Assembly (NCBI GenBank): GCA_041658645.1 | Contig: JBAZZV010000004.1 | Coordinates: 112,552-176,551, forward strand | Source: Candidatus Margulisiibacteriota bacterium | GTDB taxonomy: Bacteria > Margulisbacteria > WOR-1 > O2-12-FULL-45-9 > XYB2-FULL-48-7 | Direction of reading: 5' to 3' | DNA: 64,000 nt | Made by a program: the position numbers and the translations under genes | Shown: piece by piece, positions 1-64,000 of the stretch | Layout of the letters: every line of letters begins with the position of its first letter | Position numbering within the stretch: position 1 is the first letter of the stretch | The notes under the pieces: model-generated | Database searches by the model: none | What the model was told of the DNA's origin: nothing | Seen by the model: the letters and a program-made list of their open reading frames with translations, nothing else

Positions 1-1
1 G

Positions 2-625
2 GAGCGCTTGCCGATCGTCGAAAAGTTGATCGGGCTTAGCGTGCCGGCTTATAAGGTCTCGAGCAAAGAGTTTGCCGCGCTATCGGAAGTTGATGCTCCG
101 CAAGGTGTCCTGGCGGTCGTCCGAACATTTCAGTCTAAGCTCGATGAGTTGTTAAAGGGCGCCAAGACTTTGATCGTTTACTGTGCCGGGATACAGGACC
201 CAGGGAACCTCGGGACTATTATTCGCTCGGCTGACGCTCTTGGGGCGACCGGAGTTATTCTTTCCAAAGGGACAGTTGACCTGTATAACCCGAAAGTCGT
301 TCGCTCAACGATGGGCTCTCTTTTTCACCTGCCGCTGGTGACGGTCGAGGACGACGCGGAAACCATCAAGCAATTAAAGAAGAATAATGTTAAAATTATT
401 GCTACATCGGCTGAAGCGGAAAAGAGTTGTTCTGACACCGAGCTAAAGGGACCGGTAGCAGTTTTGATCGGGAATGAAGGTGCCGGATTGGCCGAGGAAA
501 TCATTGAACTGGCAGATGAAGTGATCAAAGTTCCAATGGCAGGGAAGGCCGAATCGCTGAATGCCAGTGTGACCACGGCGATTTTGCTTTACGAGATATC
601 GAGGCAGCGTAGCGGCGGTCTTTAG
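2..625 (+). CDS. TrmH/SpoU-family RNA 2'-O-methyltransferase (5' end outside window)
   Basis: The frame is open to the window edge. SpoU motifs GNLGTIIRSADALGA, LIGNEGAGL and ESLNASVTTAILLYE are present, and the gene sits in the classic position upstream of pheST. The last codons and the TAG stop lie inside repeat 609..661. Confidence 0.85.
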   Translation, partial: ERLPIVEKLIGLSVPAYKVSSKEFAALSEVDAPQGVLAVVRTFQSKLDELLKGAKTLIVYCAGIQDPGNLGTIIRSADALGATGVILSKGTVDLYNPKVVRSTMGSLFHLPLVTVEDDAETIKQLKKNNVKIIATSAEAEKSCSDTELKGPVAVLIGNEGAGLAEEIIELADEVIKVPMAGKAESLNASVTTAILLYEISRQRSGGL

Positions 626-661
626 ACCGCCATTATTTGGCGACCTGAAGGTCGCCGCTAC
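609..661. repeat. Double-hairpin GTAG...CTAC palindromic element, copy 1
   Basis: Sequence is GTAGCGGCGGTCTTTAGACCGCCATTATTTGGCGACCTGAAGGTCGCCGCTAC. It forms two adjacent 7-bp hairpins (GGCGGTC/GACCGCC and GGCGACC/GGTCGCC) plus a 9-bp outer stem. A near-identical copy is at 46864..46917. Confidence 0.9.
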
Positions 662-674
662 ATTCCGAATTTTA

Positions 675-727
675 CCCCTCTCCCTCTGGGAGAGGGGGGG
701 CAGGTTTAGCGTTGGCGGGTGAGGGCT
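675..727. repeat. Right half of nested-palindrome element (hairpin CCCCTCTCCC/GGGAGAGGGG + right arm GGGTGAGGGC)
   Basis: It matches the right halves of the full elements at 29490..29650 and 32306..32427. Confidence 0.85.
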
Positions 728-736
728 TAAATATAA

Positions 737-1753
737 ATGGAAAATAAGATCAAACAACTGACGGATGAAGCATTAAACGTCATTGCCGGGGCGCAGACGG
801 TCGCGGCGCTTGATGAGGCGCGGATCCGCTTTGCCGGCAAGAGTAGCGAGTTAATGTCACTTCTCAAGTCGCTCGGTTCATTATCTCCTGAAGAGCGGCC
901 CAAGGTCGGCGCTCTGGTCAACGCGGCCAAGCACACGATCGAAGGGGCGCTTCGCGACCGCCACGATATTCTCCTGCAGGGTGAACAGTCGCAAAAGATC
1001 GCCGCGGAAAAAGTTGATGTCACATTGCCGGGGAAGGGGATCCGCCGCGGCAAGTATCATCCCTTAACCCAGGTTATGGAAGAAGCCAAAGGGATATTCT
1101 TCCGGCTCGGCTTCGAAACGGCCGAAGGACCGGAGGTTGAGACCGAATATTACAATTTCGATGGCCTGAACATTCCGCCGTATCATCCGTCACGCGATAT
1201 GTGGTCGACCTTCTTCATTAAGGACGATACTCTGCTCCGGACCCACACTTCGCCGGTCCAGGTCCGGGTGATGGAGAAAAGAAAGCCCCCGCTGGCGATC
1301 ATCGCTCCGGGACGCGTTTACCGCTGCGATTCTGACGCCACCCATTCGCCGGTCTTTCACCAGCTGGAAGGGTTTCTGGTCGATAAGAAGGTGACCTTCG
1401 GCGACCTGAAAGGGACGCTGACCGAATTTCTCCGCCAGATGTTTGGCCAAGAGCGGAATGTCCGTTTCCGGCCGAGCTTTTTCCCGTTCACCGAACCGTC
1501 GGCCGAGGTCGACGTCGAATGCATGATGTGCGCGGGAAAAGGGTGCCGGCTCTGCAAAGAGACCGGTTGGCTGGAGGTCCTTGGTTCCGGGATGATCGAC
1601 CCGAACGTTTTTAAGTCGGTCGGCTACGACCCGGAAAAGGTGAGCGGTTACGCTTTTGGCATGGGGATCGACCGGATCACCATGTTGAAATACGGTATTG
1701 ATGACATTCGTTTGCTTTACGAGAATGATCTCCGCTTTTTGGAACAATTTTAA
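737..1753 (+). CDS. pheS: Phenylalanine--tRNA ligase alpha subunit
   Basis: 338-aa ORF with class II aaRS motifs (RTHTSPVQVR, FRPSFFPFTEPSAEVD, GMGIDRITM). It abuts pheT (ATGA overlap at 1753). Confidence 0.97.
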   Translation: MENKIKQLTDEALNVIAGAQTVAALDEARIRFAGKSSELMSLLKSLGSLSPEERPKVGALVNAAKHTIEGALRDRHDILLQGEQSQKIAAEKVDVTLPGKGIRRGKYHPLTQVMEEAKGIFFRLGFETAEGPEVETEYYNFDGLNIPPYHPSRDMWSTFFIKDDTLLRTHTSPVQVRVMEKRKPPLAIIAPGRVYRCDSDATHSPVFHQLEGFLVDKKVTFGDLKGTLTEFLRQMFGQERNVRFRPSFFPFTEPSAEVDVECMMCAGKGCRLCKETGWLEVLGSGMIDPNVFKSVGYDPEKVSGYAFGMGIDRITMLKYGIDDIRLLYENDLRFLEQF

Positions 1754-3753
1754 TGAGAGTACCAATAGAGTGGCTAAAAGAGCTGATCAGTTTTCGCGCC
1801 AGTGCCGACCAACTGGCGGAAATGATGACGATGGCCGGCCTGGAGACGACCGTCCAGCCGAACGAGGTCCTCGAGATCGATATCCTCCCTAACCGGGCCG
1901 ACTGCTGGAGCGTCCGTGGGATTGCCCGCGAAGTTTCGGCTTTGACTAAATTCAAGGTCCATAAGGCCAAAGCCAAAGTTAAAGAAACTGGCCGGTCGAT
2001 CAAGGACGCGGTCAAAGTTGAAGTGCGCGATAAGGATCTCTGTCCCCGCTATATGGCGCGAGTGATCGAGAACGTTAAGCTCGGCGAATCGCCCGAATGG
2101 CTGAAAAAAAGGTTGGAGCTGGCCGGGATGCGGGCGATCAATAATGTCGTCGATGTGACCAATTATCTAATGCTCGAGCTCGGCCAGCCGATGCACGCCT
2201 TTGACGCCAACCTGGTCAAAGATAAGTTCATTATCGTTCGCCGGGCCAATCCGGGCGAAAAAGTTGTGACGCTGGACGGGAAAGAACACGAACTGCCGAG
2301 CGACGTGCTGGTCATCGCCGACCCGGATAAAACGATCGCAGTCGCCGGAACGATGGGCTGTGCCAATACCGAGGTAACTAACGCGACCAAAACGGTCATC
2401 CTTGAATCGGCTTACTTTAATTCCGTCTCCGTTAACCGGACATCCAAATTACTCAAGACCAGGACCGAGTCGTCCGTTCGTTTCGCTTACGGAGTTGACT
2501 GGGAGGCGGTGGAAGAGGCGCTCGATCGGGGTGCGGCGCTGATCGCCGAGCTGGGCCGGGGCGATGTCCTCAAAGGTAAGATCGATTCGATCGGCCAGGC
2601 GATGAAACCAAAAGTTATCGAATTGCGTCCCGAGCGGGTGAACGCCATCCTGGGGGCGGATATTACGGAAGGCGACATGATCAGCATCCTGAAACGGCTC
2701 GGTTTTGAGGTCAAGAAAGCTGAAGGCAAAAAACTAAAAGTCGAGATCCCGTTATTCCGGGCGATGGATATTGAGCGGGAGATCGACCTGGTGGAAGAGA
2801 TCGCGCGGATCTGGGGCTTTAACCGGATCGAACCGACCCTTCCCAACACTTCTTTTCCTGGCAAAGAGGTCGAGCGTTTCGACCCGTTCCTCGCTAAGGT
2901 CAGGGAAATACTGACCGGGGAAGGGTTGGATGAGGTCCAAAGCTACAGCCTGATCGGCCCGCGGGAACTGGCCCAGATCGGCTATCCGGCTGATCAAACG
3001 GTCAAAGTGTCCAATCCCCTGACTGTTGAGCAGTCGGTCCTCCGGCCGTTGCTTTTGCCCGGAATGCTTAATGTCCTGAAGCATAACCAGAACCGGCAGG
3101 TCGAGAATGTCATGATCTTTGAAATAGGGCGGGTCTTTAAACCGTCCAAAGAGAAACTGCCGCTGGAAGGGTGGCGGGTAACCGGACTCCTGTGCGGACG
3201 GCCTTTCATGTCGGCTCTGGACAAAGGTGAGGTCGATTATTTCTTTGTTAAAGGGGTCGTCGAGAACCTTCTGGCCGGTCTCGGTATAGAAATGCCGGCG
3301 ATCGCTCCGTCCGAACACGCGCTGCTCCAACCGGGGAAGGGGGCGGAACTGGCTGGGATCGGTCAGTTCGGAGCGCTTCATCCCGACATCGCGCGAAGAG
3401 CTGAATTGACCAAACCGGTTTTTTTCTTTGCCTTTGACCTCGACGCTCTGTTTAAATTAAAACCGGCCGAGGCCCGTTACCAGCCGTTGCCGAAATACCC
3501 AGCCGTCGATCGCGACATCTCGATGTTCATCCCGGCCGGCGTTTCGAACCAGCAGATCGTTGAGATGGTCGAGGCGATCGGAGGAGAGCTGGTCGAGGCG
3601 GTCTATCCCTTTGACAAGTTCAACGAGAGCATCGCTTACCGGATAATTTATCGTCACCCGGAGCGAACACTGACCGAAGAAGCGGTCAATGCCCGCCACC
3701 AGCTCGTTATTAAAGAACTGACCTCGACCCTCAACGTTCGGATAAGGATGTGA
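1753..3753 (+). CDS. pheT: Phenylalanine--tRNA ligase beta subunit, short form lacking the B2 OB-fold domain
   Basis: 666 aa. The B1 start MRVPIEWLKEL runs directly into the PNRADC motif, followed by B3/4, B5, the catalytic-like domain and a C-terminal FDX-ACB-like domain (YRIIYRHPERTLT). Confidence 0.95.
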   Translation: MRVPIEWLKELISFRASADQLAEMMTMAGLETTVQPNEVLEIDILPNRADCWSVRGIAREVSALTKFKVHKAKAKVKETGRSIKDAVKVEVRDKDLCPRYMARVIENVKLGESPEWLKKRLELAGMRAINNVVDVTNYLMLELGQPMHAFDANLVKDKFIIVRRANPGEKVVTLDGKEHELPSDVLVIADPDKTIAVAGTMGCANTEVTNATKTVILESAYFNSVSVNRTSKLLKTRTESSVRFAYGVDWEAVEEALDRGAALIAELGRGDVLKGKIDSIGQAMKPKVIELRPERVNAILGADITEGDMISILKRLGFEVKKAEGKKLKVEIPLFRAMDIEREIDLVEEIARIWGFNRIEPTLPNTSFPGKEVERFDPFLAKVREILTGEGLDEVQSYSLIGPRELAQIGYPADQTVKVSNPLTVEQSVLRPLLLPGMLNVLKHNQNRQVENVMIFEIGRVFKPSKEKLPLEGWRVTGLLCGRPFMSALDKGEVDYFFVKGVVENLLAGLGIEMPAIAPSEHALLQPGKGAELAGIGQFGALHPDIARRAELTKPVFFFAFDLDALFKLKPAEARYQPLPKYPAVDRDISMFIPAGVSNQQIVEMVEAIGGELVEAVYPFDKFNESIAYRIIYRHPERTLTEEAVNARHQLVIKELTSTLNVRIRM

Positions 3754-3756
3754 CCG

Positions 3757-6282
3757 ATGGCTGACCAAAGCCCGATGGTCAAGCAATACCAGGAGATCAA
3801 GGCCCTCCACCAGGACGCTATCCTGTTTTTCCGTCTGGGTGATTTTTATGAGATGTTTTATGAGGACGCGGCTCTGGCTTCTCGCGAATTAGACCTGACG
3901 CTGACCGGCCGCGGCAAGGATGACAACCGGATGCCGATGTGCGGGCTCCCTTACCACGCGGCCGAAGGTTATATCGCCAAGCTGATCGAGAAAGGTTACA
4001 AGGTCGCGATCTGCGAACAGGTCGAAGATCCCGCCCAGGCTAAAGGTTTGGTTAAGCGCGATATTGTCCGGATAGTTACCCCCGGGACGGTCTTCGAAGC
4101 CTCCATGCTGGCCGAGAAGAGCAGTAATTACCTGATGGCGGTCAACCACGATAAGGGGAACTTCGGTTTGGCTTACGTTGACGCGACCACCGGCGAGTTC
4201 AAACTGGCTGACTTTGCTTCGTTCACTCAGCTGGCGGATGAGATCGCGCGGGTCAGTCCTGCTGAATTGCTTGTTTCAGATGTTTTTCCGCAAAACCTGG
4301 AACCGCGACGTTCAGTCGCAGGTTCCAAGTATAAAGATATTTACGACGGCGCGACGGCCGGCGAGAAACTTCTCGAGCATTTCCAGGTCAGGTCGCTCGA
4401 ATCGTTCGGTTTAACGGGGAAAGAAACGGCGCTGGGTGCGGCGGCCGCCATTATCGATTATTTGAAAGAGACGCAGAAGACGCGCCTCGACCATATTAAC
4501 AAACTCCAATATTACCGCCCGGCCGATTTTATGTTCATCGATACAGTGACCCGGCGAAATTTAGAATTAGTCCAAACGGCCCGCGATAAATCGGCGCGGG
4601 GGAGCTTGCTCAATGTCCTTGACCGGACGCGGACGCCGATGGGAGGGCGCTTGCTCCGGCAATGGCTCCTCCAGCCGCTCTTGAATGTGGCGGCGATCAA
4701 TGCTCGTCTGGACGCGGTGGAAGAATTGTTCCATCACGGCTTGAACCGCGCCGAGTTGAGCGCCGGCCTGAAAGATATCTTCGACTTGGAACGGCTGACC
4801 GGAAAAATCGCCAACCGTTCGGCTAACGCCCGCGACCTGGTCGCCCTGAAAGAATCGCTTCGCCAGCTCCCCAAGATCCGCGCCATTCTCTCCCGCTGTC
4901 AGGCTAAACTGCTGACCGATGGCGTGCTGGCCAGTGATACGGAACATTTTTCCACGGTCATCCAGCTGGTTGACCAGGCCATTGTCCCCGAACCACCGCT
5001 CCTCCTGAAAGAGGGTGGTTTGATCCGGTCGGGATACAACGCTGAACTTGATGAACTGAAGAGCGCTTCCGGCGGCGGCCGGCAATGGATCGCGGAACTA
5101 GAGGCGCAGGAGCGCCAGCGGACCGGGATCAAGTCGCTCAAGGTTGGCTATACCAGGGTCTTCGGTTATTACATCGAGGTATCGAATTCCAACCTCGAGT
5201 GGGTGCCGACCGATTATATCCGCAAACAGACGCTGGTCAATGCCGAACGATTCATCACCCCGGAATTGAAAGAGAAAGAGTCGTTCATCCTCAATGCCGA
5301 CGAGCGCTTGCAAGAGTTGGAATACCAGCTCTTCGGCGCGGTGCGTGATGGGGTGGCGGCGCATGTGCGCCAACTGCAGACGATGGCGGCGAAAGTCGCC
5401 GAGATCGACGTTCTCCTCTCTTTAGCCGAAGTGGCGGTGGAGAACCGTTATTGCCGGCCAGTTTTTGAGGATGTAGGGACAGGGCTTGTCCCTGTCCGTG
5501 GACAGCCACAAGGGCTGTCCCTACATATAAAAGAATCCCGCCATCCGGTCGTCGAAAAAACTTTAGGCGAGTTCCAGTTCGTCCCCAACGATGTCCGAAT
5601 GGCCGATGATTCCCGCTTCCTCCTGATCACCGGACCGAATATGGGGGGGAAGTCGACTTACATGAGACAGGTGGCGCTGATCAGCCTGTTGGCGCAAATG
5701 GGTTCGTTCGTTCCGGCGCAGCAAGCGGAGTTATGCCTGGTCGACCGGATCTTTTCCCGGATCGGGGCGATGGACGATATTTATTCCGGACAGTCGACCT
5801 TTATGGTCGAAATGACCGAGACCGCCAATATCCTAAATAACGCGACCGAGAGGAGCCTGATCATCCTGGACGAGATCGGGCGGGGGACCTCCACTTTTGA
5901 CGGGATGTCGATTGCCGCGGCGGTGGCCGAGTTTATCCACCAGAAGATCGGCGCCAAGACACTGTTCGCTACTCACTACCACGAGCTCACCCAACTGGCC
6001 GAGAAACACCCGGGGATGAAGAATTTGAATTTGCTGGTCACGGAATCGGGCGACCAGGTGACTTTTCTGCGCAAAGTGGGTGAGGGGCCGGCGGACCGGT
6101 CATACGGCATCCAGGTGGCCAAGTTGGCCGGCTTACCGCCGGAAGTAGTGGCCCGGGCCAAGGAAGTCTACGCGACGCTGGAAATGGTCGAGAACGACCT
6201 CGGACAAAAAAAGCCCTCCACAATCAAGAAGAAATCAGGTAAAATAAGTCCGGTCACTAAGGCGCAAGCCAGTTTGTTTTGA
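3757..6282 (+). CDS. mutS: DNA mismatch repair protein MutS
   Basis: 841 aa. N-terminal TPMMKQY-like MVKQYQEIK, Walker A GPNMGGKST, STFMVEM and DEIGRGTST motifs are present. Confidence 0.97.
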   Translation: MADQSPMVKQYQEIKALHQDAILFFRLGDFYEMFYEDAALASRELDLTLTGRGKDDNRMPMCGLPYHAAEGYIAKLIEKGYKVAICEQVEDPAQAKGLVKRDIVRIVTPGTVFEASMLAEKSSNYLMAVNHDKGNFGLAYVDATTGEFKLADFASFTQLADEIARVSPAELLVSDVFPQNLEPRRSVAGSKYKDIYDGATAGEKLLEHFQVRSLESFGLTGKETALGAAAAIIDYLKETQKTRLDHINKLQYYRPADFMFIDTVTRRNLELVQTARDKSARGSLLNVLDRTRTPMGGRLLRQWLLQPLLNVAAINARLDAVEELFHHGLNRAELSAGLKDIFDLERLTGKIANRSANARDLVALKESLRQLPKIRAILSRCQAKLLTDGVLASDTEHFSTVIQLVDQAIVPEPPLLLKEGGLIRSGYNAELDELKSASGGGRQWIAELEAQERQRTGIKSLKVGYTRVFGYYIEVSNSNLEWVPTDYIRKQTLVNAERFITPELKEKESFILNADERLQELEYQLFGAVRDGVAAHVRQLQTMAAKVAEIDVLLSLAEVAVENRYCRPVFEDVGTGLVPVRGQPQGLSLHIKESRHPVVEKTLGEFQFVPNDVRMADDSRFLLITGPNMGGKSTYMRQVALISLLAQMGSFVPAQQAELCLVDRIFSRIGAMDDIYSGQSTFMVEMTETANILNNATERSLIILDEIGRGTSTFDGMSIAAAVAEFIHQKIGAKTLFATHYHELTQLAEKHPGMKNLNLLVTESGDQVTFLRKVGEGPADRSYGIQVAKLAGLPPEVVARAKEVYATLEMVENDLGQKKPSTIKKKSGKISPVTKAQASLF
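5473..5524. repeat. Double-hairpin GTAG...CTAC palindrome embedded in frame in mutS
   Basis: Sequence is GTAGGGACAGGGCTTGTCCCTGTCCGTGGACAGCCACAAGGGCTGTCCCTAC. It has a 10-bp outer stem and two 8-bp inner hairpins and encodes VGTGLVPVRGQPQGLSL. Confidence 0.8.
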
Positions 6283-6295
6283 AAGGAGTAAAGTA

Positions 6296-6709
6296 ATGAA
6301 GAAATTGTTAGTTGTCAGTTGTTTGTTGTTGGTCGTTAGTTCAGTCGCCTGCGCGGCAGTTCCCGAGATCGTTGGTGGGGTGCGCGATGGTTTGGCGATC
6401 GGCCTGCAACTAGAGAGCAGTGTGGCCAGAAATCTAACGATCAGGGGTGGGATCGAATTCGATTCCGGCTCTCAACCGGTCGTTGCTTTTCTCGGAGGGA
6501 AAATACCTTTGACCAGCTTAGGGCGGATGCCGTTAGCGCTCGGTTTGGGCCTGGTCGGGTATTTCGGGAACAACAAAAACGATGTCGGCTTTTCTCTCTC
6601 TTTTGTTTTTGCCCGTTTCCTGGATATTGAACCGCTCTTCCTGGAAGTCGGTGTTGACGTGGCCGGTCACGGCCGGCCGCTGGCCCAGCTCGGTTACAAG
6701 GTCTATTAA
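6296..6709 (+). CDS. Small secreted beta-rich (OMP-like) protein, paralog 1
   Basis: 137 aa with an RBS GGAG upstream and signal peptide MKKLLVVSCLLLVVSSVACA. It is a paralog of the next ORF and ends in LGYKVY. Confidence 0.75.
   Translation: MKKLLVVSCLLLVVSSVACAAVPEIVGGVRDGLAIGLQLESSVARNLTIRGGIEFDSGSQPVVAFLGGKIPLTSLGRMPLALGLGLVGYFGNNKNDVGFSLSFVFARFLDIEPLFLEVGVDVAGHGRPLAQLGYKVY
6305..6346. repeat. Degenerate heptamer array (TTGTTAG-type, about 6 units) encoding a signal-peptide core
   Basis: Units are TTGTTAG TTGTCAG TTGTTTG TTGTTGG TCGTTAG TTCAGTC. The unit family (GTYGTTA) is the same as at 61356..61411. Confidence 0.7.
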
Positions 6710-6711
6710 GC

Positions 6712-7173
6712 ATGAAAAAGGCGCTGACTTTAGCGCTGGCCTTGGTTGTCTTGAGCGGTTTGGCTTGGGCCAGCCATAATGAGATCACGGGTGGGTTCCG
6801 CAACGGGTTGGCGTTCGGATTAAAATACGAAGAGACCAAATTTGGCAGTCTGGCCTTGAACTACGGGCTGGAAGCGACGACCGGAGAGGATTTTTCCTTT
6901 ACCGGTGACAACCCTGTGATCCTTTTTGGCGGGGTAGAACTTCCTTTATTCGAACTTGGCCCCAGAAAAATGCCGACCTCGCTGGAACTGGGGTTGGTCG
7001 GTTATTCCGGCAATCAGTCGCAACTCGGTGTTTACGCCTCGGTCATGGTCGATAATTTAAATGGGATAGAGCCGCTCGATCTTGAGGTTGGTTATGATTA
7101 TTTTGGCGATCACGGCCACGTGACGCTCCAACTCGGTTATACTTTGGTCAGCGACCTGACGTCTACGCACTAA
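6712..7173 (+). CDS. Small secreted beta-rich (OMP-like) protein, paralog 2
   Basis: 153 aa with a signal peptide ending AWA. It shares GG(V/F)R(D/N)GLA(I/F)GL, LGLVGY and IEPL.LEVG.D blocks with ORF 6296..6709. Confidence 0.75.
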   Translation: MKKALTLALALVVLSGLAWASHNEITGGFRNGLAFGLKYEETKFGSLALNYGLEATTGEDFSFTGDNPVILFGGVELPLFELGPRKMPTSLELGLVGYSGNQSQLGVYASVMVDNLNGIEPLDLEVGYDYFGDHGHVTLQLGYTLVSDLTSTH

Positions 7174-8165
7174 TACCCGGGGACGACCTCAAAGCTGTCA
7201 TATTGGTGGTCAAAGATCATGACCAGCTGATTGAATATCTCGCCGTAGCTCTGTTTGCCAGTGCGGCGCTGCAGCTCGATCATCCACTGCGCGGGTGGCG
7301 CGGGGTCGCCCCGGCCGGCGCGCATTTGCATCAGCTCGATCAGGACAAGATGGTCGCCCGGCTCCTCGGTCAGCACGCGGCGCGCGGCCAGGGCAACTTC
7401 GGCCAGGCCGATCCTTTTGGTCAGAGTGTGGATCATCGCCAGTTGCCCGATGGTCGTAATGATATGACGGGTCTCGGGGTTGACCCGGATGGCGGTCAGT
7501 TCGCGGCGGGTCGTCTCGATCGTTTCATTGAACGATCTGGCGAGATAATCGCGCGGCAGGCAGGGTCCGCACAGGGTCTGATAAATGGTCTTAAGGCGAG
7601 CCAGGTTTTGCCCGTAGAGCTGGGTGGTGGCTGATAACATTTGATGTAAACTTTCTTCGTCCAGGTTGAGTTTTCTTTCCCGGAGGTACGAGTTGGTTAT
7701 GGCGACAGTGGCCGCGTCGACCAGTTCAGTAGTTTCGCCGGAGAAAAAGATGACCGGGGAGTGGCGTCCGGCTTTCCCGGTAGTCATCAGTTGGTAGAGG
7801 CCTTCGCCCAGGATCAGTGGGGCCAGCTCCAGGACCAGTCGCGGGCCGGCTTGAAGAAAAACGTGGATCTCCCGGCTATCCGGTTCGAGCTCGACGATCG
7901 ACCGGTTGTTGTCCCTGGCCTCGAGCCCGACCAGTAGTTCCAGCGGGAGATTGTTCCGGGTCAGGCGGTGGAAATTATCCAGGATGCCGTGCAGGTCTTG
8001 CAATAATTTTGAGACGTTCTTCTGGGTCCAGCCTGCGAAATAGAGCTTGGTCTGTCCCTGAAAAAGCTTGCTCGCGGCTTGTGTGTTGGCCGGGATGGCC
8101 AGGCATCGGTTACGGTCGATCTTATTGCTGGGCATGGTTACACTCTTATCGCTCCGCCGGGACAA
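7170..8165 (-). CDS. Hypothetical protein (no recognisable motif)
   Basis: 331-aa ORF with a TTG start at 8165 (alternative ATG at 8135). It is the longest ORF here and is not antisense to a recognisable gene. Its stop overlaps the stop of 6712..7173. Confidence 0.6.
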   Translation of the reverse strand: MSRRSDKSVTMPSNKIDRNRCLAIPANTQAASKLFQGQTKLYFAGWTQKNVSKLLQDLHGILDNFHRLTRNNLPLELLVGLEARDNNRSIVELEPDSREIHVFLQAGPRLVLELAPLILGEGLYQLMTTGKAGRHSPVIFFSGETTELVDAATVAITNSYLRERKLNLDEESLHQMLSATTQLYGQNLARLKTIYQTLCGPCLPRDYLARSFNETIETTRRELTAIRVNPETRHIITTIGQLAMIHTLTKRIGLAEVALAARRVLTEEPGDHLVLIELMQMRAGRGDPAPPAQWMIELQRRTGKQSYGEIFNQLVMIFDHQYDSFEVVPGY

Positions 8166-8179
8166 TGATTTCAGCTCAT

Positions 8180-8208
8180 TTGACAGTGAAAATAGCGGGG
8201 TGTACTAT
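8180..8208 (+). promoter_or_regulatory. Sigma70-type promoter TTGACA-17-TACTAT
   Basis: TTGACA at 8180..8185, a 17-nt spacer, and TACTAT at 8203..8208. RBS AGGAGG at 8215..8220 precedes the ATG at 8229. Confidence 0.6.
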
Positions 8209-8228
8209 ATGCGTCAGGAGGAAACGAA

Positions 8229-8858
8229 ATGAAAAAACAATTATTGATTGGGTTGCTGGTCGCGGGGTTGGTCTTGCCGGGGTTGGCGTTCTGGGGTGCT
8301 GGGCAAACCTGTAAGGTGACGGCCGATACCTGGATCTATCAGTTCCGGCTTAATAAAAATTACGGGGATGGTTACGGCTGGAAAGATATTACCGGTCCGG
8401 TCGCGACCGCGACGCCACGCATTTTTATCGGCTGGGGAGGAAGCGACAAGAAGATCGGCCTGCTAAAGTTCGACCTGACCGGACTCAATAAAACTAAGCC
8501 GGTCAAGAGCGCCTCGGTCCTGCTCTACAATTGTTTTGCCGGTTCCGCTGCCGCCCAGCTGGTCGATGTTCGGATGATCACCGCCCCCTGGACAGAGAGC
8601 AAGGTTACTTATCAGAACAGGCCAAGTGCCGGCGCGGTCCTCTCGACCACCAATCTGCAGGGTTCGCGCAATTATAAAACAGAAGGAAAATGGTATAAGT
8701 TTGACGTCACCAAAGCGGCCCAGGCCTGGCAAAAAGGAACAGCCAATAACGGGGTCATGCTTGATCCACAGGGTGATGGGGGCGTTGATTTTGAGTTCGT
8801 CTGCAAGGAGTCGGCCGGCGGAGCGGAACGCGGTCCGAAGCTCGAGATCAACTACTAA
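8229..8858 (+). CDS. Secreted DNRLRE-domain-like protein
   Basis: 209 aa with a signal peptide. The pattern ADTWIY...LLKFDL...VKSASVLLY...APWTESKVTYQNRPS...KWYKFDVT...NNGVMLD is typical of DNRLRE domains. Confidence 0.7.
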   Translation: MKKQLLIGLLVAGLVLPGLAFWGAGQTCKVTADTWIYQFRLNKNYGDGYGWKDITGPVATATPRIFIGWGGSDKKIGLLKFDLTGLNKTKPVKSASVLLYNCFAGSAAAQLVDVRMITAPWTESKVTYQNRPSAGAVLSTTNLQGSRNYKTEGKWYKFDVTKAAQAWQKGTANNGVMLDPQGDGGVDFEFVCKESAGGAERGPKLEINY

Positions 8859-9466
8859 AAGACCGCCGTCGGTTTGCCGGGCTGGTGCTGGTCATAACGG
8901 ATCGCGCCCCAGTCGGCCAGTTGTTTAGTTTGTTTGGCTAGTCGGACCGACTTCTTGTAAGCCGGTGAGTTGATCTTGGCCAGCCACTCTTTCTTCTCTT
9001 TTTCTATGGAGACAAAGGCGATCTCGTGCATGGCGTAGCGCAGAATTCTTAAATAACGGTCGTAGGGCGGGACCGCTTTGTAAACGTAGATCAGGTCCAT
9101 TAACTCGCCTGTCCGCCGATATTTATGGTACCACTTGGTGGTGGCGAGCAGACGATGGGTGTAATAAATATTCCCGTAGATAGAACGAAAGCCGTAGCGG
9201 CCATTGCTGATGCCGGTCAGGTTATAGGTATTCTTGGGGTAGTGCCGGCCATAGCCGCTCTCCGCGCCGGATATTGCCACGTACAAGCGGTAATCGAGGC
9301 CGAAACGGTCGGCGCAATGGACGATCTCCTGGGTATGGCTGACCAGCGGACTGCCGGGATAGCGCTCCAGGAACTTTTTCAGTTTAACCGCCCGGAAATC
9401 TATGGCTGCGCCGGTTGAGACCAGCGCCAGGACCAATAATCCGGCCGTAATGAGCTTTTTGACCAT
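8855..9466 (-). CDS. Secreted protein, possibly a muramidase/glucosaminidase-like cell-wall hydrolase
   Basis: I trimmed ORF 8855..9679 to the internal ATG at 9466, which starts a signal peptide (MVKKLITAGLLVLALVSTGAA). The AISGAESGYG...NLTGI pattern loosely resembles glycosidase catalytic regions. The function call is weak. Confidence 0.55.
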   Translation of the reverse strand: MVKKLITAGLLVLALVSTGAAIDFRAVKLKKFLERYPGSPLVSHTQEIVHCADRFGLDYRLYVAISGAESGYGRHYPKNTYNLTGISNGRYGFRSIYGNIYYTHRLLATTKWYHKYRRTGELMDLIYVYKAVPPYDRYLRILRYAMHEIAFVSIEKEKKEWLAKINSPAYKKSVRLAKQTKQLADWGAIRYDQHQPGKPTAVF

Positions 9467-9494
9467 ATAGTTATCTCGTCCGACCGTGCCGTCG

Positions 9495-9523
9495 ATTTCA
9501 ACCTGACCATTATATGATATAAT
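9495..9523 (+). promoter_or_regulatory. Putative extended -10 promoter for trxA
   Basis: TGATATAAT lies at 9515..9523, with a weak -35 ATTTCA 17 nt upstream. RBS AGAGGTG precedes the ATG at 9543. Confidence 0.45.
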
Positions 9524-9542
9524 CTGCCCCAGAGGTGCAATT

Positions 9543-9860
9543 ATGGCTAAAGAAATTTCTGACGCGGATTTCCCAGTGGAAGTAGAACAAGCAAAAGGGG
9601 TCGCTTTTGTCGATTTTTGGGCGCCGTGGTGCGGGCCGTGCCTGAAGATGGCTCCGGTTTTCGAGAAGCTGGCGGCCAAATATCCTCAGATCAAATTCCG
9701 CAAGGTTAACACAACAGAACATATGCAAAAAGCCGGCCAATATGGGGTTAGCGGGATACCGTGCATAATCGTTTTCCGGGACGGGAAAGAGATCGACCGC
9801 CTGGTCGGATTCCGGCCGGAAGAGGCGTTTGAGGCGGAAGTGAAAAAATATGCGAAGTAA
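9543..9860 (+). CDS. trxA: Thioredoxin
   Basis: 105 aa with a WCGPC active site and typical length. Confidence 0.95.
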   Translation: MAKEISDADFPVEVEQAKGVAFVDFWAPWCGPCLKMAPVFEKLAAKYPQIKFRKVNTTEHMQKAGQYGVSGIPCIIVFRDGKEIDRLVGFRPEEAFEAEVKKYAK

Positions 9861-10272
9861 AACAAGCAGGTACCAGGGACTGGGGGCCAGGATATTATTA
9901 ATAGTATTACTGTTAGCTTCAGTCGCTTGGGCTGGGTCGAAGGCGCCGCAGGCGGCGTCAAATAATACCAACCTGGCAGCAGCCTTGAAGTCCGGCCAGC
10001 CGGTTATTGCCAAGCTGGGGGCTGACTGGTGTCCGCCCTGCCGGGCGATGAAGCCGGAGCTTAAGGCGCTGGCGGCCGAACAGCAAGGGAAGATCGTTGT
10101 CCTTGATCTCGATATCGACCAGAATCGCCAGTTGGCCAGGGAATACAAGGTTAACCTGATCCCTACAACTTTGTTCTATTCGAAGTCCGGCCAATTTAAA
10201 GATAAAAAGACCGGCTTTATGTCCAAGACGGAATTGCTGGCCAAGGCCCGGGAGCTCGGCCTGGTCAAATAA
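9850..10272 (+). CDS. Exported thioredoxin-fold thiol:disulfide oxidoreductase (TlpA/ResA-like)
   Basis: 140 aa with a signal peptide ending AWA and a WCPPC motif. It overlaps trxA by 11 nt. Confidence 0.85.
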   Translation: MRSKTSRYQGLGARILLIVLLLASVAWAGSKAPQAASNNTNLAAALKSGQPVIAKLGADWCPPCRAMKPELKALAAEQQGKIVVLDLDIDQNRQLAREYKVNLIPTTLFYSKSGQFKDKKTGFMSKTELLAKARELGLVK

Positions 10273-10935
10273 ATGGACTTCGGCAATCCACTTCTGGCTT
10301 ATCTGGCCGCCTTTACGGCCGGAGTCCTTTCTTCCGCCAGCCCCTGCGTGTTGGCGGTCATTCCCCTGATCATCGGTTATGTCGGCGGCTATTCGGAAGG
10401 CGATTGGAGACGGTCGGCGCTCTATTCCGGCCTTTTTTCGGTCGGTCTGGCCGTGACTTTCAGTCTTCTGGGGGTGATCGCCGGCCTGACCGGTTCTTTG
10501 GTCGGCGATATTGGGGTTTATTGGAAATATCTCGTAGCGGCAGTCGCGATCGTGATGGGGCTCCAACTTCTCGGCTTGTTCCAGCTTCCTTCATTCGGAG
10601 TAGGGCAGAGTGGCCGCTTTAAACCGAAAGGGTTGTGGGGGGCACTGGCGCTTGGTCTCCTTTTTGGCCTGGTCATCTCTCCCTGTGCGACCCCCTTCCT
10701 GGCCATAGTTCTGGCCTATGTTGCTGCCAAGCAAAACACGATTTATGCCGGCACGGTCCTTTTTGCTTATTCGCTGGGTTATACGGCGGTGATCTTTATC
10801 TGCGGCCTATCGACCGGCATTGCCGGCGCGGTCCTCCGCTCGGAAAAGCTGCAAAAAGGTTATGAACTGGTCAGGAAAGCGAGCGGCCTCATCCTGGTCC
10901 TGGCCGGGCTATATTATTTAATTAACGGACACTAA
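10273..10935 (+). CDS. ccdA: Cytochrome c biogenesis-type thiol-reductant transporter CcdA (DsbD family)
   Basis: 220 aa and polytopic. Conserved Cys are in SPCVLAVIPL and SPCATPFL. The start abuts the stop of the upstream gene. Confidence 0.9.
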   Translation: MDFGNPLLAYLAAFTAGVLSSASPCVLAVIPLIIGYVGGYSEGDWRRSALYSGLFSVGLAVTFSLLGVIAGLTGSLVGDIGVYWKYLVAAVAIVMGLQLLGLFQLPSFGVGQSGRFKPKGLWGALALGLLFGLVISPCATPFLAIVLAYVAAKQNTIYAGTVLFAYSLGYTAVIFICGLSTGIAGAVLRSEKLQKGYELVRKASGLILVLAGLYYLINGH

Positions 10936-10978
10936 AAAGTTAATTGCCCGCGTCCCGTTTTCGCGTTATAATCACTTC

Positions 10979-12379
10979 GTGCAGATCGTTCTGGCCGGTT
11001 ATAACCTTGACGCCGAAGTCCTGGCTGAATTATTGCAAGCCGCCCCCCGCGCGGATGCCACGCCGGAGACCCTCTCGGCCGCTTACGCCCGGATCTCCCG
11101 CGATCCCCGGCCAATCACCGAGTTGCGCCGGGCGGCCCGCCAGGAAGTGGAGAAAGCGCGCCGCAGTAACGCCAATATCATTTTCAAGATGGGGCACCAT
11201 TCGGTGGCCGAACATGCCGTTTTTAATTTTGACCTGATCGATGTCTCCCGCCTGGCCCTGGAGGAGATCGAGAAATTCCGCCTCTGTTCCTATACGGAAA
11301 AATCACAACGCTACCAGAAGCTCGAGGGCAACTTTATCGTTCCGGAAGAAATACGAACCACGAACCACGAACCACTATTCACGTCCCTTCTCGCCAAGCA
11401 GAATAAATATTATGGGGAACTCCTCGCGCGGGGGATCGAGGCGGAGGACGCCCGCTACGTGACCCCCCTGGCCACGACCGGCCAGGTCGGGATGACGCTT
11501 AATGCCCGCAACCTGGAACTCCTGCTCCGCCGTTTTGCTTCGAGCCAGTTGGCGGAAGTTCGCCAGATCGGGCAAACCATGTATGAACTCGTCTCGAAGA
11601 TCGCTCCGTCGATCATCCTCTTTACCGCGGCCAACGATTTTGACGGCAAGACCTACGCGGAGTTAAGGGCTGGGGTTAAGGGGAACCGGAAAAGAAAACT
11701 CTCTGCCCGCTGTCAGTTGGTCGATTATACCAGGGATGCCGACCTAAAATTGATCGCCGCGCTCCTGCACACTTCGACCGGGACATCTTTTATCAATTGC
11801 CGCCGGCTGGCGAAAGCGCTGTCCAAAAAGGAGCGGCTGGAGTTCGTCAAAAAAGCCTGCCGTCATATGGAATTCTACGATTCGACTTTGCGCGAGTTTG
11901 AACATGTCGTCCTGACTTATGACCTGGTCATGTCCTCCAGTTGTTTCGGCCAGATGAAGCGGCACCGCCTGGCGACGATCACCAGCCAGCCTTACCAGGT
12001 CGAGTTGGGAGTGACCGTCCCGCCCAAACTGCGGGCGGCGGGTGAAGAAAATAATTATTTGCGATTGATGGCGGAGACGGAAGAAGTTTTCCGTCAACTG
12101 GCCGCAACCGTGCCGGCGGCGGCCCCCTACGTCCTGACCGGCGCCCACCGCAAACGTTCCCTGCTGACCGTCAATGCCCGGGAGCTTTACCATATCTCGC
12201 GCCTGCGCGAAGATAGCCATGCCCAGTGGGAGATCCGCGAGGTCAGCGCCGAGCTGACCCAGTTCGCCCGGCGGGTCATGCCGCTGACGATGCTGACCAT
12301 TGGCGGCAAAGATAGTTACGTCGCTGTTTACCGGCAGGTCTTTGGCCGGGAGCCGAAGATCGCGCCGCCGAAAGAGTAA
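10979..12379 (+). CDS. thyX: FAD-dependent thymidylate synthase ThyX, double-length (two fused ThyX-like halves)
   Basis: 466 aa with a GTG start. Half 1 has HHSVAEHAVFNF and SQRYQ. Half 2 has RHRLATITSQ and NARELYHISRLR. Confidence 0.85.
   Translation: MQIVLAGYNLDAEVLAELLQAAPRADATPETLSAAYARISRDPRPITELRRAARQEVEKARRSNANIIFKMGHHSVAEHAVFNFDLIDVSRLALEEIEKFRLCSYTEKSQRYQKLEGNFIVPEEIRTTNHEPLFTSLLAKQNKYYGELLARGIEAEDARYVTPLATTGQVGMTLNARNLELLLRRFASSQLAEVRQIGQTMYELVSKIAPSIILFTAANDFDGKTYAELRAGVKGNRKRKLSARCQLVDYTRDADLKLIAALLHTSTGTSFINCRRLAKALSKKERLEFVKKACRHMEFYDSTLREFEHVVLTYDLVMSSSCFGQMKRHRLATITSQPYQVELGVTVPPKLRAAGEENNYLRLMAETEEVFRQLAATVPAAAPYVLTGAHRKRSLLTVNARELYHISRLREDSHAQWEIREVSAELTQFARRVMPLTMLTIGGKDSYVAVYRQVFGREPKIAPPKE
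11353..11375. repeat. (ACGAACC)x3 heptamer array in frame in thyX
   Basis: ACGAACCACGAACCACGAACCAC is identical as a 23-mer to 28274..28296 in hisF. It encodes RTTNHEP. Confidence 0.9.
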
Positions 12380-12397
12380 GCGGAGGTGAAAAAATAA

Positions 12398-12520
12398 ATG
12401 AATACCGGTATCACTATCACCCTGATCATTTGCGGGACGATCGTCCTGGTCACCATTATCGCGCTGCTCTTTACCATGTGGGTCATTACCAAAGGGATCG
12501 CCATGAGTGAAAGGAAGTAA
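12398..12520 (+). CDS. 40-aa single-pass membrane peptide (below the ORF-track cutoff)
   Basis: The ATG is preceded by GGAGGTG 8 nt upstream. Sequence is MNTGITITLIICGTIVLVTIIALLFTMWVITKGIAMSERK. The TAA at 12518..12520 directly abuts the GH57 ATG at 12521. Confidence 0.55.
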   Translation: MNTGITITLIICGTIVLVTIIALLFTMWVITKGIAMSERK

Positions 12521-14698
12521 ATGACCAGCCAACCCGTCTCCCTGGCCATTCTTTGGCATATGCACCAGCCGTTCTACAAGGACCTGGTAACGGGCGAGTA
12601 TATCCTCCCCTGGGTCCGCCTCCACGCGGTCAAGGATTATTACGACATGGTGGCGATCCTCGACCGCTTCCCCGAAGTGCGGATGACCTTTAACCTGGTC
12701 CCGTCGCTGATGAGCCAGATTGAGGACTACGTTAATAATAAAGTATCTGACCGCTTCCTCGATCTGACCCTGAAAGAGCCGGCCGACCTGACCCTGGACG
12801 AAAAGGTTTTTATTCTGCAGAATTTTTTCATGGCCAACTGGGATAACATGGTCAACTGTTATCCCCGCTACCATGACCTCCTCCTCAAACGCGGCCGTTT
12901 TGTCGCCCCCGCCGAGCTGGTCCGGGTCGCCCGGCGCTTTTCCGCCCAGGAATTAATGGACATTCAAGTTTGGTTCAACCTGACCTGGTTTGGCTTTATC
13001 TCTAAGACGGAGGATCCGGTCATTCGCTCCCTGATCGCCAAAGGGAAATACTTTACCGCCCAGGACAAACAACTGGTCATTGCCAAACAATTTGAGGTGA
13101 TGGGGAAGATCCTGCCGAAATACCGTGAACTGGCCGGGCGGGGGCAGATTGAGCTGACCACGACCCCGTTCTACCATCCGATCCTGCCGCTCCTCTGCGA
13201 CAACGCCGTCGCCCGGGAGGCGATGCCGTTTATTAAACTGCCGGAGGCTCCGTTCCGCCATCCCGAGGACGCGGAGACCCAGATCCGCCTGGCGGTCGAG
13301 TACCATGAACAGCGTTTTGGCGTTAAACCGAACGGGATGTGGCCGTCGGAAGGTTCGGTCTCGGAAGAGATCATCCCGCTGGTCGCTAAGTATGGGATCA
13401 AATGGTTGGCGACCGATGAGGCGATACTCGAGCGCTCGGTCCACAAGATCGAAATGCGTTCGCGCACCCTGTCGGCGGTCGAGCTCTGCCAGCCGTACCT
13501 GGTGGAGAAGGACGGCTGTCAAGTGGCGATGATCTATCGCAACCACTTTATTTCCGACCAGGTCGGTTTTGTCTATTATCGCTGGCCGGAGCACCAGGCG
13601 TTGGATGACTTTGCCGGCCATCTCAACAACATCCGGATCAGCCTGCCGGAAGACGGGCGGCGCTATCTGGTCCCCGTTATCCTCGATGGTGAGAACGCCT
13701 GGGAATATTATCCCGGCGGCGGCAAGAGCTTTCTGGAAGCTTTCTATCATAAGCTGGCTAGTAACTCCCAGGTCAAGACGGTCCGCGTCTCCGACTACCT
13801 GGCTGAAAATCCGCCCCAGAAAAAGTTGAGCCGCCTTTTTGCCGGTTCCTGGATCAATAACAATTTCAAGATCTGGATCGGCCACGACGAGGATAACCTG
13901 GCCTGGGATTACCTGAACCGGGCCCGCCTGGCCCTGCAAGGGATCGACAACCCAACCGCCTGGCAGGAACTCTACATTGCCGAAGGGTCCGACTGGTGCT
14001 GGTGGTACGGCGACGACCATTCTTCGGAGAACGACGCGGCCTTTGACGCCCTCTTCCGCAAGCATTTACAGAACATCTACCACCTGATCGGCCGCCAGCC
14101 GCCGAAATATCTGGATACGCCGATCAAACAGCTTAGCCAGGTCCGGCCGATCAAGGAGCCGGTCTTCCTGATCCAGCCGGAGCTCGACGGCGAGATCACC
14201 AATTATTATGAGTGGCTCCCCGCCGGTTGCTTTGACATCACCAAGGCGCGCGGGGCGATGCACCAGATCGAGACGCTGCTGAAGGAAATATATTATGGCT
14301 TCAGCCGGAGCGATCTCTACGTCCGCCTTGGCGTCAATGTTTTCCTGCGCAGCGCGGAAGCCCGTTCGTTTTCCTTTGCCGTCTTGGTCCACGGGCAGCC
14401 GGAACGGAAAGCCGAGCTCTCATTTGACGGAGATAAGAACCGTTTTGTCTTTAAACTTTTCTGGCTGGGGGAGGACCACACCTGGTTGGAGGAGCGGGAG
14501 TTGGCGTCGTTTGGCGTCGGTCGGATCATTGAATTAGGGGTCCCTTTTACCGCTCTGGAGGCCAAGCCGGGCGATCGGCTCGAGTTCACCGTCGTCGTTT
14601 ACAAAGAGGGGCAGGAAGTGGAACGCTGGCCGAAGGGCGGGGGGATTAGCGTGGCCGTTCCAACCGAGACTTACGAAGAGGAGCAATGGTACGTTTAA
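12521..14698 (+). CDS. Glycoside hydrolase family 57 protein (alpha-amylase/amylopullulanase-like)
   Basis: 725 aa with the N-terminal GH57 signature ILWHMHQPFYKD and GH57-conserved blocks such as WPSEGSVS and ILDGENAWEYY. Confidence 0.9.
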   Translation: MTSQPVSLAILWHMHQPFYKDLVTGEYILPWVRLHAVKDYYDMVAILDRFPEVRMTFNLVPSLMSQIEDYVNNKVSDRFLDLTLKEPADLTLDEKVFILQNFFMANWDNMVNCYPRYHDLLLKRGRFVAPAELVRVARRFSAQELMDIQVWFNLTWFGFISKTEDPVIRSLIAKGKYFTAQDKQLVIAKQFEVMGKILPKYRELAGRGQIELTTTPFYHPILPLLCDNAVAREAMPFIKLPEAPFRHPEDAETQIRLAVEYHEQRFGVKPNGMWPSEGSVSEEIIPLVAKYGIKWLATDEAILERSVHKIEMRSRTLSAVELCQPYLVEKDGCQVAMIYRNHFISDQVGFVYYRWPEHQALDDFAGHLNNIRISLPEDGRRYLVPVILDGENAWEYYPGGGKSFLEAFYHKLASNSQVKTVRVSDYLAENPPQKKLSRLFAGSWINNNFKIWIGHDEDNLAWDYLNRARLALQGIDNPTAWQELYIAEGSDWCWWYGDDHSSENDAAFDALFRKHLQNIYHLIGRQPPKYLDTPIKQLSQVRPIKEPVFLIQPELDGEITNYYEWLPAGCFDITKARGAMHQIETLLKEIYYGFSRSDLYVRLGVNVFLRSAEARSFSFAVLVHGQPERKAELSFDGDKNRFVFKLFWLGEDHTWLEERELASFGVGRIIELGVPFTALEAKPGDRLEFTVVVYKEGQEVERWPKGGGISVAVPTETYEEEQWYV

Positions 14699-14699
14699 C

Positions 14700-14734
14700 A
14701 ACATCCAACTTCAAACATCAAACTTCAAAAACAA
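14700..14734. repeat. Heptamer array AACATCC AACTTCA AACATCA AACTTCA AAAACAA
   Basis: It fills the spacer between the two GH57 genes. It shares the 17-mer AACATCCAACTTCAAAC with the reverse complement of 61945..61961. Confidence 0.85.
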
Positions 14735-14752
14735 GGAGTTCGATTATTTAAA

Positions 14753-16909
14753 ATGAAGAAAGTTAAGTTCCTGTTCGGGATCCATTGTCATCAGCCGGTC
14801 GGTAATTTTGAGCACGTCATGGACGAGTCGTATGAGAAGTCGTACCTCCCGTTCATCCAGGCGATGGACGCTCATCCCAGGGTCAAGTTCGCTATCCATT
14901 ACAGCGGCATTCTCTACGACTGGTTCCTGGACAAGCATCCGGAGTTCATCGATTACCTCAAAAAGCTGGTCAAACGGGGCCAGGCCGAGATCATGACCGC
15001 CGGCTACTACGAGCCGATCATCCCGATCATTCCGGACGAAGATAAGCTCGGGCAGATTACCCGCTCCAACGAGTTCATCAAGGAGAAGTTCGGGGTCGCC
15101 CCGCGCGGCCTCTGGCTGACCGAGCGGATCTGGGAGCCGCACCTGCCCAAGATCCTGGCCCAGGCCGGCATAGAATATGTGATGGTCGACGATCAGCATT
15201 TTATTTCGGCCGGGGTCCCCCCGGAAAAATTACTGGGGCATTACATTACCGAAGAGGAGGGGGCGACCCTCAAGATATTTCCCATCAACAAGACGCTGCG
15301 CTACCTGATCCCGTTCAAGCTCCCCGAAGAGACGATCAATTATCTCCGCTCGATCGCGACCGAAGACGGGCGGAACGCCGGGATATTGGCCGATGACGGC
15401 GAGAAATTCGGGGTCTGGCCGGGGACCCATAAATGGGTGTTCGAAGAGGGGTATCTGGAAAAACTGCTGACCAGGCTGGAAGATAACTCGGAATGGATCG
15501 AGTCTATGACTTTTTCCGAATATTTGGAAGAAGTGCCGCCGCAGGCGCGCATCTATCTGCCGACCGCCTCTTATTTTGAAATGATGGAGTGGTCATTGCC
15601 GACCGAATCGGGCCGCCGCCTGGCCAAGATCACGGCCGAGCTCAAGCAGCAGGGTAAATTCGAGGAGTACAGCCAGTTCTTTAAGGGGGGCTTTTTCCGC
15701 AACTTCTTCGTCAAATATCCGGAATCGAACAACATGCACAAGAAAATGCTGCAGGTCAGCCAACGACTGCAAACCCTGAAAAAAGGGAAATCGCTGATCG
15801 GCGAAAGTGAACGGGAAAGCCGGCTCAAAGAGGCGCAGGCGGAACTCTATAAGGGGCAATGTAACTGCGCTTACTGGCACGGGGTCTTTGGCGGCCTCTA
15901 CCTGAATTATCTCCGCCACGCGGTTTACGAACATTTGATCAAGGCGGAGAACCTGCTCGATAAATACGCCCGGGCCAAGGATGATTACGCCGAGATCGCC
16001 GTGACCGATTTTGATAAAGACGGTTTTGACGAGGTGATCCTCTCCAATAACCTGCTCAACCTTTATTTTTCGCCGAACTACGGCGGGGCGCTGTTTGAGC
16101 TGGATTATAAACCAAAGGCGTTCAACCTGATCAATACCCTGGCCCGGCGGGAAGAGACCTATCATCACAAACTGCGCGAGGCGCCTAACGCGCCGGGGAG
16201 CCACAGCGGCGCGGGGACAGCCTCGATCCATGAGATCGTCGCCGCCAAGGAAGAGGGCCTGGACCGGGCGCTTAATTACGACTGGCATCGCCGGCTTTGT
16301 TTCCTCGACCATTTCCTGGCCGAGGGGACGACTTTTGAATCATATCGCCGGGCGAGCTATCACGAGGTCGGGGACTTCACGATCAGGCCGTACGAGTTCA
16401 TGCCCAAACGGCGGGGGAGCGAGACCGCGCTGGTCCTGCGCCGGCTGGGGAAGGTCCACGGCCAGCCGGTCAAAGTGGAGAAAGAGGTCACTTTTTACGC
16501 CCGGCAATCGATCGTGACCGTGGAGTATCAGATAACCAATCAGGGAAAAGAGCCGCTGCAGGCCTGGTTCGGGATCGAATCGAACATCAATTTATTGGCC
16601 GGACGGGCGGACGATCGCTATTATGAGATAGCAGGGGTTGACCTGACCGACCGGGCCCTGGCTAGCGTCGGAGAAAATGACGCGGTGCGGGTGGTCAAGT
16701 TCGTTGACAAGTGGAAAGGCTTTAGTGTATCATTTGACTCAAGTCAACCGGCGCTTTTGTGGCGCTTCCCGATCGAGACCGTCTCGCAATCCGAGTCTGG
16801 TTTTGAGAAGAATTTTCAGGGTTCATCCTTGCTCCACAGCTGGCGATTGGCGCTCGCCCCGGATGAGAAGTGGCACGTCAAGATAGTTTTACGCATTGAG
16901 GAGGGTTAA
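14753..16909 (+). CDS. Glycoside hydrolase family 57 protein (4-alpha-glucanotransferase/amylase-like with C-terminal beta domains)
   Basis: 718 aa with FGIHCHQPVGNF, GLWLTERIWEP and DDGEKFGVWPGT blocks typical of GH57. Confidence 0.9.
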   Translation: MKKVKFLFGIHCHQPVGNFEHVMDESYEKSYLPFIQAMDAHPRVKFAIHYSGILYDWFLDKHPEFIDYLKKLVKRGQAEIMTAGYYEPIIPIIPDEDKLGQITRSNEFIKEKFGVAPRGLWLTERIWEPHLPKILAQAGIEYVMVDDQHFISAGVPPEKLLGHYITEEEGATLKIFPINKTLRYLIPFKLPEETINYLRSIATEDGRNAGILADDGEKFGVWPGTHKWVFEEGYLEKLLTRLEDNSEWIESMTFSEYLEEVPPQARIYLPTASYFEMMEWSLPTESGRRLAKITAELKQQGKFEEYSQFFKGGFFRNFFVKYPESNNMHKKMLQVSQRLQTLKKGKSLIGESERESRLKEAQAELYKGQCNCAYWHGVFGGLYLNYLRHAVYEHLIKAENLLDKYARAKDDYAEIAVTDFDKDGFDEVILSNNLLNLYFSPNYGGALFELDYKPKAFNLINTLARREETYHHKLREAPNAPGSHSGAGTASIHEIVAAKEEGLDRALNYDWHRRLCFLDHFLAEGTTFESYRRASYHEVGDFTIRPYEFMPKRRGSETALVLRRLGKVHGQPVKVEKEVTFYARQSIVTVEYQITNQGKEPLQAWFGIESNINLLAGRADDRYYEIAGVDLTDRALASVGENDAVRVVKFVDKWKGFSVSFDSSQPALLWRFPIETVSQSESGFEKNFQGSSLLHSWRLALAPDEKWHVKIVLRIEEG

Positions 16910-16911
16910 GC

Positions 16912-17946
16912 ATGCCTGAGCTACGTAAAGATCCGATCTCCGACCGCTGGGTAATCGTTTCGACCGAGCGGGGAAGACGGCCGACCGATTTTGGCGGGAC
17001 TACGGTCGCGGCGGAAGGGGAAGGCAAATTCTGTCCCTTTTGCGGCGGGAACGAAGCCAAGACCCCGCCCGAGATCATCGCCTGGCGCAAAGCGTCGACC
17101 GCCCCTAATACCGCTGGCTGGGATGTCCGAGTTATTCCCAATAAATTTCCCGCGTTGATCATTGAAGGCGACGTCAACCGGACCGGGACCGGCATCTACG
17201 ACATGATGAGCGGGATCGGCGCGCACGAAGTGATCGTCGAAACCCCCCGGCACGACGAGACTATCCCCGACCTGGCTGATGAGCACGTGGAGAAGGTCCT
17301 CTGGGCGTACAAACAACGGATCCTCGATCTGGAGAAAGACAAGCGCTTCCGCTATATCCTGGTCTTCAAGAATTACGGAACAGCGGCCGGCGCCTCGCTC
17401 TCCCATCCGCACTCGCAGTTGATCGCCACGCCGATCACGCCGCGCTACGTCAAGATGGAGCTGGCCAATTGCCGGGCTTATTTCCAGGAGAAGGAGCGGT
17501 GCATTTTCTGCGACATGATCCGCCAGGAACTCGGTTCAGGCGAACGCCTGGTCTACGAGAACGAGTATTTTGTCTGTTTTGCCCCGTTCGCTTCGCGTTT
17601 TCCCTTTGAGATCTGGCTGATGCCCCGCCGCCATGAGGCCGGTTTCCAGATGATGCCCGATGAAGAGCGGTCACAGCTGGCCCGCTGTTTGAAAGACGTC
17701 CTGATGCGGCTCAAGAAGACGCTGAACGACCCGCCGTATAATTATGTCCTCCACACGGCGCCTAATTCCGTGCCGCGTCCGGGTAAACCTGATTACTGGG
17801 GGACGATCCAGTACGATTTCCACTGGCATATCGAGATCATCCCGCGGCTGACCAAGCAGGCCGGCTTTGAGTGGGGTTCCGGGCTCTACATCAACCCGAC
17901 TGCGCCCGAAGAGGCGGCGAAGTATCTGCGAGAAGTAAAGATCTGA
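16912..17946 (+). CDS. GalT-family (HIT-like) hexose-1-phosphate nucleotidyltransferase / possible NDP-glucose phosphorylase
   Basis: 344 aa with the zinc motif CPFCGGNE and the active-site HPHSQL (HxHxQ). Confidence 0.85.
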   Translation: MPELRKDPISDRWVIVSTERGRRPTDFGGTTVAAEGEGKFCPFCGGNEAKTPPEIIAWRKASTAPNTAGWDVRVIPNKFPALIIEGDVNRTGTGIYDMMSGIGAHEVIVETPRHDETIPDLADEHVEKVLWAYKQRILDLEKDKRFRYILVFKNYGTAAGASLSHPHSQLIATPITPRYVKMELANCRAYFQEKERCIFCDMIRQELGSGERLVYENEYFVCFAPFASRFPFEIWLMPRRHEAGFQMMPDEERSQLARCLKDVLMRLKKTLNDPPYNYVLHTAPNSVPRPGKPDYWGTIQYDFHWHIEIIPRLTKQAGFEWGSGLYINPTAPEEAAKYLREVKI

Positions 17947-17964
17947 CATGGTCAGGTAAACTGT

Positions 17965-18948
17965 ATGGCGGAAAAAAAGAAAGCGGTCAAAACCGCTCAA
18001 GTGAAAAAACCACAGAAAAAACCACGGGCCGGGAAAGCCGCTCCGGTCAAGAAAACTCCGGTTAAACGTGCTCCGCGCCGCACCACTGTCAAACCACCAG
18101 TTATCAATCAATTTCCCGAACCCCAGGAACAACAGATCGAAGAGAGCAAGTACTATGCCGGCCCGGTCATCCAGAAATTAGCTGAAGAGCGGCCGGCCGA
18201 ATTGCCTTCGGGTTACGGCGATAACCGGATCGTCCTGATGGTCCGTGACCCCTTCTGGCTCTACGCTTATTGGGAGGTCAACGAGGCGCGCCGCCAGGCG
18301 ATCGCTCGCGAAGTCGGGGCGAGCGCTCTGGCCAATGCCCGCGAATTCCTCCGGGTTTACGATACCGGCGACTGGCGCAGTTTTGACATTGCAGTCCACG
18401 GCGGCGCGCGGACCTGGTATTTCAAGGTCCCGGTGCCGAACCGGAGCTATTGCGTCGACATAGGTTTCCTGCTGGCCGACGGCCGCTTTATCGCCGCCGC
18501 CCGCTCGAACTGGGTGACTACGCCGCTCGACCGGATGTCCGACGTGATCGACGAGCAATGGCTGACGCCTGACTGGGAGCGGCTCTACGCCCTGTCGGGT
18601 GGTTTCGGCATCGGCCGCGGCTCGGAAGAGATCCGCGAAATGATGAGGAAACGGTTCAACGAGGAAGGCTCCTCCGGCTGGGTCTCGTCCTTTAGTTCCC
18701 CGGTCAGGAAAATAGGGGAGCGGCCTTTTTGGCTGGTGGCTAATTGCGAACTGATCGTCTACGGCGCGACCGAGCCGACGGCGACCGTGACCGTGCAGGG
18801 CCATAAAATTGACCTCCGGGCCGATGGAACTTTTAGCCTGCGCTTCACACTGCCGGACGGCCAACAGGTCATCCCGATCGAAGCGATCCGCGATGACGGC
18901 GCCGAACGGCGCAAGATCACCGAGGTCGTGGAAAGAAAAACGGAATAA
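17965..18948 (+). CDS. DUF4912-like protein with Lys/Pro-rich N terminus
   Basis: 327 aa. The block DNRIVLMVRDPFWLYAYWEV is characteristic of DUF4912, which typically neighbours GH57 branching enzymes. Confidence 0.75.
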   Translation: MAEKKKAVKTAQVKKPQKKPRAGKAAPVKKTPVKRAPRRTTVKPPVINQFPEPQEQQIEESKYYAGPVIQKLAEERPAELPSGYGDNRIVLMVRDPFWLYAYWEVNEARRQAIAREVGASALANAREFLRVYDTGDWRSFDIAVHGGARTWYFKVPVPNRSYCVDIGFLLADGRFIAAARSNWVTTPLDRMSDVIDEQWLTPDWERLYALSGGFGIGRGSEEIREMMRKRFNEEGSSGWVSSFSSPVRKIGERPFWLVANCELIVYGATEPTATVTVQGHKIDLRADGTFSLRFTLPDGQQVIPIEAIRDDGAERRKITEVVERKTE

Positions 18949-18954
18949 CCCGGC

Positions 18955-20544
18955 ATGGCAGAGCAGGGTTATCTCGCGCTCGTTCTCCACGCCCATTTGC
19001 CGTACGTCCGCCATCCGGAGTACGAAGATTTCCTGGAAGAAGATTGGTTCTACGAAGCGATCACCGAGACCTACCTGCCGCTCCTCAAAGTCTTTGAAGG
19101 TTTGGTGGATGACGGGGTCGACTTCCGCCTGACCATGTCGATCACCCCGACGCTCGCCTCGATGTTCATCGATCCGCTGCTGCAGGAACGCTACCTTAAT
19201 CACCTCGAACGGCTGATCGAGCTTACGGCTAAGGAGATCGAGCGGACCCGCTGGCAGCCGGAATTTAACGAACTGGCCAGGATGTATAACCGGCAGTTGA
19301 TCGAGGCCCGGGAGCTTTTTGCCGGCAAGTACGGCCGGAATTTAATTGTTGCCTTCAAAAAATTCCAGGACCTGGGGAAGCTCGAGATCATCACTTGCGG
19401 CGCGACCCACGGTTTTCTCCCCTTAATGGATATCAATCCGAAGGCGGTCCGGGCGCAGGTCAGGATCGCCGCCGCCCAGTACGAAAAACTGTTCGGACGG
19501 AGGGCGCGGGGGATCTGGCTGCCGGAATGCGGCTTCCAGCCGGGGCACGACGAGATACTGAAGGAGGCCGGCCTCCGTTATTTCCTGGTCGATACCCACG
19601 GCATCCTGCATGGCACCCCGCGGCCGAAATACGGCGTTTTCGCCCCGATCTACTGCCAGTCGGGAGTGGCGGCCTTTGGCCGGGACATGGAATCATCCAA
19701 ACAGGTCTGGAGCGCCGTCGATGGTTACCCGGGCGATTACAATTACCGCGAGTTCTACCGCGATATCGGCTTTGACCTTGATTATGATTACATCCGGCCC
19801 TACATCCACGTCGACGGGACGAGGATCAACACCGGGATCAAATATTTCCGCATCACCGGCCAGGTCGATTTGGCTTTCAAACAACCGTATAACCGCCAGT
19901 GGGCGCTTGACCAGGCCGCCGCCCACGCCGGCAATTTTCTCTTCAACCGGGAGAAGCAGGTCGAGCACCTCAACGGTTACCTTGGGAAGAAGCCGTTGAT
20001 CGTCTCGCCGTATGACGCCGAGCTTTTCGGCCACTGGTGGTATGAGGGCCCGGATTGGCTGAACTTTCTCTTCCGCAAGGCCTATCACGACCAGCAGACC
20101 GTCAAGCTGACGACCCCCACGGAGTATCTTGATTGGTACCCCAGGAACCAGATCGTTACCCCGTCGATGTCTTCCTGGGGTTACAAAGGTTACGCCGAGG
20201 TTTGGCTGGAAGGGTCAAACGATTGGATCTACCGCCATCTCCATAAAGCGGCCGACCGGATGGTCGAGCTGGCGAGTGCCTATCCTCGAGCTGAAGGCCT
20301 GCAGTCGCGAGCCCTCAACCAGGCGGCGCGCGAGCTCTTGCTCGCCCAATCGTCTGACTGGGCCTTTATCATGAAGACGGCGACCTGCGTCCCTTACGCC
20401 GTCAAGCGGACGAAAGACCATGTCGAGCGCTTTACCCGGTTATATGAGATGATCAAGTCCAACGCGATCAGCGAATCATACCTGGCGCAACAAGAGTGGA
20501 AAGATAATCTCTTCCCCGACCTTGATTATAAGGTGTACTCATGA
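18955..20544 (+). CDS. GH57-type 1,4-alpha-glucan branching enzyme
   Basis: 529 aa with YLALVLHAHLPYVRHPE, GIWLPECGF, DAELFGHWWYEG and a C-terminal helical domain (SDWAF). Confidence 0.88.
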   Translation: MAEQGYLALVLHAHLPYVRHPEYEDFLEEDWFYEAITETYLPLLKVFEGLVDDGVDFRLTMSITPTLASMFIDPLLQERYLNHLERLIELTAKEIERTRWQPEFNELARMYNRQLIEARELFAGKYGRNLIVAFKKFQDLGKLEIITCGATHGFLPLMDINPKAVRAQVRIAAAQYEKLFGRRARGIWLPECGFQPGHDEILKEAGLRYFLVDTHGILHGTPRPKYGVFAPIYCQSGVAAFGRDMESSKQVWSAVDGYPGDYNYREFYRDIGFDLDYDYIRPYIHVDGTRINTGIKYFRITGQVDLAFKQPYNRQWALDQAAAHAGNFLFNREKQVEHLNGYLGKKPLIVSPYDAELFGHWWYEGPDWLNFLFRKAYHDQQTVKLTTPTEYLDWYPRNQIVTPSMSSWGYKGYAEVWLEGSNDWIYRHLHKAADRMVELASAYPRAEGLQSRALNQAARELLLAQSSDWAFIMKTATCVPYAVKRTKDHVERFTRLYEMIKSNAISESYLAQQEWKDNLFPDLDYKVYS

Positions 20545-23003
20545 AGGCGATCGTCCTAGCTGGTGGGCTAGGGACTAGGTTGCATCCCCTGACCGTTAAC
20601 TTGCCCAAGCCGATGGTCCCGGTCGCCAACCGGCCGATGATGGAATATGCCATCTACCTTTTGCGCAAACACGGCTTCAAAGAGATCACCGCGCTCCTTT
20701 ATCACCAGCCCGAGATCATCAAGAACTATTTTAACAACGGCGAGAAATTTGGCGTCAAGCTGAACTATGTTGAGGCTAAGGAGGATTACGGGACGGCCGG
20801 CGCCGTCCGTTTTGCCGCCCAGAGTTTCCGGGGGTTGCAAGCGCCTGTCCTCGTCATCAGCGCCGACGTTATCACCGATTTTGACCTGGAGGCGGCGGTT
20901 AAGTTCCATAAGGAAAAGTCCGCCCTGGCGACCTTGCTCCTGACCCGCGTCCCCAATCCCCTCCCTTACGGCATTGTGATCACCGACAAAGGGGGGAAGA
21001 TCACGCGTTTCCTGGAAAAGCCGTCCCCAAGCGAGGTCTTTTCCGACACCGTCAATTGCGGCATTTATATCCTGGAGCCGGCAGCGATCGACTTTATCCC
21101 GCCAGGGAAGGGGAGCGACTTCAGCCAAGACCTTTTCCCTAAGCTGCTAGCGGCCGGCAAACCACTCTATGGTTATATCGCAACCGGCCTCTGGAAAGAT
21201 ATTGGCAGCTTAAAGGAATACTCCACGATCCACGACGATCTCTCGGGGGGGAAGCCTTACCAGATCGCCAAGGGGGCGAAAGTCTCTCCTTCGGCCAAAC
21301 TCAAAGGGGTGGTGGTGATCGGCGAGAATAGCGTGATCGGTGATGAGGCCGTGCTGGAAGATGTTTCGATCGGCAGTCACTGCCGGGTGGAGCGGGGTGC
21401 GCTGCTCTTTAAGTCGATCCTCTGGGAGCGGGTCCAGGTCGGGGCCGAAGCGCAATTGTTCAAGGCGGTCGTCGCCAGCGGCACGGTCATCGGTGAGCGG
21501 ACCATCCTGGAAGAGGGGTCGGTGATCGGTGCGGAGTGCAATATCGGCCGCGACGCCGTGATCAAGCCGTACGTCAAGATCTGGCCGAACAAGGTGATCG
21601 AAGAAGGGGCGGTCGTGACCAGCTCGATGCTCTGGAAAGAGCGCTGGACCAAGAGTATTTTTGGCCCGTTCGGGGTGACCGGTCTCTGCAACATTGAGAT
21701 CACGCCGGAATTCGCCGCCTCGCTGGGCGCGGCCTATGGTTCCGTCCTGGGGAAAGGGGTATATATTTCCACCTCACGCGATTCTCACAAGGCGTCACGG
21801 ATGATCTACCGGGCGCTCGTTTCCGGCGTCTTGTCAGCCGGGGTCAATATCTCCAACCTGGAAGAGGTGCCGATCCCCGTTAACCGTTACGAGCTCAAGG
21901 CGCTCAAGAGCCGCGGCGGGTTTCACGTCAGGAAATCGCCGTACGACCCGTCGGTCGTCGACATCAAGTTCTTCGACCAGGACGGGATGGACCTCCCGTC
22001 GTCGCGCGAAAAGAAGATCGAACGCCTTTTCTACGGCGAAGACTTCCAGCGGGCCGGGATCGAAGAGACCGGGGAATTGACCTTCCCGTTCCACCGGGTG
22101 GCCGAGTCCTACAAGGAAGGGATACTCAATTGCCTGGACCGCGAGGTCATCCGCGCGGCCAATTTTAAGGTCGTGGTCGATTACGCCTGCAGTTCCGCGG
22201 CCAATATCTTCCCGGCGATACTAGGGGAGCTGGGGATCGAGGTCATCTCGCTCAACGCGCATATCGACGAGACCAAGATCACCAAGAACCGGGTGATGTT
22301 CGAGAAAGGGTTAAAGCAGTTGTCGCAGATCGTCAAATCGCTTAACGCCGACCTCGGGGTGATGCTCGATACCGGAGCGGAAAAGATCTTTCTTTGTGAC
22401 GAGCGGGGGAATATATTACAAGAAAATCTGGAACTGGCCGTCATGACGGTCCTGATCGCTAAAGCCAAGAAAAACGCCCAGATCGCCGTGCCGGTCAAGG
22501 CGAGCCGGATCGTCGACGCGCTTGCCCTTAAATACGGAGCGAAGATCATCCGGACCAAGACGAGCACCCGCGACATGATGGAGGTTTCGACCCGGCCGGA
22601 TATCGACCTGATGGGGGAGACCCAGGGCGGCTTTATTTTTCCCGAGTTCCAGCCGGCCTTTGACGCGATGTTTGCCACCGCCAAACTTTTAGAGGTCATC
22701 TCGCGTGCCCAGGTCAAGCTCTCCGCGGTGGCCGCCGAAGTGCCGAGGGTCAACATGGTTTGCAAGGAGATCTCCTGTTCGCCGGAAATGAAGGGAACTG
22801 TCCTGCGCAGTATTATCGACGGTTGCGGCGAGCATGAGGCCGACCTGACCGACGGGGTCAAACTTTTCCACGGCGAGGATTGGGTGCTGGTCCTGCCGGA
22901 CCCGGTCCGCTCGACCGTCCATGTCTGCGCCGAAGCGGGGAGCGATCGTGACGCCCAGAAGCTGGCCAACGAGTATGTCGAGAAGATCGATTCGATCTTA
23001 TGA
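20541..23003 (+). CDS. Sugar-1-phosphate nucleotidyltransferase fused to a left-handed beta-helix and a PGM/PMM-like domain
   Basis: 820 aa. The N terminus is MKAIVLAGGLGTRLHPLT, followed by hexapeptide repeats. The C-terminal four-domain PMM-like region has altered catalytic loops (VRKSPYDP and DTGAEK). Confidence 0.85.
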   Translation: MKAIVLAGGLGTRLHPLTVNLPKPMVPVANRPMMEYAIYLLRKHGFKEITALLYHQPEIIKNYFNNGEKFGVKLNYVEAKEDYGTAGAVRFAAQSFRGLQAPVLVISADVITDFDLEAAVKFHKEKSALATLLLTRVPNPLPYGIVITDKGGKITRFLEKPSPSEVFSDTVNCGIYILEPAAIDFIPPGKGSDFSQDLFPKLLAAGKPLYGYIATGLWKDIGSLKEYSTIHDDLSGGKPYQIAKGAKVSPSAKLKGVVVIGENSVIGDEAVLEDVSIGSHCRVERGALLFKSILWERVQVGAEAQLFKAVVASGTVIGERTILEEGSVIGAECNIGRDAVIKPYVKIWPNKVIEEGAVVTSSMLWKERWTKSIFGPFGVTGLCNIEITPEFAASLGAAYGSVLGKGVYISTSRDSHKASRMIYRALVSGVLSAGVNISNLEEVPIPVNRYELKALKSRGGFHVRKSPYDPSVVDIKFFDQDGMDLPSSREKKIERLFYGEDFQRAGIEETGELTFPFHRVAESYKEGILNCLDREVIRAANFKVVVDYACSSAANIFPAILGELGIEVISLNAHIDETKITKNRVMFEKGLKQLSQIVKSLNADLGVMLDTGAEKIFLCDERGNILQENLELAVMTVLIAKAKKNAQIAVPVKASRIVDALALKYGAKIIRTKTSTRDMMEVSTRPDIDLMGETQGGFIFPEFQPAFDAMFATAKLLEVISRAQVKLSAVAAEVPRVNMVCKEISCSPEMKGTVLRSIIDGCGEHEADLTDGVKLFHGEDWVLVLPDPVRSTVHVCAEAGSDRDAQKLANEYVEKIDSIL

Positions 23004-24397
23004 AAATATTATATCTTGCCTCTGAAGTCGTGCCGTTCGCTAAGACCGGCGGCCTGGCGGATGTGGCCGGCGCGCTCCCCAAGGCGCTAGCCGAGATCGG
23101 CCACGATATCCGCATTTTCATGCCGAGATACAAGAAAGTTGACCGGTCGGCCAAAACTTTGCCTGGGACCAAGGTGCCGGTCTATTTTTACGAGAACGAA
23201 AAGTATTTTGGCAGCCGGGAAGAGCTCTACCAGGTCAAGGGGGTCGATTATCCCGATAATCTGGAAAGGTTCTCGGCCTTCTGCCGGGCGCTGCTCCCTT
23301 TCCTGAAAGAGATCAACTGGAAGCCGGACATTATCCACTGCAACGACTGGCAGTCGGCGCTCGTTATAGCTTATCTAAAAGTTCTTTATAAAGACGATCC
23401 ATTTTTTGCGCGTACGGCCGCCGTTTACTCCATCCATAATATGGGTTATCTGGGGATGTTCCCCAAGGAGAAACTGCCCCTGACCGGCCTGGGGCCGGAG
23501 CAATTTGTCCCCGAGAAGCTGGAGTTTTGGGGCGATCTCGCTTTGACCAAGGCGGGCTTTGTTTACGCCGATGTGATCAATACGGTCTCCGAGACCTACG
23601 CGAAAGAGATCCAGACCAAAGAGTTCGGCCAGGGGCTGGACGGCCTGCTCCGTTTTAGGTCGGGCGACGTTTACGGCATCGTCAACGGCATCGATTACGA
23701 CATCTGGAATCCCGCCACGGACAAAAATATCCCGAAGCGCTACAGCCCGGCGACCTTGTCCTTGAAAGTCGAAAATAAGATCGAACTGCAGAAGCAAAAT
23801 AATCTGCCGCAGAAAAAAGAGACGCCGGTCATCGGCCTGATCACCCGGCTGGCCGACCAGAAGGGTTTTGATATTCTGGCCGGGGCGCTGGAGGGGATCA
23901 TAGAAGAGCACTGCCAGATCGTTATCCTCGGCGTCGGCGACCGGAAATACCACGAACTGTTATTGAAAGCCAGACAAAAATATCCCGATTACGTCGGGGT
24001 CAATCTCAAATTCGACGCCCTCCTGGCCGAGCTGATCTATTCCGGCTGCGATATGTTCATGATGCCCAGCCGTTACGAACCGTGCGGCCTGGGCCAGTTG
24101 ATCGGTTTTAAGTACGGGACGATCCCGATCGTTCGGAAAACCGGCGGCCTGGCCGACACTGTCCATGATTTTGATCCCAAAACGGGAGCCGGGGAGGGTT
24201 TTGTCTTTGAGGAATATAGCTCAAAAGCCCTGTTAAATTGTGTTAAAAGGGCGATCGAAACGTTCCATAAGAAGACCAGTTGGAAAGCCTTGCAGGGAAA
24301 AGTGATGCAGCTCGATTACTCCTGGGACGCTTCGGCCAAGAAGTATGTTTCTCTTTATATGAAAGCGCTGGCCAAGATCGGGATCGCGGCGCTCTAA
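23000..24397 (+). CDS. glgA: Glycogen synthase (GT5)
   Basis: 465 aa with MKILYLASEVVPFAKTGGLADV, NDWQSAL and SRYEPCGL. Confidence 0.95.
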   Translation: MKILYLASEVVPFAKTGGLADVAGALPKALAEIGHDIRIFMPRYKKVDRSAKTLPGTKVPVYFYENEKYFGSREELYQVKGVDYPDNLERFSAFCRALLPFLKEINWKPDIIHCNDWQSALVIAYLKVLYKDDPFFARTAAVYSIHNMGYLGMFPKEKLPLTGLGPEQFVPEKLEFWGDLALTKAGFVYADVINTVSETYAKEIQTKEFGQGLDGLLRFRSGDVYGIVNGIDYDIWNPATDKNIPKRYSPATLSLKVENKIELQKQNNLPQKKETPVIGLITRLADQKGFDILAGALEGIIEEHCQIVILGVGDRKYHELLLKARQKYPDYVGVNLKFDALLAELIYSGCDMFMMPSRYEPCGLGQLIGFKYGTIPIVRKTGGLADTVHDFDPKTGAGEGFVFEEYSSKALLNCVKRAIETFHKKTSWKALQGKVMQLDYSWDASAKKYVSLYMKALAKIGIAAL

Positions 24398-25140
24398 AGA
24401 TCTATCGTAAGATCGCCTAAGTAAGAGATCATCAATGCCATATATTTATCTCCCATCATATCCGAATCACCGGTTTTATCAATGAATGAATTGCGGTCGA
24501 GAAGGTAGCTGGCAAATGCATAAGCGAAATCTTCTTTTTTAGTTTTTTTAGCGCTGGGGAATTTGATCGTTGGGAACGGGCTGTATTCCGTGATAAAATC
24601 CCGGTCGTCGGAGCTTAGAGGTTTGCCGTTTTCATCAAAGGCAATCGTGTCGAACCCGCCGTGATCGCAGGTATTTATAAAAACATTGTGGCCGACCTCG
24701 TGCATCAAAGTGTATTTCCAGAGCCGCTGGCCGTTAAAGATCAGAGGTTCCTTGTCATCGCCATGCCAGTTGAGGTTGATAACAATGCGGCAGTCGGCTG
24801 ACGATGTTCCGTCGGATGATTCGCGGGTCTCGCAAACATAATCGCCGGCCGCATCGTTGATCGCTTTGTCGCCCAAAATTATGGTGCTTATGCCTTCAGT
24901 CGCGCAGGCAGGCAAGGCCTTGATCAGCAGCTGGGTGCGGGCGATGAGATCATTCTCATCTTGTTTATAGGTTTGGCTTTGGACGATCACTTGAACATCG
25001 TGCGGCTGGCAGACTCTTTCTTTGAACTTCAGGCACTGTTCCGGCTGGATCACTTGGCCGGTACAGGCGGCGCCCTGGAGGGCCAGGGGAATGGCCGCCA
25101 ATTTTAGAGCTCTACAGGCGATGGCTCGAATGTTGATCAT
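24394..25140 (-). CDS. Secreted Cys-rich putative zinc metallopeptidase (HExxH)
   Basis: I trimmed ORF 24394..25296 to the ATG at 25140, which starts a signal peptide (MINIRAIACRALKLAAIPLALQGAAC). It has the motif LMHEVGHNV and is visibly more AT-rich than its neighbours. Confidence 0.6.
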   Translation of the reverse strand: MINIRAIACRALKLAAIPLALQGAACTGQVIQPEQCLKFKERVCQPHDVQVIVQSQTYKQDENDLIARTQLLIKALPACATEGISTIILGDKAINDAAGDYVCETRESSDGTSSADCRIVINLNWHGDDKEPLIFNGQRLWKYTLMHEVGHNVFINTCDHGGFDTIAFDENGKPLSSDDRDFITEYSPFPTIKFPSAKKTKKEDFAYAFASYLLDRNSFIDKTGDSDMMGDKYMALMISYLGDLTIDL

Positions 25141-25193
25141 ATCCGATATATTATCGCTATAATCCGCGCAGAATTTCATAGCTAAGATCGGTC

Positions 25194-25222
25194 TTGCCCC
25201 CCTCTGAAAATTATCGTATAAT
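25194..25222 (+). promoter_or_regulatory. Putative promoter TTGCCC-17-TATAAT, 8 nt upstream of the ATG (possible leaderless mRNA)
   Basis: TTGCCC at 25194..25199 and TATAAT at 25217..25222. There is no Shine-Dalgarno before the ATG at 25231. Confidence 0.4.
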
Positions 25223-25230
25223 TGAACATT

Positions 25231-26187
25231 ATGTACCGTCCACAGATCAAAGTCCTTGACTGCACTATCCGCGATGGCGGGCTGATCAACGAACATCTGT
25301 TCGAAGATAAGTTCGTCCGGGCGGTCTATCAGGCCGTGGCCGCCTCCGGGGCCGACTACGTTGAACTAGGCTATCGCGCCTCGACCAAGTTCTTTTCCCC
25401 CGACAAGTACGGCAAAGCGAAGTTTTGCACCGAGGATTTCGTCCGCAAAATGATCGAAGGGGTCGAGACCAAGGCCAAGATCTCGACCATGGTCGATATC
25501 GGCCGGGTCTTGCCGGAAGATATCCCCTTAAAAAAAGACAGTGTGGTCGACATGATGCGGGTCGCCTGTTACGTCAAAGATATCGATAAGGCGATCGAGC
25601 TCCTCAAGCATTGCGCCGATAAGGGTTATGAAACGACCGTAAATATCATGGCTATTTCCACCGCCCTGGCCCCGGACCTGGAAGAAGCGCTGGCCCAGTT
25701 GGCGAACACGCCGGTCAAGGCGGTCTATATTGTGGACAGCTACGGGGCCTTGTTCTCCGAACAGATCCATTTCCTGGTGGCGCAATACGCCAAGCACCTG
25801 GCTCCGAAAGGGATCGAGGTCGGCATCCATTGCCATAATAACCAGCAGCTCGGTTTTGCCAACACGATCGAGGCGATCCGCAAGGGGGCGAACTTCCTTG
25901 ACGCGACCATTTTCGGCATCGGCCGGGCGGCCGGGAACTGCCCGCTGGAGCTTTTACTGGCTTTCCTGAAGAACCCCAAGTACCGCCTCGATCCGATCCT
26001 TGACGTTATCGAACAGGAATTTATCCCCCTCCGCCAGAAAATAGAGTGGGGGTACTTGATCCCCGATATGATCACCGGCATCCTTAACCAGCACCCGCGC
26101 GCGGCGATCGACCTCCGTTCCGGCAAGGAAAAGAAAAGTTTTTCCGAATTCTACCGCAGTCTGCTCAACGACGCGGAGTCGATTTAA
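25231..26187 (+). CDS. DRE-TIM metallolyase (HMGL-like/pyruvate carboxyltransferase domain) aldolase-like protein
   Basis: Motifs are [16 protein letters not shown] and [12 protein letters not shown]. The track start TTG 25222 is the alternative to ATG 25231. Confidence 0.8.
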
Positions 26188-26188
26188 C

Positions 26189-26932
26189 ATGTCAGGACAC
26201 TCCAAGTGGGCGACGATCAAGCATGCTAAGGCGAAAACCGACGCCCAGCGCGGCAAGGTTTTTACTAAGATCATCAAGGAAATATCGACCGCGGCCAAGA
26301 TCGGCGGCGGCGACCCCAACGGGAACCCTCGTCTCCGCCTTGGTATCGATAAAGCCAAAGCGGCCAATATGCCCAACGATAACATCAAGCGGGCGATCGA
26401 GAAGGGGATCGGCGGCGGCGAGGCGGTCATGGAAGAACTCAATTATGAAGGCTACGGCCCGGGTGGGGTCGCCCTGATGGTCGAAGTGATGACCGATAAC
26501 CGGAATAGGGCGGCGAGCGAGATCCGGAGCATCCTGGAAAAGCACGGCGGTAACCTGGGCGCCAGCGGCAGTGTCTCCTACCTCTTTAAGCGGAAAGGGA
26601 GTCTCGTCCTGGATAAGGCCGGGGTGGACGAAGAAAAGCTGATGGAGGCGGCGCTCGAAGCCGGGGCGGAAGATGTCCTTTCCGAAGAGAGCGAGATCGA
26701 AGTGGTGACTACTCCGGAAAATTTCTTGAAGGTTCGCGACGACTTAAAAGCGAAGAATTTTGAGCTGACCAGCGCGGAAGTGACGATGATCCCCGAGACG
26801 ACCGTTAAATTGACCGGCGAGGCCGCCCAGAAAATGCTGAATCTGATGAACAAACTGGAAGACCAGGACGACGTCCAGGCGGTCCACGCTAACTTTGACA
26901 TCTCCGACGAAGAAATAGCCAAGTCCTCATGA
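26189..26932 (+). CDS. YebC/PmpR-family DNA-binding regulator
   Basis: 247 aa starting [27 protein letters not shown]. Confidence 0.93.
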
Positions 26933-27657
26933 AACTGGTCGCCGATCTCCATGTCCACTCCGTCTCCTCGGGCCATGCTTATTCCACGCTAGAAGAATAC
27001 GTCACTCAAGCTAAAAAGATCGGCTTAAAGGGTTTTGCCCTGACCGATCACGGGCCGGCGATGCCTGGCGCCCCTCATTACTATCACTTTGCTAACATGA
27101 GGATGATTCCGCGGCTGATCAGAGGGGTCCGCGTGCTGCGCGGGATCGAAGCTAATATCATTAATGACCAGGGAGAGATCGATATCAAGCCGGTCGATAT
27201 AAAATGGGGAGAATTGGACATAGTTATTGTCGCGATGCATCCGCGTTGCGGTTACGAGAACCAGGGCGAGGCGAAGAACACTGCGGTCATGGTCCGGGCG
27301 ATCCAAAACCCGGTGATCAACATTATTGCCCACCTGGATAATCCGCAATTCCCGGTCAATATCAAGGAAGTTGTCGCCGCCGCTAAGGAAAGAAAAGTTG
27401 TCCCAGAATTGAATAACAGTTCGCCGCTTTCCCGCCCCGGCAGTGAAGCCATGGCCCTCGAACTGGTGAATGCGGTCAAAGCGGTTGATTGGCAGTTGGT
27501 GCTGGGGACCGACTCGCACATCGCTTCGATGTTGGGGGATTTTACCATTGCCAAGAAACTCCTCAAAAAAGTCGGCCTAAAGGAAAAGAATGTCGTTAAT
27601 ACCTCATGGGCAAAAATAGAAAAATATCTCCTTTCCAGAAAAAAGTTTACCGGGTAG
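26929..27657 (+). CDS. PHP-domain metal-dependent phosphatase (YcdX-like)
   Basis: 242 aa with [21 protein letters not shown], and later His/Asp motifs (AHLDNP, GTDSH). Confidence 0.8.
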
Positions 27658-27878
27658 TCAAAAAGATCCCGCGCGGTGAGGTCAGGACCTACGGTTGGGT
27701 GGCGCGGCAGATCGGCCAACCCGGCGCGGCCCGGGCGGTCGGTAACGCCTTGAACAAAAATCCTTTTGCGCCGATCGTCCCTTGCCATCGGGTCGTGGCC
27801 AAAAATGGCCCGGGGGGATTTGCCTGGGGGGCCAAGGCCAAGGTACAATTGTTACGAAGTGAGGGTTATAAATGCTAG
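27606..27878 (+). CDS. Minimal methylated-DNA--protein-cysteine methyltransferase (C-terminal domain only)
   Basis: 90 aa with PCHRVV active site and a helix-turn-helix ([10 protein letters not shown]...AARAVGNAL). It overlaps the PHP gene by 52 nt. Confidence 0.8.
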
Positions 27879-28651
27879 CTAAAAGAATAATTCCTTGTCT
27901 CGATGTGACCGCAGGCCGGGTCGTCAAAGGGGTCAAATTCGTCGACCTGATCGATGCCGGCGATCCGGTCGAACAAGCCATCTTTTACGACAAAGCAGGG
28001 GCCGATGAGCTCGTTTTCCTCGATATCACCGCTTCGTCCGACAAACGCTACATCATGCTCGAGGTCGTCCGCCGCGTAGCGGAGAAGGTCTTTATTCCGT
28101 TCACCGTCGGCGGCGGGATCAACGATCTGGAAACGATGCGTGAGATACTGTCCGGCGGTGCCGATAAGGTCTCGGTCAATACTGCGGCGATCAAAGACCC
28201 CAGCCTGATCACCCGGGGGGCGGAGAAATTCGGCAGTCAGTGTATCGTCGTTGCCATTGACGCCAAACGAATCACGAACCACGAACCACGAACCACGACG
28301 CCGAAATGGGAAGTATATACGCATGGGGGGAGGACGGCGACGGGGCTGGATGCGGTAGAGTGGGCGAAGAAGGCGGAAAAATTGGGCGCTGGAGAGATCC
28401 TTCTGACCAGCATGGATTGCGACGGGACCAAGAATGGCTACGATCTGGAACTTACTCGGGCGATCGCTGACGCGGTCAACATACCGGTCATCGCCTCCGG
28501 CGGGGCCGGGACAAAAGAACACATCTATGAGGCATTTTCGCGCGGGAGCGCTGACGCGGCCTTGCTCGCTTCGCTCCTCCATTTCCGCGAACTGACGATC
28601 AGGGAGATCAAGGACCATCTGGAAGCGAAAGGAATTACCGTAAGACGGTAA
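27872..28651 (+). CDS. hisF: Imidazole glycerol phosphate synthase cyclase subunit
   Basis: 259 aa and collinear with HisF throughout ([51 protein letters not shown]). Confidence 0.96.
28266..28300. repeat. (CACGAAC)n heptamer array in frame in hisF
   Basis: Units are AACGAAT CACGAAC CACGAAC CACGAAC CACGACG. It contains the same 23-mer as thyX 11353..11375 and encodes [10 protein letters not shown]. Confidence 0.9.
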
Positions 28652-28676
28652 TGACTAATGTCTAATGACTAATGAC
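28649..28676. repeat. (TAATGAC)x4 heptamer array spanning the hisF stop and the polyprenyl synthase start
   Basis: Units are TAATGAC TAATGTC TAATGAC TAATGAC. The first TAA is the hisF stop, and the ATG at 28665 is inside unit 3. Confidence 0.9.
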
Positions 28677-29480
28677 GAATTAAGGAATATTAATCGAGAA
28701 TTAAACCGGATTCTCCCAAGAAAAGGGAAGCTGGCGAAGGCGATGCGGTATTCGGTCCTGGCCGGGGGGAAAAGGTTCCGGCCGCAACTTTGCCTGCTGA
28801 CCGCTAAAGTGCTTGGTGGTCGGCCGAAAAAAGTTTTGCCGTTCGCCTGCGCAGTAGAGATGATCCATACTTTTACGCTGGTCCATGACGACCTGCCGGC
28901 TATGGACAACTCGGACCTGCGCCGCGGCCAGCCGACCTGCCATAAAGCCTTTGGCGAAGGGGTGGCGATCCTGGCCGGAGACGCGCTCAGTACGCTGGCT
29001 TTTAAACTGATCGCCCGATATCCGACGGCGGTTGAAGAGCTGTCCAGGGCCTTGCTTGAAGTGGTCGAGGGACAGGTGGCCGATCTCGAATCGGCCAACC
29101 GGCAGCCGACGCTGGCCGAGTTGCGCCATATCCACGGCTGGAAAACAGCGGCCCTCCTCAAGGCGTGCGTCAGAGGGACGGCCAAGATCTGCGGCGCGAC
29201 GCCGGGTGAGATCCGGGCGCTAACCGCCTATGCCAAACATCTCGGGCTCGCTTTTCAGATCGCCGATGATATACTTGATGCCACGGCGAGCGAAGCGGAG
29301 CTGGGGAAGCCGGTCCGGGCGGACGAGAAGAAAGGTTATGTTTACCTGGTCGGACTCGACCGTTCCCGGCGGATGGCCGCTACGGAGAAAGATCAAGCCA
29401 TCAAGGCTTTAAGAATTTTTCGTGGCAAAGCAGCGCCGTTGGTCGAATTGGCGGAGTTTGTTCTGATCAGGAAGAAATAG
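28665..29480 (+). CDS. Polyprenyl (farnesyl/geranylgeranyl) diphosphate synthase
   Basis: 271 aa with GGKRFRP, the first DDxxD LVHDDLPAMDNSDLRRG and the second FQIADDILD. Confidence 0.9.
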   Translation: MTNDELRNINRELNRILPRKGKLAKAMRYSVLAGGKRFRPQLCLLTAKVLGGRPKKVLPFACAVEMIHTFTLVHDDLPAMDNSDLRRGQPTCHKAFGEGVAILAGDALSTLAFKLIARYPTAVEELSRALLEVVEGQVADLESANRQPTLAELRHIHGWKTAALLKACVRGTAKICGATPGEIRALTAYAKHLGLAFQIADDILDATASEAELGKPVRADEKKGYVYLVGLDRSRRMAATEKDQAIKALRIFRGKAAPLVELAEFVLIRKK

Positions 29481-29489
29481 GGAGACCAG

Positions 29490-29650
29490 CAGCCCTCATC
29501 TAGACTCGTTGAGGATTAAGACCTTCTCCCAGGGGGAGAAGGGTTTTAAATAAAATATTGAAAGAAGTATCCGATAGGTTTGAAAAGATAATCGAAAATC
29601 CCTCTCCCTCTGGGAGAGGGGGGATACTATGCGTCAGCGGGTGAGGGCTG
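29490..29650. repeat. Full nested-palindrome element (161 nt)
   Basis: It has arms CAGCCCTCA / TGAGGGCTG and inner hairpins CCTTCTCCC/GGGAGAAGG and CCCTCTCCC/GGGAGAGGG, with an AT-rich centre. Confidence 0.85.
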
Positions 29651-29656
29651 TAAATT

Positions 29657-31072
29657 ATGTTCTATCCAAACATTAACGAATTTAAGAAGTTAGCCCGAAA
29701 AGGGAACCTCGTGCCGGTCTACAAGGAGATCGTCGCCGACTTGGAGACGCCGGTCTCGGCCTTCAAGAAGATCGAAGGGGAGTATTCTTTCCTCCTCGAA
29801 TCGATCGAAGGGGGGGAGAAGATCGCCCGTTATTCCTTTTTAGGGACCTGTGCAAAAAAGCAATTACTGACTTTTAGTTCCCTGGAAGAAGTTCGCGCGG
29901 CTTTGAAAAAGTATCGTCCGGTCGAGACGAAAGGCTTGCCGCGCTTCACCGGCGGCCTGGTCGGTTATATCAGCTACGATGCCGTCCGGGAGATCGAGCG
30001 GCTTCCCGATAAGAACTTAGACGATCTGAAAATGCCCCAACTCCAGTTCCTGCTGGCCGACGCTTTTCTCGCGTTCGACCACGTCAAACATAAGATCCTG
30101 ATCATTGCCAATGCCCACATTACCGGCGGTTCCGATGAGGCTTATCGCTTGGCCTGCGCCAGGATAGCGGGGCTGGAGCGGAAGCTCAAACGGAAATTAT
30201 CCGGGACCAAGGATGAGCTGGAGGTTCCCGCCCATTCAGAGCTGAAAGCGCCGGCCAGCTCTAACCTGACCCGGGGAGAATACGAAGCGATGGTCCGGCG
30301 GGCCAAAGAATATATCCGGGCCGGCGATATCATCCAGGTAGTTCTCTCACAGCGTCTGGAGATCAAATGTCCGGCCGACTCGCTCAATGTCTATCGAATT
30401 TTACGGATGATCAACCCGTCGCCTTACATGTACTACCTTAAATTGGGGAAGACGAGGATCATCGGTTCCTCTCCGGAAGTAATGGTTCGCTTGGAAAAAG
30501 GGGAGGCGACCTTGCGGCCGATCGCCGGAACGAAACCGCGCGGCCGGGACGAAGCCGAGGACCAGAAATTGGCCAGGGAACTGCTGGCCTCGGCAAAAGA
30601 ACGGGCCGAGCATATCATGCTGGTCGATCTAGGCCGGAACGACCTCGGCCGGGTCTGCGCTTACGGCAGCGTCAAAGTGACCGAAGAGATGTCGATCGAA
30701 AAATATTCTCACGTCATGCATATCGTCAGCAATGTCACCGGTCAGCTCCAGCCCGGGAAAGACGCGATCGACCTGGTCCGCGCCTGTTTTCCGGCGGGGA
30801 CCGTCTCCGGCGCCCCCAAGGTCCGGGCGATGGAGATCATCGACGAGCTGGAGAACCGGCGGCGCGGCCTCTACGCCGGCAGTGTCGGTTATTTCAGCTT
30901 TTCCGGCGACCTTGATTCAGGGATTGCTATCCGGACAATTTTAATACGTGACGGCCGGGCCTTTGTTCAGGCGGGAGCGGGGTTAGTGGCCGATTCCGTG
31001 CCGGCCGAGGAATATCAGGAAACATTGAATAAAGCCCGGGCGCTGCTGGCGGCCGTGGAACTGGCCGGATGA
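29657..31072 (+). CDS. trpE: Anthranilate synthase component I (or related chorismate-utilising PabB-type enzyme)
   Basis: 471 aa with LLESIEGGEK, SPYMYY, GSSPE, AGTKPRG, MLVDLGRND, HVMHIVS, GAPKVRAMEII and RGLYAGSVGY. Confidence 0.88.
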   Translation: MFYPNINEFKKLARKGNLVPVYKEIVADLETPVSAFKKIEGEYSFLLESIEGGEKIARYSFLGTCAKKQLLTFSSLEEVRAALKKYRPVETKGLPRFTGGLVGYISYDAVREIERLPDKNLDDLKMPQLQFLLADAFLAFDHVKHKILIIANAHITGGSDEAYRLACARIAGLERKLKRKLSGTKDELEVPAHSELKAPASSNLTRGEYEAMVRRAKEYIRAGDIIQVVLSQRLEIKCPADSLNVYRILRMINPSPYMYYLKLGKTRIIGSSPEVMVRLEKGEATLRPIAGTKPRGRDEAEDQKLARELLASAKERAEHIMLVDLGRNDLGRVCAYGSVKVTEEMSIEKYSHVMHIVSNVTGQLQPGKDAIDLVRACFPAGTVSGAPKVRAMEIIDELENRRRGLYAGSVGYFSFSGDLDSGIAIRTILIRDGRAFVQAGAGLVADSVPAEEYQETLNKARALLAAVELAG

Positions 31073-32307
31073 TCAATTTCCGGATGCTGAAGCTGTCGGA
31101 CCCCGCGGTCTGGCTGGCGGTCGGCGGTCTTCTGCTGTTCGGTTTCCTGGCGATCTTTAGCGCGACCTATCGCTTGCAGATCAAAATCGGGGCCGACCCT
31201 TTTACCTACGTTATCCGCCAATTTCTCGCTTTGCTTGTAGCCGGAGCGGGGATCTCTTTTTTTGCTTATCTCGACTACCGGCATTTGCAGAAGGCGGCGG
31301 CTGTTTTATACGGGCTGACGCTGGTCCTTCTTCTGGTGGTCTTGTTCGGCGGCGCGGCCGCCTCCGGCGCGCAGCGCTGGATCGCCCTGGGTCCGCTCTC
31401 TTTCCAGCCGTCAGAACTATCCAAGCTGACCCTCATCATTATCCTGGCCGCTTTCCTCGCCCAGCGCCAAAAAGTTTCCGGCCTCTGGGAGACAGGGATT
31501 ATGCTGGCGCTGGTCGGGCTCCCTTTTCTAATGATCTTTAAACAGCCTGACCTGGGGACGGCGCTGGTCTTTATCGCCATCTTTGTCGGTATGCTGGCTC
31601 AAGCGGAATCTTCGCCGCGCCTGTTGATCCTCCTGGTGACGCCGTTCCTTTCCGTTCTCCTGCGACCCATTCTGCCGCTCTGGCTGGCCTATCTGGCCGT
31701 GCTCGTCCTGGTCCTTTTTTTGACCAGGGCCGAGTGGCTGGACTGGCTCCTGGTCCTCGGGGTTAACATCGGGGTGGGAGTTGCGGTACCTTATATGTGG
31801 GCGATGCTCAAGGGATACCAACAAAACCGGATAATTGCCTTCCTTAACCCGGCGGCCGACCCTTATGGCGCCGGTTATCATACGATGCAGAGCAAGATAG
31901 CCATCGGCGGGGGCGGCTTGTTCGGCAAAGGGTTCCTGCACGGCTCGCAGACGCAATTGCAATTCATTCCCGAACAGCATTCCGACTTTATCTTCTCGGT
32001 GATCGGGGAGGAGTTTGGCTTGCTCGGTTCGCTCCTGGTCGTTGCCCTGTTCGGGGTGCTGATTTGGCGGGCGCTGGTCATCGCCGACGGGGCTCGCGAT
32101 CGTTTTGGGAAAATGCTGGCGAGCGGAGTGGCGGTCATGCTCGTCTTTCACGTCTTGGCTAACATCGGGATGGCCCTCGGCTTGCTGCCGGTAGTGGGGA
32201 TACCTTTGCCGCTGTTAAGCTACGGCGGCTCGTCGCTCTTCATGACCCTGGCCGCCCTCGGGATATTGCAGAGCGTGGCGATGCGCCGGCATAAGCTGAT
32301 ATTTTAG
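31069..32307 (+). CDS. rodA: SEDS-family peptidoglycan polymerase (RodA-like)
   Basis: 412 aa and polytopic, with SFQPSELSKL, KQPDLGTAL, PEQHSDFIFSVIGEEFGL and GIPLPLLSYGGSS. It lies outside the dcw cluster, so I call it RodA rather than FtsW. Confidence 0.85.
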   Translation: MINFRMLKLSDPAVWLAVGGLLLFGFLAIFSATYRLQIKIGADPFTYVIRQFLALLVAGAGISFFAYLDYRHLQKAAAVLYGLTLVLLLVVLFGGAAASGAQRWIALGPLSFQPSELSKLTLIIILAAFLAQRQKVSGLWETGIMLALVGLPFLMIFKQPDLGTALVFIAIFVGMLAQAESSPRLLILLVTPFLSVLLRPILPLWLAYLAVLVLVLFLTRAEWLDWLLVLGVNIGVGVAVPYMWAMLKGYQQNRIIAFLNPAADPYGAGYHTMQSKIAIGGGGLFGKGFLHGSQTQLQFIPEQHSDFIFSVIGEEFGLLGSLLVVALFGVLIWRALVIADGARDRFGKMLASGVAVMLVFHVLANIGMALGLLPVVGIPLPLLSYGGSSLFMTLAALGILQSVAMRRHKLIF

Positions 32308-32427
32308 CCCTCATCCGTGGCGTTGAGGATACGCACCTTCTCCCAGAGGGAGAAGGTGTTATGCAAGGCAACATACCCTCTCCCTTTGGGAGAGGGTGAG
32401 AGTGTTAAGGGAGTCGGGTGAGGGTTG
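32306..32427. repeat. Full nested-palindrome element (122 nt)
   Basis: Same architecture as 29490..29650. The left arm AGCCCTCA overlaps the rodA TAG stop. Confidence 0.85.
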
Positions 32428-32435
32428 GGTGATCC

Positions 32436-33638
32436 CTACAGCTTGAACTTGGCTTCGGTCACGCCGAGCGCCTCGAAGGTCTCCCGGCCGACGGAGACCA
32501 CGACCTTGCGGCAGGCGATCCACTCTTCTCCCCGTTTCATAAAGACATTCCCGGAGAGGGTCAGTAATTCCTGCCGCTCATCGTAGAAGGCAGTCTCGGA
32601 ACGGGCAGTCCGACCCTGTTGCTGTACCTCGACACTGCCGGTCGCGCGGGCGTCGCCCGTTTTGGTGGCAAAGAAGATCTCGTTTGCCAGGACGACAGTT
32701 TTGCCTTTTAAAATAGCCTGTTTGTCAGGACTGTTCAGCCTGGTCAGGGAGCCCGTCCGCAGAGCGGCCTCCGCTTTTTCCAGGATAGTTTTGGTCCGCC
32801 CGCTCAACGCCAGACGTTTCTGCCGGCGGGAGTAGGTTCCGGCGTCGGCGGCCGAAAGTTTTTTTCCCTGGGCGACCTCCAGGCTGCCGGCGAGGTTGAG
32901 GTCGCGATCGATATCGAGATAGAAGGTTGCCTGCCGGCATTTGATCCTGGTCTTCTGGGCGCTTTCTTTCAGGCTCATGTCGACCTGGCCAGTGGCGGTC
33001 ATTTGCTCGGCTTCCCCGAGATATTCGAGAGAATCGGCGTTGATCAAGCCGTCGCGGCGGTCAATTTTGACCCCGCTGGTCAGCAGGGCGCTCTTTTTCT
33101 CGTGGTCGATGGCCATGTTCCCTGCCCGGATCACTCCGTTGCGCTCGGTCAGGACGACATGGCCATCGAGCCAGCTCTTCTTTTCCGCCGGGACGAACTT
33201 AATATGGTCGGCGCGGATGCTGACCCATTTACTTTTATTCGGGTTGGACCGGCCGACCCGGCCGAGATCGAGCCGGGTGCGGGCGTCAAATGCCTCCACG
33301 ATCTCGCTGTGGCGGAAGGTCAGGCCGCGCGGCGCGGCCAAGTTGGCCAGGACCGGATGGCCCTCTTTGTCGTAAATGCGGCCGGCGGTGATCCCCTGCA
33401 GGGTGGTGACCTCCTGGGCCTTGTCGGTCCAGGCATAACCAACTTTAAGCTCCCAGAGCCTTTTTCCCTCACGCCGCCCTTCGATCCTGGTTTGCCGGAA
33501 CTCGGCTATCTTTTCGAGCTTAGTGTCGTTGAAGAAGGTCGTGTCGCGGGGGGAGATGAGAAAGTAAGCGACACCCAGGACCCCGAGGGAGAAAAGGGCG
33601 GCCAGGATGATCACTTTCCAGGAGGAGGACTCTTCCAT
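32436..33638 (-). CDS. N-terminally anchored LptC/LptA (OstA-like beta-jellyroll) repeat protein
   Basis: 400 aa with one N-terminal TM helix. Repeated beta-strand-rich segments follow the OstA-like pattern (e.g. GNVFMKRGEEWIACRKVV, GHVVLTERNGVIRAGNMAIDH). This is a pattern-level call only. Confidence 0.6.
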   Translation of the reverse strand: MEESSSWKVIILAALFSLGVLGVAYFLISPRDTTFFNDTKLEKIAEFRQTRIEGRREGKRLWELKVGYAWTDKAQEVTTLQGITAGRIYDKEGHPVLANLAAPRGLTFRHSEIVEAFDARTRLDLGRVGRSNPNKSKWVSIRADHIKFVPAEKKSWLDGHVVLTERNGVIRAGNMAIDHEKKSALLTSGVKIDRRDGLINADSLEYLGEAEQMTATGQVDMSLKESAQKTRIKCRQATFYLDIDRDLNLAGSLEVAQGKKLSAADAGTYSRRQKRLALSGRTKTILEKAEAALRTGSLTRLNSPDKQAILKGKTVVLANEIFFATKTGDARATGSVEVQQQGRTARSETAFYDERQELLTLSGNVFMKRGEEWIACRKVVVSVGRETFEALGVTEAKFKL

Positions 33639-33658
33639 GGCGAGGATTATAGCACGAG

Positions 33659-34766
<1,108 letters not shown>

Positions 34767-34776
34767 TCAGTCGATC

Positions 34777-35973
34777 ATGGCCAAACAGACAATCGAGGAT
34801 ATTAAAGAGTTAACGGGCCGGCGGGTGCTGGTTCGTGTTGACTTCAATGTCCCGCTGGATGAGAAACAGGCGATCGGAGATGATACCCGCATTCGGGCCG
34901 CCATTCCCACCATTAAATACCTGGCGGATAAAGGGAGCAAAGTTATCCTGGTCTCCCATCTGGGGAGGCCAAAAACCGGGCCGGAAGATAAACTGCGCCT
35001 GGCCCCTTGCGCCAAACGGCTCGGTGAGCTGCTGAAAAAAGAGATTAGTTACGTCAAGGATTGCCTCGGTCCGGAAGTGGAAGCGGCTGTCGGCAAAATG
35101 AAGGCCGGCGACATTCTCCTGCTGGAGAATGTCCGGTTTTACAAGGAAGAAGAGAATAATGATCCCGAATTCGCCAAAAAATTGGCCGCGCTAGCCGACG
35201 TCTATGTCAACGATGCTTTTGGCACGGCCCACCGCGCTCATGCCTCGACCGAAGGGGTGACCAAATACCTAAAAGGGTATGCCGGCTTCCTGATGGAGAA
35301 GGAGATCAAGTTCCTCGGGCAGTTGATGGTTAACCCGGCCCGGCCTTTTGTGGCTATCCTGGGTGGCGCCAAGATCTCCGGGAAGATCGAGGTCATCCAA
35401 AATCTAATGAAAAAAGTCGACGTTTTGATCATTGGCGGCGGGATGGCTTACACTTTTTTTAAAGCCCGCGGGGTAGAGGTCGGCAAGTCGATCGTCGAAG
35501 CGGATAAGGTCGGCCTGGCCAAAGAGATCCTAAAAACAGCGATCGACCGCGGCATTCCTTTCATGCTCCCGATCGACCACATTGTGGCCGACAAATTCGG
35601 CGCCAACGCCAACTCCCAGCACGTTACCCGGGCCGGGATACCGGCCGACTGGCAGGGGATGGACATCGGTCCGGAAACGATCACCAAGTTCGGCCACGCC
35701 ATCAAGAAAGCCAAGACGATCTTCTGGAACGGCCCGATGGGGGTCTTTGAATTTGATAAGTTTGCCCAGGGAACGCTTGAGATCGCCAAAATGGTCGCGG
35801 CGGCGACCGGCCAGGGGGCGATCTCCGTGATCGGCGGAGGGGATTCGGTCGCGGCAGTGGAAAAGGCCGGCCTGGCCGACCAGATGACCCACATCTCGAC
35901 CGGCGGCGGCGCCTCACTGGAATTTGTCGAAGGTAAGGTTCTTCCTGGAATTGCTTGTTTGCAAGATAAGTGA
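34777..35973 (+). CDS. pgk: Phosphoglycerate kinase
   Basis: 398 aa with [51 protein letters not shown] and GGGDS. Confidence 0.97.
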
Positions 35974-35976
35974 CGT

Positions 35977-36049
35977 GGGGCAGTAGCTCAGTTGGGAGAG
36001 CGCGGCGTTCGCAATGCCGAGGCCAGCGGTTCGATCCCGCTCTGCTCCA
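35977..36049 (+). tRNA. tRNA-Ala (anticodon CGC)
   Basis: The cloverleaf folds by hand. The acceptor is GGGGCAG/CTGCTCC with the G3:U70 Ala identity pair. The D arm is AGCTCAGTTGGGAGAGC, the anticodon loop is TTCGCAA, and the T arm is AGCGGTTCGATCCCGCT. The discriminator is A and no CCA is encoded. Confidence 0.93.
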
Positions 36050-36078
36050 TATCTAAAAATAAGAGGTAATTAATAATT

Positions 36079-36300
36079 ATGAAAATAATATTGATGCTGG
36101 CCCAGTTCCTGACCGCGGTTTTTCTGATCGGGGCTGTTCTGCTCCATGCGGCCAAAGGGGAGGGGTTAGGCGGCATCGGCGGTTCGGCGAAATTGTTCGG
36201 TAGTCCCAAAGGGATGGAAGAGGGGCTGGACCGGATAACCTGGGGTTTGGCGATTGCTTTCATGGCGATCTCATTGCTGCTGGCTATCATTAAAGCGTAA
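36079..36300 (+). CDS. secG: Preprotein translocase subunit SecG
   Basis: 73 aa with two TM helices flanking a Gly-rich loop (LLHAAKGEGLGGIGGSAKLFG). Confidence 0.85.
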   Translation: MKIILMLAQFLTAVFLIGAVLLHAAKGEGLGGIGGSAKLFGSPKGMEEGLDRITWGLAIAFMAISLLLAIIKA

Positions 36301-36315
36301 ACAGGAGGTCTTTAT

Positions 36316-36951
36316 ATGGATTCATTTAATCTGGCCTGGTCGCAGCTCTATCCGCTTCTGATCAACGTCAAGATCGCCCTCGTCATCGTCCTGGTCGGTT
36401 ATCTCCTGGCTCGCGGAATTAGCCTGGCCGTAACTTACCTGCTTAAGTTGGTCCAGCTCGACCGCTGGCTTAATCAGGTTGGTTTCAATTCTCTTCTGGA
36501 AAAAGGCGAGGTCCGGCGTTCCTTTTCGGAATTATGCGGTAACGCCCTCTACTGGTTGGTCATTTTCATTACGGTTATCGCTACAGCCAAATGGCTTGGC
36601 TTGATGATTGGTCCGGCATTGCGCGGTCTCTTGGCCTATTTCAGCCTGGTCATCATTGCCACTATGATCATGGGCTTTGGCCTCTTTTTCGCCGCGCTCT
36701 TTGCCGCGAGCATTAAACTGATCATGTTGAATTTAGGCATTGACGGCGGCAGGACCCTGGCCCGGGTCGTTTATTATCTTGTCATTACCGTCACCTTCAT
36801 CGTTGCCCTGGCCCAGCTCGGGGTGAGAGCGGACCTGCCGCGGATGGATGTAGTTATTGGTGCCGTTGGCCTGGCTGCGGCGATCGCTTTCGGCCTCGGT
36901 TGCAAGGACATGGCGGCCGATTTTCTGCACAACCTGTTCAAGGGCAAATAA
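36316..36951 (+). CDS. Polytopic membrane protein (possibly the conserved-TM-helix repeat family)
   Basis: 211 aa with 4-5 hydrophobic helices and an RBS AGGAGG upstream. No catalytic motif is visible. Confidence 0.65.
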   Translation: MDSFNLAWSQLYPLLINVKIALVIVLVGYLLARGISLAVTYLLKLVQLDRWLNQVGFNSLLEKGEVRRSFSELCGNALYWLVIFITVIATAKWLGLMIGPALRGLLAYFSLVIIATMIMGFGLFFAALFAASIKLIMLNLGIDGGRTLARVVYYLVITVTFIVALAQLGVRADLPRMDVVIGAVGLAAAIAFGLGCKDMAADFLHNLFKGK

Positions 36952-36988
36952 CAGTCCTGCGATAAGTTCGGGACAAGGAGGTGAATAA

Positions 36989-37504
36989 ATGAAAAAGTTC
37001 GCGTTTATTTTTGCGTTGATTATTTGTGTTGCTTCGGTTTCTTTTGCGGCACCGGTTAGCAAAGCGCCGGCTAGTAAAGCGCCGGCAGCGGAAGCTGTTT
37101 CATCGTCGATGGGGATGACGGCTATCAGCCTTAACTCGCTGGTCGGATTTCCATCCCTGCGCTTTGGCATGGGCAGCTGGAGCCTGGAAGTTGGCGGAAC
37201 GATCGCTTCTCCCGCGGCCGGAACAACCAATGTTACGGTTGGCGGCAGAGCGGATATCCCGCTGAACACGATTTCCGACGAGCTGAGAACATATATGGCG
37301 CCGACACTGGTCCTGACATCAGCGGCCGGAACGTCAGTGATCACGGCCAGTTTCCTGCTGGGAGCCGAATATATGTTTGCTCCGCATCTGGCCATTTTTG
37401 CGGATCTGACAGCCTTTACCTTGACTTCGGCTGCCGGCACGACCACCTGGGGAGTGGGGACGAACTCCGCGCTGATCTACACGGGTGGACGGCTCTATTT
37501 CTAG
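36989..37504 (+). CDS. Small secreted OMP-like beta-barrel candidate
   Basis: 171 aa with RBS GGAGGTG and a signal peptide ending SFA. Sequence is Gly/Ala/Thr-rich in an alternating pattern, with C-terminal GGRLYF (terminal Phe). Confidence 0.7.
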   Translation: MKKFAFIFALIICVASVSFAAPVSKAPASKAPAAEAVSSSMGMTAISLNSLVGFPSLRFGMGSWSLEVGGTIASPAAGTTNVTVGGRADIPLNTISDELRTYMAPTLVLTSAAGTSVITASFLLGAEYMFAPHLAIFADLTAFTLTSAAGTTTWGVGTNSALIYTGGRLYF

Positions 37505-37523
37505 CATTTATCGAATTGGTTTT

Positions 37524-37600
37524 AAAAAGCCCCCCGAGCGAATGGTGAGCGAGTCCGCCTCAGGCGGACGAGTCGAACCAGAGTCGAGGGGCTTTTTGTT
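37524..37600 (+). terminator. Long nested hairpin with A-tract/T-tract (bidirectional-type intrinsic terminator)
   Basis: AAAAAGCCCC...GGGGCTTTTT encloses GTCCGCC-TCA-GGCGGAC and is followed by TTTTTGTT. Confidence 0.7.
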
Positions 37601-37657
37601 GTCTTGTTAACCGTTGGAGACTGTGTTAATATTTATCGAACAAAAGGGAGGTGAAAA

Positions 37658-38272
37658 ATGAAAAGAGTTTTAACATTTAGTTTGATCGCGATGTTGGTTT
37701 TGACGACGGCGTCCTTTGCGGCAGTGAAAAAGACCGTGAAACCGGCGGCCACCACCAAGACCGCCACGCCGGCCCCCGTCCGGGTAGAGAACCCGACCCC
37801 GGCGGATTACGGCACGACCGGCCATGTCGCCCAGAGTGGCGGCCTGGTTGTTTCGCCTAAACTCGGTTTCGGCACCGGCGGCTTGAATTCTTTCTTCCTC
37901 GGCTGTGAAGTAGCTTACCCGGTCATGCCCTCGGTTGACGTGATGGGTGAGGTTGAATATTACATGGTTTCCGGTGGTTCGATCATCACCGTGGCCGGTA
38001 ATGGAGTCTATCATTTTGCCCCGATCGCCGGGGCGCCTGGTAACTTCTATGCTGGCGGCGGGCTCCTCTACCAGTCGATCGGCGGGGTCAATGCCTCGGC
38101 TATCGGTTTCCAGGGATTCGGCGGGATGGATTACCAGCTTGCCGGTTCAGGCACGGTCTTTGGGCAGATTAAATATGCCATTGCCAATTACACGTTCTCA
38201 GTCGGCGGCATTAGCTTCAGCACTTCTTCCGGCGGTTTAGTCCTGGAAGGCGGCTATCGCTTCTATCTCTAA
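37658..38272 (+). CDS. Small secreted OMP-like beta-barrel candidate
   Basis: 204 aa with RBS GGGAGGTG and a signal peptide ending SFA. It has alternating hydrophobic beta-strand patterns and C-terminal EGGYRFYL. Confidence 0.7.
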   Translation: MKRVLTFSLIAMLVLTTASFAAVKKTVKPAATTKTATPAPVRVENPTPADYGTTGHVAQSGGLVVSPKLGFGTGGLNSFFLGCEVAYPVMPSVDVMGEVEYYMVSGGSIITVAGNGVYHFAPIAGAPGNFYAGGGLLYQSIGGVNASAIGFQGFGGMDYQLAGSGTVFGQIKYAIANYTFSVGGISFSTSSGGLVLEGGYRFYL

Positions 38273-38295
38273 ATTATCGGCCGATAATTAACAAA

Positions 38296-38325
38296 GGCTC
38301 CCCGACGCGGGGAGTCTTTTGTTTT
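38296..38325 (+). terminator. Intrinsic terminator
   Basis: GCTCCCCG-ACG-CGGGGAGT stem-loop followed by CTTTTGTTTT. Confidence 0.75.
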
Positions 38326-38392
38326 ACCCCTAACCCCTCTTCTCCCCTTCCCCCTTATTAAGGGGGAAGGGGATGGGGGATAGGGGTGAAGG
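38326..38392. repeat. GC-rich nested palindrome (CCCCTTCCCCCTTA/TAAGGGGGAAGGGG core)
   Basis: A 14-bp perfect inverted repeat is flanked by ACCCCTA / TAGGGGT outer arms. It is a relative of the nested-palindrome family. Confidence 0.75.
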
Positions 38393-38440
38393 CGCTGAGT
38401 TTTCGTTGCTTCAACTCGCAAATTATTGTAAAATTATCAG

Positions 38441-39391
38441 GTGATCATCCCGATATTTACTTTTTTCTCCGCGGCAGTCATTTCCCTGCTGGTCACTTTC
38501 CCGGTCATCTGGTTGCTCCAGGTCTGGCATCTTGGCCAGCCGGTGCGGACGGAGGGGCCAGCCAGCCATCAGGCTAAAAGCGGGACCTTGACCATGGGAG
38601 GGGTCGGCTTTGTCCTGGTCATCCTGGCCATGACCGTGGTGCTGATCGACCTCGAGCTCTATCCGCAGTATTTGGCTCTCTTCCTGCTGACCTTGGCTTT
38701 TGCGGTTATTGGCCTGGCCGATGATGCCTGTAAGGTTTTTTTCCGCCGTAATCTCGGGTTGACCTTCTGGCAGAAGATATTAGTCCAGGGTGTCGTAGCG
38801 GCAGTTTTTGCTCTGGTCATGACCTTATTGGGACAGAACCTTACTCTGGGTGGATGGTTGGGGAGGTATGGGTTTGCCAATCCTTATCTCTACCAGTTGT
38901 TGGTGATCTTCCTAGTGGTCGGTTCCGCGAACGCGACCAACTTGACTGACGGCCTGAACGGCCTGCTGGCCGGGACAGCGAGCGTCGCTTTCCTGGCTTT
39001 TGGGATACTGGCCTGGCAAATGAACTTACCCCAAGCAGTGACTTTTGCCCTGGTCTGTTCCGGCGCGGTGACGGCTTTTCTTTACTTCAATTTCCCGCAC
39101 GCCCGGGTCTTTATGGGTGATGTTGGGTCGCTCGCCCTGGGGGCGGCCCTGGCCGGGTTAGCGGTAATTATGCACGGGGAGCTCCGGCTGGCGGTGATCG
39201 GGGGGATCTTCGTCCTCGAGGCGTTATCGGTCATCATCCAGGTCGGTTCGTACAAGCTTATTAAGCGGCGGGTCTTTAAGATGAGCCCGCTCCATCATCA
39301 TTTCGAGCTGATGGGGATAAAAGAGACGACGGTCGTGGTTGGGTTTTGGGTGTTTGGGGTGATCTTAGCGATCATAGGGTTATGGATCTAA
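38441..39391 (+). CDS. mraY: Phospho-N-acetylmuramoyl-pentapeptide transferase
   Basis: 316 aa with a GTG start, and GPASHQAKSGTLTMGG, NATNLTDGLDG-like NATNLTDGLNG, MGDVGS and PLHHHFE. Confidence 0.95.
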   Translation: MIIPIFTFFSAAVISLLVTFPVIWLLQVWHLGQPVRTEGPASHQAKSGTLTMGGVGFVLVILAMTVVLIDLELYPQYLALFLLTLAFAVIGLADDACKVFFRRNLGLTFWQKILVQGVVAAVFALVMTLLGQNLTLGGWLGRYGFANPYLYQLLVIFLVVGSANATNLTDGLNGLLAGTASVAFLAFGILAWQMNLPQAVTFALVCSGAVTAFLYFNFPHARVFMGDVGSLALGAALAGLAVIMHGELRLAVIGGIFVLEALSVIIQVGSYKLIKRRVFKMSPLHHHFELMGIKETTVVVGFWVFGVILAIIGLWI

Positions 39392-40686
39392 AAGGGAAAA
39401 GGGTAACGGTCTTTGGGTTGGGGAAGAGCGGCCTGGCGGCGGTGCGGAAGTTAGCGTCACTGGGGGCCAGGGTTCTGGCAACCGAGGCCAAGCCGTCGCT
39501 CGATCCCGAGGTGACGAATGAGCTTCGCCGGCTCGGGGTTGAACTCGAGCTCGGTGGCCATACCGCCCGGAGCGTCACCGGTGCTTCGCTGATCGTGGTC
39601 AGTCCTGGTGTCCATCTCGATCTGCCGGTACTGGTTAAGGCCCGGGATATTGGGGTGCCGATCATTTCCGAACTTGAGCTGGCTTATCGTTTCCTGACCC
39701 GGCCGATCATCGCCATTACCGGGACCAACGGCAAGACGACCACGACCACGCTGATTGGCGAGATGCTGAAAGCAGCCGGGAAGAGGGTCTTTGTCGGCGG
39801 TAATATCGGCCAACCGCTGGTCGATCTGGACGATTCAGATCTTGATTATATCGTGGCCGAGGTCAGCAGTTATCAACTGGAATCAAGCGAAACCTTCCAT
39901 CCCAAGATCAGCGTTATCCTGAACATCCAGCTGGACCATATCGAGCGCCATCACACGATGGCTTCGTATATCAAGGAGAAACAAAAGATCTTCCGGAACC
40001 AGGCAGGTGACGATTATCTGGTATATAATCAGGATGACCCAGAGGTAGTTGAGATGGTACGAGGGGCGAGGTGTGAGGTACGGGGGTTCTCAAAAGCCAA
40101 GACTGGGGAAATCATCACCATCAAGCCGAGCGAGATCAAGATGCCGGGGAGGCATAATCTGGAGAACGCCCTGGCGGCCGCGCAGGCGGCTTACTTGTGC
40201 GGCGTTTCCAAGGAGATCGTGGCTGAAGTATTGCGGACCTTTCCCGGGGTCGAACATCGGATAGAGTTTACGGTTAGCCGCCGCGGGGTCGATTTTTATA
40301 ACGATTCCAAGGGGACCAACCCTGATTCGACCCTGGTGGCGATCGAGACTTTTGCCGGGAAAAAGAAGATGGTCCTGATCCTAGGTGGCCGGGACAAGGG
40401 GACCGATCTGGTCCCGCTGGTCGCGCAGATCAAGGCGTTCGTCAAAGAGGTCGTGCTGGTCGGGGAGGCTACGGAAAGATTTGCGGCTGCTCTGAACAGC
40501 GCGGGCTATACCAAAGTAGTGCGGGCCGGGTTCTCCCTGGAAGAAGCGGTCAAACTGGCTTATCGCGCCGCCTCGCCCGGGGAGATCGTTCTCTTCTCGC
40601 CGGCCGGCGCCAGTTTCGATATGTTCAATAATTATGAGGAAAGGGGTAGGGTGTTCAAGGAATTATGCCGAAAGCTAAAAGACTAG
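39382..40686 (+). CDS. murD: UDP-N-acetylmuramoylalanine--D-glutamate ligase
   Basis: I trimmed track ORF 39346 to ATG 39382 (MDLKGKRVTVFGLGKSG). Motifs are GTNGKTTT and DSKGTN. It overlaps mraY by 10 nt. Confidence 0.93.
   Translation: MDLKGKRVTVFGLGKSGLAAVRKLASLGARVLATEAKPSLDPEVTNELRRLGVELELGGHTARSVTGASLIVVSPGVHLDLPVLVKARDIGVPIISELELAYRFLTRPIIAITGTNGKTTTTTLIGEMLKAAGKRVFVGGNIGQPLVDLDDSDLDYIVAEVSSYQLESSETFHPKISVILNIQLDHIERHHTMASYIKEKQKIFRNQAGDDYLVYNQDDPEVVEMVRGARCEVRGFSKAKTGEIITIKPSEIKMPGRHNLENALAAAQAAYLCGVSKEIVAEVLRTFPGVEHRIEFTVSRRGVDFYNDSKGTNPDSTLVAIETFAGKKKMVLILGGRDKGTDLVPLVAQIKAFVKEVVLVGEATERFAAALNSAGYTKVVRAGFSLEEAVKLAYRAASPGEIVLFSPAGASFDMFNNYEERGRVFKELCRKLKD
40060..40086. repeat. Degenerate heptamer array CGAGGGG CGAGGTG TGAGGTA CGGGGG in frame in murD
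   Basis: It reads in 7-nt phase and encodes RGARCEVRG in a variable MurD loop. Confidence 0.55.
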
Positions 40687-41753
40687 ATCACCTCTTTTTA
40701 CTGGCCGTTCTTTTCCTGCTGGCGCTCGGCACGGCGATGATCCTCTCCGCCAGTCCGGTCATGGGGATGAAGTATGGTGATACCTTTTATTTCATCAAGC
40801 GGCATCTTTTTTTCCTGACCCTCGGCTTGGCGGCCATGTTCTACGGCTTGAACCTGAACTTGGATAATTTGAAAGCGAAAGCGCCGCAAATTCTGCTGAT
40901 CGCAATCGCTTTGCTGGTCGCTGTTTTTGTGCCGGGGGTCAGCCGGAAAGTGCTCGGGGCGTCACGCTGGATCGACCTCGGGATCATCTCTTTCCAGCCT
41001 TCGGAATTGATCAAATTCGCCATGGTCGTTTTTCTGGCGAAATGGCTATCGGAAAATAAAACTAACATCGGAAGCTTTACTCGCGGCTTCCTCCCCCCAC
41101 TGCTGATCTTTTCTCTGATCGCTCTCTTGATCATGAAGCAACCTGATATGGGGACCGCTTTGACCATCGGGACGACCGTCTTTGCCCTGCTCCTGCTGGC
41201 CGGGGCGTCATATCTTCATCTCGGGTCGATCGGCTTGCTCGGGATCATCGGTGTATTGGCCTTGAGCATCACCAGCCCATATCGCCTAAGGCGTTTGACC
41301 TCCTATCTTGATCCGTGGAAAGACCCGCTCGGTTCCGGTTTCCAGGTGATCCAGTCGCTCTTGGCGGTCGGGTCCGGCGGGGTGCTCGGCCTGGGCTTGG
41401 GCGCCTCGCGGCAAAAGTTTTATTACTTGCCGCAGCAATTCACCGATTTTATCTTTGCCATTCTCTGCGAAGAGCTCGGCTTGATCGGGGGTTTAAGCGT
41501 CCTGATCGCTCTGGCTGTTTTTGCCCACCGCGGTTTCCAGATCGCTCTCCAGACCAAGGACCTCTTTAAACGTTTGCTGGTCGGCGGGATCGTCTCCTGG
41601 CTGACGGTCCAGGCTTTGCTCAATATTTCGGTCGTCCTCGGCCTGGTCCCGACCACCGGCATCCCGTTGCCTTTTATCAGCTACGGGGGGACCGCGGCGA
41701 TCATCAACCTTTTTGCGGTCGGTGTTGTCCTGAACGTTTCGAGGCAACCGTGA
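40665..41753 (+). CDS. ftsW: SEDS-family cell-division protein FtsW
   Basis: 362 aa lying between murD and murG, with SFQPSELIKF, KQPDMGTAL, PQQFTDFIFAILCEELG and GIPLPFISYGGT. Confidence 0.9.
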   Translation: MPKAKRLDHLFLLAVLFLLALGTAMILSASPVMGMKYGDTFYFIKRHLFFLTLGLAAMFYGLNLNLDNLKAKAPQILLIAIALLVAVFVPGVSRKVLGASRWIDLGIISFQPSELIKFAMVVFLAKWLSENKTNIGSFTRGFLPPLLIFSLIALLIMKQPDMGTALTIGTTVFALLLLAGASYLHLGSIGLLGIIGVLALSITSPYRLRRLTSYLDPWKDPLGSGFQVIQSLLAVGSGGVLGLGLGASRQKFYYLPQQFTDFIFAILCEELGLIGGLSVLIALAVFAHRGFQIALQTKDLFKRLLVGGIVSWLTVQALLNISVVLGLVPTTGIPLPFISYGGTAAIINLFAVGVVLNVSRQP

Positions 41754-42766
41754 GCGTCCGGCGAGTCGCCATTGTCGCCGCCGGGACCGGCGGGCACATT
41801 TATCCCGGCGTAGCGGTAGCCGCGGCACTGCGGGAAAAAGACCCGGCAGTTGAGGTCCTCTTTATTGGCAGTCTGAAGGGTTTAGAAAAAGAGCTGGTGA
41901 CGAAAGCCGGCTGGCCGATCAAGCTGGTCCGGCCGCAGGTGGCCGTCGCTTTTTTCCAGGCGCTGATGATCCTCCGCTCTTTCCGGCCGCAAGCTTTATT
42001 GTCGACCGGTGGTTTGATCAGCCTGCCGGTGGTCCTGGCGGCTAAGCTCTTAGGTGTGCCGCTCTTCATCCAGGAGCAGAACGTCCTGCCTGGCGCGGCT
42101 AACCGCTTTGGCGCGAGATTGGCCAAAGAGGTCTTCCTCTCTTTCCCCGAGTCGCTCCAATATTTGCGGGGAACGGTGGCCGGCAATCCTGTCCGGCCGG
42201 AGATCATCCGGGCCGAGCGAGCTGCTGCCCGTCAAGCCCTCCACCTTACTGGCCAGAAAAAAGTTCTCCTGGTGATGGGTGGGAGCCAGGGGGCGAGGAG
42301 CATCAATCAGGTGGTCATCGATTCTTTACCCTCGATCGATGGCGAGCGTTGGGAGCTCTTTCACCTCATTGGGCCGCGGGATTTTGGCGGGCGCGAGCTG
42401 CCGGAGCGTCCCTTTTACCACCCCCTGGCTTACCTGTATAATGTAGGGGATCTCCTGGCGGCGGCCGACCTGGTCATTAGCCGGGCCGGTGCTTCGGCCA
42501 TCGCCGAATTTACCGTGCGGGGCTTGCCGATGGTCCTGGTCCCGTATCCCTATGCGGCGGATAATCATCAGGAATTGAATGCCGCTGCGGTCGAGTCAGC
42601 CGGAGCCGCGCTCGTGGTCAAGAACGAAAAACTTACTCCCGCCAGTTTTATCTCGGCCCTGGCCGACGCGGAAAGTGAATTACCCGCCATGGCGGCGGCC
42701 GCGCGGCGCCTGGGGAGGCCGGAGGCGGCCAAACTGATCGCGGAAAGGATACTTAATGGGTCTTGA
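41750..42766 (+). CDS. murG: UDP-N-acetylglucosamine--LipidI N-acetylglucosaminyltransferase
   Basis: 338 aa with a GTG start, GTGGHIYPG and a GGSQGA motif, in dcw context. Confidence 0.92.
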   Translation: MSVRRVAIVAAGTGGHIYPGVAVAAALREKDPAVEVLFIGSLKGLEKELVTKAGWPIKLVRPQVAVAFFQALMILRSFRPQALLSTGGLISLPVVLAAKLLGVPLFIQEQNVLPGAANRFGARLAKEVFLSFPESLQYLRGTVAGNPVRPEIIRAERAAARQALHLTGQKKVLLVMGGSQGARSINQVVIDSLPSIDGERWELFHLIGPRDFGGRELPERPFYHPLAYLYNVGDLLAAADLVISRAGASAIAEFTVRGLPMVLVPYPYAADNHQELNAAAVESAGAALVVKNEKLTPASFISALADAESELPAMAAAARRLGRPEAAKLIAERILNGS

Positions 42767-44138
42767 TCTCGAACGGAACAGGAATATTCACCTGGTCGGA
42801 GTAGGGGGCTGCGGCATGTCCGGCATTGCCCGCGTTTTGCACGAGATGGGCTTTAAGGTCAGCGGCTCGGACAGCAAAGAGGGGACGAATACGATGCGGC
42901 TTAAGGACCTGGGGGTCAAAGTCTACATCGGCCACGAGGCTTCCCAGGTGCGCGATGCCGATATCCTGGTCTATTCTTCCGCGGTCAATATGGAGAACCC
43001 GGAGCTGCGGGAAGCGCTGGCCAAGGGGATCAAACTGGCCCGCCGGGCGGAGGTCCTTGCTTGGATACTCGAACGTTCGGAGCACCGGATCGCCGTCGCC
43101 GGCACGCACGGCAAGACGACGACCACGGCGATGATCGCCCGGGTGCTGGAAACAGCCAAAATGAACCCGACCTACCTGATCGGTTGCGACATGGATTACG
43201 CCGACGGCAACGCCAAGTTGGGCGACGGTAATATCATCGTGGTCGAAGCGGACGAGTCCGACAGCTCGTTCCTCTATTACGAGCCGACCGTCGAAGTGAT
43301 CACGAACATCGAAGCCGACCACATGGAGCATTTTGGCAGCATGGACGAGTTGCTGGCCACGTTCGAGCGTTTTGCCGAGCGGACGGCGGAAGACGGTCTG
43401 ATCGTCATTGACGGGACCGATCAGAATAACCAGCATTTGATGGAGCGGGTCAAAAGGGACTACCTGACTTACGGGCTCGACCCGGCGATGGACTACAGTG
43501 CCGGCGAGATCAGCTACGAGAATTTCTGTTCGACCTATACGCTGTTGCGGGGCGGGGAGCCGGCGGGGGAAGTTAACCTTTCGGTCCCCGGCTGGCAGAA
43601 TGTCCTGAACAGTTTAGCGGTCTTTGCCGTGGCACAACATTACGGCCTCGAATTAGGGGTAGTGGCCAATGCTTTGAAGTCGTTCGTCGGGGCGCGGCGG
43701 CGTTTCTCGACCGTCGGCGATCAGGACGGGATCTTGGTCATCGACGATTACGCTCATCATCCGACCGAGATCAAGGCGACTTTGAGCGCGGCCCGCTCCG
43801 GCTGGCCCGGACGGCGGATCATCTGTATCTTCCAGCCGCACCGTTACACCCGGACCTTTCTCCTGCGCGATAAATTCGCCGGTGCCTTCGGCGACGCGGA
43901 CCGGACGATCATCACCGATGTCTATGCCGCTTCCGAAGCGCCTATGCCGGGAGTTTCCGGCAAGACGATCGTCGAGTTGCTGGACCCGGAGCGGACCGAG
44001 TATATCCCCAAGAAAGAATTGATCGCCGAGCACCTGGTCAAAGAACTGCGCGCCGGCGACATAATCATGACCCTGGGGGCGGGCGACATCCATACGGTCG
44101 GCAAAGAGATCCTGGCCCGCTTGAGGATGAAACCGTGA
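42756..44138 (+). CDS. murC: UDP-N-acetylmuramate--L-alanine ligase
   Basis: 460 aa with HLVGVGGCGMSGIA, GTHGKTTTT, EADESD and DDYAHHPTE. Confidence 0.95.
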   Translation: MGLDLERNRNIHLVGVGGCGMSGIARVLHEMGFKVSGSDSKEGTNTMRLKDLGVKVYIGHEASQVRDADILVYSSAVNMENPELREALAKGIKLARRAEVLAWILERSEHRIAVAGTHGKTTTTAMIARVLETAKMNPTYLIGCDMDYADGNAKLGDGNIIVVEADESDSSFLYYEPTVEVITNIEADHMEHFGSMDELLATFERFAERTAEDGLIVIDGTDQNNQHLMERVKRDYLTYGLDPAMDYSAGEISYENFCSTYTLLRGGEPAGEVNLSVPGWQNVLNSLAVFAVAQHYGLELGVVANALKSFVGARRRFSTVGDQDGILVIDDYAHHPTEIKATLSAARSGWPGRRIICIFQPHRYTRTFLLRDKFAGAFGDADRTIITDVYAASEAPMPGVSGKTIVELLDPERTEYIPKKELIAEHLVKELRAGDIIMTLGAGDIHTVGKEILARLRMKP

Positions 44139-45001
44139 GACTGATCAGGAACGAACCGCTGAAAAAACATACCTCCTTCCGGGTCGGCGGCCCGGCCGAT
44201 TATTTTTGCGTCCCGGAAAATGCCGAGCAGCTTCGCGCGGCCCTCCATTTTGCCCGCGAGCGGCGTCTGCCGGTAGCGGTCATGGGGGCGGGTACCAATC
44301 TCCTCGCGCTCGACCGAGGGTTCCGCGGCCTGGTCGTCAAGCTCGGTGGTGGGCTGGTGGGGATGAAAGCCAAGGGGCGTTATCTTTACGTCGGCAGCGG
44401 GGTCCCGCTCCCCAAATTGGTCCATTATGCCGTCGGGAAAGGGCTGGCCGGTCTCGAGTTCCTGGCCGGCATACCTGGTTCGGTCGGCGGGGCGGTGGCG
44501 ATGAACGCCGGCGCTTGGCAAAAGTCGATCGGCGCGGTCATCTCGCGGGTCAAAGTCCTCGACGCCCGCGGGCAGGAAAAGGTCTTGAGCAAAAAAGCGC
44601 TCCATTTCTCTTATCGCCGCAGCGTCCTGCAACGCCGTAAATTGATCGTGACCGAGGTCGTCTTGCGCCTCCGCCGGGGGAAGCGGCCGGTCATGAAAAA
44701 GAAGGTCCAGGAATATCTCAAACTGCGTGCTCATCGCCAGCCGCTCGGCAGTCCCAATGCCGGCAGCGTCTTTAAAAACCCGCCGCGTAAATTCGCCGGC
44801 CAATTGATCGAGGCGGCCGGCTGTAAAGGGTGGCGGGTCGGTGACGCCCAGGTCTCGAACAAGCACGCCAACTTTATCGTTAATTTAGGCGAGGCTAAAG
44901 CGGCCGATATTATCAAGCTCATGACTAAAGTTCAGAAAGCGGTAAAAAGGCGGCTTGAGCCGGAGATAAAGATCATGGTAAAATCAAATTATGGTTACTA
45001 A
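44135..45001 (+). CDS. murB: UDP-N-acetylenolpyruvoylglucosamine reductase
   Basis: 288 aa with a GTG start, plus GGPADYF, GAGTNLL, GIPGSVGGAVAMNAGA and GSVFKNP. Confidence 0.93.
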   Translation: MRLIRNEPLKKHTSFRVGGPADYFCVPENAEQLRAALHFARERRLPVAVMGAGTNLLALDRGFRGLVVKLGGGLVGMKAKGRYLYVGSGVPLPKLVHYAVGKGLAGLEFLAGIPGSVGGAVAMNAGAWQKSIGAVISRVKVLDARGQEKVLSKKALHFSYRRSVLQRRKLIVTEVVLRLRRGKRPVMKKKVQEYLKLRAHRQPLGSPNAGSVFKNPPRKFAGQLIEAAGCKGWRVGDAQVSNKHANFIVNLGEAKAADIIKLMTKVQKAVKRRLEPEIKIMVKSNYGY

Positions 45002-45836
45002 AGAAAAGATCAAAGAATTACAGGCGCAAGCCGTTAAACTCCGCCGCCACATCATTGAGATGACCTGCGCGGCCGCTTCGGGCCATCCCGGCGGCTCGTT
45101 GTCGGCGGCTGACATCGTGGCCGCCCTCTATTTTTCCGTGCTAAAACATCGGCCCAAAGAGCCGGCCTGGGCCGACCGTGACCGCTTTGTCATGAGCAAG
45201 GGGCACGCGGCGCCGGTCCTCTATGCCGCGCTGGCCGAAGCCGGTTATTTCCCGGTCGATTACCTCAAGACCTTGCGCCGGATCGGCAGTTCCCTGCAGG
45301 GGCACGTTGACATGCTTTCCTTGCCGGGGATCGAGATGTCGACCGGTTCGCTGGGCCAGGGTTTATCGGCGGCCAACGGGATGGCGCTGGCCGGGCGCCT
45401 CGATAAAAAAGCTGGCCGCGTTTATTGCCTGATGGGCGACGGCGAATGCCAGGAAGGACAGGTCTGGGAAGCGGCCATGACCTCGGCCCATTACAAGCTG
45501 GACAATCTGACGGCGATCATTGACCACAATAAATACCAGATCGACGGGCGGATCGAGGATATCAAAAATCTGGCGCCGCTGGCCGACAAGTGGCGCGCTT
45601 TCGGCTGGAACGTCTTGACGGCCGACGGCCATGATTTCGGATCGATCCTGGAAGCGCTGGCCCGGGCCGAACAGGCCAAAGGTAAACCAACGATGATCGT
45701 TGCCGACACGGTTAAGGGAAAAGGGGTCAGCTTTATGGAAGCGAAGCCGCTCGATTATCACGGCAAAGCGCCGACGAAGGACGAAGAGAAAAAAGCGATC
45801 TGTGAGATCTGCCAGATTAAAGAATTTGAAATATGA
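44991..45836 (+). CDS. Transketolase, N-terminal (TPP-binding) subunit
   Basis: 281 aa with SGHPGGSLS, DRFVMSKGHA, GSLGQGLS and GDGECQEGQVWEA. Confidence 0.93.
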   Translation: MVTKEKIKELQAQAVKLRRHIIEMTCAAASGHPGGSLSAADIVAALYFSVLKHRPKEPAWADRDRFVMSKGHAAPVLYAALAEAGYFPVDYLKTLRRIGSSLQGHVDMLSLPGIEMSTGSLGQGLSAANGMALAGRLDKKAGRVYCLMGDGECQEGQVWEAAMTSAHYKLDNLTAIIDHNKYQIDGRIEDIKNLAPLADKWRAFGWNVLTADGHDFGSILEALARAEQAKGKPTMIVADTVKGKGVSFMEAKPLDYHGKAPTKDEEKKAICEICQIKEFEI

Positions 45837-46783
45837 ACGAACCTAAAATGCTCGCAACCCGTGATGTCTATGGCCAAGTCCTCGTTGAACTGGGGAAGAG
45901 CAACCAGAACATTGTGGTCCTTGATGCCGACCTCTCATGTTCGACCAAGACCGCCGGATTTGCCAAGGCTTTTCCGGAGCGCTTTTTCAATATGGGGATC
46001 GCCGAGCAGGATATGATCGGCACTGCCGCCGGCTTGGCTGCCGCCGGTAAGATCGCCTTTGCTTCGACCTTTGCTGTCTTTGCTTCCGGCCGGGCCTGGG
46101 ACCAGATCAGGATGTCGGTCGCTTACACCCGATTGAACGTCAAAGTCGTGGTCACTCACGCCGGCATTACGACCGGTGAGGACGGGGCTTCCCACCAGGC
46201 GAACGAAGATATCGCTATTATGCGCGCCTTGCCAAATATGACAGTTGTGGTCCCGGCGGATGGGGTGGAGACGGAGAAAGTTATCAAGGCGGCGGTTGAA
46301 TTCAACGGCCCGATGTATATCCGTTTGAGCCGGCCCAAGACCAAAGTCATCTACGACAACCCGAATTATGATTATCAGATCGGACGAGGGGTCGTCATGC
46401 GGGAAGGACGGGACGCGACCATAGTTGCCTGCGGCCTGATGGTCGGGGTTTCACTGTCAGCGGCCGAACTCCTGGCCAAGGAAGGGCTCAATGTCCGGGT
46501 AGTTAATATGCATACGATCAAGCCGCTCGATGTTCCCCTGATCATCAAATGCGCCGCAGAGACCGGGGCGATCGTCACGGCCGAAGAACATTCGATCATC
46601 GGCGGGTTGGGCGGGGCGGTGGCCGAGGTCCTGGTCGAGAACGCGCTGGTGCCGATGGCCCGGGTTGGGTTGCGCGATACTTTTGGCGAGTCCGGCCAGC
46701 CGGACGAATTGCTGGTCAAATACGGTTTAACGGAGAAAGAGGTCGCCGCGGCGGTCCGGGTTGTTGTTGGGAGAAAAAAGTGA
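45833..46783 (+). CDS. Transketolase, C-terminal (pyrimidine-binding) subunit
   Basis: 316 aa with FNMGIAEQDM, THAGITTGEDGASHQ and the C-terminal domain. Confidence 0.93.
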   Translation: MNEPKMLATRDVYGQVLVELGKSNQNIVVLDADLSCSTKTAGFAKAFPERFFNMGIAEQDMIGTAAGLAAAGKIAFASTFAVFASGRAWDQIRMSVAYTRLNVKVVVTHAGITTGEDGASHQANEDIAIMRALPNMTVVVPADGVETEKVIKAAVEFNGPMYIRLSRPKTKVIYDNPNYDYQIGRGVVMREGRDATIVACGLMVGVSLSAAELLAKEGLNVRVVNMHTIKPLDVPLIIKCAAETGAIVTAEEHSIIGGLGGAVAEVLVENALVPMARVGLRDTFGESGQPDELLVKYGLTEKEVAAAVRVVVGRKK

Positions 46784-46800
46784 CGGCGGTAGGGTATTCG

Positions 46801-46855
46801 CAGCCCTCACCCTAGACGAGTTGAGCTTGTGCCCCCTCTCCCAGAGGGAGAGGGG
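46801..46855. repeat. Left half of nested-palindrome element (arm CAGCCCTCACCC + hairpin CCCCTCTCCC/GGGAGAGGGG)
   Basis: It matches the left halves of 29490..29650 and 32306..32427. It is followed 8 nt later by double-hairpin copy 2. Confidence 0.85.
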
Positions 46856-46863
46856 TAAAAAAA

Positions 46864-46917
46864 GTAGCGGCGGTCTTTAGACCGCCATTTGGATGGCGAC
46901 CTGAAGGTCGCCGCTAC
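46864..46917. repeat. Double-hairpin GTAG...CTAC palindromic element, copy 2
   Basis: Sequence is GTAGCGGCGGTCTTTAGACCGCCATTTGGATGGCGACCTGAAGGTCGCCGCTAC. It is near-identical to 609..661 and in the same orientation. Confidence 0.9.
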
Positions 46918-46969
46918 ATTTCGGAACCGATCGTTGCAAGGTGAATAAAGGCCGCCATTTAGGAGCAGC

Positions 46970-47431
46970 ATGAAAAGACCAAGTTGGGACGACTATTTCC
47001 TCAAGATCACGGCTGACGTGGCCGAGCGGGCGACCTGCGTTAAGCGGCAGGTCGGCGCGATCATTGTTAAGGACCACCGGATACTCTCTTCCGGTTATAA
47101 CGGCGCCCCCAAAGGTTTTGACCATTGCACGGATGAGACCTGCATCCGCAAGCAGATGAACGTCCCTTCCGGCCAGCGGCACGAGCTCTGCCGCGGCCTG
47201 CACGCCGAACAGAACGCGATCATCCAGGCCGCCTGGCACGGCGTCAAGATCGAGGGGGGGACTCTCTATTGCAACTATCAGCCGTGCGTCATCTGTGTTA
47301 AAATGATGATCAACGCCGGGATCGTACGGGTCGTCTATGCCGGCGGTTATCCCGACGAGTTGGCCCAAGAAATGCTCAAAGCTTCGGACATGGAGGTTGT
47401 GAAATATGAGAGTAGGTTATCTCGGTCCTGA
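46970..47431 (+). CDS. dCMP deaminase (ComEB-type)
   Basis: 153 aa with the zinc motifs HAEQNAI and PCVICVKMMINAGI. Confidence 0.9.
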   Translation: MKRPSWDDYFLKITADVAERATCVKRQVGAIIVKDHRILSSGYNGAPKGFDHCTDETCIRKQMNVPSGQRHELCRGLHAEQNAIIQAAWHGVKIEGGTLYCNYQPCVICVKMMINAGIVRVVYAGGYPDELAQEMLKASDMEVVKYESRLSRS

Positions 47432-48269
47432 AGGGACTTTTTCCGAAGAAGCGGGGAAGGTCTATCTCCGCCGCTTAGAGGGGAAGACCGAACTCTTTCC
47501 TTTTAGTACTATCCACAGCCTGTTGCTGGCCGCGCAGCACGGCAAGGTAGTTGAAGCCGTTGCCCCGATCGAGAACTCGATAGAAGGGACTATCTCCGCT
47601 GTGACCGATATGCTGGCCAAAGAGGTCTCGCTGGTCATCAGACAGGAATTGGTCCTGCCGGTCTACCATTACCTGATCGCCCAGAAGGGAGTCAAGCTGA
47701 ACCAGGTCACCGATGTGATCTCTAACCCGCCCGCTCTTGACCAATGCAAAGATTTTATCCGCCGCCAGCTTCCCCACGCTAAACTCCATCTCTCCTACAG
47801 CACGGCTGATGCCGTTAAACAGGTCGCTTTTTCTCTGGGGGAGAGGGTCATCTCGCATGGCAAGGTCAAGGGGAGTGTCTTCGCGGCGATCGGGACCGCG
47901 GCCTCGGCGAGGCTTTACGGCTTGAGCGTGGTGGCCAGAAAGATCAATGCCCATGATAATCAGACCCGTTTTATCGTCCTGGCCAAAAAAGACCATCCGC
48001 GGACCGGCCGGGATAAGACCTCAATAGTATTTTCCATTGCCGCGGACCGGCCGGGCGGTCTGCATGATGTTTTGAGCGAATTTGCCATCCGTGACATCAA
48101 CCTGACCAAGATCGAATCGCGCCCGTCAAAACGGGCGTTAGGTGACTACTATTTCTTTGTCGATATGCAGGGGCACCGCGAGGACAAGGTCATTGCCGAC
48201 GCCCTGCGCGAGATCAAGCGCAAGGCCTCTTTCCTCCGGCTGCTCGGCTCCTACCCGAGGGCGAAGTAA
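47406..48269 (+). CDS. pheA: Prephenate dehydratase (PDT + ACT domains, no chorismate mutase domain)
   Basis: 287 aa with YLGPEGTFSEEA, NQTRFIVL and the ESRPS motif IESRPSK. Confidence 0.9.
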   Translation: MRVGYLGPEGTFSEEAGKVYLRRLEGKTELFPFSTIHSLLLAAQHGKVVEAVAPIENSIEGTISAVTDMLAKEVSLVIRQELVLPVYHYLIAQKGVKLNQVTDVISNPPALDQCKDFIRRQLPHAKLHLSYSTADAVKQVAFSLGERVISHGKVKGSVFAAIGTAASARLYGLSVVARKINAHDNQTRFIVLAKKDHPRTGRDKTSIVFSIAADRPGGLHDVLSEFAIRDINLTKIESRPSKRALGDYYFFVDMQGHREDKVIADALREIKRKASFLRLLGSYPRAK

Positions 48270-48270
48270 C

Positions 48271-48513
48271 ATGGCGGAAGAGCGATCAGGTCTGCTGGAA
48301 GGGATGCTGGTCGGCGGTTTGCTTGGGCTGGCGGTGGGGGTCTTGTTCGCCCCGGCGGCCGGCGAGAAGAGCCGGGCGTTCCTGAAGGCGAAACTGGAAG
48401 AGGCCGGCCTGGAAGGGCTGGTCGATAAATTCTCGGAAGCACTGACGGCCGGCCAGGCGGAAGTCGACCGGGCCTTGCAAGAAGACGAGATGACGGAAGG
48501 GGAGGGAGTTTAA
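48271..48513 (+). CDS. YtxH-domain small membrane-associated protein
   Basis: I trimmed track ORF 48142 to ATG 48271. Pattern is GLLGLAVGVLFAPAAGEKSRAFLKAKLEE. Confidence 0.75.
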   Translation: MAEERSGLLEGMLVGGLLGLAVGVLFAPAAGEKSRAFLKAKLEEAGLEGLVDKFSEALTAGQAEVDRALQEDEMTEGEGV

Positions 48514-48514
48514 T

Positions 48515-48790
48515 ATGCAGTTGTATCTGATCAATATCCTGTTCTTCTGCCTGATCCTGTTGGTACTGGCCTTGACCGTGGGGGCCGTGCAGCTGGTCAT
48601 TATCCTGGTCGATGTTCGGAAGACCTCGAGCGAGATCAGCAGCAAAGTCCGGATGGTCGCTTCGCTCTTTGATATCGTGACGATGGTCGTCGGTGGGCTG
48701 GGTTCGGCTAAGCGGAAAATGAACGATTCTTCCCTGGCCGCTTTTGCCGCCGGGCTAAAGAAGTCTTTCGAAGTCCTGTTCAAAAAATAA
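48515..48790 (+). CDS. DUF948-like single-pass membrane protein
   Basis: 91 aa with an N-terminal TM helix followed by a helical region, flanked by two YtxH genes. Confidence 0.65.
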   Translation: MQLYLINILFFCLILLVLALTVGAVQLVIILVDVRKTSSEISSKVRMVASLFDIVTMVVGGLGSAKRKMNDSSLAAFAAGLKKSFEVLFKK

Positions 48791-48803
48791 GGGAGGAAAT
48801 GAA

Positions 48804-48986
48804 ATGGGAAAAATGAGCGGTTGGTTAAAGACCCTGACTTTCGGTGGTTTGCTCGGTTTGGTTGCCGGGTTGTTGTTCGCCCCGACCAAAGGTGAAGAGA
48901 CCCGTGAAAAACTGCAGGGCGCCCTGGCCAAAGGTAAAGAGAAGTTCCAGGAGATCAAGGGCGATTTAACGAAGAAGGACAACTAA
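48804..48986 (+). CDS. YtxH-domain small protein
   Basis: 60 aa with GGLLGLVAGLLFAPTKGEETREKLQ. Confidence 0.75.
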   Translation: MGKMSGWLKTLTFGGLLGLVAGLLFAPTKGEETREKLQGALAKGKEKFQEIKGDLTKKDN

Positions 48987-48997
48987 CTCTTTTTGTT

Positions 48998-50620
48998 ATG
49001 GCTCAACAGCGACTGGCGCAACTTGTTCGGGCGGCGCTGGCAGCCCTCGGCGTACCAGAGCCGCTCCCCTTTAAGGTCGAGAGCTCCCCGCGCAAGGAGT
49101 ACGGCGATTATGCCGTCAACGCGGCGATCATCGGCGCGAAGAAGTTTTCCCGCAATCCTCTGGAGCTGGCTGCCGAGCTGTCGGCCAAGATCAAGGAATT
49201 GGATGCCGGCCAGCTCATCGCCAAACTTGATATAGTCAAACCCGGCTTTATCAATATTTTCCTCAAAGACGCTTACCTGCAACAAAATCTTTGCCAGATT
49301 ATTGAACAGGACCATAACTATGGGATGGGAAAGCGACTGACGATTGACGACGGACGACCGATGACTGTTTTGCTCGAGTTTGTTTCAGCCAACCCAACAG
49401 GACCCCTCCACGTCGGCCACGGCCGCTGGGCGGTGGTCGGCGACGTGATCGCCCGGCTCCTGCGGGCCGATGGCTGGGCGGTCAGTACCGAATTCTACGT
49501 CAATAATGTCGGCAATCAGGTCGAGAAACTCTGGCTCTCCGTCCAGGCGGCCCGGGCCGGCCAGCCTGTTCCGGAGGGGGGCTATGGCGGAGTTTATATC
49601 AAAGACGTCGAGGGGGAGACCAAGGCAGAAGCCCTGGCTTCGATCCTGGCCGGGCAGAAGCAGGCGCTGGCCCAGGTCGGGGTAAGTTTTGATAATTTCT
49701 TTTTTGAAAATACATTACATGATGCTGGCAAGGTCCGCGGAGCGGTCAAACAGTTAGAGGTGATGGGGAAGACGGTCATCGAGGGTGGGGCGGTCTGGTT
49801 TAAATCGCAGGAGATGGGGGACGACAAGAACCGGGTCCTGATCAAGGAAGACGGACTGTCGACCTATTTTGCCGCCGACATCGCTTATCATCTCGATAAG
49901 TTCCAGCGCGGTTTCCACCGGCTGATCAACATCTGGGGAGCCGACCACCACGGTTACGTCAAACGGTTGAAGGCGGCGCTCCAGGCGCTTGGCCTGCCGG
50001 TCGAGAACTTCGATATTATCATCGGCCAGCTGGTCACGCTCTACCGGGGGGAGGAGCCGGTCAGGATGTCGAAGCGGACCGGCGAAATGGTCACCCTCCA
50101 GGAAGTGCTCGATGAGGTCGGCTCGGACGCGACCCGGTTCTTCTTCGCGGCGACCGACGTTAACTCCCATCTTGATTTTGACCTAGAACTGGCCAAGAAA
50201 AAATCGAACGATAATCCGGTCTACTACGTCCAGTACGCGCACGCGAGGATTTGCAGTATCCTGAAGAAATCCGCCTCACCCCCTTCCGTCCCCCTCTCCA
50301 TCAAAGATGGAGAGGGGGAAACTCCGACGATAGTCGGAGAGGGGGTGAGGATTGATCTATCCGCATTGAAGCATCCGGCTGAGCGAGAACTAATGCTTAA
50401 GCTGTTAACCTGGCCAGAGATGGTTAGCCTGGCCGCGCGACTGCGCCAGCCGCACCGGATCACCGAATATGGCAAGGAGCTGGCGATCGTTTTTCACCAC
50501 TTTTACGAGCAGTGCCGCGTGCTGGGTGATCCGTCGAGAATAGTGCTGGTAAATGCTTCTCGAATCACCCTCCGGAATGTGTTAGAATTACTGGGAATAA
50601 CGGCCCCGGAATCAATGTAG
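48998..50620 (+). CDS. argS: Arginine--tRNA ligase
   Basis: 540 aa with SANPTGPLHVGHGR (HIGH), the MSKR-type KMSKS motif VRMSKRTG, and a DALR anticodon-binding domain. Confidence 0.96.
   Translation: MAQQRLAQLVRAALAALGVPEPLPFKVESSPRKEYGDYAVNAAIIGAKKFSRNPLELAAELSAKIKELDAGQLIAKLDIVKPGFINIFLKDAYLQQNLCQIIEQDHNYGMGKRLTIDDGRPMTVLLEFVSANPTGPLHVGHGRWAVVGDVIARLLRADGWAVSTEFYVNNVGNQVEKLWLSVQAARAGQPVPEGGYGGVYIKDVEGETKAEALASILAGQKQALAQVGVSFDNFFFENTLHDAGKVRGAVKQLEVMGKTVIEGGAVWFKSQEMGDDKNRVLIKEDGLSTYFAADIAYHLDKFQRGFHRLINIWGADHHGYVKRLKAALQALGLPVENFDIIIGQLVTLYRGEEPVRMSKRTGEMVTLQEVLDEVGSDATRFFFAATDVNSHLDFDLELAKKKSNDNPVYYVQYAHARICSILKKSASPPSVPLSIKDGEGETPTIVGEGVRIDLSALKHPAERELMLKLLTWPEMVSLAARLRQPHRITEYGKELAIVFHHFYEQCRVLGDPSRIVLVNASRITLRNVLELLGITAPESM
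50274..50350. repeat. Nested-palindrome element inserted in frame in argS
   Basis: It has arms CCTCACCCCC / GGGGGTGAGG and inner hairpins CCCCCTCTCCAT/ATGGAGAGGGGG and CTCCGAC/GTCGGAG. It encodes ASPPSVPLSIKDGEGETPTIVGEGVR. Confidence 0.85.
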
Positions 50621-50640
50621 CGGAGCGGAGGGTCCCGGCA

Positions 50641-51555
50641 ATGAAATACGCGTTTTTTAAAGATAAAATAGTCCCGTTTAGCGAAGCCAAGATCGGTATC
50701 ATGACCCACGCTTTTAACTACGGGACCGGCGTCTTCGAAGGGATCCGCGGCTACTGGAACGCCGAAAAGAGCCAGATGTATATCGTCAAGCTGCGGGAGC
50801 ATTATGAGCGGCTGGAACGATCGACGAAACTGGCGCTGAAAAGCACGCTTAAATACTCCCTCTCGGAACTGGAAAACATCACCGTCGAACTGGCGAGAAA
50901 AAACGACTATCGCGAGGACATTTATCTCCGCCCGATCTATTATAAATCACAGGAAAAGATCGGTCTGGGGCTGATCGGCGTAGAAGAGGATTTCTGCCTC
51001 TTTGTTTCGCCCTTCGGCGCTTATCTCGACATAACCAAGGGGATCAGGGTCTGCGTTTCCTCCTGGTGGCGGATCTCCGAAAAGTCGGCGCCGCAGGGGG
51101 CCAAGATCACCGGCAGTTACTTTAATTCTTCGCTGGCCAAGGCGGAAGCGCTGGAAAAGGGTTTTGACGAAGCGATCCTCCTGTCGCACGAAAAGACCGT
51201 GGCCGAGGGGTCGGGCGAAAACCTATTTATGGTTAAGAATGGACAACTGGTTACCCCGCCGCTTTCGGAAACGATCCTCCCCGGCATTACTCGGGTTTGT
51301 GTCATGACCCTGGCGGCCAAGGAGCTGGGAATCAAGACGGTAGAACGGCAGGTGAAGCAGGCTGAACTGTACACGGCCGATGAGCTCTTTTTCTGCGGCA
51401 CCGGCGCCCAGATCTCGCCGATCGTTGATGTCGACGGCAAAAAGATCGGCGACGGTAAGCCCGGTTCGATCACGCGGAAATTACAGAAAATTTATTTTGC
51501 CGCGGCGCGCGGCGATAATCCCAAATACGCCGATTGGGTTACGCCGGTTTATTAG
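50641..51555 (+). CDS. ilvE: Branched-chain amino acid aminotransferase (fold type IV)
   Basis: 304 aa with GVFEGIRGY, a Lys-region pattern containing KITGSYFNS, EGSGENLF and PGITR. Confidence 0.9.
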   Translation: MKYAFFKDKIVPFSEAKIGIMTHAFNYGTGVFEGIRGYWNAEKSQMYIVKLREHYERLERSTKLALKSTLKYSLSELENITVELARKNDYREDIYLRPIYYKSQEKIGLGLIGVEEDFCLFVSPFGAYLDITKGIRVCVSSWWRISEKSAPQGAKITGSYFNSSLAKAEALEKGFDEAILLSHEKTVAEGSGENLFMVKNGQLVTPPLSETILPGITRVCVMTLAAKELGIKTVERQVKQAELYTADELFFCGTGAQISPIVDVDGKKIGDGKPGSITRKLQKIYFAAARGDNPKYADWVTPVY

Positions 51556-51595
51556 TTACCGGCCGTTTTCTTAGGTCGTGGGCAAAGATTTCTTT

Positions 51596-54500
51596 ATGAG
51601 AAGCATAATAATTTTTGGGCTTTTGATCTTTTCTCTTTTTGGACCGGCCTATGCAGCTGCCGATTATTATGTCGACCCCGCCGGTTCAAATTCTAATGAC
51701 GGCTTGACCGCCGGCACGGCCTGGAAAAACCTGACCTATGCGGCGACCATGTCGGCGGTCGGCGACACCATTCACGCGGCGGCCGGGACGTATAATGCGG
51801 CGCTCGGTGAAGTTTTTCCGATAACTGTAGCCAACCGCACAATAACCTCAAGTGCCTCGAACCTGGCGACGATCGATGCTGGTAGTTCAGATAATAATAT
51901 GCTCAACGTCGGGGCAAATACCACACTAGAGGGCCTGACGATCAAGAAAACCTCGACTAACAACTACGCGGTGAATGTGACGGGTGCCAACGTCCAATTA
52001 TTGACCAGTATCGTTTCGGGAGGAGCCAGTTCCCTCTATTTAACCAGCGGTGCCGATTACTGTCTGGTCCAGGGTAATGCCATCAATAATTGCGGTAGTA
52101 ATGTTTACTATCCGATTTATGCGGCCAGCGGAGCTGATTATTTGATCTTCAGGAACAATACTATAACTAATTCATATGGCAATAGTTCTGCGACCGGTAT
52201 TTACCTGATAGGAATTTCATATGCCACGATCGAAGGCAATACGATAACGGCTGACAACGGTATTTACATGTCTGGTACCTGTACCGGCTTTGATATTAAG
52301 ACCAATAAATTGATCGGCTACAGCAATAATACCAATGCTTACGCTGGTATAATAACCAGGGGGAACGGGGCAATAACCTCGAACGAGGTGCGGGGCTATC
52401 TGAACACAGGTGTCGGCAGCATCTATATCACCGGCGGTAATGATCCGGTCACGATCAGCAAGAATACGATCGTCGATAACGCTGTCGGTATCCGTAATGT
52501 TTCTAGCGGGGCGGTAACGGTCAAGAATAATATCATCGCCGGCCGGACAAGACCGGGGAAATATTATGATAACAGCGTCGGCCTTTACAATAACACTTCA
52601 AACGGTTCGATCAACAGCTCGTACAACCAATTATTCAATGTCGAAACGGGTTATTACGTGGCTTATGGGACGATCAACGGGCGGACGAATGATGCGACGG
52701 CCTGCCCGCGCTTTGCCAACCCGGACGCGAACAATTATTTACTTTGCACCGACTCGCCGTGTTTGAACAGCGCCGATCCGGCCGACGGGGGTAACCGGGG
52801 CGCCTACGGTGGCGCCGCGGCCAGTTCGGGGATAGTCGCCGTCTCCTACGTCAGCAACAGCGGGAATGATTCGACCGGGGACGGCAGTCTGGGCAGTCCC
52901 TGGAAGACGATCGCCAAGGCGCTGGGCTCGACCGAAGGGACGGTGTACGTGAGGGGCGGGACGTATAACGCGGCGGCGGGCGAGACCTTTCCGTTGACTT
53001 TGGAAGTGAGCCAGGGCTTGAAGCAGTACCTGACGGAGGCGGCGACGATCGATTCGGCGGCCGCGACTGTCTCGACAGTCATGCTGGGGACGGGCGCGAC
53101 GCTGGACGGCATCGCGATCAATAACACTGCGAGCGGGGATTATTATGATGTAAGCATACTCGGGCCTTATTGTCAGGTCTTGAACAGCACTCTGACCAAA
53201 ACCAACGGCTCCGCGATTTATATAAACGGATCGGCCTCCCAACTGTCGGACGGCTCCGACAACTGCCTGGTGCAGGGGAACACGATCACCTACGGCGGGT
53301 GGTACTATCCGATCTATGCGGCCGGCGGGGCTGATTATTTGATCTTCAAGAACAATACGATAACAAACTCATACGCCGGCGTTTATTCGAACGGCATTTA
53401 CTTGGCCGGTAACAGCAATTCTTATACCACGATCGAGAGCAATACGATAATGGCTGATGTCGGTATTGGCATGGCCTACACCTGCAGTAATTTTGATATT
53501 AAGACTAATAAATTGATCGGTTACAGCAGCAATACCAATGCCGCCACGGGTATCCAAGTTAATGGGACCGGGACAATCATTTCGAACGAAGTGCGGGGCT
53601 ATCTGAACACCGGTTACGGGGGCATCCATTTTACCGGCGGCGGGCCGATCACGATCAGCAAGAACACGATCGTCAATAACGCGGTAGGGGTCCGCAACGT
53701 TTCCAACGGGGTGGCGACGGTCAAGAATAATATCATCGCCGGCCGGACAAGGCCGGGGAAATATTATGATAACAGCGTCGGTATTCTTAATGCCGCGTCC
53801 GGCATGACCAACAGTTCGTACAACCAGTTGTACAATGTTGAAATGGCTTATTATATTGTTTCTACCGGCACGATCAACGGGCGGACGAACGACGCGACGG
53901 CCTGCCCGCGCTTTGTCAACCCGGACGCGAACAATTATTTACTTTGCACCGACTCGCCGTGTTTGAACAGCGCCGATCCGGCCGACGGGGGTAACCGGGG
54001 CGCCTACGGTGGCGCCGCGGCCAGTTCGGGGATAGTCGCCGCATCCTACGTCAGCAACAGCGGGAATGATTCGACCGGCGACGGCAGTCTGGGCAGTCCC
54101 TGGAAGACGATCTTCAAAGCGCTGGGCTCGACCGAAGGGACGGTGTACGTGAGGGGCGGGACGTACAACGCGGCGGCAGGAGAGACCTTCCCGTTGACTT
54201 TGGAAGTAAGCAAGGGATTGAGGCGGTACCTGACGGAGGTAGTGACGATCGATTCGGCGGCCGCGGCTGTGACGACGGTCATGCTGGGGACGGGCGCGAC
54301 GCTGGACGGCATCGCGATCAATAACACTGCGAGCGGGGATTATTATGATGTAAGCATACTTGGGCCTTATTGTCAGGTCTTGAACAGCACTCTGACCAAA
54401 ACCAACGGCTCCGCGATTTATATAAACGGATCGGTCTACCAACTGTCGGACGGCCCCGACAACTGTCTGGTCCAGGGGAACACGATCACCTACGGCGGGT

Positions 54501-57500
54501 GGTACTATCCGATCTACGCGGTCGGCGGGGCCGATTATTTGATCTTCAGGAACAATACGATAACGAATTCATACGCCGGCGTTTATTCGAACGGCATTTA
54601 CTTAGTCGGCAACAGCAGTTCTTACGTCACGATCGAAGGCAATACGATAACGGCTGATGTTGGTATTGGCATGGCCAACACCTGCAGTAATTTTGATATT
54701 AAGACCAATAAATTGATCGGTTACAGCAGCAATACCAATGCCGCCGCAGGTGTCCAAGCTTACGGGAGCGGGACAATAACCTCGAACGAAGTGCGGGGCT
54801 ATTTGAACACCGGTTACGGCGGCATCTATATGGTCAGCGGCAATCCGATCATCAAGAAGAACACGATCGTCAAAAATGTTATTGGTATACGAATTGTCGG
54901 CGGCACGGCCACGAGTGAAAATAATATAATAATAAACAAACCGACCGGCGGGGCTCCCGATGCCGGCAGTTACGGCATCAAGCGGGTTGGCGGCACCATT
55001 ACGTCATTATACGACGATGTCTGGAATAATGAGACCAGTTGGTCGCCGGCGACAATTTCGGGGGTTGGGACCATCTCGGCGGATGCCGTGTTCGTTGACC
55101 CGACAAATAATGATTTTCATCTTCAAGGCAGCTCTCCCTGCATCGATGCCGGAGATCCAACGTCTCCGCTCGATCCCGACGGCAGCCGCGCCGACATGGG
55201 AGCTTACTCTTATTACCAAACCGATTTTACCGGGCCGGCAGTCGAAGTTACCTCACCGGTCGGCGGGGAAAAGTGGCAAGGTGGATCGTCTCAAAATATA
55301 ACCTGGACCCTTTCTGATTCGAGCGGCATTAAGGCAAACTCCGTTAATATTTATTATTCGACCGATAGCGGGGCAACTTATCCGAACACGATCGCGACCG
55401 GCGTCGCTACCAATGCGGCCTACCCCTGGAATCCGGTGCCGAGTTTGGACTCGTCGATCGTCAGGGTCAGGGTCACGGCCCAGGACAATTCGGCTGCCCA
55501 TAGTACAGGAACAGGAGAAAGCGCGGCGAATTTCACGATCGACTCAACGGCGCCGAGCGCGCCGACGCTGTCAACCCCGGCGAATAACAGTTATGCTACA
55601 AGCCCCACGCCAACTTTTACCTGGCAGGCGGCGACTGATAGCGGCTCGGGAGTGGGCAGCTATGAAATAACGATCGATTCGACGGTGACGACGCAGGGGG
55701 CGACAACGACTTACACGCCCGGGACGGTACTTTCGGAAGGCGCTCATGCCTGGAAGGTGAGAGCCAAAGATGCGGTTGGCAATTGGGGCGCATTTTCGTC
55801 CACCTGGATCGTGACGGTCGATGTAACCGCGCCGAGCGCTCCGACACTGTCGACCCCGGCGAATAACAGTTACGCTACAAGCACTACGCCGACTTTTACC
55901 TGGCAGGCGGCGACGGACAGCGGTTCAGGTGTTGGCAGTTACGAAATAACGATCGATACGACGGTGGCGACCCAGGGAGTGACAACGACTTATACGCCCG
56001 GGACGGCGCTGTCGGAAGCCGCCCATACCTGGAAGGTGAGAGCGAAGGACGTAGCCGGCAACTGGGGCGCCTTTTCGTCCACCTGGACGGTGACGGTCGA
56101 TGCGACCGCGCCGAGTGCGCCGACACTTGTAACCCCGGCCAATGGCGCTTCTGTCGCGACACCTACGCCGACCCTGACCTGGGAAGCGGCAACGGATAGC
56201 GGTTCAGGCATAGGGAGTTATGAAGTTACGATCGACACGACAGCGGCAACTCAAGGGGCGACAACGAGTTACACTACTCCTATTTTGACCGAAGCCGCGC
56301 ATACCTGGAAGGTGAGAGCGAAGGACATAGCTGGCAACTGGGGGGGCTTTTCTTCCACTTTCGGTTTGACTGTCGACCTGACCGGGCCGGGGATCACGGG
56401 CATCACATTAAAGGACATAACAAGTGAAAGCACGCGTTATACCAATTTGCCGATAATTACGGTCGAAGCCGCCGGGACCAGCGGCTCGCCGGCGCAGATG
56501 CGCCTGGCGGAAAACACCGGCTTTTCGACCAATGATTCCGGCTGGCTGGCCTATGTTAATCCAACGCGATATTCTCTGACGGCCGGAGATGGCGGCAAAA
56601 CCGTTTACTACAAATTGCGGGACAATGTTTCAAATGAAAGTGTAGTGGTGACAGCCGGTATCACCCTGGATTCAACGGGCCCGGGCGCGCCGGTCTTAGT
56701 TACGCCGGCAAATGGTGACACGACAATCGAAACGACGCCAACTTACAGCTGGAGTGCGGCGACCGACGCGTTAAGCGGAGTTATCAGTTATGAGATCAAG
56801 GTTGATACGACTGCGACTACCCTTGGGGCGGTAACAAGCTATGTCCAGCCGACGGCACTGTCGCTGGCCGCTCATACATGGCAGGTGAAGGCGAAAGACG
56901 GTGCGGGCAACTGGGGCGATTACAGCGGTTCGTGGAGCTTTACTGTTGTTACTGCAACCACCACAACCACTACTACAACTACCACTACGACAACGGCCAC
57001 CACAACGACGACAACTGTTGCGGGAGCAACCACGACTACCACTACCACAACAACTACGGTTGCCGACACGACTGCGCCCACAGTCGTGGTCAATATCGAG
57101 GGTGTTGCAGTCAAGGATGGCGATCATATCGGCAAACAGCCGACTTTTGAAATCACGCTTAATGATAATCTGGCGCTGGATACTTCTTCGATCAAGGTCT
57201 GGCTTGACGGGAACATTGTTTCGTCGGCTAAAGCGACGGCGGCTACGTCCGTTACCAGCACAAAGCTGCAGATCAAACCGACGACCGAGCTAGCGGACGG
57301 CTCCCACACTTTGAGGATCGAGACCAAAGACATGGCCGGCAATCAAGTTGTTAAGGCATTTACCTTGCTGGTCTCTTATGAGAGCGCGGCCAAGGTGCTG
57401 GGGAATGTCACGGTCTCGACTCCGGTCTTTTCGCCGGCCAAGGATCAAACAATGTCAATGGCTTTTAATCTGACCAAGGATGTGAACACGATGTTTTTGA

Positions 57501-57703
57501 TGGTCGGGCCGGGCGGTGAATCGGTCTGGACGCGCCGGTTCACGGCCGGAGCCAACGGCGCCAGGGCCGGTTATAACGAAATAAAATTCAACGGCGTTTC
57601 GGATATAAGCGGCACCCAACTCGCCAACGGCATCTATGTTTATAAGATAGTGGCGGAGGGCAAAGTGATCGGCTCCGGCCATCTTGTCGTGTTCAATCAA
57701 TAA
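51596..57703 (+). CDS. Giant secreted surface protein: 3 right-handed beta-helix modules, 4 Ig/FN3-like repeats, a poly-Thr linker, Ig-like domains and a C-terminal FlgD-Ig/T9SS-CTD-like domain
   Basis: The ATG at 51596 gives signal peptide [20 protein letters not shown] (the track start GTG 51578 is less likely). NNTITNSY and GNTITAD-type parallel beta-helix repeats recur, along with 93-aa repeats containing [24 protein letters not shown]. The C terminus is [25 protein letters not shown]. Confidence 0.9.
   Translation: [2035 protein letters not shown]
52500..54900. repeat. Tandem repeat with exact 1,200-nt period inside the giant gene
   Basis: Lines 52741-52800 and 53941-54000 are 60/60 identical. 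Neighbouring 60-nt lines are 56-58/60 identical. A more diverged copy extends upstream to about 51650. Confidence 0.9.
55545..56385. repeat. Three tandem 279-nt (93-aa) Ig/FN3-like coding repeats; a fourth diverged copy lies at about 56680..56950
   Basis: GCCGAG(C/T)GC anchors are at 55552, 55831 and 56110. Confidence 0.85.
56951..57058. repeat. Poly-threonine coding low-complexity linker
   Basis: ACN-codon run encoding [37 protein letters not shown]. Confidence 0.9.
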
Positions 57704-57705
57704 AC

Positions 57706-60657
57706 ATGGCCTTGCCTTTAAAACGCGCATTATTACTTATTATTTTTGTCACGGCGTTTAGCTGCGCCGCCTCGGCCCAAACCAGGGTGGCCACCGACCC
57801 GTCGCGCATCGGGGTCGGGGCCCGCATTCTCGGTATGGGGAAAAGTTTTATCGGTTTGTCGGATGACGTGTCCGGCATGTTCATCACCCCGGCTTCGTTG
57901 TCCTCGATCAAGAATTTTCAGGCGACCACCATGTCCGGCCGCTTCATCAACGAATTTGATTATATGAACCTGGCGGCAGCTGCGCCGACAAAGTTCGGGA
58001 ATATCGGTTTGGGTCTGGCGGGCAGCAACATCAGCTTCCTGGGTTTTACCTCAACGACCGAAGTCCTCGACGGCACCAGGCTCATTCCCTCAACTACCGA
58101 AGGTTCGACGTATGGCTTCAACAACCGGGTCTATTTGCTTTCCTGGTCGGCCGGTTTGGGGGGGCTGCTGGAAAAATTGTCGCTGGGCGCCAGCTATAAA
58201 TTCTTTATGGTCGATCTTTCCGGCCCGGGAATAGTCGGCGGCCGGGCGAAGGGCAATGAATTGGACTTTGGCCTCAATTTTAAGCCGAGCGCTTCGGTCA
58301 GTACCGGACTGGTCGTCCAGAACGCTTTGCCCGCTGCCTGGGGCGGCAAAATTAGGTACGATAACGGCAACGAAGAAACCTTTCCCTCGATCTTAAAAGT
58401 AGGCTTGAGCTTAAAACTCCTGGGCGAAGACGGCTTCCGTAAAATAGGGAACAACGAGTTGTCCTTTAATCTGGATGAAGATATTTCCCCTCTCCGGCCG
58501 TCTCTGCCTGCGCTGACGCACACGGGCCTTGAGTGGTCGCCATTGCCGGTCATCGATTTAAGGGTTGGGATTGACCAGGAAACGGTGGGAACCGGCACCG
58601 GCAGCCAGTTGGAAGCTTCGAACAATTTGACCGCCGGAGTGGGTCTTTATTTTGGCGAATTTCGCTTTGATTACGCCTATCATCAATACTCGCAGCTGTC
58701 GGAAAACACCACCAATTATTTTTCCATCACCTACGGCGCGGCCAGAAAAAAAACTAAGCCGGGGCCACCCGTGAAAACGGCTTCATTTAAGCTTTCACCT
58801 GCCGACAAGAGCATTATGTATGGGGAGCTGGTCACGATCGAAGGCCGGGTGCTTAACAGGGAAATTAAGTCGGTAAAGGTGAACGGTCTCGAAGCGGCAC
58901 TGATAAACGATCAGTTTAAAATTGAATTCCCGCTGATTATGGGTAAGAATTTTTATCGGATTGATGGGTATGACGGCAGAAAAAAGCTTTTCGACAGCCA
59001 GAGGATCAGGCTCCTGCGGCTCAAGGATTTCAAAGATGTTCCGCCGGATTACTGGTCAGGCATTCCGATCGGCGCACTGGCGATGGAAAACATCGTCACC
59101 GGTTATCCCGACGGGACTTTCCAGCCGGAAGGGAACATCAGCCGTGCGGAGATGTGCTTGCTGTTGATCAAAACGAGGTCTTTAACCGCCGGCAACGAAC
59201 TTAAATTTCCTTTCAAGGATGTAGCGGCCGGGCACTGGGCGGCGCGGTCTATCGCACAGGCGGTTGATCTGGGTATCGTCAAAGGTTATCCGGATGGCAG
59301 GTTCAAGCCGAATGGCTTGATCAGCCGCGCGGAGGGAGTGGCCATGCTGTCCAGATTCGGCGGCTTACCAGCGGCCAAAGGAGAAAGTTTGCGTTTCACC
59401 GACGTGCCCGGCCGCAGCTGGGCTTATCGGGCGGTGGCGTCCGCGGACGAAGCCGGACTGCTGGGCTATTTGAAAGGGGATTTATTTGAGCCGGATAAAA
59501 AATTGACCCGTTCGGAAGCAGCCGCAATGCTGGCCGGGATCGCTCCGTTCTCTTTGCTGCTGGCCGACATTCTGGATTGGGAAAAGGAAACTTTCCGTCA
59601 ATTTTATCTGCCGGAGGCAATGAAACCGGCGGCAGTCAGGACCGAAGAAGTTAAACCTAAAATAATAACGCCCGAAGTAATTAAGCCGGTAGAAATTGGG
59701 CCGGAAACAATTAAAGCTGAAGCAATAAGGCCGGTTGAAGCTAAACCAACAGCAATTAGACCCGAAGCAATTAAAGCGGCAAAAATGGAGGAAGTTACGC
59801 CGGCAGAAGTCGAGAAGAAAGAGACCCGGAAATTTAAAAAGCCTTCTTTTTCAACCAGACCGATGGATAAAACTATTGTCTATAATTCCATCGTTACTTT
59901 TGAGGGGCAGGTTATCAACCCGGAAGTAACCAGGGTGCAAATTAATAATATCAAGATTGTTTTGTCGGGTAAAAAATATAAAGTCAGCCTGCTGCTGAAA
60001 CCGGGGAAAAATTCTTTTTCCATTAACGGCTATAACGCAAAAGGCAGACTGGTCGGCAGGCAAAGGATCAGGGTTTTGTCGCTTAAGGACTTTAGCGATG
60101 TCGTGCCGGGCCACCCGGCCAAAATGCGGATCGCGCTGGTAGCAACACTGGGAATAATGAGCGGTTTTGCTGACGGCACTTTTAAGCCCGGCTTAGATAT
60201 CAGACGGGCTGACTATTTAATTAAATTGCTGTCGCTCGGCAAAATACCTGCAGCCGGGTCGTCGGAACTGCCTTTTATCGATATAAAACCAACTGATCAG
60301 GCCGCCCCGTATATAAAAGCCGGTTATCAGCGGAAAATTATCACCGGCTATCCGGACAGGACTTTTCGGCCGAAGCGGCCCACCAGCCGCGCAGAAAGCG
60401 TCGTCATGTTGCTTAGGTTTACCCGGCAGGAATTGCCTCAGGTAAAAAACAAACCTTATCCAGATGCTCCGGTCGGGCATTGGGCGGTTCGGGAGATAAC
60501 AGCGGCCAAACAAACCGGAATGTTAAAATATGTGCTGATCAACTTTTATCCCAATCAGGCGATTAGCCGAGCAAATACGGCGGTCATGCTGTCCAATTTA
60601 GGGCCGATAAAGGACAGGATCGATGATCTCTTGGACTGGGAAAATGGTTATAATTGA
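57706..60657 (+). CDS. PorV/PorQ-like outer-membrane beta-barrel fused to two [Ig-like + 3x SLH] blocks
   Basis: 983 aa with signal peptide ...SCAASA. The N-terminal signature is GARILGMGKSFIGLSDDVSGMFITPASL, and the barrel-like region ends at NYFSITYGA. There are six SLH-like units, for example FKDVPPDYWSGIPIGALAMENIVTGYPDGTFQPEGNISRAEMCLLLIK. Confidence 0.85.
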   Translation: MALPLKRALLLIIFVTAFSCAASAQTRVATDPSRIGVGARILGMGKSFIGLSDDVSGMFITPASLSSIKNFQATTMSGRFINEFDYMNLAAAAPTKFGNIGLGLAGSNISFLGFTSTTEVLDGTRLIPSTTEGSTYGFNNRVYLLSWSAGLGGLLEKLSLGASYKFFMVDLSGPGIVGGRAKGNELDFGLNFKPSASVSTGLVVQNALPAAWGGKIRYDNGNEETFPSILKVGLSLKLLGEDGFRKIGNNELSFNLDEDISPLRPSLPALTHTGLEWSPLPVIDLRVGIDQETVGTGTGSQLEASNNLTAGVGLYFGEFRFDYAYHQYSQLSENTTNYFSITYGAARKKTKPGPPVKTASFKLSPADKSIMYGELVTIEGRVLNREIKSVKVNGLEAALINDQFKIEFPLIMGKNFYRIDGYDGRKKLFDSQRIRLLRLKDFKDVPPDYWSGIPIGALAMENIVTGYPDGTFQPEGNISRAEMCLLLIKTRSLTAGNELKFPFKDVAAGHWAARSIAQAVDLGIVKGYPDGRFKPNGLISRAEGVAMLSRFGGLPAAKGESLRFTDVPGRSWAYRAVASADEAGLLGYLKGDLFEPDKKLTRSEAAAMLAGIAPFSLLLADILDWEKETFRQFYLPEAMKPAAVRTEEVKPKIITPEVIKPVEIGPETIKAEAIRPVEAKPTAIRPEAIKAAKMEEVTPAEVEKKETRKFKKPSFSTRPMDKTIVYNSIVTFEGQVINPEVTRVQINNIKIVLSGKKYKVSLLLKPGKNSFSINGYNAKGRLVGRQRIRVLSLKDFSDVVPGHPAKMRIALVATLGIMSGFADGTFKPGLDIRRADYLIKLLSLGKIPAAGSSELPFIDIKPTDQAAPYIKAGYQRKIITGYPDRTFRPKRPTSRAESVVMLLRFTRQELPQVKNKPYPDAPVGHWAVREITAAKQTGMLKYVLINFYPNQAISRANTAVMLSNLGPIKDRIDDLLDWENGYN
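59641..59785. repeat. 15-nt periodic coding repeat (PE[AVT]IK pentapeptides)
   Basis: It encodes PKIITPEVIKPVEIGPETIKAEAIRPVEAKPTAIRPEAIKAAK between the two SLH blocks. Confidence 0.8.
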
Positions 60658-60683
60658 TTATGCTATAATATGTACCAGCTATT

Positions 60684-61058
60684 ATGATCAAAGGGATCGG
60701 CATAGATATTATCGAGATCGACCGGATCAGGTCGGCGGTCGAGACTTACGGCGAAAAATTCCTGGCGCGGGTCTTTACCGCCCGGGAGATCAGCTATTGC
60801 TGGCGCAGTAAAGCCTACCGGATCCCGGAACTGGCGGTCCGTTTTGCCGCTAAAGAAGCTTATTCCAAAGCGCTGGGGACAGGGATCACCGGGTTTGGCC
60901 GGCGGAACAGCGGGGTCAGCTGGCAGGACATCGAGATCGTCAATAATGTTCAGGGGAAACCGTTGATCTCCTTTAAAGGGATGCTGGCCGACAAAGCTCA
61001 AGTCAGCCTGTCGCACAGCCGCGATTACGCGGTCGCTACCGTATATGTTGAAGAGTGA
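60684..61058 (+). CDS. acpS: Holo-[acyl-carrier-protein] synthase
   Basis: 124 aa with MIKGIGIDIIEIDRI, FAAKEAYSKALG and SLSHSRDYAVA. Confidence 0.93.
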   Translation: MIKGIGIDIIEIDRIRSAVETYGEKFLARVFTAREISYCWRSKAYRIPELAVRFAAKEAYSKALGTGITGFGRRNSGVSWQDIEIVNNVQGKPLISFKGMLADKAQVSLSHSRDYAVATVYVEE

Positions 61059-61884
61059 AATAAAAAAAGTCCTGCCTAAAAGACACCCGGGGACCCACAA
61101 GGGTGATTACGGCCGCGTCCTGATCGTGGCCGGTTCAAAAGGGATGCTGGGCGCGGGAGTTTTGGCCGCGCGCGCCGCTTTGCGGGCCGGCGCAGGAGTC
61201 GTCTATTGGGCCGTGCCGGACGATCTGGTCAACTTAGCCAACACCATCACGCCGGAAATCATTGTCATCCAGCATAAACAGATCACAGAAATAAAAGTTG
61301 ATGTTGTCGCTATCGGTCCAGGTTTGGGAACATCGGAGCAAACCAAAAAACTTTTGTCGTTAGTCGTTAGCCTGCCTGCCGGCAAGGCAGGTCGTCAGTC
61401 GTTAGTTGTTATTGACGCTGATGCCTTGAACGTTATTGCCAAGCACCCCCAACTTTTGCCCAAGGACAAGAACAAGGACAAGAATATATTGACCCCCCAC
61501 CCAGGCGAAATGTCCCGTCTCCTTGGACAAAGCGTTGCTTCGATCCAGGCTGACCGCCCGGCTGCGGCTAAATTGGCAGCAGCCAAGTTCAACGCGATCG
61601 TGGTACTCAAGGGAGATAAAACGGTCGTGGCTAACCCGCAGGGGAAGGTTTACTTGAACAACACTGGCAATCCCGGTATGGGGACGGCCGGCTCGGGTGA
61701 CGTTCTAACCGGGCTGATCGCCGGTTTGCTCGGACAAGTCCCGTCCGCTTATGAGGCCGCCCAGATCGGCGTCTATCTGCACGGGCTGGCGGGCGACCTG
61801 GCGGCTAAAGAGAAAGGCGAGGTCAGCTTGATCGCTTCCGACCTTGTCGACTACGTTCCGGCTGCTGTATTACGTAACTCGTAA
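61045..61884 (+). CDS. ADP-dependent NAD(P)H-hydrate dehydratase (YjeF C-terminal type)
   Basis: 279 aa with HKGDYGRVLIVAGS, IDADAL, LTPHPGE and GNPGMGTAGSGDVLTG. It carries two low-complexity inserts. Confidence 0.9.
   Translation: MLKSEIKKVLPKRHPGTHKGDYGRVLIVAGSKGMLGAGVLAARAALRAGAGVVYWAVPDDLVNLANTITPEIIVIQHKQITEIKVDVVAIGPGLGTSEQTKKLLSLVVSLPAGKAGRQSLVVIDADALNVIAKHPQLLPKDKNKDKNILTPHPGEMSRLLGQSVASIQADRPAAAKLAAAKFNAIVVLKGDKTVVANPQGKVYLNNTGNPGMGTAGSGDVLTGLIAGLLGQVPSAYEAAQIGVYLHGLAGDLAAKEKGEVSLIASDLVDYVPAAVLRNS
61356..61411. repeat. Eight-unit phased heptamer array (GTCGTTA family) in frame in the dehydratase gene
   Basis: Units are GTCGTTA GTCGTTA GCCTGCC TGCCGGC AAGGCAG GTCGTCA GTCGTTA GTTGTTA. 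The central three units form the hairpin CCTGCCT/AGGCAGG. Confidence 0.8.
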
Positions 61885-61970
61885 TGCGTAACGTGTAATG
61901 CGTAATTGGTTATTGGAATTTGGATATTGATATTTGTTTTGAGGTTTGAAGTTGGATGTTTGAGGTTGTA
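61873..61970. repeat. Fourteen-unit phased heptamer array filling the nnr-mlaE spacer
   Basis: Units are CGTAACT CGTAATG CGTAACG TGTAATG CGTAATT GGTTATT GGAATTT GGATATT GATATTT GTTTTGA GGTTTGA AGTTGGA TGTTTGA GGTTGTA. It contains the dehydratase TAA stop. Confidence 0.85.
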
Positions 61971-61975
61971 TAAAG

Positions 61976-62755
61976 ATGCCATACAGAAAAGTCACTGAAA
62001 ATATCGGCAATAGAACGCTTCATATCCTGGAGATAGTGGGCGAGATCTCCAGTTTGGCCGGAAAAGTTGTTCGAGATATCTTTCGGGGCAAGGTCAACCT
62101 CAAGCTGACGCTCGAACAGATGGTCAAGGTCGGTTTCGATTCTCTTCCCCTGGCGCTGACCACTTCGGCCTTTGTCGGCATGGTCTTTGCCATGCAAATA
62201 GCGGCAGAATTTTCCAAGTTCGGCGCCGGGAAATTCGTGGGCGGGCTGATGGGGGTCGCGATCTCCCGGGAACTTGGCCCGGCGATTACCGGGATAGTGG
62301 TCGCGGCCCGCGTGGCCGCTTCTATTACCGCGGAGATCGGGACGATGAAGGTGACGGAACAGATCGACGCGATGGAAGCGCTGGGGGTAAGCCCGATCCG
62401 CTACCTGATCATCCCGCGGTTCCTGGCGACCACCCTGATGCTCCCGCTGCTGACCATTCTGACGATCATTACCGCTTTTATCGGCGGTTACTTTGTCTCG
62501 ATCTTCGTCGGCCGGATCAACCCGGTCGAATATATGGAAACGGCCCGCTCGCTCTCCAAATTGTCGGATCTTTACGGGGGATTGGCGAAAACAGCCGTTT
62601 TTGGCATGATCATTTCGATCGTTGCTTGCTACCGGGGACTGAATACCAAGGGCGGAGCCAAGGGGGTAGGCGAGGCGACCACTTCGTCGGTCGTGATAAC
62701 GCTGATCAGCCTCTTTATCGTGAATTACTTTTTGTCGATGTTATTATTTAGATGA
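61976..62755 (+). CDS. mlaE: Mla-type ABC transporter permease
   Basis: 259 aa with the MlaE pattern RELGPAITGIVVAARVAASITAEIGTMKVTEQIDAMEALGV. Confidence 0.9.
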   Translation: MPYRKVTENIGNRTLHILEIVGEISSLAGKVVRDIFRGKVNLKLTLEQMVKVGFDSLPLALTTSAFVGMVFAMQIAAEFSKFGAGKFVGGLMGVAISRELGPAITGIVVAARVAASITAEIGTMKVTEQIDAMEALGVSPIRYLIIPRFLATTLMLPLLTILTIITAFIGGYFVSIFVGRINPVEYMETARSLSKLSDLYGGLAKTAVFGMIISIVACYRGLNTKGGAKGVGEATTSSVVITLISLFIVNYFLSMLLFR

Positions 62756-63477
62756 TCAAATTCAACAAGCTGACCAAATATTTTGATAAAATAAAGGTCA
62801 TTGAAAAGTGCGACCTGCTTATCGAGGACGGCTCTTCCGTGGCGATCATCGGGCCGTCCGGTTGCGGTAAAAGCACTCTCTTGAGGCTGATCATTCGCCT
62901 GACCGAGCCGACCTCCGGCTCGGTCCTGGTTGATGGCCAGGAGGTCGGCCGGCTCGGAGGTGAGGGGCTGATCGAATTGCGCAAGAAGACCGGGATGATC
63001 TTCCAGACCTCGGCCCTTTTTGATTCCATGAACGTCTTTGAGAACGTCGCTTTCGCCCTGCACGAGCATACGAAAAAGAGCGTAACGGAAATCAGGAAGA
63101 TCGTCGCGGAGAAACTTAAAATGGTCGAACTGGAAGGGGTTGGCGACATGATGCCGTCGGAACTTTCGGGCGGGATGCAGCGCCGGGTCTGCATCGCCCG
63201 GGCGCTCGCTTTCGACCCGAAGATCATCCTCTACGATGAGCCGACCACCGGCCTCGACCCGATCACTTCTGTCACCATCGAGAATTTAATGGTAAAATTG
63301 AGCCAGGAGTTGAAGGTGACGTCGATTTTAGTCACCCATGTGCTGCAGACCGTTTATCGGGTGGCGCATAAGGTCTACATGCTCAACAATGGCGAGCTGC
63401 TCGACATCGGGACGCCGGAGCAGGCCAGGAACTCTAAGGATCCGGTCGTGGCTAAATTTATTTCGGGAGGTTTGTAA
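62752..63477 (+). CDS. mlaF: Mla-type ABC transporter ATP-binding protein
   Basis: 241 aa with Walker A GPSGCGKST, signature LSGGMQRR and Walker B ILYDEPT. Confidence 0.92.
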   Translation: MIKFNKLTKYFDKIKVIEKCDLLIEDGSSVAIIGPSGCGKSTLLRLIIRLTEPTSGSVLVDGQEVGRLGGEGLIELRKKTGMIFQTSALFDSMNVFENVAFALHEHTKKSVTEIRKIVAEKLKMVELEGVGDMMPSELSGGMQRRVCIARALAFDPKIILYDEPTTGLDPITSVTIENLMVKLSQELKVTSILVTHVLQTVYRVAHKVYMLNNGELLDIGTPEQARNSKDPVVAKFISGGL

Positions 63478-63478
63478 T

Positions 63479-64000
63479 ATGGGCCTGTCCACATCGGCTA
63501 AGGTCGGGATCGTGACGATCGCCGCGCTGACCCTCCTGGCGATGGTCATCGTCTGGAAGACCGAAATATTCAAGATGAGGGAAGGTTACAAGCTGACCGG
63601 AATATTCAACAGTGTTGAGGGTTTGACGATCGGCTCGGAGGTTCGCTTTCGCGGGCTGAAGATCGGCAAGGTGACCGAGATCGATCCCGGCCCTTATGAT
63701 ATCAGAATTTATTCCGTGGTCGAGCCGCGGATCAAGATCCCGAGCGATTCCCTCCTGCGCGTCGCCTATGACGGGATAGTTGGCCTGAAATATCTGGAGA
63801 TCAAGCCGGGGACCTCGGAAACGATGTATGCACCGGCCCTGGCGCTCCGGGGCGAGCGGACGGCCGCCATTGTCGACTTTATCGATATCGGCGCCCAGAA
63901 CCTGGTCCAGACCAGGCTGATCCTGGAAAATGTCCGAAAAATAATCGAGAATCCGGCTCTACAGCAAGCCTTTATGAACGCCGTATTTACGGCCGATAAG
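63479..64000 (+). CDS. mlaD: MCE/MlaD-family substrate-binding protein (3' end outside window)
   Basis: This ORF is not in the track because it has no stop within the window. It has an N-terminal TM (KVGIVTIAALTLLAMVIVW) followed by an MCE pattern (GLTIGSEVRFRGLKIGKVTEI). Confidence 0.8.
   Translation, partial: MGLSTSAKVGIVTIAALTLLAMVIVWKTEIFKMREGYKLTGIFNSVEGLTIGSEVRFRGLKIGKVTEIDPGPYDIRIYSVVEPRIKIPSDSLLRVAYDGIVGLKYLEIKPGTSETMYAPALALRGERTAAIVDFIDIGAQNLVQTRLILENVRKIIENPALQQAFMNAVFTADK

Follow-up and report, generated by a model that had tools for sequence, protein, structure and literature searches.

The stretch of Margulisbacteria DNA analysed here (64,000 nucleotides, hereafter the window) carries two genes on its forward strand that share a short tandem repeat. 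One is thyX (10979..12379), encoding a flavin-dependent thymidylate synthase of 466 aa with two Thy1 domains (E 7.5e-64). The other is hisF (27872..28651), encoding the cyclase subunit of imidazole glycerol phosphate synthase (259 aa; His_biosynth, E 2.2e-86). When the 64-kb window was searched with the 23-mer ACGAACCACGAACCACGAACCAC, exact matches were found at 11353-11375 (+) in thyX and at 28274-28296 (+) in hisF, 17 kb apart, vs. none in 100 dinucleotide-preserving shuffles. A third match with one mismatch (28267-28289) was the hisF array displaced by one unit. The heptamer zone of thyX (11353..11383, +) reads ACGAACC x3, ACTATTC, ACG and encodes R126-T-T-N-H-E-P-L-F-T; that of hisF (28267..28301, +) reads ACGAATC, ACGAACC x3, ACGACGC. 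The units lie head to tail in 3.3 copies in thyX and 4.6 copies in hisF (Tandem Repeats Finder, TRF), vs. 0 in shuffles, so that both count as tandem repeats of at least three units.

Three units of 7 nt amount to 21 nt, and therefore all three phases of the unit are read. The thyX array encodes RTTNHEP (ThyX residues 126-132) and the hisF array NHEPRTT. Direct translation thus bore out the initial annotation, made from the sequence alone, in describing the two peptides as circular permutations of each other, just as the search had confirmed the shared 23-mer. Apart from ACGA, the flanks of the two arrays were unrelated. No reverse-strand copy of the 23-mer, no inverted partner, and no target duplication was found in the window. 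The ACGAACC arrays of thyX and hisF are not one shared inserted element.

Both arrays were identical in contigs from two independent metagenome runs (X1 and X2) and are therefore not an assembly artefact. With coverage of about 1200 in one run and 110-145 in the other, neither array showed an indel, at a contig level that hides rare variants. The only variant detected in the metagenomes was a substitution strain allele with ACGATTC units; the hisF of this minor strain was looked for in run X2 and not found. A strain of the L123 type accompanies the window strain in the groundwater run.

The two sites in orthologous proteins

The thyX site was compared across 120 orthologs. ThyX had equal length at the site in all but three of them (two shorter, and P0123 longer by 7 aa), and the heptamer-coded residues aligned column for column. 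As read from this alignment, the thyX array carries no insertion, with a net change of 0 nt. The AlphaFold model (pLDDT ~94) places residues 121-130 in a coil, and the helix 131-150 begins within the zone. The 7-aa loop insert that the initial annotation expected an ortholog alignment to reveal was accordingly absent from ThyX. Its description of a frame-preserving 21-nt insert is right as to frame arithmetic and the reading of three phases, and wrong for thyX as to insertion. The opposite possibility it had named, ancestral residues without a repeat at the DNA level, is half borne out, because orthologs of the same length exist, some with a partial repeat and the deeper ones with none.

Relatives whose ThyX is 95-65% identical had different heptamers, of the ACGA type or GTAAGGG, where the window has ACGAACC x3, ACTATTC. 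The site reads ACGAACC ACGATTC ACGAACC ACGATTC in L123 (95% identity), ACGAGGG ACGGACC ACGAACC ACGATTC in L001 (89%), ACGAGGG ACGAAGG ACGAAGG ACGATTC in L168 (69%), CGAGGGA CGGGGGA TGAGGGG in L125 (65%), and GGTAAGG GGTAAGG GGTATGA GGTAAGA in L124 (69%). Period-7 self-identity was 0.47-0.75 in the window and these 65-95% relatives vs. 0.22-0.41 in those at 50-58% identity (L126-L131, L128), in which no 7-nt periodicity was found at the site. The change from AGG or GGG to ACC recurred across several units within one array, a concerted pattern rarely expected from independent point mutation. Unit 3, ACGAACC, is common to L123 and L001, and the peptide HEP was seen again at 70% identity. The array is also anchored at both ends: its last unit coincides with the conserved R-F-T codons (CGA TTC ACG), and its first follows I-R (ATA CGA). 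In L124, the unit GGTAAGG would produce a stop (TAA) when read in phase 3, and the unit in that phase has TAT. Selection for an open frame is visible here. The ThyX of L167 contains a palindromic element at the same permissive site.

By contrast with thyX, hisF shows a net gain of 21 nt (7 aa) at its array when compared with 252-aa orthologs. The heptamer-coded stretch comprises residues 134-145, modeled by AlphaFold as a coil between strands 125-133 and 146-150, and in the alignment the gap opposite it falls at exactly the same place in HisF-LUCA and in the 252-aa relatives. The first unit contains the conserved Lys-Arg codons (A|CGA). These data show that the hisF array is a real 7-aa insertion in the hairpin loop that follows the catalytic strand AIDAK. 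The claim that such repeats are tolerated as protein insertions therefore holds for hisF; in thyX, an array is tolerated in an essential enzyme and no insertion took place.

A tree of 120 HisF sequences, built with the loop columns excluded, placed insert-bearing and insert-free sisters on at least nine branches (SH-aLRT at least 95), and the loop insert required a minimum of 29 state changes. Insert lengths varied (+2, +4, +5, +6, +7, and +14 aa). Among the four closest relatives, one carried ACGAACC, one CGACAGT x4.7, one no insert, and one ~8 CTAGTAA-type units. In seven of seven arrays, the array started at the Arg codon after AIDAK; at least five different units were represented among them. 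The unit of the L164 array (CGAGTTx) equals the local CGAGTTC of its insert-free relative L161, and ACGAATC, the first hisF unit of the window, is also present in L002. The phylogeny and loop sequences show the hisF loop to be a hotspot, in which heptamer-coded inserts have been gained or lost many times in Margulisbacteria with a different unit per lineage.

Heptamer arrays in the window, in relatives, and in other phyla

Periods of 5 to 11 were compared in a scan for strong arrays. Only period 7 yielded any in the window (three observed vs. 0 in shuffles), and no strong array of another period within this range was found in the Margulisbacteria sequences scanned. The 64-kb window contained 3 strong period-7 arrays and the contigs of relatives (162 kb) contained 9, whereas the unrelated loci scanned (270 kb) had none. 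Heptamer arrays mark the Margulisbacteria lineage. An array of a different family, TAATGAC x4.6 (28649..28680, +; TRF and period scan), shows that arrays of several units coexist in the window, and a degenerate ACGA-type array (ACGACTG ACGATTG ACGACGG ACGACCG; 49334..49367, +) lies in frame in a 540-aa ORF. The other heptamer families of the window are located at gene junctions. In MutS, the array of L001 starts on the local CCA GTC, and the MutS of the window has a palindromic element at the same permissive site.

A third array of the same unit was detected outside the window at genome-like depth in both runs. It differs from hisF 28265-28299 at two positions, with an X1 depth of 1347 vs. 1238, and is flanked by AATCCGCCAAAATAATCACCTCTCAACGAA and CTACAAATCGCCATTATCACCGCCGGAACT. 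These 30-nt flanks matched neither the window nor any of the loci retrieved, and from them alone the third array is judged to be probably intergenic.

In a scan of genome contigs, ACGAACC arrays spanned more than 10 phyla, with at least 120 loci in total. As a control, 20-mers of arrays were compared with a collection of viral contigs, together with composition-matched permuted heptamers and octamers. ACGAACC occurred at 20 loci, three permuted heptamers at 11, 7, and 23, and two octamers at 3 and 2, so that heptamer arrays were ~5 times commoner than octamer arrays in this control. Since permuted heptamers were equally frequent, the ACGAACC unit is not special, and we rejected the idea of a particular cross-phylum element; arrays of heptamers of any kind are common. 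Ten long ORFs over ACGAACC arrays from other phyla were examined against Pfam; the arrays lay in linkers, termini, or read-through, and none inside a domain. We also rejected the idea that the units of thyX and hisF are coupled across a genome: in six of six other genomes with an insert-bearing HisF, paired with ThyX through contigs of equal length, the peptides encoded at the two sites are unrelated. A link to a four-helix-bundle/intervening-sequence (IVS) cassette was likewise discarded. Such a gene lies near 3 of the 120 ACGAACC loci listed; the window has none, and tblastn with two of the proteins gave no match in it.

Origin and meaning of the arrays

Margulisbacteria are the sister group of Cyanobacteria, in which Mazel et al. 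(1990; cited in PMC4692102) reportedly described the short tandemly repeated repetitive (STRR) heptamers of Calothrix/Nostoc. Related families include GGGAATC in Xanthomonas and GGGGAYT in Nostoc (PMC4692102), TAACTGA in Beggiatoaceae, Cyanobacteria, and Bacteroidetes (PMC4679880), and GGGACCG, of which Geobacter metallireducens has 49 copies, both between and within genes (PMC2700814). For the origin and spread of such families, no mechanism was evident (PMC4679880). The arrays described here resemble STRR-type families in their 7-nt unit, in having about 3-5 units in tandem, and in the presence of several unit families per genome with some copies inside genes. The unit also recurs at dispersed loci of the genome, two in the window and one outside. 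They are not STRRs in the strict sense (cyanobacterial host; units CCCCAGT, TTGGTCA, or CAACAGT), the host being a member of the Margulisbacteria (WOR-1/Saganbacteria, to judge from the names of its nearest homologues) and the unit ACGAACC. Most copies in the published families lie between genes, and regulatory or G-quadruplex roles are discussed for them, whereas both copies in question sit within the conserved catalytic domain of an essential enzyme and are anchored on conserved codons. Furthermore, orthologous thyX sites in relatives carry other units at unchanged protein length. A joint mention of Margulisbacteria and heptamers was not found in the searchable literature.

We slightly favor the reading that the two 23-mers are resident, locally anchored heptanucleotide arrays of the STRR/heptamer simple sequence repeat (SSR) kind, homogenized by a conversion-type process. 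Each array would sit at its own permissive protein site, anchored on the gene's conserved Arg codon CGA preceded by A (ACGA). It would be created or resized on a local 7-nt seed, through misalignment during replication or through template switching. In essential genes, only changes that leave the frame intact would persist, which would account for a net +21 nt in hisF and 0 nt in thyX. Conversion-type homogenization between neighboring units could then make the array regular and let a variant unit sweep through it. The identity of the two sites would thus reflect two ACGA-anchored arrays whose three variable bases were homogenized to ACC in both, and not the insertion of a mobile block. Comparison of the relatives' sequences shows anchoring on local codons and concerted change of units; slippage or template switching plus conversion is the molecular mechanism that we infer from them. 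The shared ACC could have been reached by convergence or by conversion between loci. Some observations count against this reading. That a genome should contain three arrays with the same unit exceeds what local seeding alone predicts, and a single step of +21 nt is not the product of simple one-unit slippage. In addition, the hisF unit CGAACCA has only CGA in common with the insert-free local CGAGTTC, and a purely local origin is therefore weak for the hisF array.

The initial annotation had attributed the two arrays to spread by copying. In the form of a pre-formed array inserted at each site, this found no support, given the unrelated flanks, the start of each array on an Arg codon conserved in its own gene, the presence of thyX unit 3 in L123 (95% identity) and L001 (89%), the recurrence of HEP at 70% identity, and the difference between the two sites in six other genomes. 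A version in which an (ACGAACC)n array elsewhere (the third copy, or thyX or hisF itself) served as template, and a template switch at ACGA or short-patch gene conversion overwrote both sites, is possible but on balance improbable. It would account for an identical 23-mer in two genes plus a third array at genome-like depth, and for ACC seemingly derived from different ancestors (ACGAGGG/ACGAAGG in thyX; ACGAATC in hisF, as in L002). The gain of periodicity in thyX at constant length is easier by replacement than by slippage, and published families built on one unit comprise 49 to 169 loci, with "no mechanism evident" (PMC2700814, PMC4679880). Against it stand flanks with nothing shared beyond ACGA, homology of only ~30 nt with no donor found, the age of thyX unit 3 (L123, L001) and of HEP (70% identity), and, in all six of the other genomes compared, the absence of any unit common to thyX and hisF. 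Independent slippage followed by pure coincidence, with no causal link between the arrays, appears unlikely. Any heptamer forms arrays at comparable frequency, the Arg anchors force ACGA and leave three free bases (1 in 64 a priori), and in a genome with many arrays some pairs will therefore match. Coincidence leaves the third copy of the unit unexplained, and one-unit slippage would frameshift essential genes. Moreover, several units within each array changed to ACC in concert, and therefore at least a homogenizing process is needed.

Two further explanations were set against known elements. A discrete mobile mini-element, that is, a 21-23-nt ACGAACC cassette placed in frame in both genes, would recall Rickettsia palindromic elements (RPEs), short repeats tolerated in surface loops of essential proteins, and hisF behaves in this manner. 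Its loop really gained 21 nt and shows many recent gains; palindromic elements occupy the same sites in L167 ThyX and the MutS of the window; in other phyla, ACGAACC arrays are often inverted pairs, and heptamer arrays border four-helix-bundle genes (L078, L107, L089), as if the array were an arm left by a 23S-IVS-type cassette. We nevertheless regard an RPE- or miniature inverted-repeat transposable element (MITE)-like unit as very unlikely. The arrays have no palindrome, fixed length, or conserved ends: the hisF inserts range from +2 to +14 aa, their units contain host codons, thyX did not change in length, and neither a shared flank nor an inverted partner or target duplication exists in the window. 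No cassette arms (23S rRNA IVS-like) were recognized at the thyX or hisF arrays in the window, and four-helix-bundle genes lie within 8 kb of only 3 of the 120 listed loci. A phase-variable contingency locus, in which a change in unit number switches thyX or hisF on or off, is extremely improbable. Its model is neuO of the Escherichia coli K1 prophage CUS-3, with a poly-psi heptanucleotide variable-number tandem repeat (VNTR) of 2-93 AAGACTC units (PMC3046976). A heptamer in coding sequence is the classical layout of such loci, and in both cases three units encode one heptad, because all three phases are read (RLKTQDS in NeuO; TNHEPRT here). The neuO repeat is a hypervariable N-terminal on/off switch of dozens of units, whereas thyX and hisF are single-copy housekeeping genes with 3-5 internal units at positions conserved in relatives. 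Unit-number polymorphism of the neuO type was not seen in X1 or X2 contigs, where only the substitution allele varied.

Taken alone, the thyX and hisF arrays, resident and locally anchored as we prefer to read them, add a further example to a repeat class already known. Their value lies in the series of relatives. At the same position, dozens of them have no repeat, a degenerate repeat, or perfect repeats of different units, which makes it testable whether arrays originate from a local seed or are copied from elsewhere, and whether homogenization acts within or between loci. Repeat-driven turnover is absorbed by a catalytic-domain loop next to Asp130 of HisF. A broader proposal, which we hold to be rather unlikely, is a length-preserving process by which short DNA segments are re-templated as phased heptamers and the arrays of a family are kept alike across loci. 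Such a process may operate in Margulisbacteria, and perhaps in the whole sister clade of the Cyanobacteria, with thyX overwritten (0 nt), hisF expanded (+21 nt), and both genes now bearing the unit of an ACGAACC family that extends through the genome. If so, orthologous protein loops would be a natural record of a repeat-writing or repeat-converting process and would address the 35-year-old question of how these families spread.

A shared 23-mer and the HisF loop

Two exact copies of the 23-mer ACGAACCACGAACCACGAACCAC were found in the window, both on the + strand: one at 11353-11375 in the gene for a two-domain flavin-dependent thymidylate synthase (thyX; ORF 10979-12379, +) and one at 28274-28296 in hisF (ORF 27872-28651, +). 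The 23-mer was not found in 100 dinucleotide-preserving shuffles of the window. By direct reading, the thyX zone (11353-11383, +) consists of ACGAACC x3 followed by ACTATTC ACG, and the hisF zone (28267-28301, +) of ACGAATC, ACGAACC x3, and ACGACGC. The arrays encode RTTNHEP in thyX and NHEPRTT in hisF. Three 7-nt units pass through all three reading phases, which makes the peptides circular permutations of each other; this and the exact sharing of the 23-mer had been noticed in the initial annotation, and both were confirmed. The neuO poly-psi repeat already exemplifies the rule by which three heptamers code for one heptad (PMC3046976). In our scan of periods 5 to 11, strong arrays in the window were of period 7 only (three, compared with none in shuffles). 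The nearest HisF and ThyX homologues carry the names Margulisbacteria, candidate division WOR-1, or Saganbacteria, a non-photosynthetic sister group of Cyanobacteria.

Of 120 aligned HisF relatives, 58 have 5-6 residues, typically K[IT]GDKK, between AIDAK and W(E)VYTHGG. The others have a longer stretch there, 13 residues (+7) being the commonest inserted length. Alignment with HisF-LUCA (PDB 4evz) left an 8-residue gap precisely at the array-coded segment, and the AlphaFold model (mean pLDDT 85.5) placed residues 134-145, with lower local confidence, as coil between strands 125-133 and 146-150. These results bear out, for hisF, the earlier proposal of an in-frame insertion, and place it in a loop. 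In a tree built without the loop columns, at least nine branches with SH-aLRT ≥95 joined insert-bearing and insert-free HisF as sisters, and insert presence or absence required a minimum of 29 state changes. On the evidence of this tree, the HisF loop is a hotspot of recurrent insert gain and loss.

Loop DNA was compared at eight loci (the window, L002 and L161-L166). The inserts are heptamer arrays whose units differ between loci: CGAATCA and CGAACCA x3 in the window; CGAATCA x2, CGATTCA, and CGAAACA in L002; perfect CGACAGT x4.7 in L162; ~8 CTAGTAA-type units in L163; CGAGTTG TGAGTTC GGAGTTG GGAGTTC in L164; a short, degenerate AGGGTCG AGGGGCG GGGGGCG in L165; and AGGGTCA CGGGTCA CGAGTCA x2 in L166. 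L161 lacks an insert and reads CGAGTTCAGAATAATAAA. The window hisF and its three nearest relatives form one clade (SH-aLRT 99), and these relatives hold three other loop states. In 7/7 hisF arrays, the periodicity sets in with the conserved Arg codon that follows AIDAK, and the L164 unit CGAGTTC is the local heptamer of the insert-free form. Separately, TAATGAC x4.6 at 28649-28680, a heptamer family other than ACGAACC at a gene junction, covers both the stop codon of hisF and the ATG of the polyprenyl synthase gene that follows.

The thyX site

The thyX array had also been taken for a 7-aa insert, a reading that the ortholog alignment contradicts: the heptamer-coded residues match column for column in all but three of 120 aligned orthologs. 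The exceptions are P0123 (+7 aa) and two distant orthologs, P0142 and P0229, which are 2-3 residues shorter. In P0123 (locus L167, 1107-2528; 87% identical), the additional GLPAGRP comes from a 21-nt palindrome, GGCCTGCCTGCCGGCAGGCCG, with no heptamer array, and is the sole length change at this site among the nearest relatives. ThyX of T. maritima has a longer variable stretch there. In the AlphaFold model, residues 126-132 are an ordered coil entering helix 131-150 (pLDDT ~94).

Phased heptamers sit in place at this site in the DNA of relatives: ACGAACC ACGATTC ACGAACC ACGATTC in L123 (95% identity to the window ThyX), ACGAGGG ACGGACC ACGAACC ACGATTC in L001 (89%), ACGAGGG ACGAAGG ACGAAGG ACGATTC in L168 (69%), GGTAAGG GGTAAGG GGTATGA GGTAAGA in L124 (69%), and CGAGGGA CGGGGGA TGAGGGG in L125 (65%). 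Period-7 self-identity of the 39-nt site was 0.47-0.75 in these sequences but only 0.22-0.41 in L126, L127, L129, L131, and L128 (50-58% identity), whose peptides at the site are of the G-S-D-L-E-K-D-F type and equal in length. Conserved codons 21 nt apart bracket the array; the left-hand ones are I-R (ATA CGA) and the right-hand ones R-F-T (CGA TTC ACG). The variable bases of the units shift in concert along the array, being GGG or AGG in outgroups and ACC in L001 units 2-3 and window units 1-3. In L124, the unit expected to read TAA in phase has TAT.

Two metagenome runs, from landfill and groundwater, hold the window sequence at the contig level. The landfill run contained the window thyX allele alone (depth ~1160-1240), and the groundwater run contained this allele (depth ~101) together with a minor strain (~44, ~30% of depth) differing by 11364 A>T, 11365 C>T, and 11376 T>G. 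The minor-strain allele has ACGATTC in units 2 and 4, identical to that of the metagenome contig L123.

Distribution of heptamer arrays

When one genome per species was scanned, ACGAACC arrays turned up at no fewer than 120 loci in more than 10 phyla, many of them paired in inverted orientation or combined in compound arrays whose units drift. In other phyla, many of the inverted pairs lie 50-300 nt apart (for example, in L011, L025, L055, L100, L111, L116, and L120). In ten long ORFs of other phyla that span ACGAACC arrays, the arrays occupy linkers, termini, or read-through regions. In control searches of a viral-contig collection with 20-mer patterns, the ACGAACC array matched 20 loci, three composition-matched permuted heptamers matched 11, 7, and 23, and two octamer versions matched 3 and 2. 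Because the permuted heptamers match comparably, tandem heptamers are common whatever their unit, in agreement with Mrazek et al. 2007 (summarised in PMC4679880 and PMC4692102), and ACGAACC has no privileged status. Three strong period-7 arrays were counted in the 64-kb window and nine in the contigs of relatives (162 kb), compared with none in 270 kb of unrelated loci; heptamer arrays are a mark of the window's lineage.

Four-helix-bundle (23S rRNA IVS protein-like) genes of other phyla (L078 6493-7057; L107 4474-5052 and 6422-6859; L089 483-895) each have heptamer arrays within ~80 nt. As a source of the thyX and hisF arrays they were rejected, since they adjoin only 3 of the 120 ACGAACC loci listed and none was found in the window.

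Other repeats were also observed. A permissive MutS site after NRYCRPV holds the palindromic element FEDVGTGLVPVRGQPQGLSLHIK in the window (5443-5550) and an in-frame (CAGTCAT)x4 array (peptide ISQQSSVIE) in L001 (1935-1962), whose unit also starts on local codons, CCA GTC. A degenerate ACGA-type array at 49334-49367 (ACGACTG ACGATTG ACGACGG ACGACCG) is in frame in a 540-aa ORF and encodes KRLTIDDGRPMTV. In the intergenic spacer at 61873-61970, phased CGTAACG and CGTAATG units drift to TTGGATA-type units.

Origin of the arrays

Outside the window, contigs of both runs carry a third array of ACGAACC type from this genome, at genome-like depth (1347, against 1238 for the window sequence). It has two differences from 28265-28299 and unrelated flanks, AATCCGCCAAAATAATCACCTCTCAACGAA and CTACAAATCGCCATTATCACCGCCGGAACT. 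On the opposite strand these flanks, 30 nt per side, resemble a stop codon together with a Shine-Dalgarno motif, so that the array is probably intergenic there.

The initial annotation explained the shared 23-mer by spread through copying. Insertion of a common block is disfavoured: the thyX and hisF flanks are unrelated, thyX is unchanged in length, the host's codons anchor each array, ACC in thyX unit 3 is older than the split from L001, the HEP peptide is seen again at 70% identity, and the peptides at the two sites are unrelated in 6/6 other genomes, where a HisF with insert and a ThyX are presumed to share a contig because their contigs are equal in length. Some form of copying is still indicated by the three same-unit arrays in one genome, by ACC apparently having been reached from different starts (ACGAGGG or ACGAAGG in thyX, ACGAATC in hisF), and by the gain of thyX periodicity at unchanged length. 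Taken together, these points lead us to lean, by a little over an even chance, toward resident arrays that would have been homogenised by conversion. The main rival, conversion between loci, is possible but rather unlikely. Coincidence is improbable, and a discrete mobile element more so. Phase variation is very improbable; no insertions or deletions in the thyX or hisF array were detected in the contigs of either run.

STRR of cyanobacteria are a dispersed single-unit heptamer family. Others are GGGAATC and GGGGAYT (PMC4692102), TAACTGA (PMC4679880), and GGGACCG of Geobacter (PMC2700814), whose 49 sites lie both between and within genes. The window arrays resemble these documented families, whose intragenic copies are already known. 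Our literature search found no mention of heptamers together with Margulisbacteria and, as far as searched, turnover at fixed sites, with different units at orthologous catalytic-domain positions, is undescribed. In thyX this turnover is length-neutral, and the hisF loop has also gained and lost inserts repeatedly.

Follow-up and report, generated by a model that had tools for sequence, protein, structure and literature searches.

A dispersed nested palindrome lying in frame within the variable linker of a Margulisbacteria arginyl-tRNA synthetase

The arginyl-tRNA synthetase gene (argS) of a Candidatus Margulisiibacteriota bacterium carries, in frame, a 77-nt nested palindrome that belongs to a dispersed GC-rich repeat family, is absent from the sister ortholog, and has counterparts at the same site in distant lineages of the phylum. 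In our view, this segment is quite probably one copy of that family, sitting in a variable linker of the enzyme (ArgRS), read through by the ribosome and carried as a passenger, with the linker acting as a preferred landing site. Margulisbacteria are a candidate phylum, sister to Cyanobacteria. The analysis covered a stretch of 64,000 nucleotides (the window; assembly GCA_041658645.1, contig JBAZZV010000004.1, positions 112,552 to 176,551, forward strand) and followed up an initial annotation, made from the sequence alone, which had proposed a nested palindrome inserted in argS and behaving like the Rickettsia palindromic elements (RPEs). The features considered were the following:

48998..50620, plus strand: argS (arginyl-tRNA synthetase), 540 aa, intact ORF, the host gene
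50274..50350, plus strand: nested palindromic element, 77 nt, in frame (inverted repeats and fold)
50274..50284, plus strand: left outer arm CCTCACCCCCT, inverted repeat; the same arm type starts the four intergenic copies
50289..50319, plus strand: hairpin 1, TCCCCCTCTCCATC-AAA-GATGGAGAGGGGGA (C block / G block), inverted repeat
50322..50339, plus strand: hairpin 2, CTCCGAC-GATA-GTCGGAG, the variable middle part, inverted repeat
50340..50350, plus strand: right outer arm AGGGGGTGAGG, the mirror "third block" of the G block
676..724, minus strand: intergenic family copy, arm and CCCTCTCCC hairpin, adjoining a GTAG..CTAC double hairpin
29490..29646, plus strand: intergenic full-length copy, arm GCCCTCATC, two inner hairpins, arm GGGTGAGGGC
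32306..32425, plus strand: intergenic full-length copy, arms and two inner hairpins, fold of -78.5 kcal/mol
46803..46856, plus strand: intergenic family copy, within a 186-nt insertion between two genes

The palindrome proved exact as initially annotated. Its outer arms (50274-50284 and 50340-50350) are 11 nt long and 100% complementary, as are the 14-nt arms of hairpin 1 (50289-50302 and 50306-50319, 3-nt loop) and the 7-nt arms of hairpin 2 (50322-50328 and 50333-50339, 4-nt loop), and an alternative pairing of CCCCCTCTCC (50290-50299) with GGAGAGGGGG (50336-50345) is also available. The minimum free energy of the RNA fold was -63.9 kcal/mol; 200 dinucleotide shuffles gave -33.1 ± 3.7 (z = -8.3), and none of them folded as well. 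The right junction of the element, GGTGAGG/ATTGATCT, is common to relatives. Neither the argS copy of the window nor the copies in the orthologous loci L204, L205, and L207 have a visible target-site duplication or direct repeat at their junctions, no transposase or nuclease gene was found within the window, and no RAYT or IS parent of the element was seen there; it is therefore from its distribution only that the element appears to be mobile.

The product of argS was assigned the Pfam domains Arg_tRNA_synt_N, tRNA-synt_1d, and DALR_1, with ArgRS domains on both sides of the insertion, and the alignment shows no variation at the HIGH (H138-G140-H141) or MSK (M357-S358-K359) residues, in agreement with the proposed in-frame insertion in the linker of an intact enzyme gene. 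The palindrome codes for residues 426-451, which read (A)SPPSVPLSIKDGEGETPTIVGEGVR, flanked by YVQYAHARICSILKK and IDLSALKHPAEREL, and it separates the last helix of the catalytic domain from the first helix of the anticodon-binding domain. Three of the six frames of the element are stop-free, the one in use among them, and the insert is probably translated; the tryptic peptides expected from its translation are SASPPSVPLSIK and DGEGETPTIVGEGVR. No RNA runs containing the argS gene were found. In the AlphaFold (AF2) model, which resembles solved ArgRS structures (3FNR, TM 0.87) and has an overall pLDDT of 89.5, residues 429-450 form the sole segment below 50, placed between helix 407-426 and helix 460-470, and the surface loop that had been expected here is thus predicted, as a disordered one. 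The initial annotation had put the insertion at about 26 aa: extra residues do occur exactly at this point in the ortholog alignment, but the net gain is only about 18 aa, with 77 nt replacing 23 nt of the sister ortholog and a 17-residue gap at the insert point in the Campylobacter jejuni ArgRS structure (3FNR).

Members of the repeat family follow a common plan, in which an outer arm CCTCACCC is followed by one or two inner CCCTCTCC/GGAGAGGG hairpins and an outer arm GGGTGAGG. The block pattern CCTCACCC-N-CCCTCTCC-loop-GGAGARGG matched five times in the window, where shuffles gave an expectation of 0; four of these matches are intergenic and the remaining one is the argS copy. Family membership was seen because this block pattern was used, as a search for identical sub-sequences had revealed no second near-identical copy of the argS element in the window; hence, the arms and hairpins initially described as the same as those of the intergenic family agree with them in block architecture, but not as near-identical sequence. 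The insertion that contains one of the intergenic copies (46784-46969) separates two genes which, in four relatives, share a 4-nt overlap. The closest relative lacks both the ArgRS segment and an intergenic copy at the orthologous tkt/deaminase junction, so that the observation named in advance as speaking against the proposal, the same segment in close relatives devoid of the repeat family, was not made.

Both element-gene junctions are present with zero differences in two independent metagenomes (depth ~113 and ~1250), the contigs of which also contain other loci with an identical hairpin 1, and one with the same left arm, at a depth equal to that of the organism. The 31-mers of hairpin 1 reach several-fold the depth of the organism in the two metagenomes, and further unitigs end in this hairpin. 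Together with the four intergenic copies of the window, these loci bear out the claim of a dispersed family. A join that skips the element (i.e., an empty site) was found in neither metagenome, as represented by Logan contigs, which drop rare variants. In public contigs the block pattern is widespread, with many phyla among the matches listed, and the canonical 56-nt copy was absent from the viral contigs searched. One viral contig carries a comparable arm and hairpin.

A point that goes beyond the initial annotation is that the linker appears to have served as a landing site again and again within the phylum, as near-identical palindromes are found at the same spot in distant lineages. The linker is hypervariable among 119 Margulisbacteria ArgRS orthologs, and TM-type palindromes occupy the same junction in nine of them, while about 90% are without, including the sister ortholog (P0001/L002; 75% identity, SH-aLRT of 99 for the sister relation), which has no extra residues and is identical in the flanks on either side of its 23 nt. 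The distribution of these carriers on the ArgRS tree requires nine changes, and at least eight gains or losses persist when only branches with support ≥ 95 are considered and polytomies are taken to favour clustering. The element is conserved far above the neutral sites around it: the canonical 56-nt copies of L204, L205, and L207 are identical at 53-55 of 56 positions, with a third-codon identity of 0.44-0.46 in the flanks, and the window copy agrees with that of L001 at 39 of 42 positions, with a flanking third-codon identity of 0.51-0.60. Hairpin 1 of L001 is identical to that of the window at 28 of 29 positions, and hairpin 2 is missing both from L001 and from the canonical 56-nt copies of relatives.

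The right junction (GVR/xDLS in protein) recurs in L204, L205, L206, and L209, which makes five lineages in the same frame; this identity of junction and frame is likewise what one old insertion would show, had selection or gene conversion kept its copies uniform. The reading frame of the C block differs among lineages (PLS, PSPLPEGEG, or PSPSPRGRG). Decay is visible at several stages, with mismatched arms in L209, the left arm gone in L206, half of the hairpin deleted in L208 (complete in L144), and arms alone left in L203, and the decayed copies stay in frame. The same linker site is filled by GTAG-type and other hairpins in L211 and L146, the linkers of relatives are also made of heptamer arrays, and one betaproteobacterial ArgRS has a 147-aa insert at the equivalent point.

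The right junction and frame common to five lineages, the very stable RNA structure, and a conservation much higher than that of neutral flanking sites (which selection would also produce) could be explained by one ancestral Margulisbacteria insertion that was inherited vertically, lost by most lineages and kept elsewhere because its hairpin was useful to the host, for instance by making translation pause between the two domains, by acting on mRNA stability, or by serving as a structural signal in the DNA. Such a history is hard to reconcile with the roughly 90% of orthologs that lack the element, the sister included, with copies that are visibly decaying (arm mismatches, half deletions, arms only), with a C block read in three different frames, with identical hairpins elsewhere in the organism, at unrelated loci that appear to be non-coding, and with the unrelated repeat families that occupy this linker in other lineages. 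It was rejected as the main reading on the contrast between 53-55/56 identity in the element and ~45% at third positions, on the at least eight changes on the tree, and on the three frames and the decay, and we consider it improbable. Recurrent arrival, by homing-like transfer or by copying from other genomic copies, is what we infer in place of ancient descent. A palindrome made on the spot by template switching, snap-back synthesis, or slippage, with no dispersed parent element, would agree with the missing target-site duplication and with the heptamer arrays of relatives, which resemble slippage products from conserved AAATCC(G) codons. The recurrence of these arm and hairpin blocks at four intergenic positions in the window, the identical 31-nt hairpin at other loci of the organism, the near-identical 56-nt copies in distant relatives, and the same block pattern in many phyla (among the matches listed) largely refute a local origin, because a local error cannot remake the same 50-70 nt repeatedly, and its probability is very low.

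Even less credit can be given to two further readings. The halves of argS might have been joined artificially through the repeated hairpin, the true locus being a larger insert or a split gene, and k = 31 unitigs do break inside hairpin 1 in both metagenomes, with more than one way in and out. Against this, the left arm and hairpin 1 are physically linked to upstream argS, and hairpin 1, hairpin 2, and the right arm to downstream argS, in two samples with zero differences; moreover, the frame is kept across the join, the argS-ilvE-like gene order agrees with that of relatives, and independently assembled relatives have comparable inserts at the same place, which leaves an assembly artefact with a minimal probability. 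Equally far-fetched is the removal of the insert in the manner of an intron or intein, giving a mature ArgRS without it. No point argues for it directly, although the initial annotation had raised it and the strong terminal pairing does bring both junctions together; Rfam found no intron or other RNA family over 49900-50700, an intein would need far more than the 26 residues, which contain no splicing motifs, and the decayed copies of relatives remain in frame. Furthermore, the length is a multiple of three with respect to the host frame and the frame is stop-free, which would be needless if the segment were excised as RNA.

Under the preferred reading of a dispersed palindrome that has landed in a tolerant linker, the 77-nt copy would belong, as a variant, to the TM-ECO/BoxC/PIT class of "intrastrand triplex" repeats; it has settled in the naturally variable stretch between the catalytic and anticodon-binding domains and is not removed. 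The ribosome would read through it in one of the three stop-free frames, yielding a disordered surface loop of ~26 residues (net ~+18) rich in Pro, Ser, Gly, and Glu, with the rest of the enzyme intact. We regard the element as a passenger, neutral or slightly costly, that provides no functional module, and the linker is probably both a permissive and a favoured landing site. Relatives show fresh, half-deleted, and remnant copies as well as other repeat types at the junction, which suggests that elements arrive at this site, decay by deletion, and are lost, in a cycle.

To our knowledge, Rickettsia is the only textbook example of palindromic repeats colonising essential genes in frame, and the present case extends this behaviour to a free-living candidate phylum and to a different and far more widespread repeat class. 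With one defined junction in a universal enzyme, and with fresh, decaying, and lost copies in > 100 lineages, the linker amounts to a natural time series, a rare system in which one could measure how such repeats are gained and lost and what they cost the protein. Inserts of this kind enlarge and diversify housekeeping proteins in metagenome-assembled genomes, disrupt k-mer assemblies within genes, and yield spurious P/S/G/E-rich "hypothetical" peptides.

RPEs are AT-rich elements of ~100-150 nt and reportedly occur in aminoacyl-tRNA synthetase and other housekeeping genes. The argS element, in contrast, is 56-77 nt long and GC-rich, a nested hairpin of C runs and G runs, and its composition indicates that it is unrelated to them in sequence. 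Both are short palindromes found in intergenic positions and in frame within essential protein genes, here with four intergenic copies and one in-frame copy in an intact ORF, and read-through adds to the protein, in argS probably, a surface segment that is tolerated (for RPEs, Ogata et al. 2000, reviewed in PMC10969869). The host phylum differs as well (Margulisbacteria being free-living, in groundwater and landfill), and here a single junction of one gene has been occupied repeatedly in separate lineages. The RPE-like reading therefore holds as a likeness of behaviour: the element appears to work like an RPE, with no membership claimed or, given composition and host, expected, as its sequence class is that of a GC-rich TM/BoxC/PIT-like palindrome.

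The element also resembles REP/BIME/REPIN (RAYT) sequences and the bacterial MITEs (Correia, Nezha, ERIC) in that all are small, non-autonomous, hairpin-forming, and dispersed, mainly intergenic, sometimes nested, and now and then in frame. The 11-nt perfect outer arms are terminal inverted repeats of the kind seen in MITEs, but the junctions have no direct repeat and there is no transposase nearby that would point to a parent IS; its arms are homopurine/homopyrimidine runs, unlike REP sequences.

We know of no explanation for the BoxC/PIT/TM-ECO class since the 1990s. It shares with the argS element a three-block plan, in which a C-rich block is followed by a G-rich block complementary to it and then by another, rich in G and T, as the mirror image of the first G block. 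Taken on the minus strand, the argS copy reads CCCCCTCTCC-9-GGAGAGGGGG-6-GGGGGTGAGG, with 10 of 10 positions forming G.GC, A.AT, or T.AT triads, and the corresponding blocks of the intergenic copies are CCCTCTCCC / GGGAGAGGG / GGGTGAGG. The intrastrand triplex is putative for the argS copy, as the Watson-Crick pairing of the outer arms would compete with it in the nested form. Both are extraordinarily conserved between copies and genomes, have no known mobilising gene, and are tied to local genomic instability (Holder et al. 2015, PMC4666352; Hoyne et al. 2000). The published pattern, CCCTCNCCC N3-6 GGGNGAGGG N3 GGGNGAGGG (PMC4666352), has loops of 3-6 and 3 nt, whereas the intergenic copies have second loops of 14-23 nt and match only if 1-25 nt are allowed for loop 2, a setting at which the argS copy still fails, since it has CCCTCTCCA in place of CCCTCNCCC and a first spacer of 9 nt. 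The copies described here add a fourth block, the left arm, which turns the whole element into a nested palindrome. In E. coli, TM-ECO lies between genes without exception (PMC4666352), whereas the argS copy lies inside a gene, and in-frame copies occur in other phyla too, in HsdR-, nitrilase-, and methyltransferase-like ORFs.

A Vsr-like nuclease of the DUF559 type is the leading candidate for the mobilising enzyme, as the same units border its gene at other loci. Of 120 loci selected solely by the DNA pattern, 11 have DUF559 bordered by TM units (CCTCACCC / CCCTCTCC hairpin), in nine of which the gene lies within ~160 nt of a unit (PF04480, E = 1e-30 to 1e-34), and in-frame cassettes of this kind were seen in other phyla in MetRS (L006, L034) and LeuRS (L070). 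Hairpin-ended DUF559 (Vsr-like, EDxHD-type) cassettes are in print only as domain listings (PMC3424549), and a related homing endonuclease is I-Bth0305I (PMC3239194). A DUF559 gene was found neither within the window nor at any of 89 Margulisbacteria argS loci, and no ArgRS with a DUF559 cassette appeared among the matches listed by two low-sensitivity chimera-guided protein searches, the first of which reached only close relatives of the query nuclease, while the second was dominated by MetRS; the matches listed did include DUF559 with LeuRS, IleRS, MetRS, MutS, and methylases. The argS element is without a nuclease, and the arm-hairpin-DUF559-hairpin-arm cassette of L070 minus its nuclease is exactly the argS nested palindrome. 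The patchy, same-site, and highly conserved distribution of the argS elements resembles homing, and we tentatively raise the possibility, doubtful as it is at present, that the linker is a homing-type site, that TM-class palindromes are the ends of cassettes with the DUF559 nuclease as sole gene, and that solo palindromes are nuclease-less survivors. If so, the fresh, half-deleted, and bare-arm copies at this site would show, side by side, the stages of a homing cycle that runs within an essential gene, and stop-free, Pro/Gly-coding ends would be what lets such elements live in protein linkers; the DUF559 link suggests, in a testable way, how the enigmatic TM/BoxC/PIT repeats move.

The nested palindrome that the initial annotation placed in frame in argS was confirmed at window positions 50274-50350, where it reads CCTCACCCCCT-TCCG-TCCCCCTCTCCATC-AAA-GATGGAGAGGGGGA-AA-CTCCGAC-GATA-GTCGGAG-AGGGGGTGAGG. 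An inverted-repeat finder returned three nested perfect pairs inside an intact ORF:

48998-50620, + strand: argS host ORF, 540 aa, enclosing the argS element
Outer arms of the argS element: 11 nt, perfect pair (inverted-repeat finder)
Hairpin 1 of the argS element: 14-nt arms, 3-nt loop, perfect pair (inverted-repeat finder)
Hairpin 2 of the argS element: 7-nt arms, 4-nt loop, perfect pair (inverted-repeat finder)

The RNA fold of the element reached -63.9 kcal/mol vs. -33.1 ± 3.7 for shuffles (z = -8.3), and none of 200 dinucleotide shuffles folded as stably. Three ArgRS Pfam domains were found in the ORF, with the HIGH and MSK residues invariant; the element is free of stops in three of six frames, including the one used by argS, and the translation quoted initially was right.

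The best 120 homologs, all from Candidatus Margulisbacteria/Saganbacteria (WOR-1) and 50–75% identical, were used for alignment. The linker between the catalytic and anticodon-binding domains is hypervariable between the near-invariant flanks YVQYAHARICSILKK and DLSxLxHPAEREL, and the alignment shows the extra residues anticipated at the element. Since the sister ortholog (P0001, 75% identity, SH-aLRT 99) has 23 different bases instead between the identical flanks AAATCCG and ATTGATCTATC, the net gain is 18 codons. An AlphaFold2 model built from a 25-sequence alignment (mean pLDDT 89.5, pTM 0.88) superposes on 3FNR (TM 0.87) as well as on 2ZUE, 1IQ0, and 5B63 (0.65–0.77). Its only segment with pLDDT < 50 is the insert (residues 429–450), located between helix 407–426 and helix 460–470, as expected for the proposed loop, and C. 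jejuni ArgRS aligned to the model has a 17-residue gap exactly there. At the same linker point (after HARICSVLEQW, before ADLSCLTNPAA), the 704-aa ArgRS of a betaproteobacterium (P0198) has an unrelated insert of 147 residues that matches no Pfam family and that its 557-aa relatives lack, and the site is therefore generally permissive. The argS element is most likely a passenger, which we infer to be translated, in a permissive linker.

The organism was present in two independent public metagenomes, from groundwater (word depth ~113) and a landfill (~1250). In both, a single contig links upstream argS with the left arm and hairpin 1, and another links both hairpins and the right arm with downstream argS, with 0 differences; no joint bypassing the element was found among the contigs of these two metagenomes. 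The depth of hairpin-1 31-mers is several-fold higher in both, and further unitigs of organism-like depth terminate in an identical hairpin 1 but have other flanks; the left arm, too, is present in one of these unitigs, with one difference. The unitig ends together with the 31-mer depth therefore show that this genome has at least 2–3 further copies. A second strain at about one quarter of the depth was seen in the groundwater metagenome along window 50356-50766, with many synonymous-looking differences in argS and the next gene and an element-gene junction apparently common to both strains.

No near-identical second copy of the argS element exists in the window, where the block pattern CCTCACCC-N0-25-CCCTCTCC-N3-12-GGAGARGG has five matches vs. 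0 expected. Besides argS, these matches, together with the composite that contains the last of them and a palindrome of GTAG...CTAC type in mutS (TM unit: a C-block/G-block hairpin with arm), are:

676-724: intergenic block-pattern match
29600-29646: intergenic block-pattern match
32376-32423: intergenic block-pattern match
46805-46854: intergenic block-pattern match
46784-46969: composite of 186 nt made up of a TM unit and a GTAG..CTAC double hairpin, lying between the genes for the transketolase C-terminal subunit and dCMP deaminase
5473-5524: GTAG...CTAC double-hairpin palindrome (GTAGGGACAGGGCTTGTCCCTGTCC / GGACAGCCACAAGGGCTGTCCCTAC), in frame in the mutS ORF 3757-6282

Full intergenic members (e.g., 32306-32425) are organised like the argS element, with outer arms GCCCTCAYC / GGGTGAGGGC around one or two CCYTCTCCC/GGGAGARGG hairpins. 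The two genes flanking the composite overlap by 4 nt in four relatives (L002, L205, L206, L208), and the insert provides a new AGGAG ribosome-binding site and ATG for the deaminase; in L208, a full element lies between the deaminase and pheA genes, a position without an element in the window. The mutS palindrome translates as VGTGLVPVRGQPQGLSLH. Another nested palindrome between genes, at 38326-38392 (ACCCCTAACCCCTCTTCTCCCCTTCCCCCTTA-TT-AAGGGGGAAGGGGATGGGGGATAGGGGT), is related to the family but distinct from it and immediately follows a terminator-like hairpin. At L134 950-1180, TM arms and two hairpins surround an AT-rich stretch of ~110 nt, with a small ORF entering the second hairpin, which shows that the repeat family is able to carry a variable middle part. 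The only viral match was found in an IMG/VR contig (L210 2186-2230), just downstream of a capsid-like ORF, with an arm and hairpin much like the argS copy (CCTCACCCCC-GT-CCCCTCTCCATCG-ACTT-CGATGGAGAGGGG).

TM-type peptides occupy the linker in 9 of 119 orthologs. On an ortholog tree computed without the linker columns all carriers are isolated and 9 changes are needed, 8 of which remain when only branches with support ≥ 95 are kept and polytomies are resolved toward clustering. Fresh copies occur in three separate clades (L204, L205, L207), each a canonical 56-nt nested palindrome (CCCTCACCCCCC-N-TCCCCCTCTCCC-NNN-GGGAGAGGGGGA-GAAGA-GGGGGTGAGGG), and are identical at 53–55 of 56 positions vs. 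a third-codon identity of 44–46% in 510 nt of flanking argS. The window copy and that of L001, from different starred clades, share 39 of 42 positions in the left arm and hairpin 1 vs. 51–60% of third positions. Other copies are decayed: the arms are mismatched in L209, the left arm is gone in L206, half of the hairpin is gone in L208 (its relative L144 retains it whole), and only GCCCTCACCC-AGG-GGTGGGGG is left in L203, the window's next relative. The frames of the C block vary by lineage (PLS, PSPLPEGEG, or PSPSPRGRG). The right junction GGTGAGG(G)/NTGATCT (GVR/xDLS) is common to the window, L204, L205, L206, and L209, and the arm directly adjoins AER in L207, L208, and L144. In an unbiased set of 80 metagenome loci, the linker (< 3% of the DNA) holds two of the four CCCTCTCC hairpins. 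Neutral vertical descent was rejected, given the patchy same-site distribution and an element identity far above that of the neutral flanks; repeated arrival, which may have proceeded via homing-like transfer or by duplication of copies elsewhere in the genome, with subsequent deletional decay, fits these comparisons.

Most lineages, including L123, L136, and L002, have a linker built from 7-nt units (AAATCCG, AAATCCT, CATTCCG, etc.) in a short array that begins at conserved AAATCC(G) (Lys-Ser) codons, translates as SEIRNPKSEQG and variants, and looks like the product of local slippage or heptamer repeats. The linker holds an unrelated perfect hairpin in L146 and, in L211, a half copy (GTAGGGACAACCCTTGTGGTTGTCCC) of the GTAG-type family present inside the window mutS. 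In one metagenome contig (L139 2722-2820) it contains an in-frame stop (…GMGNGA*VKISEL…), which may stem from a sequencing error or mark a pseudogene or a case of recoding.

The 161 block-pattern matches in 120 listed foreign loci were checked for position inside long ORFs. Several were found there (HsdR-, nitrilase-like, PrmC-like, Mfd, and E3-linker contexts), and in three loci two inverted TM units bracket a complete DUF559 domain (PF04480, a Vsr-like nuclease; E-values 1e-30 to 1e-34) in frame with the host protein:

L006 1307-1794: DUF559 in MetRS of a Variovorax MAG, bracketed by two TM units, in frame
L034 2111-2649: DUF559 in MetRS of another betaproteobacterium, bracketed by two TM units, in frame
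L070 6629-7083: DUF559 in LeuRS of a Cytophagales MAG, bracketed by two TM units, in frame

The order in L070 is arm-hairpin-DUF559-hairpin-arm, which minus the nuclease is a nested palindrome as in argS. With a small profile, DUF559 was detected beside a TM unit in 11 of the 120 listed loci (within ~160 nt in 9), and neither in the window nor in 89 argS loci. The literature found mentions DUF559 only in passing and assigns it to the Vsr clade, to which the homing endonuclease I-Bth0305I also belongs (PMC3239194). Two chimera-guided protein searches recovered DUF559 inside LeuRS, IleRS, > 100 MetRS clusters, MutS, methylases, asparagine synthase, and others, and none inside ArgRS, both searches being low-sensitivity or saturated; thus, descent of the argS element from a DUF559 cassette by loss of the nuclease is kept as a hypothesis, which we consider conceivable but rather unlikely.

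Beyond the initial annotation, the analysis adds a class assignment as a TM/BoxC/PIT-like variant, evidence for repeated hits by near-identical copies on one argS junction across a phylum, a decay series, and a link to DUF559 cassettes. The comparison with Rickettsia palindromic elements (RPE) is supported as far as behaviour is concerned. Intrastrand-triplex repeats have the pattern CCCTCNCCC N3-6 GGGNGAGGG N3 GGGNGAGGG, and TM-ECO in E. coli is always intergenic, extraordinarily conserved, linked to local instability, and of unknown function (PMC4666352). The block pattern was found at ≥ 120 loci in 185,579 species genomes, the matches listed including Planctomycetota, Chloroflexota, Proteobacteria, Cyanobacteria, Bacteroidota, Verrucomicrobiota, and others, and by these matches the repeat class is pan-bacterial. 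The argS element follows the three-block logic of TM-ECO/BoxC/PIT repeats on its minus strand (CCCCCTCTCC-9-GGAGAGGGGG-6-GGGGGTGAGG, ten allowed triads), but the window copies depart from the strict loop rule: the four intergenic copies match the TM-ECO pattern only once the second loop is relaxed, and CCCTCTCCA stands in the argS copy. The element is therefore best placed as a variant of the TM-ECO/BoxC/PIT class rather than as TM-ECO proper.

Follow-up and report, generated by a model that had tools for sequence, protein, structure and literature searches.

A 64-kb window of DNA from an uncultured member of the Margulisbacteria (Candidatus Margulisiibacteriota; the window being the whole stretch analyzed, 64,000 nucleotides) contains a gene for a giant secreted protein that ends in a tail domain (CTD) of predicted sorting-domain type, followed immediately by a gene in which a PorV/PorQ-like outer-membrane beta-barrel is fused to SLH domains. 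The pairing points to an undescribed means of linking a surface protein with the outer membrane and the cell wall. It is not a one-off: the pair belongs to a family with multiple paralogues in the phylum. A sequence-only reading of this DNA had recognized the two open reading frames (ORFs) and a gap of 2 nucleotides between them; both ORFs and the gap were recovered, and the peptides that it quoted are present in the translations.

The giant cargo gene extends from 51596 (ATG) to 57703 on the + strand and, from its ORF and translation, encodes a secreted protein of 2,035 aa. An in-frame GTG codon lies at 51578. The protein begins with a Sec-type signal peptide (MRSIIIFGLLIFSLFGPAYA, followed by AADYY; 51596 to 51655), which was recognized by eye from the translation. 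Three right-handed beta-helix modules of ~400 aa each follow in tandem (51656 to 55222) and match Pfam Beta_helix, DUF1565, and NosD; at the DNA level, they are direct repeats with a period of ~1,200 nt and 75 to 96% identity. The next part (55223 to 56944) is a region of Ig-like repeats that includes 279-nt (93-aa) tandem repeats (repeat families D2 and D4 to D6), in which an NCBIfam OmpL47-type domain (3 stretches) and Pfam Ig_Rha78A_N were detected. A Thr-rich linker and then an Ig domain of the Big_13 type (56945 to 57391; Pfam Big_13 at aa 1843 to 1922) lead to the CTD (aa 1933 to 2035; 57392 to 57700), a beta-sandwich that its family profile places in a Margulisbacteria subtype of the FlgD-Ig/type-A class. 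Homologues of the giant, which is presumably exposed at the cell surface, are encoded upstream of barrel-SLH genes in the related loci L001, L003, L004, L013, L015, L019, and L047.

The barrel-SLH gene (57706 to 60657, + strand), for which 445 homologues were found, starts 2 nt after the stop codon of the giant gene (...CAA TAA ac ATG...), a spacing like that within an operon. Scanning the surroundings of the pair for promoters and terminators gave site numbers no higher than those in shuffled sequence. The 983-aa product has a Sec-type signal peptide (57706 to 57777) that ends in FSCAASA before QTRV and forms a helix at residues 5 to 26 in the model, a barrel of ~320 aa (aa 25 to 345; 57778 to 58740), and two copies of a unit made of one Ig-like domain and three SLH domains, both of them probably periplasmic and able to bind the wall. 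The first copy (58783 to 59592) comprises a Glucodextran_B-like Ig domain and SLH domains 1 to 3, and it is separated by a repetitive linker rich in Pro, Glu, and Lys (59593 to 59835) from the second (59836 to 60654), which comprises an Ig-like domain (Glucodextran_B at aa 717 to 781) and SLH domains 4 to 6. Pfam detects five SLH stretches (E value of 1.8e-60) and two Glucodextran_B-like Ig domains, and the second module shows 36% identity to the first over 269 aa (E value of 1e-60). This internal duplication into two modules with three SLH domains each gives six SLH domains, the number in the original description of the protein. The wall ligand in other SLH proteins is a pyruvylated wall polymer; neither csaB nor a PS_pyruv_trans gene is present in the 64-kb window. 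Among the 120 homologues listed, most are ~620 to 650 aa long, and only P0002 (954 aa) is comparable in length to the window protein.

The N-terminal region of this protein had been read as PorV/PorQ-like, and profile and fold searches agree with that reading. Residues 34 to 343 match the NF033709 PorV/PorQ profile over nearly its full length (positions 8 to 324 of 326) with E values of 8e-16 to 4e-17 and with scores of 58.5 to 62.9 bits, which are below the curated cut-off of 90. At an E value of ≤1e-3, the barrels of 25 relatives match the PorV/PorQ family model (NF033709) and PorVQ2 (NF052325) in 25/25 cases each, PorQ (NF033711) in 24, and PorV proper (NF033710) in 11, with a best E value of 1.6e-30; FilD matches 2 of the 25, and the PorP/SprF models do not match the barrel. 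The AlphaFold2 model of the barrel (pLDDT of 84.3 and pTM of 0.78) has as its top Foldseek matches chain F of 8gl6 (E value of 1.7e-12 and TM score of 0.67) and then chain F of 6h3i (TM score of 0.62), both of which are T9SS entries by their titles and which we take to be PorV. FadL, TodX, and TbuX match the model at lower TM scores, 0.50 to 0.56, with E values of ~1e-8. A sequence search of the PDB with the barrel profile did not find PorV, and the kinship between the barrel and PorV emerges from the NCBIfam models and the fold search alone. By these two lines of prediction, the barrel is PorV/PorQ-like in sequence and nearest to PorV in its modeled fold.

The assignment of the giant's CTD to the FlgD-Ig/type-A class, which the sequence-only reading had made from the terminal residues, stands when the family profile is used, whereas the single sequence scores below the cut-offs of both relevant models. 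The CTD itself (~103 aa) gives an E value of 0.0059 with PF13860 FlgD_ig (17 bits; cut-off of 27) and of 0.073 with TIGR04183 (13.1 bits; cut-off of 23), and when the 103-aa tail by itself was the query, a word-indexed search for homologues returned two candidates, neither of them significant. Among 38 related tails, 14 match TIGR04183 (best E value of 8.4e-11), 16 match PF13860 FlgD_ig (best E value of 3.6e-9), and 2 match CHU_C weakly; related tails also match the tail regions of the PorU and PorZ models. In an HHalign comparison, the Margulisbacteria tail profile aligned with canonical Por_Secre_tail/FlgD_ig tails over 84 columns with a probability of 99.0% and an E value of 5.6e-18, and an iterated tail HMM matches canonical tails at E values of 1e-12 to 2e-7. 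The type-B models do not match the window tail. At the level of the family profile, and not of the single sequence, the predicted membership of the CTD in the FlgD-Ig/type-A sorting-domain superfamily is solid. The window tail keeps the G-x-Y motif (NGIYVYK), the NYPNPFNP motif is absent from its subtype, and its end reads G-S-G-H-L-V-V-F-N-Q, not KKMxLLK. The AlphaFold2 model of the tail is a six-stranded sandwich (pLDDT of 78.6), and a fold search with it returned generic Ig-like matches (C5a peptidase, FlgD, and PorU), with the CTD of RemA (8gl6_D) at rank 37; such matches are not diagnostic, the fold of the tail being a generic Ig-like sandwich. The placement of the tail is regular, at most 10 aa from the C terminus in 49/53 matches. 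In a representative library, ~2,800 protein clusters contain a Margulisbacteria-type tail, and the single matches are mostly C-terminal in proteins of 72 to 5,420 aa.

All 445 homologues of the barrel-SLH protein have the barrel and SLH architecture and come from Margulisiibacteriota, Saganbacteria, and WOR-1, with the paralogues in one genome numbering up to at least seven. SLH domains are present on 81 of the 85 complete barrel ORFs, and a paralogue without them, in locus L054, still has a tail-bearing neighbor. The set of non-redundant loci numbers 83 and contains 90 barrel genes, of which 37 have a tail-bearing gene beside them, and 49 tail genes, of which 37 adjoin a barrel gene. Shuffling gave 14.0 ± 2.6 such tail genes and never more than 24 in 20,000 trials. 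Relative to shuffling, adjacency is raised ~2.6-fold in the full set and ~5-fold in the long loci, where 16 of 23 tail genes adjoin a barrel gene against an expectation of 3.3 ± 1.6. The passengers of the cargo proteins are mutually unrelated (beta-helix giants, PSII_BNR/TIG proteins, and fn3 proteins of 350 to 3,300 aa), with the tail retained. Several barrel-cargo pairs occur per genome, each with the cargo gene beside the barrel gene. Paralogous pairs also lie downstream of fliR-flhB-flhA and may be part of the flagellar apparatus. The four barrel clades co-vary with the tail subtypes (Mantel r of 0.60; p of 2e-4), and different clade-subtype pairs are found side by side in one operon. Co-variation of linked genes can, however, come from shared inheritance without physical contact. 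The pairing of tail and barrel was also seen to recur across dozens of related genomes.

The two genes had been expected to be conserved together, which is true of the family as a statistical tendency, given the enriched adjacency and the co-varying clades, but not as an obligate association. The barrel-SLH gene of the window has orthologues in seven loci (L005, L006, L009, L018, L020, L023, and L029) that share its housekeeping neighborhood and have no tail-bearing neighbor; the conserved envelope and housekeeping surroundings of the orthologue include the dcw cluster and pheA, argS, ACPS, yjeF, and mlaEFD. These loci show that adjacency is not required, and they indicate that the barrel has a role independent of the giant, most likely tethering of the outer membrane to the wall. 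The stricter proposal that cargo and barrel always occur together was accordingly rejected. A general pairing of beta-helix proteins that have canonical tails was rejected as well, as a homologue in Zixibacteria has a canonical tail and no PorV-like neighbor.

We lean slightly toward an explanation in which the barrel is the cognate partner of the giant's tail, so that the surface protein is held on a wall-fixed barrel, and in which the pair is one of several parallel ones. The barrel-SLH protein would sit in the outer membrane as a PorV/PorQ (FadL-class) barrel, and its periplasmic C-terminal extension, with its two modules of an Ig spacer and three SLH domains, would bind the cell wall; the protein would thereby act as a staple between outer membrane and wall, the role that OmpM-type proteins have in other Terrabacteria. 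The outer face of the same barrel may dock the tail of the beta-helix giant encoded just upstream, in which case the barrel that holds the surface protein would also be anchored to the wall. Physical binding of tail and barrel is suggested by two proxies, the enrichment of adjacency and the co-variation of clades and subtypes. Margulisbacteria genomes would carry parallel barrel-cargo pairs, each with its own tail subtype. Against this explanation stand the scores of the window's own barrel and tail below the curated cut-offs, the orthologues without a tail-bearing neighbor, the lack of csaB in the 64-kb window, and the finding of no translocon for a folded cargo of 2,000 aa in that window or among four large non-tail ORFs of related loci. 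A bolder form of this explanation is that Margulisbacteria, a sister lineage of Cyanobacteria, display proteins independently of T9SS on several SLH-stapled PorV/PorQ-like barrels, each holding its own tail-tagged protein; we regard it as possible, though on balance doubtful.

The route by which the giant crosses the outer membrane bears on a rather different explanation, namely, that a full T9SS-like machinery (an SprA/Sov-type translocon, PorK to PorN, and PorU) is encoded elsewhere in the genome and that the pair is a substrate with a specialized PorV/PorQ-like acceptor. It accounts for the homology of the tail to type-A sorting domains and for the ~2,800 tail-bearing clusters, in which the mostly extreme C-terminal position is the behavior of a general sorting signal, and a 14-strand barrel presumably cannot itself pass a folded protein of 2,000 aa. 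Several findings weigh against it, each a weak negative. The window contains no other T9SS component, as the sequence-only reading had also noted, its remaining genes being housekeeping genes; and an NCBIfam scan found no SprA-like protein among four large non-tail ORFs of related loci. In published surveys, T9SS is confined to Bacteroidetes/FCB (PMC4793230, PMC5445135, and PMC12398890), and a literature search returned nothing relevant on T9SS in Margulisbacteria, Saganbacteria, or WOR-1 or on FlgD-Ig tails in candidate phyla. Taken with these negatives, a complete T9SS-like system behind the pair appears improbable.

The barrel-SLH protein could also serve purely in housekeeping, as an OmpM analogue that tethers the outer membrane to the wall or forms a channel between them, with adjacency reflecting only the clustering of envelope genes and no partnership. 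The orthologues in the conserved housekeeping locus, with no cargo neighbor in the seven loci above, are what this account predicts, as is the near-universal presence of SLH domains in the family, and the SLH-barrel proteins of the phylum are already counted as OmpM-like. A tether without a partner is nevertheless unlikely, given that adjacency exceeds the shuffled expectation both overall and in the long loci, that the tail subtype follows the barrel clade even inside one operon, that the L054 paralogue has a tail-bearing neighbor in spite of having no SLH domains, and that the barrel belongs to the PorV/PorQ class, the characterized members of which bind such tails (PMC5562754). Another account treats the barrel as a wall-anchored FadL-type channel for hydrophobic compounds and the CTD as an ordinary structural Ig domain, in keeping with the significant fold matches to FadL, TodX, and TbuX, with a Pfam Toluene_X match in the homologue P0109, and with the generic Ig matches of the tail. 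The presumed PorV chains are better fold matches, however; among NCBIfam models, the barrels match PorV, PorQ, and PorVQ2, and FilD in just 2 of 25 cases; and the tail, a homologue of sorting domains, lies near-always at the extreme C terminus of otherwise unrelated proteins, which makes the channel account very improbable.

The module is abundant in Margulisbacteria, on the Terrabacteria side of the tree, and has diversified there into cognate pairs, which raises the question of what job a PorV/PorQ-plus-tail module does outside the FCB superphylum, the sole described home of T9SS, as well as the question of how diderm Terrabacteria connect the wall, the outer membrane, and the surface layer. 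If the T9SS-independent reading is true, the tail-barrel recognition module would be older or more mobile than T9SS itself, and tethering of the outer membrane and anchoring of surface proteins would be joined in a single polypeptide. The family would represent OmpM-like tethers in which the barrel is of another kind, the topology is reversed, and surface proteins are anchored as well. If the genomes are without a T9SS core, they must have an unknown means of exporting very large proteins through the outer membrane. The multiple cognate pairs also constitute a natural specificity matrix for tail-barrel recognition.

Compared with PorV and PorQ of the Bacteroidota T9SS, the window barrel is predicted to be of the same class by HMM and by its best fold match, although it scores below the curated cut-offs. 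PorV is a mobile shuttle; the window barrel, being fused to SLH wall anchors, would be fixed, and a wall-fixed barrel cannot serve as a mobile shuttle in the PorV manner. Its host belongs to a Terrabacteria-side phylum without a reported T9SS and has several paralogues, each with a neighboring cognate cargo gene. In Porphyromonas gingivalis, the tails of PorU and PorZ are retained, and PorV and PorQ, respectively, hold the two proteins at the cell surface (PMC5562754). The partner proteins found here have a homologous C-terminal beta-sandwich, and their tails match the tail regions of PorU and PorZ, whereas the window tail differs from canonical T9SS tails in having neither the NxPNPFNP motif nor the basic KKxxLLK ending. 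A second parallel is offered by the PorP/SprF-like barrels, which anchor or target type-B CTD cargo at the surface (PMC9143113 and PMC12618676). The SprB-SprF and PG1035-PorP pairs share with the present family the logic of a cargo gene beside its own barrel gene and of parallel pairs in one genome. The tail here is type-A/FlgD-Ig-like and the barrel PorV/PorQ-like, however, and the PorP/SprF proteins have no SLH domains and belong to systems that need the T9SS translocon.

The closest likeness on the side of the wall is to OmpM, Slp, SlpA, and the cyanobacterial SLH-porins, which likewise combine a barrel and periplasmic SLH domains in one polypeptide and occur in the same phylogenetic setting. 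Witwinowski et al. defined OmpM operationally by SLH plus beta-barrel and reported proteins with this combination in Saganbacteria and Margulisbacteria; the window protein, with SLH domains and a predicted outer-membrane beta-barrel in one chain, fits their definition. It differs from OmpM in that the order is reversed, with the barrel N-terminal and the SLH domains C-terminal; in having a 14-strand-type barrel of the PorV/FadL class in place of a porin; in its Ig-like spacers in place of a coiled coil and in the 3 or 6 SLH domains of the family; and in the pairing of such genes with tail-tagged cargo genes. The arrangement had been thought undescribed, and our literature search found no paper on a PorV and SLH arrangement with tail-bearing cargo, although both of its concepts have precedents, in the OmpM tethers on the one hand and in the PorU-PorV, PorZ-PorQ, and type-B/PorP-SprF pairs on the other. 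It is a new combination and not a new principle, since OmpM-type tethers and the PorV/PorQ and PorP/SprF anchors precede it.

The giant gene (51596 to 57703, + strand; ATG start at 51596, with an in-frame GTG at 51578) encodes a secreted cargo protein of 2,035 aa, and it is followed by the barrel-SLH gene (57706 to 60657, + strand), which encodes a 983-aa PorV-like barrel fused to SLH domains. Both ORFs lie exactly where the sequence-only reading placed them, and the 2-nt stop-to-start gap that it reported agrees with the junction sequence, CAA TAA ac ATG. This spacing fits co-transcription of the two genes; in simple scans, promoter and terminator sites across the pair region were not more numerous than in shuffled sequence. 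The giant protein begins with a Sec-type signal peptide, as read from the translation, followed by three right-handed beta-helix modules of about 400 aa each (Pfam Beta_helix, DUF1565, and NosD), which are encoded by 1,200-nt DNA repeats that are 75 to 96% identical. After the beta-helix modules, the chain continues with 93-aa Ig-like repeats (NCBIfam OmpL47-type) and then with a Thr-rich linker and a Big_13 domain; it closes with the tail, a domain of about 103 aa. The 96% identity is found in a 300-nt stretch shared by beta-helix modules 1 and 2 (52667 to 52966 versus 53867 to 54166), and the repeats are 75 to 89% identical outside it, a pattern that points to a recent duplication or to gene conversion; the stretch is also a possible place for metagenome assembly collapse.

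Residues 34 to 343 of barrel-SLH match NCBIfam NF033709 (PorV/PorQ family) over the whole profile (E of 8e-16 to 4e-17), although the score of 58 to 63 bits falls under the curated cutoff of 90; PorVQ2 and PorQ are matched more weakly, and Pfam has no model for this region. All 25 diverse relatives in our barrel alignment match PorV_fam (best E of 1.6e-30) and PorVQ2, with 24 also matching PorQ and 11 matching PorV proper. The AF2 model of the barrel (pLDDT of 84 and pTM of 0.78) has as its top two PDB matches chain F of the T9SS translocon entries 8gl6 (E of 1.7e-12 and TM of 0.67) and 6h3i (E of 3e-11 and TM of 0.62), which we take to be PorV, and FadL, TodX, and TbuX rank next (TM of 0.50 to 0.56). 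The PorV-like character claimed from the sequence is thus upheld by the profile and fold matches but not at the curated threshold. The claimed fusion to SLH domains was also found, as two modules downstream of the barrel, each combining a Glucodextran_B-like Ig domain with three SLH domains. A Pro/Glu/Lys-rich linker lies between the modules, whose sequences share 36% identity, and this duplicated wall-binding module occupies 58783 to 60654. Since FadL-class barrels keep both termini in the periplasm, the SLH modules are expected to face the wall. Cleavage at the predicted signal-peptidase site at the start of barrel-SLH (57706 to 57790) would leave an N-terminal glutamine, with sites such as ASA|Q and CFA|Q in the window protein and the homologs P0005 and P0016, which recalls the Bacteroidetes "Q-rule" (PMC5837995); this glutamine is not universal in the family, as P0017 has A.

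The sequence-only reading assigned the tail to the FlgD-Ig type of T9SS C-terminal domains. From the giant's single sequence this assignment is weak, with subthreshold scores for both FlgD_ig (PF13860; E of 0.0059, 17 bits against a cutoff of 27) and TIGR04183 (E of 0.073, 13 bits against a cutoff of 23), but it is strong at the family level because of three kinds of evidence. An HMM built here from the C-termini of proteins encoded beside homologous barrel genes, comprising only nine sequences, matches canonical Por_Secre_tail/FlgD_ig tails at E of 1e-12 to 2e-7. Among 38 related tails, 14 match TIGR04183 (best E of 8e-11), 16 match FlgD_ig (best E of 4e-9), 13 match the PorU model, and 8 match the PorZ model, and in a PDB profile search the latter matches fall in tail regions (PorU 1057 to 1142 and PorZ/PG93 674 to 755). 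Profile-profile comparison of the Margulisbacteria-type tail with canonical tails gave a probability of 99.0% (E of 5.6e-18). The AF2 model of the giant's tail is a six-strand sandwich (pLDDT of 78.6); the fold search matched it to generic Ig folds and was therefore of little further use. Unlike canonical tails, the Margulisbacteria subtype has no NYPNPFNP motif, and in place of the KKMxLLK ending it has G-x-G-x-hydrophobic residues and then a residue that is acidic or neutral. When 1.84 billion representative proteins were scanned in full with HMMER, this tail was found in 2,820 clusters (655 at E of ≤1e-10), mostly at the extreme C-terminus of proteins ranging from 72 to 5,420 aa, and in its position it therefore behaves like a sorting or docking tag. 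Some proteins from that scan, including P0155 to P0162, have 8 to 15 internal tandem copies rather than one C-terminal copy.

Among the matches listed, the closest barrel-SLH homolog, from a Candidatus Margulisiibacteriota MAG, has 86% identity, the named homologs are all from Margulisiibacteriota, Saganbacteria, or WOR-1, and all 120 homologs contain the barrel rather than the SLH part alone. A scan of GTDB species representatives yielded 154 relatives, of which 80 loci were retained; these belong to the same phylum, except for one labeled Omnitrophota and some labeled only "bacterium," with up to 7 copies per MAG. The Omnitrophota-labeled MAG (DATJPS010000048.1, L020; DATJPS010000124.1, L052) is probably mislabeled or misbinned, and its L020 gene sits in Margulisbacteria-type housekeeping synteny. 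SLH domains are carried by 81 of 85 complete barrel ORFs. The usual form is about 620 to 650 aa with one module of one Ig and three SLH domains, and among the matches listed only the window protein and its closest relative, P0002 (954 aa), reach a length that could accommodate two; nearly all the remaining members of the family have a single module. At L076 (9998 to 11526), a 358-aa barrel ORF is followed at once by a separate 156-aa SLH ORF, which would be explained by a split gene or a frameshift, or else by a natural two-part version like Thermotoga Omp-alpha and Omp-beta.

The pair is partly conserved across relatives. The order argS, class-IV aminotransferase, tail-bearing giant, barrel-SLH, ACPS, yjeF, mlaE, and mlaF is shared by the window and seven loci of its subclade (L001, L003, L004, L013, L015, L019, and L047), but seven others (L005, L006, L009, L018, L020, L023, and L029) have orthologous barrel-SLH in the same housekeeping region without a tail-bearing neighbor, and in L010 the giant lies downstream instead. 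The orthologs without such a neighbor indicate that barrel-SLH is a core envelope gene, present with or without giant cargo. Across all paralogs, the tail-barrel association is strong. In 83 non-redundant loci with 90 barrel genes, using our own longest-ORF calls and tail HMM, 37 barrel genes have a same-strand neighbor ending in the tail, usually upstream and separated by about -9 to +130 nt. Of 49 tail-bearing genes, 37 adjoin a barrel gene, compared with 14.0 ± 2.6 expected when labels are shuffled within loci (never more than 24 in 20,000 trials); when only loci with at least 12 genes are counted, the corresponding figures are 16 of 23 and 3.3 ± 1.6. The tailed passengers are mutually unrelated (beta-helix giants, PSII_BNR/TIG proteins, and fn3/Ig proteins of 350 to 3,300 aa), and even the L054 paralog without SLH has a tail-bearing neighbor. 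Barrel clade 1 pairs with tails ending in KVWVVKR, clade 2 with NGSYxLQ...GQTYFVVxD, and clade 4, that of the window, with NGIYVxKI...GKGYVVIYD or ...VVFNQ (Mantel r of 0.60, P of 2e-4, a co-variation of linked genes that is not proof of contact); in L045 and L073, different clade-subtype pairs are adjacent within one operon. By contrast, no PorV-like gene adjoins the gene for a Zixibacteria beta-helix protein that has a canonical tail. The feature noted in the sequence-only reading is real, and it proved more systematic than that reading could reveal.

In the Saganbacteria-type MAGs of L032, L033, L034, L045, and L073, an operon of tail-cargo and two barrel-SLH genes lies directly downstream of flhA, a flagellar export gene, on the same strand (e.g., L033, 2726 to 13762), and the three loci that extend far enough show fliR and flhB ahead of flhA (with Pfam confirmation on the L033 copies). 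As the tail is FlgD-Ig-like, some paralogous pairs might be flagellum associated, or the linkage may be mere lineage synteny. Tandem pairs of barrel-SLH genes from different clades occur in L033, L034, L045, L073, and L078; in L045 and L073, tail-bearing cargo genes stand on both sides, the one after the second barrel-SLH being of the PSII_BNR/TIG type. A few genes from the paralog clusters, on the opposite strand, is a conserved protein of about 380 to 400 aa ending in the same tail (- strand; L045, 14947 to 16134; L073, 16257 to 17405; L032, 14320 to 15471; L046, 8815 to 10011), for which Pfam gave only a weak FlgD_ig match on the L045 copy.

The rest of the window (1 to 48300 and 60684 to 63477) is housekeeping, including pheT, mutS, thioredoxins, DsbD, thyX, a GH57-rich glycogen cluster, rodA, gap, pgk, secG, the dcw cluster (mraY to murB), a split transketolase, pheA, argS, ACPS, and yjeF. 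An LptC/LptD_N-like gene (32436 to 33638, - strand; faint Pfam hits), together with mlaE and mlaF, is consistent with a diderm envelope. Within the 64-kb window, csaB is absent and, as first claimed, there is no T9SS component other than the pair.

We infer, as the most likely reading, that both proteins, having signal peptides, would be exported by Sec, after which the barrel would be inserted in the outer membrane, with the C-terminal Ig and SLH modules, judging from the SLH family, bound to the wall. SLH-barrel proteins have been argued by Witwinowski et al. to be the outer membrane tether of diderm Terrabacteria. The giant's tail may then dock on its cognate barrel at the extracellular face, as suggested by adjacency, co-variation, and two precedents: PorV binds substrate tails, with PorU-PorV and PorZ-PorQ anchoring (PMC5562754), and type-B tail proteins are bound to PorP/SprF partners encoded beside them (PMC9143113, PMC12618676). 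The surface protein would thereby sit on a barrel anchored, in its turn, to the wall. It is unlikely that barrel-SLH is a pure tether lying beside tailed genes by coincidence, as the adjacency enrichment and the clade-subtype mapping both argue against this. We regard as somewhat less probable still that a full T9SS is encoded elsewhere in the genome, with the pair as its substrate and acceptor; surveys place T9SS only in Bacteroidetes/FCB, with this phylum outside their coverage (PMC4793230, PMC5445135, PMC12398890), and full-text literature searches found no paper on T9SS in this phylum. A FadL-type transporter next to an ordinary Ig domain is highly improbable, considering that PorV ranks first in the structural search, that the barrel has its NCBIfam matches, and that the tail is strictly C-terminal.

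Three known systems come close to the proposed docking pair, and none fits completely; full-text literature searches found no paper combining PorV with SLH. PorV/PorQ share the barrel class and have homologous partner tails, but the window barrel is below the curated cutoffs, is fused to SLH, and belongs to a multiparalogous family with adjoining cognate cargo genes in another part of the bacterial tree. Type-B C-terminal domains with PorP/SprF have the same genetic logic but belong to different families. OmpM-type tethers also unite SLH and a barrel in one protein, whereas barrel-SLH has the reversed domain order, another barrel class, and a cargo partner; under an operational definition, its family may already have been counted among "OmpM homologues."
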